Part shown: in pieces, positions 1 through 64,000 of the stretch
How positions within the stretch are numbered: position 1 is the stretch's first letter
How the letters are laid out: the number at the start of each line of letters is the position of its first letter
Source of the DNA: Octopus vulgaris
Taxonomy: Eukaryota
Reading direction: 5' to 3'
DNA: 64,000 bases
Assembly: GCA_951406725.2 (NCBI GenBank)
Contig: OX597828.1
Location: 64,666,001-64,730,000, forward strand
Notes under the pieces: model-generated
Told to the model about the DNA's origin: nothing
The model's database searches: none
Seen by the model: the letters and a program-made list of their open reading frames with translations, nothing else
Translations under genes and position numbers: made by a program

Positions 1-2240
1 GATTAGGAATGCTGTTGTCCACGTCCTCTTCACGCTCGTTCTCGGCTGATAAGGCCGATGTGGCATCGACATATCCGATTGCAGTGATGAGAGGGGTATG
101 GTTTTTCGGGGTCTGATGATGCAGCTGCATAATTTTTTCGCCTCTGACGTTTGTCTTCAAGAGAGTCACTGCGAGAGATCTCAAAGGAAGAAACAACATC
201 GCTGATCGTATGGCGCCAAGCGACGTGATCAGAGTGCACCACTCATGATAATCATTGTCACAAACACTAAGGGATTTCTTCAGGCTGTCCTTGTAATGCT
301 TCCTTGGTACCCTCACCCCACTCTGTTGCGGTGGTCTGTGGTGAACTAACTGTACATGATGATCTCGAGTAGGCGGTGGTCTTTCATCCTGTCAACGTGC
401 CACGTCCAACGCAATCGTGTCTCAATCAAAATGGCTTCCTTCCAGGCTGGTGACCTTTGCTCGCCCGAGGACCTCAGTATCGATGATGTAGATGCTCCAG
501 TAAATGTTGAGGATGGTACGGAGGCAGCGTTGATGAAAACATTCAAGGAGCCTCAGATGATAGCAGTAGGTGACCCAAGACTCAGAGCCATATAGGAGCG
601 TCGTGAAAACGACGGCCCTGCAGATGCTGACTTTTGTGCTGATCTTAAGATGCTTTTTGTTTAAGACACGCTTGTAAAGTCTGCCAAATGTTTTGTTTGT
701 CTTTTCAATTCTGTTGTCAATTTCTTTGTTGATACTTGCATCTGATGAGACGGTACGTCCTAGATAAGTGAACTGCTGTACAGACTTCAGTTCTGTTTCG
801 GCAATGGTGATATGAGGCAGGCTGTACGCTTCCTGAAGAGCTGGTTGGTTTAGTCTCTATGAAACTAACTTCCAGCCCGAAGTGCTAGGCGGCCTCTGCG
901 AAGCAGGATGTGATGCGTTGCAGGGCCCTTTCTGCGTGTGCGACAAGTGCGGCATCATCTGCAAAGAGGAGGTTCTGGGTCAGTTGCTCTTGACCCATGG
1001 ACCTGTAGGCGCCGCAGGTTGATAAGACTTCCACACAGACGCCTTTAGCGCCGTCTTCAGCGTTGAGGTTTGCTGAAGAGGGTTGCTGCCAGGACACAAC
1101 CCTGCTTCACGCCGTTGTTGATGAGGAATGACGCTGATATATCGCTATTCAGGTGGATTTGTTCTTGTTGGTCTTCGTGAAGCTGGCTGACCATGGCTAG
1201 GGATATTGAGGGACAGCCAATTCTTTTGTGATCTGCCACAGACCTTACCTGATCACAGAGTCAAACTCCTTCGTCAGATCAACAAATGTTACGCAAAGTG
1301 GTTTGTTTTGCTCCCGTCACTTTTCTTGGAGTTCCCTGAGAACGAAAACAATATCTGTTGTTCTTCTGTTGGCTCTGAATCCACATTAGCGTTCTGGAAG
1401 ATGATTTTCGGCGATGGACAGAACAAATCTGTTGAGGAGTGATCTTGCTAGAACTTTTCCTGCAGTGGAAAGCAGGGTGATCCCCCGGTAGTTTGAGCTA
1501 TCTGACTTTTCTCCTTTGTTTTTGCACAGTGTGATGATGACAACATCGTAGAAATCTTTTGGCAGCTTGACCTGTTCCCAGCATGCAACGAGGAGCGTGG
1601 AGTGTAGCATGTAGAACAGTACCCCCATGATTCCATATCTCTGGAAGTGTACCATTGACCCTTGCTGCCTTTCTACTCTTCAGCCGGTCTATGACAACTG
1701 TATTCTTTTTCAGGGTTGGGGGCTCTTCTAGTTCCATTCTGACTGGTTGCTGTTGGATGTAGAGGATTGCGTTTTCCTGGACAACTCGGTTTGCATTGAA
1801 GAGGGCCTAAAAGCATTCAGAGCAGTGGTTGAGGATAGATGGTGTGTCTGTGAGAAGCGCCTGACAATCTGAGCTGCGCAGGGGACTCTGGACTTGATGT
1901 GTTGAACCGTAAGCTACTTTGAAAGCTGAGGTCGTCAGAGTCAGCACACAGCTGGGTTCTCCGTGCGAAGTTAGTCCACCACTCCTTCTGAACTTCACAG
2001 AGTTTGCGATGCAAAAAGCTGCAGGCTTGGCGAAAGGCCGGTTTTTTTCTCTGGGCAGGACGGTTGTGCAAAGTGTGCTTGGTGGGCAGACTCTTCTTTA
2101 ATAATTCCTAGATCAGTACATCGTTTTCGTCAAACTAGTCCTTGTTCTTTTTCTTCGTAAACCCAGGAATTTCTGCAGGGATCTGTAGGATGGCGGTTTT
2201 CAGTTGTTCCCACAGGATTTCTGGAGAGAGATTGATGTGC
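1..2240 (-). mobile_element. Decayed RTE-clade LINE (RT and C-terminal region), frameshifted
   Basis: Minus-strand fragments IITLCKNKGEKSDSSNYRGITLLSTAGKVLAR, NGVKQGCVLA, LLFADDAALVAH and RLRWTWHVDRM are RTE-type RT motifs, broken by stops and frameshifts. Confidence 0.9.
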
Positions 2241-2835
2241 TGTGTCATCAATTAATCATCTCATTCTGCTGCGTTCCAATCCACTCAAACTACCAGTTAT
2301 AGCTACAGTACTGTGCGGATTGGCGTCCTATTCGACCTCCCGGCTACTTCAACCCTCGAAAACAGGGGAAAGCTGTGGTCAAGTGGTCATGTGAGCCAGT
2401 AAGATTGCAGAAGAAAAAAAGAAGAATGAAGGGGAAAAAGAATGGAAGGAATTTTTTCTGAATTTGGTAAACGGCCTACTTTCCGAACTGAGTCAATAAA
2501 ATCAGGAGATTTTTTTTTTCCTAAAATATCGTGCAACTAATTGACAGTTTTACATAACATCTCCTAATTAGCGCACCAACTCTCTTCAGTAAGGATTTCT
2601 ATAAAATTCATTACATATCAATTAAGAGCTATTGTCTCCGCAAAGGAAAATTAAAAACATTGACCTAATTTATGTGAATACTACACGTGTTTTTTTTTAT
2701 TGAATATATCTCAGTATAGACACGTGCTCAGTATAGTCAGTATAGACACGTGCGCACAAACACACGCACACCACATACACTCACACACACACAATTACGT
2801 ATGTATGTATGTATGTATGTATGTATGTATGCATG

Positions 2836-3056
2836 TAGGCGTGGGTGTGTGGTAAGCTTGCTACCCGACCACATACTTCCGAGTTCAGTCCCACTGCGTG
2901 GCACCTTGGGCAAGTGTCTTCTACTATAGCCTCGGGCCGACCAAAGCCTAGTGAGTGGATTTGGTAGACGGAAACTGAAAGAAGCCCGTCGTATATATAT
3001 GTGTGTGTGTGTGTATGTGTGTTTGTGTGTCTGTGTTTGTCCCCCCAACATCGCAA
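2836..3056 (+). mobile_element. tRNA-derived SINE, family A (3'-truncated)
   Basis: tRNA-like head with B-box-like gagttcagtccc, then ccttgggcaagtgtcttctactatagcctcgggccgacc; recurs many times in the window. Confidence 0.85.
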
Positions 3057-3170
3057 CAAGAAGCCCACTGTATATATATATATATGCGAAACAAGGCGGA
3101 AAAAATAGTTCTCGAATACCAGAGGTAGAATAATATGCTTTACTACAAAGTAGCAAAAATATAAAAAAAT

Positions 3171-3207
3171 CTGTTACTCAGAGTTTCACGTTCCCGTTCG
3201 TCGGTAG
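3171..3207 (-). ncRNA. Minimal hammerhead-like motif (U4C core) in a short PLE-type repeat (3084-3212)
   Basis: Minus strand reads CCGACGA-ACG ggaa CGU-GAA-ACUC u GAGU-A-acag; same family as 8290-8519. Confidence 0.55.
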
Positions 3208-3445
3208 TTTTATTTACAAACATACATACATACATACATACATACTTACATACATAAATGTGTGTGTGAGCGCGCGCGTGCTGTGTGTGTGAATCTGCGC
3301 ACGCGTCTGGACTGATTTTCCATTCTGAGATATATTTAATGAAAAACACTTGAAGTATTTACATAAATTAAGTCAATGTTTTTAATTGGGATAATTTTGC
3401 TGTTTTTTAATAAAGTATATATTACTCTTACTCATTTACACTTTT

Positions 3446-3828
3446 ACTTATTTCACTCGTTTGACTGTGGCCATGCTGGAGCACCGCCTTTAGTCGAGCA
3501 AATCGACCCCAGGACTTATTCTTTGTAAGCCTAGTACTTATTCTATCGGTCTCTTTTGCCGAACCGCTAAGTTACGAGTACGTAAATACACCAGCATCAG
3601 TTGTCAAGCAATGTTGGGAGGACAAACACAAACACAGACACAGACACACACACACATACATATATACGACGGGCCTCTTTTAGTTTTCGTCTACCAAATC
3701 CACTCACAAGGATTTGGTCGGCCCGAGGCCATAGTAGAAGACACTTGCCCAAGATGCCACGCAGTGGGACTGAACCCGAAACCATGTAGTTGGTAAGGAA
3801 GCTACTTACAACACAGCCACTCCTGCGC
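3446..3828 (-). mobile_element. SINE family A, near full length
   Basis: Reverse-complement match to family A head, internal microsatellite and tail (ccagcatggccacagtcaaa). Confidence 0.9.
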
Positions 3829-3867
3829 TATATATATATATATATATATATATATACGTTTGTGTGT

Positions 3868-4030
3868 CCGTGTTTGCCCCCTACCATCGCTTGATAACCG
3901 GTGTTGGTGTGTTAATATAGCCGTAACTTGGCGTTTCGGCAAAAGAGATCGATAAATAAGTACTAGGCTCACAAAAATAAGTCGTGGGGTCGGCTTTTTC
4001 CACTAAAAACCGTGCTCTAGCATAAACACA
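3868..4030 (+). mobile_element. SINE family A, 3' half
   Basis: catcgcttgataaccggtgttggtgtg...ggcaaaagagatcgata...aataagtactaggc matches the family A 3' half. Confidence 0.8.
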
Positions 4031-4179
4031 GTAAACATATATACGGATATATCAGCGGCTGAACAGTCTAAGGGAAGTAACTCCCAAAATATATTTACGT
4101 GTTATCTTTCTTTAATACAATAAATTGCAACACTAATAATTTCTCGCGATGAAACGTTTAACGATATATATGTAGTGCT

Positions 4180-4344
4180 GTTCTGTGTTCAAATTCCGCC
4201 GAGGTCGACTTTGCCTTTCATCCTTTCGGGGTCGATAAATTAAGTACCAGTTACGTACTGGGGTCGATATAATCGACTTAATCCGTTTGTCTGTCCTTGT
4301 TCGTCCCCTCTGTTTTTAGCCCCTTGTGGGTAGTAAAGAAGTAG
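4180..4344 (+). mobile_element. SINE family B (5'-truncated)
   Basis: gttcaaattccgccgaggtcgactttgcctttcatcctttcggggtcgataaattaagtaccag (Meta-domain-like core); multiple copies in the window. Confidence 0.85.
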
Positions 4345-4606
4345 ATATATATATATAGTGCTGTTCGTTGGAGGCTCCTGGCTGACATGCTACACTCATT
4401 CTGTTCTTTATGCAACACGATCTGCTAAGTCAGTGGTTCTCAACCATTCTTTGACTCCTTGGATTTCTATTTTACCCAGACGAATCAACACAGCAATTCG
4501 ATGTTTAAAAATATCCTATTTTTGTAATTCAATATTAGTCACACTATACAACAGCATATGTGTAGGTACATTTATATCTGTGTGTGCGCGCGCGTGTTTG
4601 TGTGTG

Positions 4607-4835
4607 AAGGCGCATAGCTTAGTGGTTAGGGTGTTACACTGACGATTGCGAGATAGTGGTTGTTCTCGAGCAAAGCACTTCATATCACGTTGCTCTGCGA
4701 TGATTTCCGCATCTGCCATGTGGCACATAATGCACCTGTACAGGTAAATGTCGATTTGATGGAGGGAGGGAGCTTATGTGTACACAAGCATTTGATCACT
4801 ACAAACAAATCATCTGTGTGGTTGTCCAGCAAGAA
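4607..4835 (+). mobile_element. tRNA-derived SINE related to family D
   Basis: Head aggcgcatagcttagtggttagggtg (A-box) and gagcaaagcacttcatatcacgttgctc resemble 13110-13441. Confidence 0.6.
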
Positions 4836-4846
4836 ATTCTGTTCAA

Positions 4847-6125
4847 TTATTTATTGTCCACTACGGGCTTTACACGGAGGGACAGTACAGAACAGAGTTG
4901 GGGGGTCATACATACAATCGCTAGCAAAATTAGATAACAAATGATGAGATGTAAACAGTGGTAACAAATGTGAAGTTTGAAAATTTTAGATATAAATGAG
5001 ATTAGTAAGGTAGTACTCCGAAAAGCAGAGCATACTGGATTGGACGTAGAGACACCACAAGCCACGAGCCATTCTGGCCGCTCGGCTAAGACTTAGGAAT
5101 TGACGCTCAAGTTAGTCTCATATGACTGAAGAGTAAGAAAAAGTAGAGGGTTGCTTACGTTGTGTACTCAGGGGCAGTGAAAGATTTTTCTTACTCTCTT
5201 GTGTGGCTTGTGTGGCGGTGGTAGGTAAATCCTTTGGGCTTTGGGTGTCTTCCATTGGAGTGCTTTTGGTTGGTATACTGGTTGGTTGTGTAGAATGTGA
5301 ACCTTCTTTGAGGATGGTGCAATAGTTTCTAATACTGGATTCGAGACTGTGGCGGTGTCCGCTGCCGTGCACGTTGATGTGTCTTCTCTAGGTTGTATGG
5401 ACTTGGCTGTTTCGGTGGGTGGTGGGTAGGCTTGTGGTGCATTCTGGGTTGGCTTTCTTGGGATCTATTGGGGTGTCTCCTCTGCTAGAGGTGGGGGGTG
5501 GCTTATGTCTCTTGTTCGCGGTGAGCAGGAGGATATGATATGGCCTTTTTGCCCACATCGGTAGCACCTTGGTTCTGTTGGTTAGCTTGGATTAGCAACT
5601 CTATCTCCTGTCCCCACTAGTTCCGTTAGTGCTGTTTGGTAACTTGTAGTATGTTTATTTTGTCCTCAATGTCGAGCAGGACAGCTGTCACCACCCATAA
5701 GTGATTGTTGTCTCACTCGCACTGTTGATACGAAACCGCGACTGTTTAGTTTAAATTCTTCTTTCTTGAGGTCCTTAATTTTGTCGTCCTTGAAAATACC
5801 CGTTGTATTCTTTTGGGGAGTAGATCATTTCCCTCCTCCCGCTCGTAACAGGGGTGAGAAGGGGACAGTTCGTTGGTCACTTCATCTCGGTGGGCGTAAC
5901 TCTCACCGAAGCTGGAGCCCCTGATTGAAAAATTAATTGTGTTGCCAAAATACAAATAAACGATGGTAAAAATCTCCCCCAAAAGAGGGAAGTTTGGATG
6001 CGCCACCTCCCGGCTAAGCAGGTTCAGTTACGAGACGCACAAAATTCAACAACAATAATTATAAACGCACTTTGGTAATAGGAATTTACAAAACTTACAA
6101 ACGTAAAAAATACACGTCGGTTCGG
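4847..6125 (-). mobile_element. Internally deleted Tx1/L1-like non-LTR element (5' UTR, ORF1 remnants, 3' tail)
   Basis: 5' region (5960-6125) resembles 8070-8235; the 3' end tttattgtccactacgggctttacacggagggacag resembles the tails at ~6140 and ~47775. Confidence 0.6.
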
Positions 6126-6134
6126 CAAGGAATT

Positions 6135-8235
6135 TAATTCTTTATTTGCCACAAAGGGCTACACATAGTGGGACAATACAGGACAGACGAGGATCGGTCG
6201 TGACTCTAAGGTGAAATGGTCGAATGGATACAACAAAGTGAAACAAATATGTTAATGGTTAAAGATTATGACAAAATAATGGTAATAGCGGAATGGAGGA
6301 TACAATATGTAACTCAGGGCATGGGGCCCCAACAAGCCATTACTCCAACATTGCTCTTGCAAAGGAAACTCAGGGGTTCGCGCTCAAGCCACACACACTC
6401 ATACGTAACAGGCGTACTACTTGCATCCATCTGGTAGCGGTGGTAGCAACTCTTTATTCGTTTTAGTTGATTTAGTAGTTGGTTAAACTAATGCCAGAGA
6501 GAAAGTTGCCGCCCTTATCGCTTTTACTTGTGTCAATCACATGACCTCTTTTACTATAGCCACCAAAAAAAAACAAACAAAAAAAAGGCTGCCGGCCTTT
6601 CCTTATTGAAGGAAGGAGGCGGAACAATCTTGATGGACTCCGTTGACACCTGTGCACCTCCCAGAGCAGGTGTTCGACATAAACCTATAGATTCGAAATC
6701 AGCAGTCACTGTACGATCGCGTGCTGAACAGGTTCATTGCTCTGCTCGCATCTCAGATATGACAGCGTACCTAAAGAATTTATCTCGAACAGGCAGTGCT
6801 TCTCGGTAGTACTGCAATGTATACAGGAGGATGTGTGTCTCTGGTGTGCAGGGGTGAAAGTGTTCTTTCTTTTACATTTTTCTTTGCGACTTCTTTCCAT
6901 TCAAGGTGGCGGTTTCTGTGATGTGTCGTATGTCTTTGCCTGTATTGTCATTGGTGGGAGTCTGGTCAGGCGTGCTCTTTACCCCCGCCCCCTTGGTTGG
7001 GTCATTGGTTTTCGCTGCTGGGGCTGAGCCTGTTGGGTGTTTAGTGGAATCAAGTTTGTTAGGCATGGCATTGGTCTAGCCATTCGCAGTTGAGGTTTTT
7101 AGCTGCCGATGATCGTTAGGTAGAGTGGGTCCATTGATGATGATTCTTGTGGGCAGGTGCCCTAATGTGGCCCTCTACCCACATTTATAGCATCTGGTAC
7201 TCCGTCCCTCCACCATGACGCGTAGCGTTGTTTTATCTGGCAATTTTATTAAATCTGGTATATCTTCAAATTCTGCTGCGTTGCCTGGATTAGAATTTCT
7301 AGGCCTTGTTTTGCTGATGTAGCTTGGTGATTTGCAATATTTATATATTGCTTTCCAGGTCAACAGGACAGCCGCCACCAGCCACATTATGTCATTCATT
7401 GGTGGGACTTGCCCAATTTTTATCTTCGAGGTTCTTTTGCCCAAGTATGAGGGAAATAGTACTAGTTCTGTTGATTTTAAAGGCACCGTGTGGTGTCTTT
7501 CTGCTTCTTCTTCGGACGTTAATCTGACCTCCACTGTGCCGTTCCATTACTCTCTTCCCACATCGGTTATACTGCCCCATATGGGCTGTAAATATTTCTC
7601 TATGTTTTCTTCAAAAGCATATTCTATTTCTTAGATAAAAAAAAATAGTTTTGAAGATGATGGCTTTTCGTTTTGTTATTTGAACAATTTCGCCGGGAGG
7701 GGTTACATTAACGTTGGTGCCCTTCCGTTTTTAAAAAAGAATTCTATATTCTTCTAATCCTGTTGAGTTTATATTTAAAGTTTCGTGGTTTACCGTTGCT
7801 ATTAACGAGAAACCGCGTCTGTTCGGTTTGGTTTCCTGTCTCATTGGTGTCGCAGTTTAGGGTGTCCTTGGCAGATTTCGTTAGCTTATCTTGGGTAATT
7901 GAACTATTCCCCTCATCCTGTTCACGACAGGAAAGGGCGGGTAACATTTCTTTGTATAATTCGTTAATCAGATCGTTGTAAACTTTGACGTTGGGGGCGT
8001 TACCTTCGCCGTTGCTGGAGGCCATGATGCAAAAATTAATTACGTAGACAAATTTACAATAGAAGAAAAATTTACAATTCGCCCCTTCAAAGCGGGAATT
8101 CTTGGGTACGATACCTCCCCCGCTAGGCAGGTTTGGTTCCGAAGATGCACAAAATTAGCGATAAATTGAACAGAATTTCGGACTAGTAGAGTATCAACAA
8201 TTACGAGCAGAAACAAAACACGTCTGGTCGCGAGA
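6135..8235 (-). mobile_element. Internally deleted Tx1/L1-like LINE: ORF1 (zinc knuckle) joined to the ORF2 C-terminus and 3' tail
   Basis: ORF1 pieces 7744-8025 and 7175-7534 end in VEGRSTRCYKCG*RGH (CCHC knuckle); 6480-6820 aligns by eye with the zf-RVT region at 48370-48730; tail matches 47773-47820. Confidence 0.8.
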
Positions 8236-8289
8236 AACTGGTGACCATCATACGTGGTCAAACGACGAGAGCATCCTTGATATATATAT

Positions 8290-8518
8290 ACCGGAGTAAA
8301 CACATAAATGTGAAACAAGGTGGAAAAAAGAGTACTCAAATACCAGTGGTAGAGTAATATGCTTTATTTAAAGCAGCAGAAAATTCAACAAAATCTGTTA
8401 CTCTGAGTTTCCCGTTGCCATTTATCGGACAGTTATTTCTAGCAAAAACTGTCCGATGAACGGCAACGGGAAACTCAGAGTAACAGGTTTTGTTGAATTT
8501 TCTGCTGCTTTAAATAAA

Positions 8519-8519
<1 letters not shown>
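8290..8519. mobile_element. Fold-back PLE-type element between (TA)n tracts (arms 8362-8434 / 8447-8519)
   Basis: Near-perfect inverted repeat; homologous to 3084-3212. Confidence 0.8.
8449..8486 (+). ncRNA. Minimal type I hammerhead-like motif (U4C core)
   Basis: ctgt-CCGAUGA-acggcaacgg-GAA-ACUC a GAGU-A-acag: stem I ctgt/acag, palindromic stem III, GUA site; stem II is weak. Confidence 0.55.
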
Positions 8520-8580
<61 letters not shown>

Positions 8581-8585
8581 TATAT

Positions 8586-8766
8586 AACGTCATGCTTGAT
8601 CGTTAAATCCACAAGTTATTTTTATTCTCTCTGTTTATTTTCTCTTATTCCTTTCACAGCGTAGGCTCGAAACGTAAAAGATTTTCTCACTTTTCCGAGC
8701 GTCAAACTAATACTCCTGTTTCTTGAACATATACCTCTCTACGTCTTTTGTCTTTCTGTAAATTTC

Positions 8767-8770
<4 letters not shown>
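8586..8770 (+). repeat. Short PLE-type repeat with a degenerate hammerhead half (core deleted)
   Basis: agcgtaggctc-GAAACGUA-aaag and downstream ccgagcgtcaaactaatac resemble 36165-36357, but the CUGANGA core is missing. Confidence 0.5.
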
Positions 8771-8797
<27 letters not shown>

Positions 8798-8842
8798 CAA
8801 GAGAGCAAAGTGTACGTACGCTGATATATATATATATATATT

Positions 8843-9353
<511 letters not shown>

Positions 9354-9480
9354 TCCATTTACCTTCTATTTACTTATACGTTTAATTCTACTTTTCCTTT
9401 CGTTCATTCTTCGTTATTTTAATGATCAGATAAACCTGTCCTACCTTGGTTTTGTTTTCCTTTCCCTTTAATTTACATAC

Positions 9481-9527
<47 letters not shown>

Positions 9528-10726
9528 GCACACGTATGCATCTGTGTGTGTGTGTGTGTGTGTACTGAAAAGAAAGAGACACAGAGAAGACAAATAGTAA
9601 GTAAAGATACGTAAGCCTCAAACAGCACATCATCCATTTGAAGTATAGAATCGGTAAATGGCATAGAAGAAAATGAGTATATATACATGCACAAATGCAT
9701 TCAAATACGTATAATCAGAACTAAATTAAAGAAACTGGTGTAAAATAAATAAATAAATAAATATATAAAGCCAAAATTTAATTACATATATACAGCGTAA
9801 ATTTTATAAATGAAGGAAAGAAGAAGAATTTACATATATTTGAAAGAACAGTTTTGAAAAATTCATTAACAGAAAAGGAAATACTCACAATAAATAAATA
9901 CTTTTAAAAACGATTCAGTTGCTCTAATAATGTTGAATAGTACTTTATTAATCAAGTATTTCTTTAATTATTTTTGTAAAATAGGAAACCATTTCATATA
10001 TGTGTGGCAAATATAGTGAATTGTTTTTTGTTATTAGAATTTATTAGTCTGATTAACTTCAGTTGCAAGGATGCAAGGAGAATGGAGAAAAAGAATTCCT
10101 TAGGAAACCAATGAATAAGAAACTGAACCTTGTTTATACACCCGATTTGTCAGTAGCTTTTTTACTACTACTACAATATTTACAGTATCCAGGTATTAAA
10201 ATATACACATCTACACATCTAAAATATACACATGTACACACAGAGAGTTGCATATAAAATCTCAGCATAGCTTGATTTGTTGGTATGTTACAAGACTATA
10301 ATGGGATATTAACAACTGCTATATTAGAGATAAATGACACACGTGCTGGCTCCAGTTATGCCTACATTTCCTTGGTTAATATCTATACTATGATGTATAT
10401 AAAATACATAATATATATATGCACATACAAGCACACACACTCACACATATACGTTTATGAATTGGAGTTTATGAATTTCAAATGTTGGTACATTTAGAAT
10501 ATTATGGCGACATGGCAGTACCACAATACTAATTGGCTTTAGCAGTGAAAGCAGCAAAAGGAAAAATACAAAGAAAGTTATGATGAAAATTAATGAATTT
10601 GAAGCAAGAGAAAAAGTCATGAGATGTTGAAAAACGAGGCAGTAGCTGGATAGGAACCATGGAGGCAATTTCTATCAACTCATGGAAATTCAAGTATTTT
10701 CCAGCATAGTGAATTTTTTTAATTTA

Positions 10727-11140
10727 TGCGCTCTTTTCAAGCCTAGCCTGGCTCATGGGCCCGGTTTCCCGGTTTCAGTGGCGTATGTGTTTTCCTCCCA
10801 CCTGGACAGGACGCTAGTCCATCGCAAATAAAAAAAAAGTCGCCCTTTTCAAGCCTAGCCAAGCTCAAGGGTCTGGTTTCCCGGTTTCAGTGGCGTATGT
10901 GTTCCCCCCACCTGGACGAATCGCCAGTCCATCGCAGCGTTATTCAAGAAACAGGAAGAGAGAGTGGGAGAAAAATTGTGGCGAAAGAGTACAACAGGGT
11001 TTGCCACCACCCCGCTGCCAGAGACTCGTGGAGCTTTTAGGTGTTTTCGCTCGATAAATACACAACGCCCGGTCTGGGAATCGAAATCGCGATCCTCCGA
11101 CCTCGCGGTCCGCTGCCCTGATCACTGGGCCATTGCGCCT
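10727..11140 (-). mobile_element. tRNA-derived SINE family C with duplicated 3' tail
   Basis: Head gaggcgcaatggcccagtg...ttcgattcccagaccgggcg; tail 10727-10826 is repeated at 10840-10936. Confidence 0.85.
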
Positions 11141-11838
11141 CTGTAGCATAGTGAATAAACTAGAGAAAAATTGAAGTAGTTAAGTGTGCTAAGTTTAACA
11201 TATTAAATAGTGAAAAGTAAAACAGTGAAATGGGATAACATGGTGGGAGGTTGATGGTGTCAGTGACTACTAAACCGATATGCAATTGATATCGCCGTCA
11301 ATTTTCCTTTTCTTTTATTTTCCAAGTTTCTTCCCAATTTACACAATATCAAATTCTTACTTCAAGTTGCTAATCTATGTAAGTCTCAATCATCTCGTGA
11401 TGTCAAGAGCAACTCACCTTCCTCTATTTATAGACTAAGTAGTCGAATTACGTGCATCTAATACAATGTACTTGTGTCATAAGATTTTTTGGTGATAAAT
11501 AAAATTAGAGACTGAGGCTACGTTCTCCTACTAAAAGCTTACATTGTGAAAACCCACTTTCAAATTTCCGACAGCGAATATAATATTTCTTTGCAAGTGT
11601 AAGCTAAATGGGGACGAAATATAATATTTGAATATGAATGTATCTTTAATTAATGCTAACTAGAACATTTTTCTTGCTATTTTACTCAGGAAAAGATTGA
11701 CACATTGGCTTTTTGATGAATATACATACATATGTACATATACATATGTATATATATATATTTATATATATATATGTATATATATATACATACACACACA
11801 CACACACACACATATGTATATATATATATATATACATG

Positions 11839-11944
<106 letters not shown>

Positions 11945-11949
11945 CTTCA

Positions 11950-12480
11950 ACGTATCGTTAAAGGTGTAAGTTAATGTGCATGAGTTGGTGGTCTTGATAA
12001 CATTGCTTTATGCTACTGAATCTTGGACTTTGTGATATCAGAATTCCGAAGCAACTTCTCTTTGACCAATTTCCCAACAGGAAGCTCAGTTAGAAAGCCA
12101 CTCGTGCACTTTAAAGACAAGCTAAAAGACAATCTGAAGCAATTCAACATTCCCTTTTCTTCCTGGGAAAACAAAGCATCAGAACGCAGAACCTGGCGCC
12201 AGTTCAAACATTTGAGCAAAGTAGGCTCCAACACCGGGACCAACTTCCTGCAAGCATGGAGACACGCTGGCAAAACACTGCTCCTCTAAGTGGAAACCTC
12301 ACATGTAGATGTGGTTTTGTGGTACATGGCAAAGTGGGTCTTGCCGTCGACTCAAGAAAACAGATAGTAAATGATGCACAAGCACTCAAGCAAACTGAGT
12401 CCTCAACTTGTTCCATTTGCCAAAAGGTTTGCAAGGCACCAGCAGTCCTCAAGAAACAAATTCATCTCCATAGAACATCA
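11950..12480 (+). mobile_element. RTE LINE 3' fragment
   Basis: KPLVHFKDKLKDNLKQFNIPFSSWENKASERRTWRQ, followed by Cys/His finger remnants (CSICQKVCK). Confidence 0.75.
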
Positions 12481-13109
12481 TTAACGCTTTATGTTACTGA
12501 ACCATCATATAAGTAGATAATAAATTTCTGTACAAATAAAATGCGACAAGTACAAGTAAAATATATGGTTTCAAATTTTAGAAGACCAGAAAATTCAGAC
12601 GAAAATTCAGAAAAAGACAGACGAAATGCCGCTAGACGTTTGGCCCGGCGTGCATACATACATACATACTTACAATTATGCACACAGAAACACACACACG
12701 CATATACGCATATATATGTATATGTATTTTTGTTTTTGTATATATGTATGCACATATATACATATGCACGTATATATATTTATATCTACATACACATACA
12801 AAAACAAATGCATAGATACTTATATATATTCATACACATATACATATGTATATACATCTATATACATACATATATATACTTATGTATATACGTACATACA
12901 TATATATACACACATACACACATACACACAAACACACATGCACAGACACACACACATATGGCCGCTCTTCCGCCCCTCTTATTTATCCTACAATTTTTAG
13001 GGCAGACAAATACCAGGGAAACACTAAGGGTTTGTTACCTCCTTTTGCATTAGTAGGTGATTGAAAGCTGAAACGATCGACATGGATTAGGATCAGTAAA
13101 AGCCTTCTG

Positions 13110-13441
13110 AGACCCCCTTTGGTCATGACTGACCACGGGATTGCACCTAGAAAGTTACCCACGCAGGCACAAGTTCGGGCAAGTTTGTTTATGGAAGACC
13201 TGCAGTTGTCCATGCATACCAATCTCCCCTCTCTACGCCACCGATGTTATGCAAGAGAAAGGCAAGGGCCGATACAGCTTGGCACCTGTGAGATCGCAAC
13301 TCATTTCTACAGGTGAGTGAACTGGAGCAACGTGAAATAAAGTGTCTTGCTCAAGAACACAGCACGCAACCCAGTCCGGGATTCGAACTCACAACTTCAC
13401 GATCGTAAGCTCGACGCTCTACCCACTGAGCCAAGCGCCTT
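13110..13441 (-). mobile_element. tRNA-derived SINE family D
   Basis: Clear A box (tggctcagtggg) and B box (gagttcgaatcc) on the minus strand; copies at 24515 and 59340. Confidence 0.85.
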
Positions 13442-13454
13442 CACGCCTTCTAAT

Positions 13455-14454
13455 GATCCCTGAAAACCGCAAAGGTATTTTATGGTAAGATATCGAGCTG
13501 CACTCTACAACAAATAGGAAAGTAATGACTACCTGTTTTTTTCTTTTTATTTCTGTGATCTGCTAAACAGGCTACGCTGTTAAAAAATTCACACCTACGT
13601 CCGTTATCTTCAGATAACCATTTAAAATTCTTCTGTATCCCTAATGGTTCCATAGTCATTGTGATGATAACAACTTCGCTGCTTTTCTAAATTGTTTGCA
13701 TTTCGTATTTTAGGTGGTGGCTTTTTTTTATATTTTCTCACGTTCCAATCCAAACTGGCAAGCAGTTTCGATTGCATAACACTTTCCTATTTATCGATTA
13801 TTATATCTTGGTCTGAATATCTAATTTGCTTGTCCTTTTGAATTCCCATATCTTAAAGTATCATTATAAGGTAGTTTTCAACAACACGTGCTTCGCTTTG
13901 TAGTCATATCAATTTTCTGCGTGCCGAAATCCAACCATAGCACAAACTTGCCAAAGAAAGTTTGCAGTTTTGTTGAGACTCTAGGTTATGTAAAATTTCC
14001 GAAAATTACTTGACATCTGTAAAATACATTTACAACCGTCTCCTTTTTTTCCATCACACACTCTACCTGAGGTGTTCTTATTATTTACATTCTTTCTTGT
14101 GTATGTCAGTCTGAATGGTTTATTCTGCGCAGCTAAAATAAAGCCCCATGTCTCGTGTCCCGTTTACGGTTGTTTTATCACTATTATGTGCAGTAGCAAC
14201 TGACCAGTTGTGAAACTAAACAGCAGCCACCTGGGAGTGGTGACACTCAGTCTATCAAAGGAATTTCCTTCCCCTTTTCCGCAGTGTCAAACAACAGAGG
14301 GAACCTGGATAAAATTAATATACGCCCAAACATGACTTTAGAAACTCAATAGGAAACGTCGCTTGAGAACTGGGCGGTGTAAGTCTTATGATATTGCCTG
14401 CTATTCTTTCAGGATCATGTACAAAGCCCAAAACCAAATTATTCTAACTATATA

Positions 14455-14514
<60 letters not shown>

Positions 14515-16130
14515 TATATATATAGGTATTTATTTCACTGATACTCCAGTTCAACACATTAGAGTTATAAGTAGCAACTGGAACTGCTGAGAAATTTATA
14601 GATAACAAAGTACTGTGCGCAAATAGCTCTGATTTCAGAACAACTCAAACTCTCCTATAACTTTCCTTTCTGATCTTATCTTTCATGCTTGCAAGCTGAA
14701 TGCCAGAGTCTTCATTAATTCCTAAGTATTTGTAGGTTCCTCCTCAAGTACTTTTATTGTTTGCGCCAACATCTAACACGACTGAATTTGAGGTCTTCAA
14801 TTTCCCTTTCTGGTTATTGGTTTTGGTGTACTAACCAATGCCAAACTCCATCCCGTTGTCATCACTGAATGCTTTCACAGTAAGTAATATGCCTTCAAGC
14901 TCATCGTTGTCTTTGCCACAGGGTTTTGAGTCATCCTTATTTTCTTGTTATCAATTTTATACCCAAACGATGTTCTGTTAAATTCACTTGTGAGGTTCAC
15001 TTGTAAGAGTATACAAAAAAAATTGAGAAAAATGAGTCACCTTGCAAAATCTACAGTTGAAGCTAATGCTGTTTGAAGCTACAACTCCATTAGGATGCTA
15101 TAATTGGAGATTCGTGTTCCACAATGACGTATTATGCTTCAGAAAGTTTGGAATTACGGGGAAAATTCTGAAGAAGTCCTGCAATTTCTGGATCCATAAA
15201 TGCGGTATACTGTCAAAAGCCTTTTTGTAATGAATGCCTGTTGAACTGAGATTTCTGCGCTTCTTATGACAGTTCTCAAGGATCATGCGATTAATTAGGA
15301 GTTAATCATTGTATATATGAGCCTCGTCGGTACTTTTTTCTTCTTCAGTGGGGGAAAATATTGTTCTCTTCCATAAATACATGTTTTCTGTACGAGAACA
15401 GATGTTAAAATTTGTAGAAGTGGTGGATAACCTGGTTATGTGCCGACAGCCTTTTTAACTTTAGTTTCCTTAATCTTCGGGAGTAGGTAAGTAATACCAT
15501 TTGCTAACCAGTCAGGTGTTTTCTCAGCATCTCTCATTAATTCATTAAACAGCTTGACTACCTTTTCATGTGCGCACGGAAACAATGAGGGCCAAATATT
15601 TGGTACCCTATCTTTACCTAGGGATTTCCACTGATGGGCGTTCGTTCATAAGTGAATGCCATCCTTAGGTCTACTACTGAGGTGTCTTACTATGCCTGTT
15701 CTTGTAAATGCTGATAAGAATTGGCACCTAATCCAATCTGCAATTTTATGCCTTCTCATCACGTGCAATTATACTCCAAAGGGTTATTTTCTCCTACCTC
15801 ATATCTCAATAAAAGGTTTTGGCATTAGAAATGAATTATTTTAAATGTAAAAATTACTGTAAATTTTGTTTCAGTGTTTCTTGTTAATGCCAGGTCTTCC
15901 CCTGATTAAAATCCAAATTTTACCCTTCCTCTTTATTCTTTTTCTGGATACTACATCATTTCCACAGCATATTTCATTTAGAATTAATATTTCCACTCTA
16001 ATTAATTCAATCTCTTTTCCTAATTTATTTCTCCAGTTTAGATTCCTTCTTAGGTTTTCATGTCTTTTTACAAGGCATACAACTGCCTTCGAGTTCACCA
16101 TTTTTTTTCATTATTTAGTCGTCGATAAAT
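13455..16130 (-). mobile_element. Decayed R4/Dong-like RLE non-LTR element, split by (TA)n near 14450-14520
   Basis: Fragment MILENCHKKRRNLSSTGIHYKKAFDSIPHLWI (RT motif) plus degenerate thumb and C-terminal segments; many stops. Confidence 0.65.
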
Positions 16131-16833
16131 AAAGTAACAGTCCTGGATTGTGGATTAGCAGAATTGTCAGAGTTACTGAATGAGATACTTTGTGACATTT
16201 GTTCCGGTTTTTTGAATGCAGAGTCCAAATTATATCAGTAGTATTTTTGAGGTTGGAAAGCGGCCTCAACGAACGGGCTCACAGGGTTAGACACCGACCT
16301 GAGTAGAGTAAATTGAAGCAGAGTTAACCTAAAATTGATACAGTAATAATATTTTATGGCATTAGTTTCTTCATTAAAAATAAGATTCATAAGGAAAGAA
16401 TAATAATTGTTTATTTGTTTTAAATAAACAGCTAATGTTTTTATCAAATGACATACATCCAATGACAAAAGAACGATTCTATGAATAAAGTTTACATGGA
16501 TTAAGTTGGAAGTATTATAACTCATATATAACTATAGGCAAAGCACTACTTAGCCACCGATAGAGAATAACGAAAGCGAGTTGTCACAATCTTCAGAAAA
16601 TTGAATAGATAATGCTAGATGGTATATTTCTGAAACGCTACACTCTGAGTTCCAATCCCACGATATTCAAATTTCCCTTTCTTATGAAGTCATAAGCGTA
16701 AGTACTAATCGAAAGTGGTGGACATGCGAAATTTCTACAAGACCAAGGGGAAAAAGTGTAATGTAGTAATGTAGTACCTGTACCGAGTTTGTGGCTTCTA
16801 ACAGCAACACCAGCGATGGAACTGTTCCTCATA

Positions 16834-16881
<48 letters not shown>

Positions 16882-17094
16882 AAACTATCGTGTACATTAA
16901 AACACATTAAGAGGCTTACAAATAGGAAATAAGAAGGGGAATATTCTTTATGTTGCATGTCTCATTTCTCTGTCTTTTTTCGTTGTTCGAAAAAAAGTTC
17001 GTTTCTATGTTTTTGTTTTATATTTTCGTTTCTCATTGTGTTCAACGATTTTTGATGTATGCATGTATATATACATATATATTTAGGTATGTAC

Positions 17095-17132
<38 letters not shown>

Positions 17133-18820
17133 GTACGTATATACACAACTAGCTCTCATTTCTCTTAACGAAATTCCAGTTAGAAATACTGGTCAACTTG
17201 AGCAAGATTTATTAACACTTGCCTAGACTGCATCTCCAATGCATGTAACTATTACTAGCTTGTTACTCTCTTCCATGTGCATTAACTAGTATATATATGT
17301 GTGTGTACATACAAATATGTATACACACACACAAGCATACATATATATGTATAAATATATATGTACATAGAAAGAAAAAAAGAAAGAGAAAGAGAGTGTG
17401 AGAGAGAGAAATAAGGAAGCACATAGATTGATACATTGGTAGTTAGATAAATACATATATACAGAGAGATGCGCACACGCTACCACACTCACATGCACAT
17501 ATCAGAAAGATAAATCAGAATTGCCACTGACATGCATTGTGACTGCAAAACACAAGGAATAAATACATTTTTCTGCCTCAGTAAGCGTTAACAGCTCAAC
17601 AATTGTCCTACCTTGCCAGTAGAATACATAAAACTTAAAGATATGGAAAGCAGGTGGAGAACATTTATAGCTTAGGGATATTTAAAACCAAAATGAATTA
17701 ATCGAAATGGCTCGAGCAAAATATATGTGCTGTGTGTTATGTATTCGTATGCTTCCTGTTCGTAGCTGAAGATTCTCTTTGTCTCAAATTTCCTTGAGCA
17801 ATGTTTATAGAAATCTCATAGATAAATACATAAGATATTCTGCCTTTTACTTCATCAGAGGAGATCTGTGTTTATCGTGTATGCGGCCTGAGGCCAGCCT
17901 GAAGATAAACTTAAGTGGTTTCTTCACGTTGCATCTTCAACTTCTAAATAATGGCTGTGTACTATTCACTAACGCTTAATATCTTAATATCGATGTTACT
18001 AAAAATTATGAGTAAAAAAGCAGAAAAAAAACAACTGATACTAAAAAAAAAAGCATAAATAAATATCTTTAGCTAGCAGACAGTCGGTCTGTCGGTTTTT
18101 TTTTTCTCCTTAAAAATCGTATATATGTCCTATATAATAGGAGGATATTGTTGCTAATCTCGGCTGATTTTGAGAAATATATTCTTGTGTCTTTGCTTGT
18201 GCAACCAGATTTGCCTTGCTTAATACTTATTTTAAGTACGTTTTTATCTTATATAAGTAATTCACATTCTGAGTGATATATAAACACAAACCTGAGAATA
18301 GATTTGTTAGAAATATAAAAGCACAATTTCATTTCTAGTGATATAATTCAGTTGATTCAAAACAGAATAAAGGGAAAGAAATATATGCAAATTAGTCTTC
18401 TTTTAAAAAGAATTTTATTAGTGTTTACATTATGTATGCATTGGCCATCTTCCAATTCTTTGCCTAGCTTAATATATTTTGCCATCTTCCATTTAAAAGT
18501 TTAGACCTGGATAAATAAAAGAATTCCATACAATAGAAAATCTGTTTGCAAAAGAATTATATAAAAATAATTTTCTTGAATTTCCTATTAAAGTAAACAC
18601 GCAATGCAATAGAAATAAAATTAAATTCATTTTAATTTTACATTTACTGATATAGTTTAAAGAAGCATGTTATTAATTTTAGATTTAAACAAATCATTTT
18701 AACAATGAAAGATTTCTCTTTTACGTTCGTCTTACACACAGCAAAAGCAGAAACAATATTTTAGTTTTATAAGGAACAGTGATGACAGAAAAATACTTCA
18801 AGCGTTCAAAATGTGCTTAC

Positions 18821-18858
18821 TTCAATACAATAAATATCAAGAATGTTACGGGCCACAT
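18821..18858 (-). CDS. Speculative first coding exon encoding a signal-peptide-like start (MWPVTFLIFIVL)
   Basis: ATG followed by 11 mostly hydrophobic codons, then AA|GTAAGC donor; lies in apparently unique sequence with a GA repeat ~650 bp upstream. No homology support. Confidence 0.2.
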
Positions 18859-19484
18859 TTGTAGAAATTTGTTGAACCTAAATAAGACTCTACTCCTTCT
18901 ATGTATTATGCCCGCCACTAGGTATCATGAGTGTCTGATGATTTTTGGATCCGTTGCCAGTGATGGTGAAGTGTTGGCTTGCTGTTGTGAATTCACAGGA
19001 GAAACCGACTCAATTTATCCCTGGTGACCTCCATTGCAAGTGCAAATGATTGTAGTTAATGTTCCTATTTTATCAATACCATTTATACTTCTTGGCTGTA
19101 GTCACGGAGCTTTTGTGTGATCTGACTATTCAATCAGCTTTCCATTACACATTGCTAGGAAATAATCCGCTATTTAAAAGTACATTTTGCTTCTGTTGCG
19201 TGTTTTTATTGTAAAGTATCCGAAACAAAATGCAAATGAAGGCGTTCAAAGTCGCTAACGAATTAACAAAGTTGTCATAAATACAAACGGACAATCTCCA
19301 ATATATTTCAATATTTTCTCTGTACTTCTTCACACGTATTATTTTCTAACTGGGACTAATTCTTCGTAGTTCATTCGTTTTTCTTTTGGTACGTGTCTGT
19401 ATTTCCGTACACAGCAGCTCTCTCTGTCTCCATCTGTCCCTCTACCCTTCTTTCACTATATCCCGCTCTCCTCCGCCTCTGGTT

Positions 19485-19534
<50 letters not shown>

Positions 19535-20739
19535 GTGACCTTTAGTTTTCTTCATAATGTAATTCACATACCGACTACCATTTAAAACTAAATCAATAAG
19601 AGTCTTGACAATAGTATCATCATCATTATAACCATCATCCATTACATCACTACATCACAATTAACGGCACTGATATTATCATAACTATGTACCATGTTAC
19701 AAATCAATATTACCATAACTACAACCACATGACAAACAACGCCATCAGAAGAAATAGCTATCCTCTCTGCAAAATCATAAATAAACACGTTTCCTATTTC
19801 TTAAGAAGTTTAACAAGTAATTGATTTCGTGAAGATGTTAGATCAACTTGTAAAATATAAATTCGATACAACAGATCTTAGATTACTAAAGAAAAAAACC
19901 GAAAGCTTATGCTGTCAATTTTAACTAAAATATTCATACTCTGCAATGTATTTCCAGTCACGTTTCCGTTAGTTTTGTTGATTTTATTATTCAGCCAATA
20001 ATGTTTTCGCGTTTAGTACGAAAAAATCTGAAGATTTTTCTTGATTAACATTTTAAAAAGTATTTTTTTTTTAGAGTAAAAGTTATTTAAAAATCTTTTT
20101 CAGTATAAAAAAAGCGCTTTCCAAAAAGAAATGAAATAAACGTCTTAATGCATATTATGACGGAGCAGTTAAAAGTTAATTCTTGGTAGCAAGAAACTGA
20201 TTTCATATTCATAACATGTCTTCTTGGTGTCCACCATAATGCTATCTAAATTTTTATGTACAAATTGAAGATATAATTTCGTTCTATTGCAGATATTACG
20301 TTTTTCGTTCTATTACAGATAGCCAAGTCGATATGAACGTTTGATGGTTCGTACTTTGTCTCTTATAACACAATATACCCTCGTCCGTGACATTAGAATT
20401 TCAACACACTAGTCCATGAACGGAATAAAACACCTTTTTTATGTGTCTAATATCATTTCAAAAATAAATTTATTCATGTGGTAATGTCTACACAATCTGG
20501 CAAAAAGTTTGTCGTATGAGATAACACCATAGATCAATATATCTCTTATCTGCAGTGGAGTTTCAAATAGAAGAGTTTTGCTTTATGTGATGAATATTAT
20601 TCATTTTGCTTCTCGCTTACAAATATCTTCCCTGCTGATTGGAGTTGAAACCTAGAGAGTCTATAAAGAAAGCTCAAGTAGACAATTTACATGCATATAT
20701 GATGAGAGATCTACGACGAATTATTAATATTATTATCTT

Positions 20740-20945
20740 TGACGGTGTGCTGGTCTGCCTCCTACGATGGAAATACTCATGCATAGAAATTTACGTTGGT
20801 TGGCTCACGTACACAGGATGGACAACAACGGACTCTCCAGACATACTTTATTTCTATTTATGCAAGAGGAAAAGAAACGACAGAACACCCAGACTGATAT
20901 TCAAAGACATTACAAAAGAAACATAAGGTGGAAGCAAATGGAGAA
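20740..20945 (+). mobile_element. RTE LINE fragment
   Basis: RNLRWLAHVHRMDNNGLSRHTLF...RTPRLIFKD. Confidence 0.7.
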
Positions 20946-23069
20946 AGCTTATAACTTCGTGCCAAAGCCATGAACAATAGACGCGACGACTGAATGCAGA
21001 TAGGTACAAATATCAACTAAGTTAATTTCACAAACTCATCCAGGTACTAATATCGTTCCTAACCTGAACATAAAAAACAAGCATTTCTTGCATTGAGGAG
21101 AGTTCTATTGATACAGATAATTAATTAACCATCTTTCAAATGCACAAAATGCAATAAACGAGAAGAATGAAAGCAGAATAAGGAGTTCAAATGTTGGTTA
21201 AATAAATCTGTTAATAATTACATTTCATTGCTTTGGTTGATCGAAATTATAAATTGAAATTTTGCCTTAATATGTTCAATACTTGTGTGTAAAAGAAATT
21301 AAAATATACAAAAAAAAAAAAAAAATTCTAAACTTGACCTTAATTCTAAAATTGTAATTTACATGGAAATAAATTATAGAAACTTGAAGTATTTTAAAAC
21401 GAGGACAGTAAATATAGTCCTTCAAACAATAAATTGATAGAAAACTAATAACACGATCGGAGCGATAGTTATGTTAATGGTCTTCTTTCTGCTGTTGACA
21501 CGAGAATAGTTAATGGGTAATTATAGGCTTAATAGTCTAGATGAGTAATTGATGGATCATTAAGGTCTTAATGGTTTAGATGAGTAATTCATGAATGAAT
21601 CATTAAGGACTTAATGGACGAGTTGAGTAATTAAGGGAATTAAGTACACCATATAAGTAACGCATTTAATTTTGCATTAATACCAAATTGTATACTTTGG
21701 ATATACGTGTACAAATTCATAAATATTTATAACACATTTACAATGCACATGTACAGATAAAAGCAAGTAGTGAAATATATACTCCTGTATATAATGGAGA
21801 ATAGCATTGTGTGTATGAGAGCATGTGTGAGTTTGTGCGCGCGAGTGTGTCTCTATGTGTACGAGTGTGCGTAACATGTTCGATTTTCTACTTGAAATTA
21901 TAGTAAATTATTTTAGGTTTGCTACAGCGTATTCAGTGTATTTTTAAATTCTGTGCTTAAGTTATCCCATTAGGAGACACTAGATGATAGTTGTTTAAAA
22001 ACAACGGATAAATCACCTAAAAAAAATTAAGTACACACATTTATCAGAATACTGTTGCAATTTAAACACGACACTCTTTCTTCATGATGCAGGAAGATGG
22101 TATCACCACTCTTCTCCAAACTAATTTTACATAAATATATTTTTACAGTGATGAAACTATTTTAAAATCTATACTTTGATCCCATCTTAATACATACATA
22201 CATATATATAATGTCATTGAATTAATCACTTAGATGTGTGAAATGCTGATATGAAATAGTGGTGAACATTAATTACATTCTGCTTTTGTTTTGTTGATGA
22301 TATAAATGCAGATGAGATTATTTTTATTATCCTTATGTGTCGAATGACTTTTTCTGCTCACATATGGCAATGATTAATCACTTACAAATTTATCAACTCA
22401 GCATTTTGAATTAGTGATAATTTCATTAATGTGTATCATAAAGCAGACCTTAGGATGTTGCTTAACCCTCGAAATGTCATTTAAATGTTTCTGCTTCTTT
22501 TAATTGATCGTTAAATATTGTAAATACTTCGTGGTTAGATCTCATGAGAGGACTGTTTGACATTCATGGCTGTTATCAAGCTGATCGAGTTCCACACTGC
22601 CTGGGCTTACTTCTAGACTGTAATTCATCCCATCCATCGTTTTACAAATATGTATCACGCTTCGAATTTGCTCGTTTATAGTAATCCGAAACTATTACCA
22701 GATACGTCTTATTTCTACATTATTTCTACATTCTTCACCTAATAACTATTTCTACTATTCATGATCTTGCTGACTTGCTCTTATTATATTCTTTGCGTTT
22801 CAAGAGGATGCCTTGTCGTAATGGCCACCCTAATATATAGTTCAATGTTATAAATCAAAATGAAGTAGCAAAATGACTTCGATTCTCTTGGTTTGAGTTA
22901 TAACCCTTCCTGAGGAGATCTTGCCCATGAGTCTACTCTGCAGTTCAGGTTAGTTTGGTAAAACGATTTATATTTGTATCGAAATACAGTGTTCATCGAA
23001 AACGCTGCTCCCCTGGAAGCCAAGTACTTTGTCTTAGAATCTGTTGCATTTTATCATTTTTTTTCCTTT

Positions 23070-23152
23070 TATTTGTTTCATTCATTAGACTGCGGGCATG
23101 CTGGGGCACCACCCTGAAGGATTTTTGTCGATCGAATCGACGCCATTACTTA
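23070..23152 (-). mobile_element. SINE family A tail fragment
   Basis: ttgtttcattcattagactgcgggcatgctggggcaccacc matches the family A tail. Confidence 0.65.
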
Positions 23153-23460
23153 TTATTTTTTGTAATTCCTGATACTTATTTCTTTCGATCTCTTTTCAAA
23201 AGTGTCTTTGTCGGCAGATAAATGGGAGATTAGCCTGCTAATATTGTTAACTATTTGTTTAATTACTGCTGGTGAGTGGTTGGAACCGATGTCTATGTAC
23301 GAGGCCTCCTCGTTTGGTTTGTGATAGGGTTTAAATTCTACTTTGTTAAGATTCATATTGATGTCTAGGAAGTTGACTTCTTTAAGGTTGGTATTAATCG
23401 TGGTTCCTAAGCGTAATTGGCTAAATATTTTGCATAATTCTTTTAGATATTGCACCCCTA
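23153..23460 (-). mobile_element. Penelope-like RT fragment (C-terminal RT/thumb)
   Basis: VNFLDINMNL...FKPYHKPNEEASYIDIGSNHSPAVIKQI...ISRLISHLS is the typical PLE FLD..Y.KP..SNHP pattern. Confidence 0.85.
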
Positions 23461-24514
23461 CTTACTTTTCTCAGACTTAGAAAATATTGGTCTGTAAAAA
23501 GTTGCTCGAAGGTAGGTTTCTTCAGAAAATAAATACAAAGAACTAAAATAAATATAAAGAAAACCACTCAAAATACCCAGAAAGAAATATTAATGAAATA
23601 AAGTATCCTCCACCTTAAGAATTGAAGTTACACACGCACACATACACACGCACACACATACACATAACAACAACGAAAACAACAACGGCCACTCCCTAAT
23701 ACTAACACAGTTGATGAATTTTGAAACTCCACAATCAAAAGCTCTTCACAGTTCAGCTATCCACTTCTTCCTTTCCTCAGAATACCATAACTGGCCCATC
23801 GTCATGATTGCCATCATGTTCTACTGCTACTACCCTTACTTACTACATCTAAACAATAGCAACAACAAGATCCTCATTGGAAGTCACTCTTCAATACCAG
23901 AGCAACTGATGACCTATTAAACAACATAGAACCTTGCTCCTCTCCACGGTCAGGCCACTGGAAGTCTTCTCAGCATTACACAACAGGGCTATCATCACCA
24001 CTATCATCCTATTCTACTGCTACCCCAGTTAGTGAAGAATCCCCCCTTTCTTCCCCCTCTACCTACTTTAATCTAAACGTATACCTGGCAACTCTATGAT
24101 AAATCTGCCAAATGTAAATGAGGTAAAATTATGAACGCACAAAACACCAAATGATGCCGCTGTTCTCAATGTGAGGGACCATGCATACGCAGTGACTGTA
24201 ACTTCACCCATTTACCTGGGACAAGTCACACAATTCGTACGAGCAATAACAGCCAACGAGAAACCTCACGTCCTACAACACTACCACCACCATGGAATGT
24301 CCATGAGAGTATCTCGATCAGTCAATGAACTTTTCAGCCGATCATCGTAATTTAAATCTAAATCACAGTATATGATTATATATGCGTCAATGTGCACATA
24401 TGTGCGTCTCTATAACTTTCTCATTCTTTCTGTATATGAACGTGTTTATGTATACATACATACATACATACATACATACATACATACATACATACATACA
24501 TACATACATACATT

Positions 24515-25005
24515 GTGACCCCCTTCGGTCAGGAATGACCATGGCATTGCACCTAGAAAGTTAGCATCCGAGGCACAAGTCTGGGCGAGGTTGTTTATGG
24601 AAGACCAGCAGTCGCCCACTCATACCAGCCTCCCCTCTCCACGTCACCGATGTTATCCAAGGGAAAGGCAAAGGCACCTGTGACGTCGCAGCTCATTTAT
24701 TAACGTGCAAGTGGCTGAGCACTCCACAGACACATGTACCCTTAACGTAATTCTCGAGGAGATTCAGCGTGATACAGAATGTGACAAGGCTGGCCCTTTG
24801 AAATACAGGTAAAATAGAAACAGGAAGAAAGAGAGAAAGTTGTGGTGAAAGAGTACAGCAGGGTTCACCACCACCCCATGCTGGAGCCTCGTGGAGCTTT
24901 AGGTTGTTTTGCTCAATAAACACTCACAATGCCCGGCCTGGAAATCGAAACCGCGATCCTACGACTGCGAGTCCGCTGCCCTAACCACTGGGCCATTGCG
25001 CCTCC
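24515..25005 (-). mobile_element. Composite SINE: family C head (24694-25005) abutting a family D 3' part (24515-24695)
   Basis: Direct similarity to 10940-11140 and to 13110-13310 respectively. Confidence 0.75.
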
Positions 25006-25011
25006 ACACAT

Positions 25012-25418
25012 ACATGATGATGGCCGTCCGCTCGTGACCGAGGAAGACCATTGCCGACCTTCAGGAACATTGTGCGCTCTAGGACTAACTTATATTTTGC
25101 ATTTGCGGCTCCGTTGGTGGCTAATGAGCCCTGCTCTTGACAAGCATACACGACTGCAAACATTGCAGACCAAGCTTTCCCCATTCACTATACGAGCCGT
25201 GCGCTTTCGTGCAGCTCGCTTAAGTTCTTCATGCTGGATACGTGCTCTCTCAAAAGTGTCGATCCCCTCCTTAACCTGCTTCCTCCATCTGTGGCGATGA
25301 CAGGCATTGTTCTCCCAGTCAGTGTCCTGCATATCAAAGGCCTTTAACGAGGACTTGACACAGTCCTTAAATCGCAGCCTTAGTTTCTGCCGGAGTCTCC
25401 TTCCATTCACACGTTCTC
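25012..25418 (-). mobile_element. RTE LINE 3' end
   Basis: GRRLRQKLRLRFKDCVKSSLK...WENNACHRHRWRKQV...CNVCSRVCLSRAGLISHQRS, followed by a short 3' UTR ending in catcat. Confidence 0.85.
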
Positions 25419-25436
25419 CACACATACATACATACA

Positions 25437-25469
<33 letters not shown>

Positions 25470-25770
25470 TATCGAAAGTGTTACTTTTCTGTTTTTCAGG
25501 GTACATGTATTCCTATTTGCTTGTCATTTCTGTTAAACAGCGGTGTATTTCTGTAAGACATAAATAGCTTTTGTTCACATCATATATCCACTTTTTCATA
25601 TCACAGTATTAAATTCTGTGTTTGGGAATTTAATATTGTATCTTTTGATTGCTTGTTTCTTCTTCCGCTTGTTTTACTTTATTTTTATTACTTCAGAAAT
25701 CTACGATTAAGAGGAATGTTCTTAGCGATTGCGTAGACGAAATACCGTGATTTATATATATGCACATATG

Positions 25771-25855
<85 letters not shown>

Positions 25856-25861
25856 CTATAC

Positions 25862-25892
<31 letters not shown>

Positions 25893-25918
25893 ATATATAC
25901 ATATATATACATATATAT

Positions 25919-26056
<138 letters not shown>

Positions 26057-26969
26057 CTAGATAGATACATAGAGGAGGAGAAGGAGAATAGGAGACTTGG
26101 AATTTAATAAATATCTGGAGACATTTTATTCTGAATTTATGCTGTGTGATTTCTGCTTTTATCTCGTCTTCCTTACACTTGAAAAACTGTAATTCGTTGA
26201 TGCTCTTGTTTAGTTACAGGCATGACTGTTTAGTTCAAGCATGACTAAACAGACCTATGATCAAAGGTGTTACAACCGTCGTCATATCGTTTTAGAAGTT
26301 TAGTTTCCACGGCTACATTATCTAATGTGACATTGACTTTGTTAGTGTAGCTTTCAGAGCGATTTGACTGATATAATAACCAGTCAATAGTACACGTGGT
26401 GGCTCCCTCGTTGAATGAGTTACTTTAATTTGTATACCTACATTTTCTTTTTGGCTACTGCAATCGTTCATCTGATATGTTCTTTGTTTATACCATTGTA
26501 TTTTGACATTCACATGTCTGTCTTTTCTTAATCCCGATTTTTTCCTTGATAACCTAGCACCATTTGGTTGACCTATGGTTATTGATAGCATCTAACGAAA
26601 GTTATACTATTGTCTTAAACATCCTTGTCAATGCTTCATATATAGTAGTTTGCCTTGTTTTCAGTTTCCTTTAGTTCTGTTCGTGTTAGTTCATTCCAGG
26701 AAATCCTTGATCGACCAGATCTATAACCAAATGGTTATGGTTTAGTTCAGGATTAAAGATCCTTCTCAGATCATCAGGATTTAAGAGCGTAAGAGAGAGT
26801 TGGAACTGTTGGTCCTCTGAAAAGACAATTTTCAAATAAAAATAACTGGTAATTTCTATATTTTAGCAAGTATCGAGTCTTTATTGAAAAGTTAGGTTTT
26901 AACCGATAATTTCTAAATTTCTCCATCACTATTTTTCTCTCCTATATATATATATATATATATATATAA

Positions 26970-29606
26970 TGTCTTGCAAACAACTTGCACATGCAAGTGC
27001 TACCAGTTAAAAGCTCCGTATATCGGAAGCTAGCAAGTGTATGGGGTCATCAGGAGAGAATGCGTGCCGTTTCGGGGCCTACCTCTCGACGGCATCAATG
27101 CGCACCGGCCCCCCTCACTGATATAAGGCCCCGCTTGCTAGATCAGCTGGTTATGAAGAACTGAATATACTTCTAGCCATCGCTCATCGTCTCTTTTTAA
27201 CCAAATCCAGTGGTTAGCCTTCTCCACTGTAGATTGGATATCAGTCATGGTGGTATTGACTTTACGATGAGTTAGGCCTAACGATAACAACAGTCGTCTC
27301 ACGCTGTGTCCTACAAACCCTCTACATCCGACTTCGATAGGAAAATGTTCCGCTTTCCAGCCTGCGCCTTCACATTCCTCGAGGAGGTTTTCATAACGGT
27401 TTAATTTTCGAGCTCGAGCGGCGTCCATATTATCTTCGTGAGAAACCGTTAGCTCGACTATATTTACAACTTTCTTTCGTTCACACCACATCAAAATATC
27501 TGGTTTTTTCGAAACTGGGATGGGAAAGAAAACTTGGCACCCAGGTAAATCTGTAGTTACCTCCCAATAGCCGTTCCACTTTTCATTTTTCTCAGGAAGT
27601 TTCTTGGTCTTCTTCTTGAAACGGATCTGCTGACCTGGTCGCACGAAGGTAATGAACTCTCTTGATGGTACTTTTAACGATTTTTCCTCAGTGTTGTTGA
27701 GATGAATTTGGTTCTTTATAGCATTGAAGATAACCTTAAGGACCAAGTTGTGCCTCCATGTGTACCTGTTCAATGCTAATGAACAGTTGGAAAGAATATG
27801 TTTTAGTGTACCGACTTTTCCACATTTGCAGATGTCATTCTCTAAGACGTTCCATCTTACTAGATTCGTAGGTGAAGGCAAAACATCATACGATGAACGA
27901 ATCAGGAAACTCAGCCGAGATGTCGTCCACTTCCACATCTCATCCCAACTTATCTTCCTCTCAACAACATGTTCTTCCCATCTCGTCATCTGACCTTGAT
28001 GAACACATCGGATCAAATGAAGCTCTCTTCTCTCTGCTTCTCTTGTTTTGACGCTGTTGCTAACAACAGATCTGCGTTCACACGGCTTCATGCTTGCAAA
28101 CGGTGTGAACTGATCTGCGCCAAAACCAAATCCTTTCCGATGGTTCTGCGTTGCTCCCACCATATCTCTGTGTATAAGAGAAGACAAGATGTTGTCAGTT
28201 TCTGCTTCTGCTTTCCACTTCCTGGCTGTTTTCACCTCTGGTGGGTTACGCCTGATTTCCATATCCTTCGATTCTCTCAGCATCATGACCGTCCGTATCT
28301 TCCCCAACTTATATATTTCGACTATTGATGCTATTGGTAACTGCAACGAACCTCTTTTACGATAAAGAGCTGAGCTGTTCAACATACGAGGTAGACCTAG
28401 CCACTTACTAATGAACACATTACATTTTTGTTCAATCTTTTCAACTCGTGACAATGCTACCTCGTATATTAAAAGTGGCCACGCAAGTCGCGGGTACAAG
28501 CCGAACTGCAAGCACCAAATTTTATATTTACCTGGTAACTTCGAAACATCAATCGCTGATAACCCAGCCTCGGCCTGTTTCATAATTTCAATCCCACGAC
28601 TTCTGTCTGACAATGTTCCAGCGTATACTCGTCCCAAGCTCTTGACGGACTCTTCCTTGACTGTTGGAATGCTTTCTTCAGATATTCGAAATTTAAATTC
28701 TTTCTGCACTCCCTTAACAAATGTCAGACTACGCGACTTTTTTGCTCTAAATCGCATCCTTGACCACCTTACAAGTTCGTCTAATCTCAAAAGGGCATTC
28801 TGCATGATTTGTTTATCTGTAGCTAGAAGTGTCACGTCATCCATGAAGGCTTTCTTAGGCGATTGTACATGGGCGATTTGTTCCGAAAAATCTAGACCTT
28901 TCAAAATCAACTCCATGACTAAGATAAACCACGTGACAGATATTGTACAGCCAGCAGCAATGCCAACCTCCAATCGGTGCCAATTTGTTGTAAAATTTCC
29001 AGTTGTAAACCTCATTTCGAAACTTTCATAGTACATCCTCATTATTTTGATCTCTTTGTCAGGAATGTGGAAGTGGTCCATGGCTGTTATGAGTAATTTG
29101 TGTGGCACTGAACCATACGCGTTAGCTAGGTCGAGCCATACCACGTTCAGATTTTTCTTGTTCTGTTTGGCATCCTGGATCGCTTTCCAAATCGAAAAAC
29201 AGTGTTCAACGCATCCAGGGATCCCGGGGATTCCGGCCTTTTGAACAGATTCATCAACATATCCGTTACTCTGTAAATATACCACTGTTCTCCTCGACAG
29301 AATTCCCATAAAGATCTTGCCTTCCACATTCAATAAGGATATCGGCCTAAACTGTTTTATGGTTTTTGCATTGGCCTCTTTCGGCAGGTATATACCTTCT
29401 GCCTTACACCAATCCTCTACTATAGTCTCCTCGCGCCACAGTTGTCGGATTAGGACGAAGAGCTTCTTTCGCAGACGATTGCAGTATTTGTAGACTTTAT
29501 ATGAGACGCCATCACTTCCTGGGGCACTCTTTGCTCTAGCTTTTCTTACGAAGTCATTCATCTCTCTCTCCCTGATGTCCCCAATCTGGAATTCGATATC
29601 AGGTCC
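26970..29606 (-). mobile_element. 5'-truncated RLE-type non-LTR retrotransposon (Hero-like, R2 group)
   Basis: Uninterrupted ORF plus a ~170-nt 3' UTR ending next to (TA)n; recognisable element sequence begins near PDIEF...KARAKSAPG. Confidence 0.9.
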
Positions 29607-29723
29607 TGAGAGATGATTTAGCTCATGTAAAGAGAGTTGGTATGTGAAAGCACGTGGTTGGATGTATAAAAGACAAAAAAGGGTTGTGTTAGAAAAATGT
29701 TGCGTAAAGCGAAGACATGACAT
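27138..29723 (-). CDS. Reverse transcriptase / CCHC finger / restriction-like endonuclease polyprotein (first ~40 aa probably read from flanking DNA)
   Basis: FRPISLLNVEGK, WLDLANAYGSVPH, GIAAGCTIS, AFMDD, CKCGKVGTLKHILSNC, WRHN, KPDI..VELTV..K..Y and PIEVGCRG; 861 codons with no stop. Confidence 0.92.
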   Translation of the reverse strand: MSCLRFTQHFSNTTLFCLLYIQPRAFTYQLSLHELNHLSGPDIEFQIGDIREREMNDFVRKARAKSAPGSDGVSYKVYKYCNRLRKKLFVLIRQLWREETIVEDWCKAEGIYLPKEANAKTIKQFRPISLLNVEGKIFMGILSRRTVVYLQSNGYVDESVQKAGIPGIPGCVEHCFSIWKAIQDAKQNKKNLNVVWLDLANAYGSVPHKLLITAMDHFHIPDKEIKIMRMYYESFEMRFTTGNFTTNWHRLEVGIAAGCTISVTWFILVMELILKGLDFSEQIAHVQSPKKAFMDDVTLLATDKQIMQNALLRLDELVRWSRMRFRAKKSRSLTFVKGVQKEFKFRISEESIPTVKEESVKSLGRVYAGTLSDRSRGIEIMKQAEAGLSAIDVSKLPGKYKIWCLQFGLYPRLAWPLLIYEVALSRVEKIEQKCNVFISKWLGLPRMLNSSALYRKRGSLQLPIASIVEIYKLGKIRTVMMLRESKDMEIRRNPPEVKTARKWKAEAETDNILSSLIHRDMVGATQNHRKGFGFGADQFTPFASMKPCERRSVVSNSVKTREAERRELHLIRCVHQGQMTRWEEHVVERKISWDEMWKWTTSRLSFLIRSSYDVLPSPTNLVRWNVLENDICKCGKVGTLKHILSNCSLALNRYTWRHNLVLKVIFNAIKNQIHLNNTEEKSLKVPSREFITFVRPGQQIRFKKKTKKLPEKNEKWNGYWEVTTDLPGCQVFFPIPVSKKPDILMWCERKKVVNIVELTVSHEDNMDAARARKLNRYENLLEECEGAGWKAEHFPIEVGCRGFVGHSVRRLLLSLGLTHRKVNTTMTDIQSTVEKANHWIWLKRDDERWLEVYSVLHNQLI

Positions 29724-29738
29724 GATATAAAAAAATTT

Positions 29739-29777
29739 GAGAAATTTGAAAAGAAAATACGAAACCGGTTATTTCTC
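29739..29777 (+). ncRNA. Minimal hammerhead-like motif, U3-A8 core, 1-bp stem II
   Basis: gagaaat-UUGAAAA-G aaaaua C-GAA-AC CG GU-U-atttctc; 7-bp stem I and palindromic stem III. Confidence 0.5.
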
Positions 29778-29990
29778 CAAAACTATGTTACTATACGCAA
29801 AATTTTCTAACATTTTTCTAACATAACGATTTAAATATATTCTTTAACCATATAACACAAGCGTTCTATAGTTTTTTCACTCTATTTTGTCTTATATATA
29901 TATATATATATATATTTGTTTTTACACACACACATACACACATAAATATACATTATACATATACATATACATACCTACATACATATATGT

Positions 29991-30065
<75 letters not shown>

Positions 30066-30117
30066 TATACATATATATATATATACATATATATACATAT
30101 ATATATATGTATATATG

Positions 30118-30165
<48 letters not shown>

Positions 30166-30608
30166 TATTTTATTGTTCTACTTTTGATAAGTAGTTTGTT
30201 TGGCTAATATATTTTGCATTATTGTACTTGCTACACAGATATTGATCTAAGCTTGTCCTGTTCCTTGTACATAGTTCGAGGAAGTTGTTTACGAGAGGTA
30301 CTGTTTCATTAATAGTTATTAAATTTTTTTTTGGGTGTGATATCATGTTTGTGGTATGATTTTGATTGCGAAGCAAGGTCTCTATTTGTATATGTTTGTT
30401 AATTTGTCTGACTGTCCTTTTGGGAATTAGCTCTGTGTTATGAATACTATTTTGTAACTATAAGTTATCATTATTTGTTTACTTTTTCTGTTATGTGTAG
30501 TAATGAACTGGTCGATTCCCAGACAGCGATTATATCTTTTACGCTGTGGACACCACCGGATCGAATGCTACTGTTCGGGTACCGAAAACATAAAGACATA
30601 AAGATATT

Positions 30609-30838
30609 CTATTTCTTTACTACCAACAAGGGGCTAAACACAGAGAGGACAAACAAGGACAGACAAACGGATTAAGTCGATTATATCAACCCTAGTACGT
30701 AACTGGTAATTATTTAATCGACCCCGAAAGGAGGAAAGGCAAAGTCGACCTTGGCGGAATTTGAACTCAGAACGGAGCGGCAGACGAAATACGGCTAAGC
30801 AGTTCGCCCGGCGTGTTAACGACTATGTCAGCTCACCG
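30609..30838 (-). mobile_element. SINE family B
   Basis: Reverse-complement match to 4180-4344, plus the tRNA-like head. Confidence 0.85.
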
Positions 30839-31139
30839 AATAAAGATATTCGTTGGAGCAGCTGCTTACGGGAATGTATGTTTTTTATGCTTGATTAGGA
30901 ATTTTTGATATCTCAGTTCCATTGTTCCGGGTTGACCTTCATTCTTGTAAAGTGGAAATTGTTTTGGGATTCATAATTTGTGGGGATGGCTTACTCTGGG
31001 GCTGCTTAGTTTTCTTCATAATTAACCTAATTAGGCTTGGACAATGCTTTGATATATACATAACCGTTTGATATATACATAAGGAGTGGCCTTGCTTTTC
31101 GCTTTTTGAGCCAAAAAATTAACTTAACTTAATTTACCT

Positions 31140-31528
31140 AAGTAGCTTGCTTACCAACCACATGGTTCCGGGTTCAGTCCCACTGCGTGGCATCTTGGGC
31201 AAGTGTCTTCTACTATAGCCTCGGACCGACCAAATCCATGTGAGAGGATTTGGTAGACGGAAACGGGAAGAAGCCCGTCGTATATATGTATGTGTGTTCA
31301 TATGTTTCTGTGTCTGTGTTTGCCCTCCCCACCAATATCGCTTGACAACCGATGGGGGTGTGTTTACGTCCCCGTAATTTAGCGGTTCGGCAAAAGAGAC
31401 CGATAGAATAAATACTAGGCTTCCAAAGAATAAGTCCTGTGGTTGATTTGCTCGACTAAAGGCGGTGCTACAGCATGACCGCAGTCAAATGACTGAAACA
31501 ACTAAAAGAGTAAAAGAGAGTAAAGAGT
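31140..31528 (+). mobile_element. SINE family A
   Basis: Full body with tail gactgaaacaactaaaagagtaaaagag. Confidence 0.9.
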
Positions 31529-32100
31529 ATAACTATTGGTGCCTAGTTTTGGGAGGTTCTGTGGAATATATATTAACCTGTGTTCTTATGCTATAATAAA
31601 AACTATTTTGCAAGCACAAGTTTATCATTATTTAAATAGAATGACATTGAAGATGGCTTCGAAGGTACTGTCAGTTGACTCTGATGATGTTTTAGCCGGC
31701 GAAGATTTGAAATTCCCTGTCACAGTGTGTGCGTGTTTGTGTGTGTGTGTGTCTGTCTGTCTGTCTGTCTTTGTATATATATAAATTTCTATATAAATAA
31801 GGATAAGATTGTTATTTTAAATAGCGATCAAATCAAGTGGTAGTAATGGGAAGAAAGAAACGTAAAGGTTATAATAATTATCAAAATTATAAATAAGGGT
31901 TATCTAAGAGACACATGCTTGAAATAGCGGTCAAAACCTGACTGTAAAAACATATCGAATATTCAATAGAACACAAGGTGGAAAGACAAATAGACAAATA
32001 AAACCAGTAGAAACTGGATAATTTCAGACTCTGGGTTTCTGCCTCTATATAAAGCCATACTTTAAATATACTTTATATATCTTTATATATATATATATAT

Positions 32101-32936
32101 CATCACAATCAAGGAATGGCCATAACAGGCCATTCACCCACTAGAAATAACAGCCAAAGCTTCAACCGCAAAATAACATTAATTCCGCAAACCAGGAGAA
32201 AATTAAAAAAACATTTACCCTGTAATTTCTTATACGATGCACCGTTTCATCTATTGTTTAATGGTAAACTAACCTGATTAAATTAAATCAAGCCAATCTT
32301 CCATAGGCCGATAGATTCGTCAGTAAGAAACAGCCAGATCCGAGCAGATATTATCACGAGGCACCTCTATCCCTGCCTCGGCAATATCTGACCTAAAATT
32401 TTCAAATCATCGCAAATAAATTCTACGAAATTTGTTGCCACCCTATATTGATTAATTATGAATTTTCTGGTTAATTCCGTAATGGAATCGGCGGCTTATA
32501 TTTGCTGCCGATAAATTTGGCGCGAGTGCGATGATTTGAAAATTTTAGGTCAGATATTGCCGAGGCAGGGATAGAGGTGCCTCGTGATAATATCTGCTCG
32601 GATCTGGCTGTTTCTTACTGACGAATCTATCGGCCTATGGAAGATTGGCTTGATTTAATTTAATCAGGTTAGTTTACCATTAAACAATAGATGAAACGGT
32701 GCATCGTATAAGAAATTACAGGGTAAATGTTTTTTTAATTTTCTCCTGGTTTGCGGAATTAATGTTATTTTGCGGTTGAAGCTTTGGCTGTTATTTCTAG
32801 TGGGTGAATGGCCTGTTATGGCCATTCCTTGATTGTGATGTTGAACTTATAAATGGTCTATGACTATTTAATTTTTTCCCACTAGGCCGCTGGTGGCAAA
32901 TAAATTCTACGAAATTTTTTGCCACCCTATATTGAT

Positions 32937-32939
<3 letters not shown>
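32101..32939. mobile_element. Young fold-back hammerhead element: 314-bp inverted arms plus a 44-bp direct terminal repeat, in (TA)n
   Basis: 32101-32414 is the reverse complement of 32527-32840 (no mismatch seen); 32412-32455 equals 32896-32939 (1 mismatch). Confidence 0.92.
32611..32715 (+). ncRNA. Type I hammerhead ribozyme, canonical core, long stem II insert (mirror copy 32226-32330, -)
   Basis: tttctta-CUGACGA-AUCUAU...AUAGAU-GAA-ACGGU gc AUCGU-A-taagaaa; predicted cleavage after A32708. Confidence 0.88.
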
Positions 32940-33025
<86 letters not shown>

Positions 33026-33027
<2 letters not shown>

Positions 33028-33210
33028 AGGCGCAATGGCCCAGTGGTTGGAGCAGCGGACTTGCAGTCGTAGAATCGCGGTTTCGATTCCCAGACCGGAC
33101 ATTGTGAGTGTTTATTGAGCGAAAACACCTAAAGCTCCACGACGCTCTGGCATGGGGTGGTGGCAATCCCTGCTGTACTCTTTCGCCACAACTTTCTCTC
33201 ACTCTTTCTT
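33026..33210 (+). mobile_element. SINE family C, 5' part
   Basis: ggaggcgcaatggcccagtggttggagcagcggacttgcagtcg...ggtttcgattccc. Confidence 0.85.
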
Positions 33211-33302
33211 CTGTTGTGTCTGGGGAGAGTCATTTTTCTTTTTGTTCGTTATAATGTAACACACTCACCGGTAAATTTCCACTTTTTCTTATTTTTTGTT
33301 TT

Positions 33303-33340
33303 CCAAAAATTTTCGTTGCGTCTTGCAATCTTTTCAATAG
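33303..33340 (-). ncRNA. Degenerate hammerhead-like motif, U3-A8 core, in a repeat (33208-33375) shared with 52160-52377
   Basis: Minus strand reads cta-UUGAAAA-ga UUGC aagac GCAA c-GAA-AAUU-U-tgg. Confidence 0.4.
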
Positions 33341-33648
33341 TCTTGACGCTGTCCGTTATTTACACTGCGTTCCTTTTTGTTTGTTTGTGCGCATGTGCGT
33401 GGGTCAGTGTGTGTGGCTATACATGCATGTACACACTTATGTATGTATGTATGTATGTATGTATGTATGTATGTATGTATGTATGTATGTATACATTTGT
33501 GTGTATGCATATGTATATATTATGTATGTGTGTGCATCTTTATGTATGTATTCTGCATATTCATGTTCTTGCATGTCCGTGTTTTTGTATTTTTTATGCA
33601 TGTGTGTGTGTGTGAGCGTGTGTTTGTATATGTATGCACCTCTGTCTC

Positions 33649-33682
<34 letters not shown>

Positions 33683-33842
33683 GCAACTATGTACCATGTT
33701 TGTATGTGTGGATGTGAATCTGTATATGTGTGGAGCCGTGTCTCCGTATGTGTCTTTACTCCACAAAACGATACATTTTGAGACTCCTTTATTGAGCAAA
33801 GCCGGTGTTTCTTAGTGCCCTTGGTATATATAATTGTTACTA

Positions 33843-34205
33843 TTTACTCTTTTACTCTTTTACTTGTTTCAGTCATTTGACTGCGGCTTTAGTCGAGCAA
33901 ATCGACCCCAGAACTTATTCTTCGTAAGCCTAGTACTTATTCTATCTGTGTCTTTTGCCGAACCGTTAAGTTATGGGGACGTAAACACACCAGCATCGGT
34001 TGTCAAGCGATGTTGGGGGGGCAATCACAAACACACAAACATATACACACACACATACACACATATCTATACATACACATATACGACGGGCTTCTTTCAG
34101 TTTCCATCTACCAAATCCACTCCCAAGGCTATAGTAAAAGACACTTGCCCAAGGTGCCATGTGGTTGGTAATCAAGCTACTTACCACACAGCCACTCTTG
34201 CGCCT
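33843..34205 (-). mobile_element. SINE family A with internal deletions
   Basis: Reverse-complement match to family A. Confidence 0.85.
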
Positions 34206-34599
34206 ATATATAAATACATGTAATTTTTAAATATATCTGTTAATTTTACCTATTCGGTTTGAAGTATGCGGCCACTAACATTGTTATCCCTCATGAGTAA
34301 TAATGTTCTTTATATATTTACACACACAGAGATTTGGATCGTGGTGTACGAGAATACAAGCATGTACGTAAACATCTAAAGATTGTTTCATAATAACGTC
34401 GTTATTATTCAACTCCAGGTTTCTTATAACCACCTGCTTGTTATAAACATGCTGTATCCAGTACTATATCATTTATTATCCTCCATATTTTCTTTAGGTC
34501 GATAATGTGTCACTTGTGGAGAAGATTCTGTTTCTATGTCCGGCTGTATGAAAGCCAATGTAATGTCTCGCTCGTTGACTCGAAGTAGCTATATATGGT

Positions 34600-35135
34600 G
34601 TAATAACATAGCATTAAGTTTTTTTAAACTCCGACGTCTGGCAGCTGACTTGGCAGACACCCATAAAATTATTAACCATCTTACAAACAATAACTCTGAG
34701 CACCTTTTCAAACTCCATCTGTCTAACACCTATGGACATGCTTACAAAGTCAGAAAACAGCACCGCTCCCATGACTTTCGGAAAGATTTTTTCACGCTAT
34801 GAGTTGCTGAAACATGGAACAAACTGCCGGCATCAGTTGTTAGTTGTCGGAGCACTGCATCCTTCAAAACTTCCATGTTTCCTGAGATTTGCCAACACTA
34901 CACCTGATTTTCTCCCCTCCATACACACGCAAGCATGTATCTGACTCATACACTGTTCACTTCCCAGACATTTGTACATTACTGCATATACTCTATACGC
35001 ACTTTTGACAAGTTGTAGCGCACCTGAGCACTGTATACAATAATTTCATTATTATTATTATCATCATTATTATTATTATTATTGTTGTTGTTGTTGTTGT
35101 TGTTGTTGTCGTTGTTGTTGTTATTATTATTATTA
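34600..35135 (+). mobile_element. CR1-like LINE 3' end with (ATT)/(GTT)n tail
   Basis: RRLAADLADTHKII...TYGHAYKVRK...RKDFFTL*VAETWNKLPASVVSCRSTASFK. Confidence 0.8.
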
Positions 35136-35957
35136 AACATGTCTTCTAGAGAAGATGATTCATCTTTTAATACATTTAACTGACTAGCTCGTTTTACGTT
35201 GTAGCTGACTTCTTGCACATTTTAAACTGATAATGATGTATGTTATGTTTTAATATAAACATCATCTATATTCATTACATAGCCAATATGTCAGTCATCA
35301 CTATTTCCCACTTTAGCACTCTTGAAAACCTAATAAACGTGATAGGAGAGATATTTCAAGTTCTGATGGAACAAGTAATCAAATGTTGTTCACCCACGTT
35401 CCGCACACCAATGGCTTGTCAGATACATTTGACGAATTTAAAATAACTTACAGTGATTCCACCTATTCAATGCAGCCTCTTGTAGGATAGAAAATAGAAT
35501 TCTTGTGAGAGTAATAATGGGGAGAGAAAAATGAAAAGAAAAGGGACATGAAATCGGAAGCAGTGTTATGGGATGCTATGATGAGTTCCATACTTCACTG
35601 TGTTTTAGGAGCACTTGTAAAAATTACATGTTGTGCATTACGAGAAAATCAGTTTTGTAGAGCTGATACCTCTCGAAACCGGATCCAAAACAACGAAACT
35701 CTTGCCAGTTATTCAACTGTTACTGCTTGTAGTTGTGGAGGTCTGTTTGTACTTTGTATCAGAGTATACAAATAGAGTAACTCTTTGTAAGTGCCACTAG
35801 GCATTAGATACATTATAGTGTAAATTAGTGATTCCAAACTATGTTTTAGCACGTTGCCCACTCTTTGAAATCTTTAATTTTCCTGTGGTCCCTAGAAATT
35901 ATTAGGTAAAATGTACATCAGGTGTTTATATATATATATATATACATTTAATTAGGG

Positions 35958-36115
35958 TTAAGCAACAGGTTGCTTAAACAAGTACCGAAATTTTTGAAAT
36001 AGCAGCCAAAGACCGCTTATTCCTATTTACTACAGCTATAGCTAGTAAATAGGAATATGCGGCCTTTGACTGCTATTTCTAAATTTTCAGTATGTGGTTA
36101 AGCAACATGTTGCTT
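35958..36115. repeat. Short fold-back element carrying the TTGRCTGCTATTTC box in both arms
   Basis: ttaagcaacaggttgctta...gaaatagcagccaaag...tattcctatttacta versus tagtaaataggaata...ctttgactgctatttc...ttaagcaacatgttgctta. Confidence 0.75.
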
Positions 36116-36222
36116 ATGTATGTCTGTATGTATGTATGTATTGTGTGTGTGTGTGACCGCGTGTGTATCGTTGGCGATTTTCTTTCTCCGTCTTCCCTTC
36201 CTTGGACCGTTCCTTTTTCTAT

Positions 36223-36257
36223 GTTTCTGACGAAGAGCTCCGCTCGAAACGTTAAAT
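36223..36257 (+). ncRNA. Minimal PLE-type hammerhead (loopless palindromic stem III)
   Basis: gttt-CUGACGA-a-GAGC ucc GCUC-GAA-ACGU-U-aaat, within a ~190-bp repeat (36165-36357) between microsatellites. Confidence 0.75.
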
Positions 36258-36354
36258 CTTCCTTCTTTCTTTCCTTTCCTGAGCGTCCAATAACACTATA
36301 CGTGTTCCATGTCCTCACGTTGTTGTGTTTTCTCTTTGTTCATGTGTGTATTAA

Positions 36355-36435
<81 letters not shown>

Positions 36436-36791
36436 AATGTTAAGAGTAGAAACAATTAATTCTTAGGGAATTTTAAAAAATGCTTTGATAAATACAAAAT
36501 TTGTAAAATTCCTCAAAGAATATTAAATATTAATTGTTTCAATTAGTTTCATCATCATAAAATTTATTTCTATTAATATTTAAAAAATGATCATTTATAC
36601 TGAAAATTTTATAACAAAAATTAATAAATATTATTATTTTTTTTTTGCTTCGAAAATGGCCTGTTTCTACTATTATTAGAATGAATTCCATAAAAATGTC
36701 AATGGCTAAGAATTGTACACTTTATCTTTTATTCTCTTTTCACAAATACAAAAGTACTTTGTTAGTTCAATACATCATTAATTCATAGTTC

Positions 36792-37188
36792 ATTTCTATA
36801 TTGCCCACAGGGGGCTAAACATAGAGGGGACAAACAAGGAGATTATATCGACCCCAGTGATTTACTGGTACTTATTTAATCGACCCCGAAAGGATGAAAG
36901 GCAAAGTCGACCTCGGCGGAATTTGAACTCATAACGTAACGGCAGACGAAATACCTATTTCTTTACTACCCACAAGGGGCTTAACATAGAGGAGACAAAC
37001 AAGGACAGACAGACGGATTAAGTCGGTTATATCGACCCCAGTGTGTAGCTGGTACTTATTTAATTGACTTCGAATAGATGAAAGATAAAGTCGATCTCGG
37101 CGGAATTTGAACTCAGAACGTAGAAGCAGACGAAATACAGCTAAGCATTTCGCCTGGCGTGCTAACGTTTCTGCCACCTCGCCGCTTT
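36792..37188 (-). mobile_element. SINE family B, partial tandem dimer
   Basis: Full copy 36955-37188 followed on the minus strand by a second, head-less copy 36792-36954. Confidence 0.85.
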
Positions 37189-38242
37189 TCAATAATTCAT
37201 AATCTTATACTATTTTTCTGATATAACACGTGTAAGAAAAAATATTCTAAAACACAGGAAATTAATAGCTGTTAAAAATGATTATATTCTGAGCTCTAAA
37301 ATAATGTCCTATCTATTTTACGTTACGTATTCAGTGAAATCGTTGTGACTGACACAGCTTCACACGTTTTTCAGTGTCAGGGTCTCTAGTTGTTTGACAC
37401 ATAGGAATACCATTTCTACCAGCAATTTCTAAGCGTTCGCAAGATTTTAATGGGAGGAAAGATACTCAGCTAAAAGATACTTGACTTGGCAAAAAGTAGG
37501 AAGGTCAACGGAATATGCCAGAGCTGTAGGGATTTTATTAAAAAAATTCACTATTTCTCCGTAAGTTGTTGAGCCTATGATTAAATTTAATTTGAGTAGT
37601 TTCATTACTTTGCAATGGAATAATTATTTCTTGTTGTCTGACATCAACATTAGCTGCATTTGTTCCAAATATACACAACATAGAATGTTTATTTCCAGGA
37701 GATCTTTGAACTTCATTTCCATATCATTGAGCAGCAATGTTTTCAAGTAAGTTAAAATACCCCCCTCTTGCAGCTCTACTTCTCAATAGTGACACAATCT
37801 ATAACATGCATCAAGTTTTTACACACAATATTCCATTCTGAGTAAATTACGTTTTCTGAAGAAAGCAGCGGTAGCCTCTCTGGAATTAAAATATTTGTAT
37901 TTTTGCCTTCTAGCTGTTTTTTAACGAATTTATCTACTGAAATATATCCAAAAGGCAGAATATTTCAAGATAAGCGGCTAGAATAACTTCTCCAAGCTGC
38001 AAAACAACCTTGTCAAAAAAGCCCAATGAATCGATGCAGTCGCTTGTTCATAGAGACGTCACTGAATGAATGTGGATGTGCAATGCAATAAGATAATATT
38101 CAATTTATAGAAGATTTTCCAACACCATGTCGATTCTTTATTCATCAATAATAAATAATTGTTCAAGTGTCAAATGAATTCATCTTTTCTGTTATGACGT
38201 AAGTTAAGATATAGAAAATGCATTATGTGTATATGTGTCCAT

Positions 38243-38653
38243 ACTCTTATACTTGTTTCAGTCATTTGACTGAGGCCATGCTGGAGCACCGGCTTTAGTC
38301 GAGCAAATCGACCCCAGGACTTATTCTTTGTAAGCCTAATACTTATTCTATCGGTCTCTTTTGCCGAACCGCTAAGTTACGGGGACGTAAACACACCAGC
38401 ATCGGTTGTCAAGCGGTGTTGGGGAGACAAACACAGACACACAAGCATATACATACATACATATACATATATATACATATATATATATACGACGGGCTTC
38501 TTTCAGTTTCTGTCTACCAAATCTACTCACAAGGCTTTGCTTAGCCCGAGGCTATAGTAAAAGACACTTGCCCAAGGTACCACGCAGTGGAATGAACCCG
38601 GAACCATGTGGTTGGTAAGCAAGCTACTTACCACACAGCCACTCCTACGCCTA
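38243..38653 (-). mobile_element. SINE family A
   Basis: Reverse-complement match to family A, full length. Confidence 0.9.
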
Positions 38654-39294
38654 TGTTTGCTTTTGTCTATAAATTGTAAGAAGGTAGAGACAGTACTGCA
38701 AAATTTTAGGACCAAACAAGTATTTGTGATGCTTCCTTCACTCAGCCTGTAGCCTTCTTCATTGAGTATATAACTTTCCATTTCCCAAATTTTTCTATGG
38801 CCATAAAGAACTTTATCTACGCCTCTGAGAAGCACGTGTGTAAATGATTGGACATGAATCTCATATCTTGTGGTTAATTGTCTGTCACTGTATCAGTTAG
38901 GTTAACTGTAATATATCCTGTTAACCGTAAGGACAATTATTTCTGTAAATTCCAAGCCAGTTATATTCACCTTGATGTGTGGAAACAAATTATATAACTT
39001 CCGAGCTCGAAAAGCAACGAGAAACTATATGCATATTTTGCTCTGGTTTGTAGAGTTTAACATTTAATTTACACCCGAAATGCTCTCAGTCTCATCTCAC
39101 TTAAATAAAGACGGGAATTTCCTGATAGCAACATTACTACGCAGAAATGTATTAGGGAAAAGCTCGGGAAAGTAACAAAATCACTGTGATATCTAGTTGA
39201 TAACTGATAAAAGAAAATGTCCAATGGGGTAAGCTGCATGTGAAATAATGTGCACGCATAAATCCACACCCATATGCACACAACCAACCGCGAA

Positions 39295-39376
<82 letters not shown>

Positions 39377-39401
39377 CATATCTACATTTATTCAGACATA
39401 T

Positions 39402-39434
<33 letters not shown>

Positions 39435-39553
39435 AAATAAAAAACAGAACACAAAGGATGTCGCGGTTTTTATTTCATTTGATACATATATCCTCTCACC
39501 TCTGCTACTATACAAATGCTTATACTTATCAAGTATTCACCCTGAATTTATTG

Positions 39554-39638
<85 letters not shown>

Positions 39639-39711
39639 GTAACATATGGTATAATTATCAACGAGGCAAATTTTAGCAATTTCTCTGCAGACTGAAAAAA
39701 ATGATGAACAA

Positions 39712-39752
39712 CCTGAATTGATTTTCGAACCTTATTGGGTTCTCATCAGAGG
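39712..39752 (-). ncRNA. Minimal type I hammerhead, canonical core
   Basis: Minus strand reads cct-CUGAUGA-GAACC caauaa GGUUC-GAA-AAU ca AUU-C-agg, in a ~240-bp island between (TA)n and (CT)n. Confidence 0.75.
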
Positions 39753-39872
39753 CGTCCACATCATTCTGACAATCTCCAGGGAAACAATCAGCCAAACTGT
39801 TTAGATATTGAACCAATGCAGCAGTTACTCTATGAAGGAGACCCTAATTTGCTGACCGAAATTGTTTAACAT

Positions 39873-39934
<62 letters not shown>

Positions 39935-41010
39935 TCTCTCTCTCTCTCTACACACACATACACACTAAAATATTTACAGATTTCCTAAAATTCAGAATAC
40001 AGACAAGAAAGTACAGCATTTCTATACACACTTGTACCTAGGAAGCTAAATTTGCTTCAAACCATCTAGGAAATACAATATTCCTAACTCTGCCGCTTCG
40101 ACTGCATCATTGGTTCCCATGTTGACATTAAACGGCGTGTATATATTTTGGCTAAGCATGAATAGACACAGAGAAGTATTGAATTCCTAACACACATTAT
40201 AACACTGCAGCTAATCTTGCGATTCGTGATAAATCATGTGTTGAGTATTTACTTTTTAATTTTGTTTCGACCGAGATGTATTTATTTACTATATTCATTC
40301 AATTCGGTTTATTTACCAAACTCATTTGTCCACTCGTACAAGATGTGTTTTATCAGCTCAATTATAACATGATATACAAACAAATCAATATAAGTGTGTA
40401 AATCTAGTTTCTGAAGTGATTTTAGTAGCAATTATCGAGGCCGAATATGGGGGATGGCAAATCCATTAGAAGATTTATATTTTATTGCACAAGAACCCTT
40501 TCCATGATTGGCTATAAATTATGTATTCCAGGATAGGTTGTTCGTGAAATCGAATCGAAAGCAGATCAAATGTGATTTGGTAATATAAACATCTGTAAAA
40601 TACTGCACCAATTAAATCCATCTTACAGACTTCGTTACAGACATTTCTTCTGTAAGTTTATGGTTAAATCATTATTCAGAGAGATGTGGGGTCGATTTTA
40701 TGAGAGAATAAAAGTTTCACACGATTCATTGTTCTACCCGAGTGAAATCGAGATTGATTTGTCGATTAAATAAATACATGTACACTCGAGAGAGTTTTTC
40801 TTCCAATCGAGTTTATACCAGTTCGGAGATATTTTAGGTATTTTCTGTGTTGTTGCCAATTCCATTATATGAAGACATACAACAAAACAAACTGGAAGAA
40901 TGTTCAGTAATCAAAAGGCAGTGCTCTTACTTTAGTTTTTCTTCCAGAACACTTTTGATATGAGAAATAAGAAATAAAATACAGTATTATAAGTATACAC
41001 CCGCACACGC

Positions 41011-41086
<76 letters not shown>

Positions 41087-41211
41087 TCATTTAAATTACA
41101 AGAAAACCATCCAAAGAGCATTAAAAAATTCCATATGCTAAATAAAACTAAATAAAATTCCAATAAAAAATTGAATATATATACATACAGAAACACACAA
41201 ACACACACAAA

Positions 41212-41245
<34 letters not shown>

Positions 41246-44200
41246 TGAATAAGTATGTATGTACGTATGTATATATGTTTATATGTATGTATGTATGTAT
41301 GTATGTATATTTTTGCGTGTGTGTATGCATATGTATAGAGATAATGCATTCAAATATAAAATTAAATTAAAGAAACTTATGTCTGATAAAGAAAATATAA
41401 ATTACATATATAACGTAAATTTTATAAATGAAGAGAGAAATTTACAGACATTCGAAAAAAGCAATTTTGAAAAATGCATTATCAGAAAAAGAAATACTGA
41501 CAAATAAATACGTTTAAAAAGGAATTTAATTGGTCTGGTAATAGTTAAAGATATTCATTTACTCAAATAATTTGGGATTAGGTTTTTCTTAAGATAGGAA
41601 AACAGTTCATATATTGCTGTATTATTTGCAACATAGCAACTGTGAAATGGAGTCAGTCTTGATGAAAAATAATTTTAAATATTCTAATAAGTAATAAACT
41701 ATCAAATCATGCATTGGGTTATGCCTAAATTGAAAGTCATTCTCTGTATTCATAAAATGAACCATCCTCTTTAATGATTCGGTGTAACCGATAAACAGCA
41801 ACAGGCTTTTGTAGCTGTCCGGTGTACTTAAATCCACATAGACTGATTTAACGATAATAACACGAAAATCTGAGTGCTGGACTACTCTGGCTAATCTTAC
41901 GTAATGTGAGTTAACACCATACGACAAGACATAATCCCTTGTGCAGGATTCGACTTCACACCCAAACATTTTAATACAACTTATACATAATGTACATTCC
42001 TTTACATATAGACACATCAGATATATAAACTATTACATTAGATGTTCTCATAGTCACCCCATTATGGCATTCTGCTGACATTGCCACCCTACAACTCCAA
42101 ACTTGCGTGAACGACTAGAAACTTAGTTCCAAATAGATTAAAATTAACTCCTTCCAAATCCGTCATTTTGTTTCTTACTAACAATGAAATATCAGTCTCA
42201 GATATGCAACCAAAGCGAACATAGAGACAAAAAATGCTTTTAGTTATTCCAATTTAAATTAAAATTACATACATTCAAATTACATACAGAAGTCATTTAA
42301 GGATAAATATGAAAAGAAAATACAAAAGAAAATACTTGTACAGTAGAAGCAACAGTTATAAAATAAAATGCTACGTCATCGTAGATTATACAAACCAAGT
42401 ATGAGTTATAGATTTTTCCACAACAGACCGTACCAAATTTAAAGAACACAAAATATTACTCAAAACATTCTGCCAGATGCCGGCATTGTAGCAGAAGTAT
42501 GATCGCTCTTTAATTGTTTGGTATCCGCATTTTGCCTTTTACTTTCACGTGATGGCCGAGTCCATTTAACATTACGCGAACTGTCTACCCACTTAACGTG
42601 ATAAATTAGCCAACGTCCCTAAATCAGCTACTTAAGGGGCAATTTTCCTCTAATTTTTTAAGGAGGTGAGTTTGTTTCGTGCGAGTTTTGATCTTGGACT
42701 TGAAAGCAGTTTAAATCATTTTGTGGTTTGTAAGGAAGAGATTGTAAACATGAGAATTAAAAACAAAATCTTTGACGCTGTTTTGCTTTTCTTTTAACAT
42801 TTATCTTCAACTTCGAGAAACATTTTGAAACCATGAAATGTTTCTAACAGAGTTCTACTTGTTATGCCAGTCGATGGATTTCACTTTAGGTTTGTAAATG
42901 AATGTTGCAGTGCGGTCAACGTTTACTTCTCTTTGTATTTTCTTAATGATATTCATCCTGACTCATTTTCACTGAATTTAACCACTGCTAAAACCATCAA
43001 AAGATCTGATCTACTATGGAATAATGATGCTTACAGTAAAAGATAAGCTGGACCTAGTAAGTTAACAGTTTGTGAAAAAAAAAATTCCAAATCACAGGTT
43101 TTATGGCAAACATTCAATCGTTCTAAAGTGTCAGACATTCTTAACCCCAACCCCTGCTCAAATCAAATGAACATATCAAATATGCATACAAAATTAAAAT
43201 CAGTATCAATAGTTCGATCAATTCAGAAACACGAAGCTAAATTGAACACCAGCAGCTGTATAAGGTTATCACTTGTTGCATTCTATGCCTTGTCTCAAAC
43301 TGCCAAATCAGATAGACCCCAGATAGACTGATAAAGCAACAGCAGCGTCCGAACGCTTTCATACACTAAATATGGATGTTATTCCCTAAACTACTGTGTG
43401 ATAGAGTGCATAGCCTGGTTTACAATTAGATACGTAGAATTATGTCTGATGTATTAAAACATTTGGTCAGTAGATTACACTTCATTCTTTTTCTGAATGC
43501 TTCCATGACTTAGAGCTAATCAATAATCAACCAGGAATGCCCGAGCAGCATAACAGCAGCAACACTAACAACCAGGATTTAGATGTGAATGCATAAGGAA
43601 ACATTAAACTGACATTATGCTGTGTTGACATATAATTAGTAGTTATCTTCAGCTATTTTCTGGGCTTTCACATGGTAACAAGAAAAATATCTAAGGATGT
43701 ATTTAAGAGGAAGTATTCTTAAGATGCTGCATAAAGAAAGATGTAAAATAATGTTTGTAGATGTTTAGAAAGACTTTTAGTCGTAAGCAGCTTTCGGGAG
43801 ATAATTACCCTCAACTTAAAAGGAAAAGAAAACCTGGAAACATATTCGCCTAGGAATGAAAAAAATAAATGATGTATGGAGAATAATCTCTAAGCTGCTG
43901 TCACACTTTGACGCTGTAATACAAACAATACATTATGATTAATGTGTATCTTCTGAAAATGAGTATTTGAGATTGTTTTCTTAGATATCAAACTGCACTA
44001 TAGGAAAAAACATGCTAAAAGTGTAGGAAACGATAGGCATGTTCTCAGTGCTATGACTTCATGATTTCGGACATGTTGACCGATATATCGAGAGTAAACA
44101 AGATATCCAAAGTGCAGTGTTGCAGTTTTCTTATTTAATCCATAAATTTATCTTAAATAGCTTTAAAATGTCCTACCTAACTTCGAAACAAAACAGTTTA

Positions 44201-44489
44201 CCAAAAAGACTAAAGCTGAATGGTTAAAACATGCAGAAAATAGGAAGTGTAATTTCAGCAAACAATTTTATTGCGATATAAAAGGTACCAGTTGTAAGCG
44301 TCCACCGAAAAGCATACATATGAAGTGCATTCCTGAAGTTTTAAGACATATTTTTAAGAGAGCCGGTTAGAACTGTCCTAAATTATTGCAAATTTAGTGT
44401 ATCATTACTATACATTTCATAAACTGACTTTCCAAATGTTATTCCGGATTGAAGGTGGCGGTTATAACAGCTCTTAAATATATCCTAAA

Positions 44490-44872
44490 ACTAAAGCTGA
44501 CCAGAAGAGAATTAATGCATTCGAGCTTTGGTGTTGGAGAAGACTTTTACGGATTCCATGGACGCGAGGCTCACCAATGGAGAAATTCTTAAGCAGATCA
44601 GGCCGAAACTGTAGCTAGAAGCTAGGATCATCAAGTATAGATCGACATATTTTGGTCATATTATGCGGAGAAAATCCCTGGATAAGGACATCATGCTCGG
44701 AATGGTCAGTGGCAAGAGAGAAAGAGGCCGAACAAGAACTCGCTGGCTTGACACCATCAAGAGTGACACGTGAATGGACATAGCGAATCTGAAAGAAGCG
44801 ACCCAGGATAGAACTGGGTGGAGGACATTGATCCATCGAGTAACCGAGAGTCGATTTCGACTGAGCGGATAG
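44490..44872 (+). mobile_element. RTE (BovB-like) LINE 3' fragment
   Basis: INAFELWCWRRLLRIPW...YFGHIMRRKSLDKDIMLGMVSGKRERGRTRTRWLD. Confidence 0.88.
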
Positions 44873-45074
44873 GTAGATAGAAACACAGCTTATCATAGCT
44901 GACAAGTTTGCACAACGCAGTCGGGACATGAAGACAATTTGGAAGGTGGATGTGCAGTAAAATACGAAAACTTTCGAAATGCTCCGGACTGCTCATGGAT
45001 TAACTTGTGTGAGTTAAGCGTCTGTTTTACCCTGACACAAGATGCTAGGCAAGCACGGTCACCGGAAACCTCAT

Positions 45075-45535
45075 GATGATCCCCTTTTCCAAAAGAATGA
45101 GTATCATCCACATCCACTGGGTTCCTCCTGACCAAACAGTGAACAAAGAGTACTTTTTGGAAGTTTTGAAGTACTTCAAGAAGACACATCGTCGGAAAAG
45201 GCCAGAGCAACTGCACCAGAAAAATGCATCAGACCACAATTCCATCCTAGTAAGCAACTAATTGACAGCGATGGGCATGAAAACATTACCTCACCTTCCG
45301 TACAGTCCAGATCTTGCTCTCTATGTCTTTTGTTGTTCCCTTATCTGAAGGGTCCTAGACATCTTCACTTTGGAGGATTTCCATGGGAGCCATCACAAAG
45401 TGGCTGGAGCTTTACAACAAGTACTTTGGAGTCAGAGTATCCATTCTGAAGGCGATTGGAGTTTTGTACTTCTTTGAAATTAATAAATGTCTCTCCCGCA
45501 AAAAAATCTCAAAACTTCTGGAATTCCTCCAGTAA
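45075..45535 (+). mobile_element. Mariner transposase C-terminal remnant with possible right TIR
   Basis: WVPPDQTVNKEYFLEVLK...RKRP...TLPHLPYSPDLA (mariner YSPDL motif). Confidence 0.85.
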
Positions 45536-46589
45536 TGCTAAATTTTACGAATTAAGTGAGTGAATCCATGTGTGAGTGAGTGAGTGAGTGAGTGAATGTA
45601 TAAGTGACTGAATCCATAAGTGAGTTAGTGAATCCATGACGAAAGATTAACTTAACGATATATCACAGAGGGTAAAGAGGAAATGTTTGACTGCGACCGG
45701 CAGATATCAGTTTTGCCAGTGATGCATCTTGGGTTTACATTAAATGATATTTCACATCAACTTTACTTTATTTCTGCTAAAACAAAAATGTCGAATATAA
45801 ACAGGATTTTCAAAATGCATTATTACGCATTTCTAAATTCATAGCCTTAATATCATTAATAGAAAAAGTATAACCTAGCGAAAATATTACTCTTCGGTGT
45901 CAAGATAAAGCGGGAGGGGGGGACGAAAAAGAGAAGTAGAAGAATAGTGTTAAACAAAATAGATTCCTTGCCTTATAAGTTGTAGAGAGACGCCAGAAGG
46001 ATAGAGTTGGCATCGAAAACTTTTAAGAAAATGGTTAAGCTAAATAGACAATGTAGCAAATACGGCCAACAGGAAATATTATACTGCAAAAATAACATGC
46101 GTGGTATCAAAAAACTGTTACATCGTTATATTCCTGTCGCTAGACTAAGACTATGTGTTGTATTTTAAGTTGGAGGAACGGCAAAGTTTGGAAGAAAAAA
46201 CATTAAGAAAGCGCTTGGTTAAGTTTCTCCAACATTCATATATAAACAAGGTGTATAATGTATTACAAAGTAAATAAAAACTATAGCCAACTGTATACAG
46301 ATTGTATAAGGAGGCATAAACAAAGATCCAAAAAGCGAGGAGAAACTGATAGACATTGAGAGTAAATAAAGCATCATAAACAAGACAGAATGAACTAATT
46401 CTATCAATAACCAAACTGTGTTTAAAACCAAGGTAATATATTGCTCAATGTGGGTAAATCAAATGAATAGGGCTGGCAGTGATCAAGTCTGAAAGTAGGA
46501 AACTGAAACATATTGCAGATGTATTATGAATATTGCATTTCCAGATGAAATTGTGAATCATGAAATAACAAAGCAGCACATATTGATAT

Positions 46590-46807
46590 ACTCTCTTTTA
46601 TACTCTTTTACTTGTTTCAGTCATTTGACTGCGGCCATGCTGGAGCACCGCCTTTAGTCGAGCAAATCGACCCCGGGATTTATTCTTTGTAAGCCCAGTA
46701 CTTATTCTATCGGTCTCTTTTGCCGAACTTCTAAGTGACGGGGACGTAAACACACCAGCATTGGTTGTCAAGCAATGCTAGGGGGACAAACACAGACACA
46801 CAATCAC

Positions 46808-46863
<56 letters not shown>

Positions 46864-47026
46864 GACAGGCTTCTTTCAGTTTCCGTCTACCAAATCCACT
46901 CACAAGGCATTGGTCGGCCCGGGGCTATAGCAGAAGACACTTGCCCAAGATGCCACGCAGTGGGACTGAACCTGCAACCATGTGATTGGTTAGCAAGCTA
47001 CTTTCCACACAGCCACTCCTGCGCCT
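46590..47026 (-). mobile_element. SINE family A
   Basis: Reverse-complement match to family A, full length. Confidence 0.9.
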
Positions 47027-47047
47027 ATCTTTGTTATTGTTTTAATA

Positions 47048-47194
47048 TTGATTTCAAATTTTGGCACACGGCCAGCAATTTTGGGGAAGGGGATAAGTCG
47101 ATTGAATCGTCCATGTTTTCTCAGCTGGTACTTATTTTTTTGACCGCAAAAGGATGAAAGTCAAAGCCATCTTGATGGAATTTGAACTCAGAAC
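47048..47194 (-). mobile_element. Diverged SINE family B-related fragment
   Basis: ggtacttatttttttgaccgcaaaaggatgaaagtcaaag...ggaatttgaactcagaac. Confidence 0.65.
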
Positions 47195-47205
47195 TTGTAT
47201 CAATG

Positions 47206-47772
<567 letters not shown>

Positions 47773-47773
<1 letters not shown>

Positions 47774-49130
47774 TTCTTTATTGGCCACACAGGGCTGCAC
47801 ACAGATGGGACAAGTTACAAGGTAGAGCTTTTCTTTTGGGGGATGAAGAGAACAAAAAACAAAAGAAAAAAAGGGGTGGCGTAGGTTTTCGATCAAGAGG
47901 GATCGTAGAAGGGAAGAAAAGAACAAAAACAAAAAAACAAAAAATTGAATAAAATAAAAGGAATAAAAAGAAAAAAAAGGAAAGGAAAAGGAACAAAGGA
48001 AAGAGAAATGAAAAAAGAAGAAAAAAGGGGGGAAAAAAGGGGAAGAGGAAAAAAAGAACGATCAATAGGGATCGTGTATCACAGTGTTATGATATATGGT
48101 GTAAAGGGGAAAGCAAGTAAGGTTTATCCGTGGGAAGAAAAGCCTACGAAAAAGACCACGGTAACCTTGGTCAATATTGTTATATGTTACCACATTTGTT
48201 TGCAAGTGGGTAACCCTCTGTTTTCAATTTCTGGGTTCATAGGATTATGCTCAAGGTGGCTTCGTCATTCATACGTGCCATCCTTGCTACATTCACCCAT
48301 CTTTTTTAAAACATTCGCTAGACAAAACTTGCCTCTCTACTCTCACTTTCCTTTTCAAGTGGTACTTGAAGAAGTTGATGAGAGATTGACCAGAGAGGAA
48401 AGTGTTTGTCTCCAATCCTTTCAGACGCGTCCACCAGATACATTCTTTCGCCATAGCCACAAGGATGATGAAAATAGCTCTTCCTTCCCGTTTGAAGGAA
48501 GGAGGCGTGACAATATTGACGATAGACTCAGCTGATAAACCGACTCGTCCCACACGTGACAGCAGTTGTTCGACATAAGCCCACAGGTCGGAAATTGTTG
48601 GACACTGCACGAGTGCGTGCAGAACGGTTTCGTCGCTCTGACCGCATCTCGGGCAGGTCGGCCCCGTGTTTCTCGAGCCGTGTCTGTAGAGCTTATCCCG
48701 AACGGGTAGCGCTTCTCGGTAGCACTGCCAGGCCAGGGATCTCTGGAAGTTGTCCATGGGCCCTGGCCCGAAAGTCGTCCTGAACAGGCGGGTCAGGTAC
48801 TCCTCGTCGACGTCCAGGTTCGCCCTGAGCTCGTCGTCGTACCTCCCCTCCACTAATCCCCTATAGAATGCTTTGGTTGTGTTGAAGTCACTCAAGGTCG
48901 ACCCGGGACGGCAGAGTTGCTTGAGAGCAACGCGACACTCGCGGTGCCATTCGCCCTTCCTCGGCCTCTTTTTGATCCACGACTGCAGTTCGGTCATGGA
49001 GACGAGCTGCGGGAAAGCGTGCCTCACAAACGGCGACCACACCTGTTCACCGTCGTCTACATAGAGCCAGAGATGTCGCAGTCTCAGCGCGTGTCTGCGC
49101 ATCATCAACCACGGCATGCCCAGCCCTCCT
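47773..49130 (-). mobile_element. 5'-truncated Tx1/L1-like LINE (ORF2 C-terminus with zf-RVT) embedded in (GATA)n
   Basis: GGLGMPW...ALPVRDKL...CPRCGQSDETVLHALVQC...IWWTR (ORF 48293-49117); pyrimidine-rich 3' UTR, AATAAA, then (TCTA)n. Confidence 0.9.
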
Positions 49131-49219
<89 letters not shown>

Positions 49220-51432
49220 GCGTGCTGAAGAGTAGCTGGCTTTGGTTAAAAAATAGAGGACAATCTGCTGATTATGATTTTGTTCAACATCTGTTATACT
49301 CACACACTTGTTGCAGCGGTCCATTCTCTCTCTCTTTCTACTTATCTCTCTCCCTCTTTCTCTCCTTAAGTAAACGATTGACACTAGATTTCCTGCTACT
49401 CTCTGTTAGAGGTGACCCACTAATATCATTTCTTACGACTATACACCTCTCCTGCCTCTCTCGTTACCGCCCCCAACAACCCTTCTTTTCATTCTACCGC
49501 CTCCTCTTTCTACTTCTCTTACTCCTCTCTCTGTTTTAATCAGTTTTATGGGCTCACTGTTTTATTCTATCCTTCATCTTGTTTACATTTAGGGACTCGT
49601 CTAGATTAATCTTTGGGTTTTGTATATAAATTAACAGAGTGTATAATTTCAAGGATATTCACTTTTGACTCTATGTTTGCGTCGATCTATAATTAAAGGT
49701 GTTCCAGCTGTGACCATTCCACTTTTTGTATGTCAGTGATTATATTCTCTAATGTAACTTAACATTTTTATCTCTTCGCCGGGAAAGAGATCAGCGCCAT
49801 TGATCTTTACCCGCTTATTCTGATTTTCTGCAACAAAATTTCGGTTATATCTCATTCAGTAGAAAGAACACTTATAGTTATTTAGCCACTGCTTATCACT
49901 CTACATGCTACAGAATATTGGGTATTTTGTTTCATGGGGAGATAATACAAAAGGAGACAAAAGCAAAAACAAAAAAAAACATAAACAAATAAATAAATAA
50001 GCATTTACGCGTCACTTAAAACCATTTGGCATTGCACGTTTGCGGAAGGCATTGACATTATAACCTTTTAGGTTTAGCTTATTTTGAGATACAAGAACAT
50101 TTCCATTTATTTACAAAGTACAACGAGGTATTTATGGATATAGGAACAGCGTGTGTATTCCACTCAAACAATATTCGTTGGAAATATATTTCCTTATCCA
50201 TTCGTCCATTACAGTTTAATTTTACAAGTTTCAGCCGACCACAAAACCTGCTGCAGAAACAATTATATCTTATTTTTCTTGTCTTTCTTTCACATACCTT
50301 CACTACATTCATGGAGGTTTATTCAATTATTTATTGTTTTACGTTATCTATTGGCAGTAAATTCTCTTTTTTCCCGTCCTCGTTTTCCTGTTACATCTAT
50401 TACTGTTCGCCAAATAAACTAATCTACATACAAAATTCTTGTTTTATTTTAGGCAGTTCAATTAAACATCTGCGCCAAGTATGAAGGGAAAAGACTCCAC
50501 CTCGAATATTTTTTCTCAAAACAGAAATGTTTGTACATAGATTCATTTCCTGGTTCTTCTGTTTCACCGAAATATATTTTCAACATGTCTTTTCTCAAAA
50601 TGCTGAATATTTTCGTGTTTACTTTTTCACGAAAAAAGTCAGTTTCTTTATTGTATAGTTGATTACCTATTGCACGGTTTATTTATGTCTACACACTCCC
50701 TGTCTCTCTCTCTCTCTCTCGCTCTCTCTGTCTCTCTCTTTCACTCTGTCTGTCTCTTCCTCTCTAACTCTTTTTCTCTTTCTCTCTATCTCTCTCTCTC
50801 TGTCTCTCTGACAGATGGATAGATACTAGAGAATATGTAGATAGATATGTTACGTCAAAATGTTATTAATAGTTATCCTCCCAACATGCTATCAATTATC
50901 ATGCAAGATACAGAGATGTCTAAGACACATGCCAGAACCCTTCTGGTTATATTTGTACTTATTTGAGGATTTTACTTTACTCCAAAATGCTTCATTAGCC
51001 TTCAGTTCGTTTACATTCACTTTATACAACTGCTGTCTATTCTTTTGGTAATTCCTTTCACTGCTCTTTCTTCATTTTTCTTGTACGCTTCTATATTACT
51101 TTCTAATTCCTATTTCTGTTTCTCATCTTTTGTTTAGTGTTGAATTGTTTCATTTGTTTTAATTTTTGTCTTCGTATTTTCTCGAACTCTGTAATAATTA
51201 GTTATTCAGCTCTCGAAACATAAAGATATCTAATTGGGAGGAATTCAATCGGAATATCCTTTACGAATGTAAAATCCTCCAGGGTTTTTGTTTCATGCAA
51301 ATAGTCTGTTTTTCTAAAGGTGAAAAACAGTTGACTACATTCATTAAATAGAATCGAATATTCATCAGAATTCACTATTGCTTTGTCATTTTAACTTCAT
51401 ACTGTTATTGGTGAAATTTTAATTACTAATAC

Positions 51433-51558
51433 TGGTTTCAAATTTTTCCCCAAGGTTAGCAAATAGGGATGGAGTAAGTCGCCTACGTCGACACAAGTGC
51501 TTAACTGCAGCTTATTTTATCGACCCCGATTGCATGAAAGGCAAAGTCGATGCATTTA
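51433..51558 (-). mobile_element. Diverged SINE family B-related fragment
   Basis: cttattttatcgaccccgattgcatgaaaggcaaagtcga. Confidence 0.6.
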
Positions 51559-51560
51559 AT

Positions 51561-51615
<55 letters not shown>

Positions 51616-51646
51616 TATACATATACATATACATATATATATATAT

Positions 51647-51710
<64 letters not shown>

Positions 51711-51845
51711 TGCTTATGGGGTGTTTTGGCGGGCAATTTAACTGGCCGTGTGCATACGTACATATGTATGTATGTATGTACGTTCGTATATGTAAGTATA
51801 TCGTTTGTTCTGCATATATATCTGTATTTATGTACTCTTGATATA

Positions 51846-51902
51846 TTCAACCGATGACGGTAAAGCTTATTTAAAGCAAAACCAGAAATCCTGGATCTTG
51901 AA
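51846..51902 (+). ncRNA. Type I hammerhead-like motif (U4C core) in an element bounded by (TA)n (~51708-52048)
   Basis: ttcaa-CCGAUGA-c GGU...ACC a-GAA-AUCC u GGAU-C-ttgaa; conserved box at 51994-52007. Confidence 0.65.
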
Positions 51903-52042
51903 TTATTCAATAACTTTTGCTTGTCTATTTTGTCCCTCTGTCTCATCTCATGGTACGATATGAACATTTAACGTGGTTTTTATAGTCAGAGTTTCGACTG
52001 CTATTTCGGCATGGTGGTGTCTCTCAGACACCCTCATTTTTA

Positions 52043-52113
<71 letters not shown>

Positions 52114-52120
52114 TATATAT

Positions 52121-52159
<39 letters not shown>

Positions 52160-52160
<1 letters not shown>

Positions 52161-52374
52161 TGCGTTTTTGGATTTGGTTTGCAAGATTCTTTATATGAGT
52201 TCGTGTGTTGAAGCATATTCTGTTGCGTCTGGGGTGAGTAATTTTCTTTTTGTGCCCTAGAATGTAACACACACACCGGTAAAATTTCCACTTCTTTCTT
52301 ATTTTTCTTATTTTACCGGTGAGTGTGTTACATTATAAGGCACAAAAAGAAAATGACTCTCCCCAGACACAACA

Positions 52375-52377
<3 letters not shown>
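52160..52377. repeat. Fold-back element (arms ~52220-52286 / 52311-52376) between (TA)n tracts
   Basis: ctgttgcgtctggggtgag...cacaccggtaaaat versus attttaccggtgagtg...ccccagacacaacag; same family as 33208-33375. Confidence 0.8.
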
Positions 52378-52423
<46 letters not shown>

Positions 52424-52425
<2 letters not shown>

Positions 52426-53147
52426 ACAATTGAGGGTAAAATTAATTAATTAATCAATTTTACCAAGTATTCAGTATACAAAGGGACCATTTAAGGCGAA
52501 TTCAAATTATTACATTATATAAAAGGGCTTAGTAAAATAAATTACTTTGCCGCATACTGAACTCATTAGAAATAGCAGCTAAAAAAAAAAAAAAACTTTT
52601 TCAAAAACTATTTCCAATACTTAAAGAAAACCTCTCTCATATAGTGTTTGCTCAATTCAACTCACAAAAGTATGGGGGTAGAGACATTAAAAAATCAAAT
52701 GCAAAGGTTATTTGAGAACGTACGTTTCAAGATTAGTCAAAATCGACACTTCTATCATCAGCTCAGAACTCCCTGGTTTGGATTTGAAAACACTGAAAGT
52801 GGGAGCATACCCTTTCGGCTTGTTATCACCTCTGAAGATCTGCTCAAAACTAACAGTGCCAGCAAATTCAAATATGCAAGCGAAGAATTTCTGCTCTCCC
52901 TTTCCACCAGCGTGGGTTAAAATCAGCAAACACTATGCTTTTTTCGGTAAAATCCGAGGCATTATATAGAGAGAGATGAATTATAATTTCAACAATTGAG
53001 GGTAAAATTAATTAATTAATCAATTTTACCAAGTATTCAGTATACAAAGGGACCATTTAAGGCGAATTCAAATTATTACATTATATAAAAGGGCTTAGTA
53101 AAATAAATTACTTTGCCGCATACTGAACTCATTAGAAATAGCAGCTA
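52424..53147 (-). mobile_element. Retrozyme-like element: 566-nt unit with a 158-bp direct terminal repeat
   Basis: 52424-52581 equals 52990-53147; central hammerhead; (TA)n flanks; no coding capacity. Confidence 0.88.
52713..52765 (-). ncRNA. Type I hammerhead ribozyme, canonical core
   Basis: Minus strand reads tgag-CUGAUGA-u AGA...UCU u-GAA-ACG ua CGU-U-ctca; palindromic stem III. Confidence 0.8.
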
Positions 53148-53769
53148 TATACATATAGTAAAAAGGGTAATAGAATAAATTATCATTACCAGTGATCGAG
53201 CACAAAAGACAAATTAGTCATTAGACTATATGTTATTCATATATAAGTACATTAAAAGGCCTCTCTATATATATATGGCTATATATATATATATAGAAGT
53301 AATACTCATCGCCACTGAAAATTGGCTGTTCCGAAAGAACGACAATACTGCTATTTTTAGCCCTAGGAAGACACCGCCTCCAGATGGATATTCGATCCCA
53401 TCAATCTACATTATATGTTGTTACTATTACCCATTGCTAATTAATTCGTGGAATGGTGATGTTCTTGTTTGTGTGCTAAATTCCAGAAGATTTGTACGAG
53501 AATAGAATCATAGAAAATCAATTACTTCTCCGGTAAACATCTAATCTATTTCCTCTACATATGCAGTAAAGACTAAAGAAATACGGAGAAATGTGCCATT
53601 TCACTAAATCTATGTTTAATAACTTCTCACCACAATTCTTGTTATGTTGTCCTAGAATACTCTTTTTTTTTTGTTTTTACATGTGAGTGCTTCCGCTAAA
53701 ATGCACGAGACACCGCGATGCCCGCTTTCTGTATTTTAATATAGAAAAATACATTATTATAAATGCCAC

Positions 53770-54126
53770 AAGAATCGACTCTGCATTTCATCCTTTCGGG
53801 GTCGATAGAATAAGTACCACTTAAACACTGGAGTTGATGTAATCGTCTTACCCGCTCTTTCGAAATTGCTGGACTTGTGCCAAAATTTGAACCCAATGTT
53901 TAGGGAATGAACGTTGGAGACCTGGCGAAATCGTTAACACTTCAGGCAAAATATTTAGCGGTGTTTGGTACATCCTTACGTTCTGAGTTCAAACTTCGTC
54001 GAGGTCGACTTTACATTTGAGTTATTTTACGCTCTATAAGATAAGTATCAGTCAAGCACTGGGGTCGATGTGATCGACTAACGGTCCTCCATCCCGCCGA
54101 CTTGCTGGCCTTGTGCCAAAGTTTGA
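53770..54126 (+). mobile_element. Two adjacent diverged SINE family B-related copies
   Basis: tttcatcctttcggggtcgatagaataagtacc (~53790) and gttctgagttcaaacttcgtcgaggtcgactt (~53980). Confidence 0.75.
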
Positions 54127-54312
54127 AAGAAAAAATTGTGGAATGTGATCATTATCTCATTCAATGAGATAATGATCCAGTGATGCATATACAAAGGCCT
54201 GTATATGTATGTATGTATGTATGTATATATATGTATATATATAGAAATTCGGGGTGAGTACTTGATAATTATAAGCACCTGTGTATACCGTTTGGTGGTG
54301 TAGGTGGTGGAG

Positions 54313-54704
54313 TAAATTGATCAAAATAAAAATAAAAACATGAGGCGAAGGATTCAGCGGCACATATGTTTCGGGCCTTTATTAGACAGATTTATAACAA
54401 AGCATAATGTATGTCTGTGGCCTTCTTCAGCTGCGCACAACAGCTTCCACAAGGACATGTGTTACATCAAAAATTCTTGGTTGGGGATGCAAATCCTCTC
54501 GTTCACGTCGTACGTGAACGAGAGGATTTGCATCCCCAACCAAGAATTTTGATGTAACACATGTCCTTGTGGAAGCTGTTGTGCGCGGCTGAAGAAGGCC
54601 ACAGACATACATTATGCTTTGTTATAAATCTGTCTAATAAAGGCCCGAAACATATGTACCGCTGAATCCTTCGCCTCATGTTTTTATTTTTATTTTGATC
54701 AATT

Positions 54705-54706
<2 letters not shown>
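54313..54706. mobile_element. Near-perfect 394-bp palindromic hammerhead element (3-nt spacer)
   Basis: 54313-54508 is the reverse complement of 54512-54706 except for 2 substitutions and 1 indel seen. Confidence 0.92.
54585..54662 (+). ncRNA. Type I hammerhead ribozyme with extended stem II
   Basis: gcgg-CUGAAGA-a GGCC...GGCC c-GAA-ACAUAUGU-A-ccgc; GUA site at 54656-54658. Confidence 0.8.
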
Positions 54707-54763
<57 letters not shown>

Positions 54764-55007
54764 ATATACATACATATAGGCACACATCGATGCATACTAA
54801 CACACACACACACACACATATATATATAAAAGTGTGTTGCACGTATGCTTATATACTCACGCTTTTATAGGTACACTTGTAAATATGTGTGATCATAAGA
54901 ACAAATCCTCAAATATTCATACATGTATATATGTGTATGAGCACGGAAGCGTGCGTGTATACTTATGCATACATGTTTGTGTGCGCGTTTGATTTGTACT
55001 AACGTGC

Positions 55008-55269
55008 TGACGGTGGTGTAAACTATGTCTGTGAATATATATAAAATATGCAGATATATAATAAGGCATGTTCGCATGTGTTACCCAACGTTTATTTTCT
55101 TAACTATGCATAATGAATATAGAGGCATGCCGGCATTAATGCAAAACACGTAAACCAAGATGTTCTGTAATGTTCCTGGTTGATTTATAAGTACATTTAT
55201 TATCTTTTCATTATAGTTATGTGACGGTGGTGTAAACTATGTCTGTGAATATATATAAAATATGCAGAT
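55008..55269 (+). repeat. Identical 48-bp direct repeat (55008-55055 / 55222-55269)
   Basis: tgacggtggtgtaaactatgtctgtgaatatatataaaatatgcagat occurs twice. Confidence 0.9.
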
Positions 55270-55578
55270 TTATAAGCCTACCTTGTTACCTGAGATGCAT
55301 ATAATAATTTTTGATTACAAATATACATATAATTATGTCTCTTTTTCTCAAATGTGTCTACATCTTGGCTACTTAAGTCTTATACACTATATTTTAACAA
55401 TCAGATATGACACACGTGCGTGGCAATGGCTATCTCTCATAAATAGTGAAACCTTTACGGAATTTTTTGTATTAAATAAATGTTTGCAAAAAAAAATTGG
55501 TTATGCTAATTTATTTAAGATAATATCAAATAGCATGCAAAAGAAACTGTGAAATTTCATTATTTCCCTCTCTCTCTC

Positions 55579-55644
<66 letters not shown>

Positions 55645-56293
55645 CCTCTTCTGTTTTTCCTTTTTCTATGCATACATCAAACACACACACACACATGTTA
55701 TATTCTAGGGATCACGACAGCCGTGGTAATTATTTGGCCTATTTGGCCGAAAGGGTACTCAATACATGTACCATTGATAGTTTCATTATATCAACTAATC
55801 AATAGAACAAGGAATGCAATATTACGTAGGTAAGACGTTCTTTGTAAATCTGCTGTATTAGCAACTTTTGTTGTATAAGTAGCGCGGTGTAAGTACGGTA
55901 AAATGAATACAAACAGAGTGTGGCTTTTGTTAAGATTTTGTAACGTTCGTTTCGACAGCATAGCTATATATTTAGTCATGATGCATTAGATTATACGAAT
56001 TATATAACCAAATCACGTTCTGAGAGATTTTCACCAGTTGACAGGCTAGAGTAATCTGCAATGAGTCTAATTCGAACTTGGAGAAGTTTGAACTAAAGGC
56101 AAAGTTTGAACTAAAGGCAAAGTTTGGTTAAGTCAAACTACGAAATTTGTAAATTGCCATGGTTTCGAAATGTGCGTAGCATAATTTGGTCAAAACTACA
56201 TGCTATTCAAATTTTTCACACATACATATATACATACACACTCACATTCACACACAAAAACACGCACAATCATAAACATACACACACACATAC

Positions 56294-56326
<33 letters not shown>

Positions 56327-56522
56327 TGTATGTACGTATGCAAGTGGATTGCATGTAAACGTGCATATGTGGGCCACATGATTTTTGTTTTATCTTTATT
56401 CTACTTTGTGCTAGTCATCACAGTTGTGATAATGCTAGAACGCGTTTGTATATGCATAAATAATTCTTCAGTCAAATTACCATGCTTTGACATGGTAATT
56501 TGGCTTTGACATGGTAATTTGG

Positions 56523-56575
56523 CTTCTTCTTCTTCTTCTTCTTCTTCTTCTTCTTCTTCTTCCTCCTCCTCTTCC

Positions 56576-56610
<35 letters not shown>

Positions 56611-57217
56611 CTCCTCTTCTTCTTCTTCTTCTTCTTCTCCCTCTCTTTCTCCTTCTTCTTCTTCTTCTTCTTCTTCTTCTTCTTCTTCTTCTTCTTCTTC
56701 TTCGTCTTCTTCTTCTTCTTCTTCTTCTTCCTCCTCCTCCTCTTCTTCTTCCTCCTCTTCTTCTTCTTCGTCTTCTTCTTCTTCTTCTTCCTCCTCTTCT
56801 TCTTCTTCTTCGTCTTCTTCTTCTTCGTCTTCTTCTTCTTCTTCTTCCTCCTCCTCTTCTTCTTCTTCTTCTTCTCCTTCGTCTTCTTCTTCTTCTTCTT
56901 CTTCTTCTTCTTCGTCTTCTTCTTCTTCTTCTTCTTCGTCTTCTTCTTCTTCTTCTTCTTCTTCTCCCTCCTCCTCCTCTTCTTCTTCTTCTTCTTCTAC
57001 TTCCTCCTCCTCCTCCTCTTCTTCTTCTTCTTCTTCTTCTCCTCCTCCCTTCTTCTTCTTCTTCTTCTTCTTCTTCTTCTTCTTCTTCTTCTTCCTCCTC
57101 CTCCTCTTCTTCTTCTCGTCTTCTTTTTCTTCCTCTTCTTCTTCTTCCCTCTCCTCCTCCTCCTCCTCTTCTTCTTCTTCTTCTTCTTCCTTCCTCCTCC
57201 TCCTCTCTTCTTCTTCT
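56523..57217. repeat. ~695-bp (CTT/CCT)n polypyrimidine tract
   Basis: Read directly; it explains the poly-R, poly-L and poly-S ORFs. Confidence 0.98.
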
Positions 57218-57492
57218 ATTTGTTTCCTCCGCCTGAATCGGTCTTGTTACTACCATCTTTTCTTTTTCAACGGAGTTCTCTACACACAACATTAAATTAC
57301 TTACATGCAAGCACGCAAACGCACGCACGCGCAAATACATATACTGACTCACACACACATACTCGTATATATATATATGGGGAAAAAATCATAGGTAGAA
57401 AATGCTAAAAATAATTTAGCATTTTATAGAAAATACTAAAATAATTTTATAAAAATAAAATTTTTCCAAAATTTAATTGTTTTCCATACTTA

Positions 57493-57528
57493 CAGTTGAA
57501 AAAGCCTCAATGACTGAAACTGGTACTG
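57493..57528 (+). ncRNA. Degenerate minimal hammerhead, U3-A8 core, within a small fold-back (57392-57566)
   Basis: cag-UUGAAAA-AGcC ucaau GaCU-GAA-AC ug GU-A-ctg; flanking arms tagaaaatactaaaataattttataaaa / ttttataaaattattttagcattttcta. Confidence 0.5.
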
Positions 57529-57675
57529 AAATGTATTTTATAAAATTATTTTAGCATTTTCTACCTTGACTTTTTTTTCTATATATATCAACTAGTGTGT
57601 TCCTTTTCAACCTTCTACACATACAAACATATATAGATGTGTGTATTATGTGTGTATGTATGTGTGTGTGTGTTG

Positions 57676-57707
<32 letters not shown>

Positions 57708-57709
57708 TG

Positions 57710-57760
<51 letters not shown>

Positions 57761-58420
57761 CGTGTGTGTGCGTTTGTGTGTATTTCGTAAAGATGCCAAG
57801 AATGAAAAATGAAGAAATATCTTTCCAGCTTATAGGTTTTTGCAATGGTGAAACAATTCTGTAATTCTCTAACATATTAGTGCTGACAGGGAAGATTGTG
57901 CTAAATTCATTCAAATATCAGGATGTCTTTGCTATATCTAGTGACGAATTCCATCCACTCCCCATGGCAGGAAATATCGGACAGAATTCCTTTTTTTTTT
58001 AGCTTTTGTTTTGTTCGTCGACTTATTAGACACGTAAAGAATGGCCAACAGGTTAGAGCAAGAAACAATTATTCAAGGTGCCCCGTATTAATATTGAACC
58101 TAGAACCAGGTCATAACGAAGCACACTTCTTAACCTGACACTCTTGCATGCACACAAAAGTAGAAACCCCACCCACCTTCGTGTGATTCGGACCAGTTAC
58201 ATATTGCATAATTGAGGAGCGCATCACGTATTATAGCAATGCTTTGCCTCCCGAAGCATAGCACACAAATCTGTCCAATTATCTGATACTTTAGATTATT
58301 TATCAACTATATAAATCGATTTACAAATAGAAAATACAAACAGGTAATGTAGTTTGGTTTTATTGATCTGCACGATACGGCTTTTCTATGTAAGGAAGAT
58401 AAAAATGAATGAGCACTGTT

Positions 58421-58493
<73 letters not shown>

Positions 58494-59030
58494 GTATACA
58501 TATATTTTGGAATCAAACTGACTAGATAAACTAACAGAAAATAATTCGCACGCATACAATTAGAATATTAATATTAATGATGTGTTAATTAAAATTACAA
58601 CCTGATTTCCATGTGAAAGGACAAATATCATTTCTGGCAAAGCAGTAAAAGAAATCAATTTTTAGCGGGAATCGTTTCCTTAATTCAGTCACGTTTTATA
58701 GGACTTACAGCACGTTTGTGTGAAAAGGAAACTAATCTGCATTTGAATTAGTTTTTCGGATTTATTTTCAAACTGTTATCAATATTCGAATAGATGAGCA
58801 CTTCTTTGACGACTTTCGTTTGAGAGAAACGAGATATCTCACAGGAAATTAAATGTAAAAATAATGATTTAGTTACAATGAATTTAGGTCATCTTTATAC
58901 CTGTCTTAGTTATACGATTGTGGTCATGATGGGGCACCGCCTTTAAGAATTTTAGAAGGCCGGATCGGTCCGTTGTCAAGAGGCTGTAAGGCGACAAACA
59001 CAAACACGCACACACACACACACGCACACA

Positions 59031-59139
<109 letters not shown>

Positions 59140-59159
59140 TTATAATGTAAATGTAAAGA

Positions 59160-59340
59160 AATACAAACTGGGACAAGAACGTGAAACATTTAGAAGACGA
59201 TACAAAAAACACGGACGGGACATTCGAAGCCTTCAATCTTCAGTCAAGAACCGGATCATCTTCGCAATTTCGGCTGATTAATCTTGAGATTGCTCCGATC
59301 TGGCCAGCCCCAAAGGAAAATCTAAGCCAAGCGCATTGGG
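59160..59340 (-). repeat. Single-arm copy of the 8843-9231 family
   Basis: cattcgaagcc...cagtcaagaaccggatcatc...caatttcggctgatt is shared with 8843-9231. Confidence 0.75.
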
Positions 59341-59648
59341 ACCCACTTCGGTCATGAATGACCGTGGGATTGCACCTAGAAAGTTGCCCTCCGAGTCACA
59401 AGTCTGGGAAAAGTTGCTTGTGGAAGACCAGCAGTCGCCCATGCCTTCCCTCTCTCTACCACTGATGTTATCCAAAGGAACGACGAAGGTCGATACAGCC
59501 TAGCATCAGTGATGTCGCAACTCATTTCTACAGCTGAGTGAACTGGAACAACGTGAAATAAAGTGTCTTGCTCAAGAACAGAACATGCAGCCCGGTCTGG
59601 GAATCGAACTCACAAGCTCGACGCTCTAACCACTATGTCATGCGCCTT
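59340..59648 (-). mobile_element. SINE family D
   Basis: Matches 13110-13441. Confidence 0.85.
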
Positions 59649-59652
59649 CATA

Positions 59653-59698
<46 letters not shown>

Positions 59699-59725
59699 TA
59701 TATATATGTAGTTATATATATATAT

Positions 59726-60395
59726 ATAATATAAGGGACGTTAGCCATTTGAATGTGGCTAGGGACAGGGCAGGGCGGTGGGGATGTTACTGATGCATTT
59801 AGCCCCAGGCGATCATCAACGTCACCAGGAGGGCTGACGCCATCACGGCGTCCTCTAGCCTGCAAAGGGAGATCATTCCCCGAGGAAGCGGATGCCACAT
59901 ACGGACCTAGGTTTCAAGGTATTTGCCTATTATCAACGTATGGCAGGCACCGCTCCTCGACGAATGACTCTCTGTGCAGGATATATATAAAGATTTTCAC
60001 ATATATATAAAGATTTTCGTTTAGAGAATTATTATTGCTGTCGAACGGATTTTCTACATCAGTAAATGTATTTACTGTGAAAATCTTTATATATATCCTG
60101 CACAGAGAGTCATTCGTCGAGGAGCGGTGCCTGCCATACGTTGATAATAGGCAAATACCTTGAAACCTAGGTCCGTATGTGGCATCCGCTTCCTCGGGGA
60201 ATGATCTCCCTTTGCAGGCTAGAGGACGCCGTGATGGCGTCAGCCCTCCTGGTGACGTTGATGATCGCCTGGGGCTAAATGCATCAGTAACACCCCCACC
60301 GCCCTGCCCTGTCCCTAGCCACATTCAGATGACTAACGTCCCTTATATTATGGAGCAGTTACTGTCTATATCTCGTTTAGAGAATTATTATTGCT
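59726..60395. mobile_element. Fold-back hammerhead element: 276-bp inverted arms plus a 23-bp direct terminal repeat, in (TA)n
   Basis: 59726-60001 is approximately the reverse complement of 60076-60351; 60017-60039 equals 60373-60395. Confidence 0.92.
60135..60179 (+). ncRNA. Type I hammerhead ribozyme with compensatory U3-A8 core (mirror copy 59898-59942, -)
   Basis: catacg-UUGAUAA-u AGG caaaua CCU u-GAA-ACCUAGGU-C-cgtatg; GUC site at 60171-60173; stem I extends as an interrupted rod. Confidence 0.8.
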
Positions 60396-60632
60396 ATATA
60401 TATATATATATATATGAATGTATACGTACGTATACACATGTGTATATGTATATATATGTTTATATACATCTATTGTTAAACAGTAAATATTGACTTTCAG
60501 GTCTACACTCTTAAGAAAATTTCAACATGCAAAAAAAGACTTTTTTAAGAAAAATAATCCGGGAGGGGAGAATAATAATGGAGGATATAAACATCAGTGC
60601 TCATCAATAAGGCATTTTTACAGATATAAGAA

Positions 60633-60693
<61 letters not shown>

Positions 60694-61355
60694 TTATATT
60701 TCGGAATGGTCATATTGCCAGTTTAGCCAATAAAAACACACGCACTATATATTTGGTGTTATTTTGCTTCAGTGATATTTATTTTCTACATTAATCTTAA
60801 TCTTATTTCGGCCAAAGTTCTTTCGTCACACTCCTGTGACCGCATCAGTGGTCCTTTGTTTTCTTCTCACTTACTTGTGTCTCCCCTTACTAACCGTCAG
60901 CCATTTTGTATTTCTATTGTATGTCTTCATTTGCGCATGCTTATATCTCTATGTGCGTCTATGTTTATTTAGTGTGTGTGTGAGGGGGATGCCTGTAATA
61001 TTTGTATATTCTGGTTATATACATTCTTGTAATTTGTATTTTGTTTTTGTTGTTGTTGCTTTTGTTCTAATTTTGTTCATGTGTTTACATCCACCCATTA
61101 TTATCATTACATATGCTTGTATGTATGTATAACAACAATATTAGTAATAATAATAATAAATCTAATTGAAAAAAAAAAAGAAAAAAAAAAATATATATAT
61201 ATATATACATACATATATATATATATATACATATATATATACATACACATATACACACACACACACATATACATACACACACACATATATATAGTTATTC
61301 ATTTCTATTTCTTTAATTATCTGTGTATTTATTATGTTTGCAGGATCCACTATCG

Positions 61356-61967
61356 TCATATGTTGTGGTGTGCGCTATTGCTCCATTCTAGTTTTCTATT
61401 CAGGCTAGGTTTATTTTCTATTATATGTGTAGCTTCTGTAATTTGTCTAATTGTTGCATCTGTTCTATGTGTGGACAATATCTTAATCTCTATGTTATTG
61501 ATTGATCCCCCGTGTTCTTGTTCAGCGTGTTGGTACAGAATCGATGAGCTTTTACCTTCCTTGAGTTGTCTCCAATGTTCATTCACCCGCTCACCAATGC
61601 TTCTTGCTGTTTCCCCTACGTATGTTACTGTCTTGTTACTGCATCGTCCCTCTATACATCTTATACTATAGACCACATTTCTGGCTTTACAGTTTGTTTG
61701 TGGGCTAAATCTACATACAGTGCAATAGTTATCCGTACAGAGAGTTCTACTAAAAGGATAGCTTCTACCAATTATAGATCTGATAGGGTTGCCTGGCTTT
61801 TCAACAACCTTAATTCTTAGTTTAAGTTTATCTAGGGTCCTTCTAAAGCGGTACGCCAGTTCACCTCCAGGGGTGGTGTCAACGAACATGACACTCTGGT
61901 ATTTATGGCTATCATACCAAGAGTTGGCCTTCCCTATTTTCTTTTTGTCCTTTCTATAGTGTTCCAT
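61356..61967 (-). CDS. PLE Cys-rich linker and GIY-YIG endonuclease (frameshifted from the RT)
   Basis: CTDNYCTVC...NCKARNVVYSIRC...TYVGETARSIGERVNEH...HAEQEH...RQITEA...LNRKLEW. Confidence 0.92.
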   Translation of the reverse strand: MEHYRKDKKKIGKANSWYDSHKYQSVMFVDTTPGGELAYRFRRTLDKLKLRIKVVEKPGNPIRSIIGRSYPFSRTLCTDNYCTVCRFSPQTNCKARNVVYSIRCIEGRCSNKTVTYVGETARSIGERVNEHWRQLKEGKSSSILYQHAEQEHGGSINNIEIKILSTHRTDATIRQITEATHIIENKPSLNRKLEWSNSAHHNI

Positions 61968-62643
61968 GACTTGTTCCTATAGAGTGGGCAAATCCCATTC
62001 CTATCATTACATAATATATTATCAAATTTCTTCATGGCTCCTTTGTATACTCTGACCCTTTCTTTATGGCTGTAACCTGAGAACTGCATGCGGTGAATGA
62101 AATACTGTATGTGTCTCTTTAATTCTGTAGGCTCGCACATGCGTGACACATTTCTCATTATTCTGACGAGGTCTGCCATCAAAATATTGAATTTGGCATT
62201 GCCCGCAATGGCTGAGTTCCGGTGGATCAGGTATTTTGAGGCCATAGGTTTTGCATAGTATGAATGAAGGATTTGGGTTTTATTTTTCACAATTTCTAGC
62301 CAGAGTTCAGTGTCTAGTACTGGTAGTCTATGGTTGGGGTGTTTAGTGGGGTAGTCTATTGTGACCTTAATACTCTGGTGGATGGAGTTAGCTATTTGCT
62401 GGATGCTCTCCATAGTATTAGTTTCTATTACTATATCAACATTACTCTCTTGTGGGGGTGCCTTTACTACTATATTGATATCATCAACATAGCGAGAGTA
62501 CATGTTTACGAGTATGGATTTCTGCAGTAGGCATTCTTTAAGCCTTCTGTCCCACCATACCATGAAGAGGTTGGCCACATCACCAGCGATACTAACACCG
62601 ATGGCTGCCCCCTCGTCCTGGGCATATATTTTATTATTAAATT
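61934..62643 (-). CDS. PLE reverse transcriptase, C-terminal half (upstream part of the listed ORF is read from the inverted pLTR)
   Basis: FKFNNKIYAQDEGAAIG...ANLFM...RYVDDI...LPVLD...YYAKPM...SGYS. Confidence 0.92.
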
Positions 62644-62760
62644 TAAATAAACATAGACGCACATAGAGATATAAGCATGCGCAAATGAAGACATACAATA
62701 GAAATACAAAATGGCTGACGGTTAGTAAGGAGAGACACAAGTAAGTGAGAAGAAAACAAA

Positions 62761-62805
62761 GGACCACTGATGCGGTCACAGGAGTGTGACGAAAGAACTT
62801 TGGCC
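62761..62805 (+). ncRNA. pLTR hammerhead-like motif with variant core CUGAUGC (mirror copy 60810-60854, -)
   Basis: cca-CUGAUGC-g-GUCACA ggag UGUGAC-GAA-AG aa CU-U-tgg. Confidence 0.6.
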
Positions 62806-62980
62806 GAAATAAGATTAAGATTAATGTAAAAAATAAATATCACTGAAGCAAAATAACACCAAATATATAGTGCGTGTGTTTTTATTGGCTAAACTGGCAA
62901 TATGACCATTCCGAAATATAACAATATCTGTTTCAACACACGACTTCACATAAAAAATCTTGCACAACAAATATTTAAAC

Positions 62981-63025
<45 letters not shown>

Positions 63026-64000
63026 AAAATTACGGTGTATAACGAACGCTAGTAACTTTAAAACACCGTTAAGAAATTTGACGTCATACTACGAGAGAAG
63101 AAGAAAAAGGGAGAGAGAAAGATAATCAAAGGAGTAATGGAGGTATAAACAAATAGAAGTAAATGGCAGATAGATAGAAAAGATGAAAGAAAGAATAGGA
63201 TATATGAGATGAAAAATTAAAGTTTAAGTTGCAGATATTATTAAGTAAGGGAGCAGATATTATTTGAAATAGCTGAGAGAGTGTTTTTTCAATGTGAATA
63301 CTTGTAAACATGTTCTTTACTGGTGTTGACCAATGTGTGTTAGGAAAAATGGGTAAATATTTGTTCGTCCTTACAAAGAGAGCAGAAAGTTTTCTTTATA
63401 TCATAGGGAAACGATCTAGACAACATTTTCCTATCCAAAAAAAATTGTTTATAACAGTCTTTGAGATGCCAAATTATTTTACTAAGGACTGTAGTATTAC
63501 GTTTATTAATATATTTAAACGTAGAAAGGTGGTTTTTTTTTAATTCCGTGGATGAAACCCAATATAAATATATTACTTAGATCCTGCAGAAATTTTCCGT
63601 TGATAAACAACGCTTTTAATTCTGCAATTTCCCTTGAGAACATTAGTTTTATTCGGACCACAATTAAGAGGACTATTACTATTGGTACTATTATTTAAGG
63701 AGACATTATCATTATTATTTTTGTTGTTATTACAATTATTAAGCGAAACCCTTTTAGCGTTCAGAACATATGTGTTATGCGAGGAAATAATTTGTAGGAG
63801 GTTATTGGTGTTGGAGAAAAGAATTTGGATGCGATGTGCGTTGAGAACGGAGTGGTACCGGGAATTTTGGGGAAAGTTCCTTTGGACTGTTTGACGAAAT
63901 TGGTAAGGAAGGTTACTTTTAAATTGTTTTCCGTCTGGAATAGTAAACTAAATAGTTTTACTTGGTTCATGCGATTTATAGGGAGATTTCACATTAAAAA

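Follow-up and report, generated by a model that had tools for sequence, protein, structure and literature searches.

A hammerhead retrozyme of Octopus vulgaris occurs in TA microsatellites as paired arms with two fixed ends

What process leaves a non-coding 484-nt unit beside an inverted copy of itself within a run of TA repeats? The locus that raises this question lies in a 64,000-nt stretch of the Octopus vulgaris genome (contig OX597828.1), here called the window, and all plain positions below are those of the window. A first-pass annotation had described the unit as preceded by a copy of its last 44 nt and then by a perfect 314-bp inverted copy with GCA microhomology at the junction. The inverted copy was borne out, as the maximal perfect arms are 32101-32414 and 32527-32840 (314 bp, 0 mismatches), and the GCA was indeed found to belong to both arms. 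The direct copy is present (32412-32455 against 32896-32939) but imperfect, at 43 of 44 nt. What the annotation overlooked is the outer end of the inverted arm, which is a second fixed start site, here called B (Table 1). The unit has a GC content of 37.6%, its longest ATG-initiated reading frames are 18 aa (sense) and 53 aa (antisense), and its listed open reading frames include none for RT plus GIY-YIG. We conclude that the element is a non-coding retrozyme that behaves like a substrate of a Penelope-like element (PLE) and is not an autonomous PLE.

Table 1. Features of the insertion in the window. U is the position within the unit 32456-32939.
Feature	Position	Strand	Details
Left (TA)n target remnant	32084..32100		From sequence; TA-run rule of the family
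B arm (U72-385)	32101..32414	-	Fixed site B (32101) abuts the TA run
Hammerhead copy in B arm	32226..32330	-	Core start 32323; predicted cut 32233/32232; mirrors the plus copy
Head-to-head junction	32412..32414		Microhomology of 3 nt (GCA), which would make the cDNA 3' ends of the two arms complementary
Partial unit of variable length at the 5' end of the A arm (U441-484), a pseudo-LTR	32412..32455	+	43/44 against the unit end
Full 484-nt unit	32456..32939	+	A arm terminates at fixed site A (32939)
Type I hammerhead	32611..32715	+	Stem I 32611-17/32709-15; CUGACGA 32618; stem II 32625-32692; GAAA 32693; stem III short and near-palindromic; predicted GUA cut 32708/32709
56-nt stem II insert	32631..32686	+	AU-rich unbranched hairpin; similar hairpin kept in sister families
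B module	32807..32840	+	Hairpin, then CCT-n-ATT motif, then site B (U384/385)
A module	32892..32939	+	Hairpin, then CCT-n-ATT motif, then site A (U484, often +TTAT)
Right (TA)n target remnant, then (GT)n	32940..32979		From sequence

The unit belongs to a large family. An exact-pattern search of the 2.8-Gb genome returned 2,028 exact unit-to-unit junctions for units of 484 to 493 nt, and the search with the unit itself gave 152 matches from the 40 candidates scored among 1,713. Arrays run head to tail with up to 9 full units in one arm, and identity is 88 to 100% for subfamilies and 72 to 76% for sister families. At least two sister retrozyme families were seen, one with a unit of about 474 nt (L141, L177, L231-L233, L246-L248, L251, and L279); the long AU-rich stem II hairpin is preserved in these families, and so are homologous A and B ends in the ones read over their full length. 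Each unit carries a type I hammerhead, and the units are tandem, non-coding, and below the 45 to 50% GC mark of non-LTR retrozymes. The insertions combine a partial tandem copy, an inverted 5'-truncated copy, two 3' ends, and a (TA)n target, the makeup of PLE-type insertions. Contigs from four public runs, presumed to be RNA, cover most of the unit and are uninformative as to strand, ends, and circles; near-identical contigs from one presumed RNA run (X10) extend across the unit junction and the cut site.

Metazoan non-LTR retrozymes, in the available portions of PMC7229834 and bioRxiv 10.64898/2026.07.22.740005, likewise have tandem non-coding units with a type I hammerhead and low GC, lack LTR, PBS, and PPT, and are proposed to be mobilised by PLEs. 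The preprint ties retrozymes to PLEs, calls their mobilisation unresolved, and gives a range of 51 to 972 bp into which the present unit size falls. The octopus family differs from the retrozymes described there in its dispersed two-armed (TA)n insertions with two fixed ends and its 68-nt stem II, and no sequence link to a PLE pLTR was found in the 60 PLE-type loci compared. A text search of PMC7229834 found the word "inverted" 0 times. On its sequence characters we place the element among the non-LTR retrozymes of animals, as a member with a high copy number and a type I hammerhead.

The hammerhead had been called canonical, and the core and the covariation of its helices agree. In unit numbering the core consists of CUGACGA at U163, GAAA at U238, and GUA with a cut predicted after U253. 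Across 15 family and sister-family sequences, helices I to III were paired in 94.7% of 227 cells, a figure that comes from related sequences and is not a probability. Two-sided changes were found in 10 of 16 hammerhead pairs, and slid controls were only 37 to 45% paired. The core is conserved per unit, with N7 and H17 varying as allowed. A degenerate hammerhead pattern matched 3,192 times in the genome (family and sister families) and its reversed control 0 times, and we conclude that the pattern is not due to chance. Rfam returned no hammerhead match at the gathering score or at E values up to 10, probably because of the long stem II. The insert in stem II had been described as branched, but it folded as a long unbranched hairpin with internal loops in 14 of 15 rows; in the remaining row (L053) the excised piece overran into helix III. 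Likewise, a hammerhead is encoded on both strands solely through the inverted copy, as the minus strand of the unit itself lacks CUGANGA. The predicted ensemble gave pair probabilities of about 0.1 for helix I and about 0.01 for helix III. The motif has the form of a hammerhead RNA and is likely to cut itself.

Ribozyme-sense copies end at either A (U484, often followed by TTAT) or B (U381-389), always next to TA, and a TA run of at least 6 nt was present within 8 nt of all 248 family 3' ends. Site A joined to TA gave 676 exact matches and site B joined to TA gave 36, with a pattern that fits the youngest subfamily only; reversed controls gave 0. A hairpin and a CCT-n-ATT motif precede each site, the motif is letter-identical at A and B in two sister families, and the stretch from B to A forms a "tail" of about 100 nt. 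The first 100 A-ended insertions comprised 70 simple A/B cases, 2 complex A/B cases, 9 that paired A with another end, 18 with a single arm, 1 next to an older copy on the same strand, and no inverted A/A case, such that an inverted arm was present in 81 insertions and a second A in none of them. The 35 B-ended insertions comprised 24 A/B, 8 single, 2 B/other, and 1 complex B/B (a second B in 1 of 27 inversions). In 20 further regions, 11 of 13 inverted insertions were A/B and 0 were A/A or B/B. The window copy is an ordinary A/B case, with B arm U72-385 and an A arm made of U441-484 and a full unit.

The inner, 5' breakpoints varied freely except for one cluster. Permutation length, which the first-pass annotation had thought worth comparing between copies, did differ, as the 5' partial unit of the A arm ranged from 11 to 472 nt among 35 long A arms. 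The sole B/B case is the second of two adjacent insertions (L199; G000:C10:9034700-9038200) that share the same U114/U432 junction in opposite orientation, and the pair may have arisen when a transcript that spanned the junction was copied again locally. Two insertions (L057 and L199) show a minor third end at U291/292. De novo synthesis of the TA run was considered and rejected: empty-like sites in a host repeat already carry TA runs (L148, L187, and L197), and thus pre-existing targets suffice.

A coding PLE with RT and GIY-YIG domains lies in the same window at 60688-62985, 5' truncated and with head-to-head arms in (TA)n, and its copies served as a control. This element has two fixed ends 56 to 58 nt apart, and the long end was paired with the short end in 13 of 13 inversions in which both ends were visible, by a hand count in which one short end lay at 280 rather than 287 and one long end was cut by the locus edge. 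It is abundant and young: among 9,673 candidates, 150 of the 150 scored were identical over 134 aa, and frames reach 1,312 aa. Its terminal repeat holds a candidate hammerhead-like CUGAUGC...GAAA at about 60820-60850 on the minus strand. A search for a partner enzyme covered 60 PLE-type loci, a small fraction of those in the genome, and found no homology between their coding elements and the unit or two sister units; the window PLE and 30 of its copies had nothing in common with the unit. The one match among 30 GIY-YIG loci in 8 clusters (L283) proved not to be a chimera: it is a short B arm lying within the TA run where an old element ends. Another young GIY-YIG family, at L287, L292, and loci related to them, has many open frames of 781 aa; in its copy at L289 the 3' region carries short tandem repeats, and no hammerhead belonging to that copy was detected. 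L289:100-570 holds a further hammerhead repeat, unrelated and arranged head to head, whose stem II is also long and AU-rich; it occupies the TA run that follows a GIY-YIG element.

We consider it probable that a borrowed Penelope-like RT/GIY-YIG enzyme pastes the retrozyme into TA microsatellites by twin TPRT on one RNA. The tandem multi-copy unit, the TA targets, the paired fixed 3' ends, the haplotype common to both arms, and the junctions with microhomology or inserts are observed directly. Both target strands would be cut, and one cDNA would be primed from each cut DNA end, both on the same RNA. One RT would start at B and the second at A, which lies 100 nt further downstream, and each site would be set by its hairpin and CCT-n-ATT module. 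The enzyme from A would trail the enzyme from B and displace its cDNA. Both would either halt at the 5' end of the RNA or detach from it, and end-joining would unite the 3' ends of the two cDNAs, at GCA in the window copy. Some templates would be ribozyme-cut linear RNAs, and the remainder, including that of the window copy, would be uncut multimers or circles.

Comparison of the arms supports a common template. In 62 of 63 insertions the two arms diverged by no more than 1.5%, a level reached by 12% of 5,735 cross-insertion pairs, and 23 insertion-private variants were fixed in all copies of their own insertion, 16 of them in both arms. In 81 of 92 inverted insertions the arms shared an overlap of 30 nt or more, indicating that the same stretch was read twice, and arm lengths were correlated (rho 0.47, or 0.45 without the class of insertions that stop at the cut site). 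An initial comparison of arm identity with the nearest neighbour gave a null result (24 lower, 25 higher, 16 equal; P 0.69), was flawed by partial coverage, and was replaced. Against a single template, 99 of 219 within-insertion differences carry alleles known from other insertions, many of which may be explained by recurrent mutation among the 144 insertions, and arm-specific fixed variants occur in L262 and L165. The shared alleles and arm-specific variants fit two RNAs or later conversion. In twin priming of L1, the other end of the cut target also primes on the RNA and produces a 5' inversion with microhomology; L1 arms are not known to overlap, and the position of the second site varies. 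In the retrozyme, by contrast, the second site is fixed and most arms overlap (81 of 92).

The one cluster of 5' breakpoints lies at the ribozyme. The first-pass stop rate of the arms in U252-279 was 4.35-fold that of the rest (34 stops, P 7e-10) and in U224-251 was 0.71-fold. A-arm stops in the cluster coincided with a B-arm stop in 13 of 16 cases (P 1e-10), and the A arm was the shorter in 12 of the 13. Thus, in 13 insertions both arms stop just 3' of the predicted ribozyme cut site, and the simplest reading of the coupled stop is that two tandem enzymes ran off a ribozyme-cut 5' end. The cluster coincides in part with the 3' strand of stem I and with a T-rich quasi-palindrome, and therefore a paused RT or readily formed microhomology could give the appearance of a cut end; several junctions of this class carry inserts of T/A runs. 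Over all junctions, 47 of 104 could be parsed exactly, and 24 of the 47 carry inserts. Microhomology of at least 2 nt was found in 11 of 23 direct joins, as against 17% expected by chance, and many inserts in the junction listing copy nearby bases, a pattern which we take to resemble polymerase theta-type end-joining. A search of the main texts of the open literature found neither the A/B pairing rule nor the coupled cut-site stop.

The first-pass annotation had attributed the inverted arm to either a second priming or a template switch. The second priming is supported. A simple switch, or fold-back, is at odds with the arm ends: in 49 of 92 inverted insertions the B arm runs past the 5' end of the A arm by more than 20 nt, and in 23 the A arm runs past the B arm, such that neither arm is regularly a sub-copy of the other. 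Antisense self-priming has been suggested for PLE inversions in the available text of PMC3846280, and in the corresponding scheme for the retrozyme a single priming would be followed by fold-back of the cDNA, with an endonuclease resolving the product at A or B. Such a scheme would account for the 24 of 92 junctions at which both arms start within 20 nt of each other, several of them in local palindromes, compared with 9.5 in shuffles. Besides the overshoot, however, the cut-site class runs in the wrong direction for fold-back from A, as the B arm reaches further in 12 of 13 cases, and we regard fold-back as unlikely. Nor is it at all likely that two separate RNAs from one donor locus, one per enzyme subunit, yielded the two arms. 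Overlapping arms would then not require strand displacement, and the arm-specific variants of L262 and L165 would be accommodated, but coupled stops, correlated lengths, and strict pairing of A with B are unexpected for independent molecules.

Twin priming on one RNA can be cast as a more specific rule, which we put forward tentatively and at slightly less than an even chance. A dimeric RT/endonuclease acting on the duplicated modules of one RNA would always prime one end at B and the other at A, and the tandem enzymes would run off cut RNAs within about 25 nt of the cut or circle uncut circles. If so, one rule would explain both the tails and the head-to-head inversions of PLEs, and the insertions would constitute in vivo evidence for hammerhead cutting and for the insertion of cut RNAs.

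The layout had also been taken as the signature of a circular or multimeric template, with RT running past the unit junction. That the template was longer than one ribozyme-cut monomer stands: an arm crosses the cut site in 69 of 92 inverted insertions and exceeds one unit in 43 of 92, and thus a cut linear monomer was not the template of these arms. The "unit junction," however, is the fixed start site A rather than the ligation point U253/254. As a signature of a circle the layout fails, because the coding PLE shows the same layout and obeys the same end rule, the layout has been published for PLEs, and the arrays share variants in higher-order and patchy fashion. A circle may nonetheless have been the template of most long arms, a proposal that falls a little short of even odds. 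Circles as templates for more than one unit were already proposed in the Discussion of PMC4209133, as far as its available text goes, and RNA circles have been demonstrated for coral, mussel, and axolotl retrozymes (available text of PMC7229834).

That one monomeric 484-nt circle, read by rolling circle, explains all arms longer than a unit is possible but doubtful. Several arrays are almost uniform over both arms (L192, L174, and L169), as a circle would predict; L192 has 0 substitutions in 9 segments over both arms, with the nearest other insertion at 0.4%, and the 8 units of L180 have 1 difference. Within-insertion divergence was below that to the nearest other insertion in 41 of 63 cases (P 6e-4). 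Higher-order periods of 4, 3, and 2 (L036, L046, and L125), a triplicated unit (L147), and 24 variants found in subsets of units, 8 of them across arms, as against 143 singletons, all speak against a single circle, as does the shared layout of the coding PLE. Stops at the cut site on later passes were not in excess in a pattern-selected sample (ratio 0.78) but were enriched 5.7-fold among 26 best-hit insertions (7 stops), and because the result depends on the sample it does not decide between circle and multimer. The alternative that the templates are linear read-through multimers of genomic arrays, partly cut by the ribozyme, with arrays regrown by DNA-level tandem duplication, is a serious one, even if we would not bet on it. 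Periodic and patchy variants across arrays and the later-pass stops in long arrays would follow from it, many sites may remain uncut given the rarity of helices I and III in the predicted ensemble, and unprocessed RNA was the main substrate in the portion of PMC11167929 at hand. Conversely, private variants fixed in 4 to 9 copies, several in both arms, would demand very homogeneous donors, and heavy 5' truncation would shrink the arrays every generation.

Identity of the arms had been read as a sign of very recent insertion. Median arm divergence was 0.2 to 0.3% in all subfamilies, and hence identical arms are expected about 40 to 50% of the time (the chance of 0 differences in 304 positions at the family median is 0.39 to 0.53); arms were in fact identical in 18 of 65 insertions. 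Identity therefore says little about the window copy in a family that is young as a whole. It is very improbable that the hairpin is an artefact of assembly or of long-read fold-back. Among the contigs listed, none spans the junction of the window copy itself or its TA-flanked ends, as an artefact would allow, but the flanking sequences to the left and right are unlike each other, each end falls on a site at TA that is fixed in the family, the arms are asymmetric, and 104 such junctions, mutually different, were mapped elsewhere. Moreover, contigs of the independent public run X1 contain head-to-head joints of left to right arm from other copies, in 14 of the 15 listed out of a set with 150 more.

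Comparison with EN+ PLEs indicates what is new in the family. The available text of PMC8557442 describes a full copy that follows a partial one, next to an inverted copy truncated at its 5' end, with a tail that is often confined to one end and with (TA)n as the target; that of PMC3846280 describes the same layout. The retrozyme is alike in its partial and full copies, head-to-head inverted copy, one-end tail, and (TA)n preference. It differs from these elements in having no ORF and a tail of about 100 nt rather than 30 to 40 nt, and its strict pairing of one A with one B is counted, whereas the two papers, in the same portions, say "often" or "optionally" at one end. The origin of the tandem and inverted structures and tails of PLEs is called undefined in PMC8557442. 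Purified Anolis Poseidon PAc, modelled as a dimer, cuts and extends both strands, and two internal RNA start sites define its tail (PMC11167929, available portion). In vitro, the RT start site was the same for both strands and ribozyme cutting was not needed. An AT-rich target and two start sites with a tail are common to Poseidon and the retrozyme. In the same portion of that paper, by contrast, no reads end at the ribozyme site and start-site choice is independent of strand, whereas here arms pile up just 3' of the cut site and genomic ends pair A with B. The class of element and its layout are thus already known, and the part worth testing is the family-level rule of A with B, one RNA, and a coupled stop at the cut site. 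The family offers a countable footprint that bears on the origin of PLE structures and on retrozyme mobilisation, and its 484-nt RNA, on which two start modules have been mapped, would make a compact substrate for work on twin priming, on the role of ribozyme cutting, and on the choice between circle and multimer.

The window also contains other repeats. A stop-free frame of 876 aa at 27138-29768 on the minus strand matches Pfam RVT_1 (E 8e-19) and belongs to a non-LTR retrotransposon. An asparagine-rich fragment at 63573-63947, also on the minus strand, gave the impression of resembling a PLE C-terminal region and had no relevant Pfam hit. Long simple repeats of the GAA/GAG type and of (TATC)n occupy 56400-57400 and 47120-47800.
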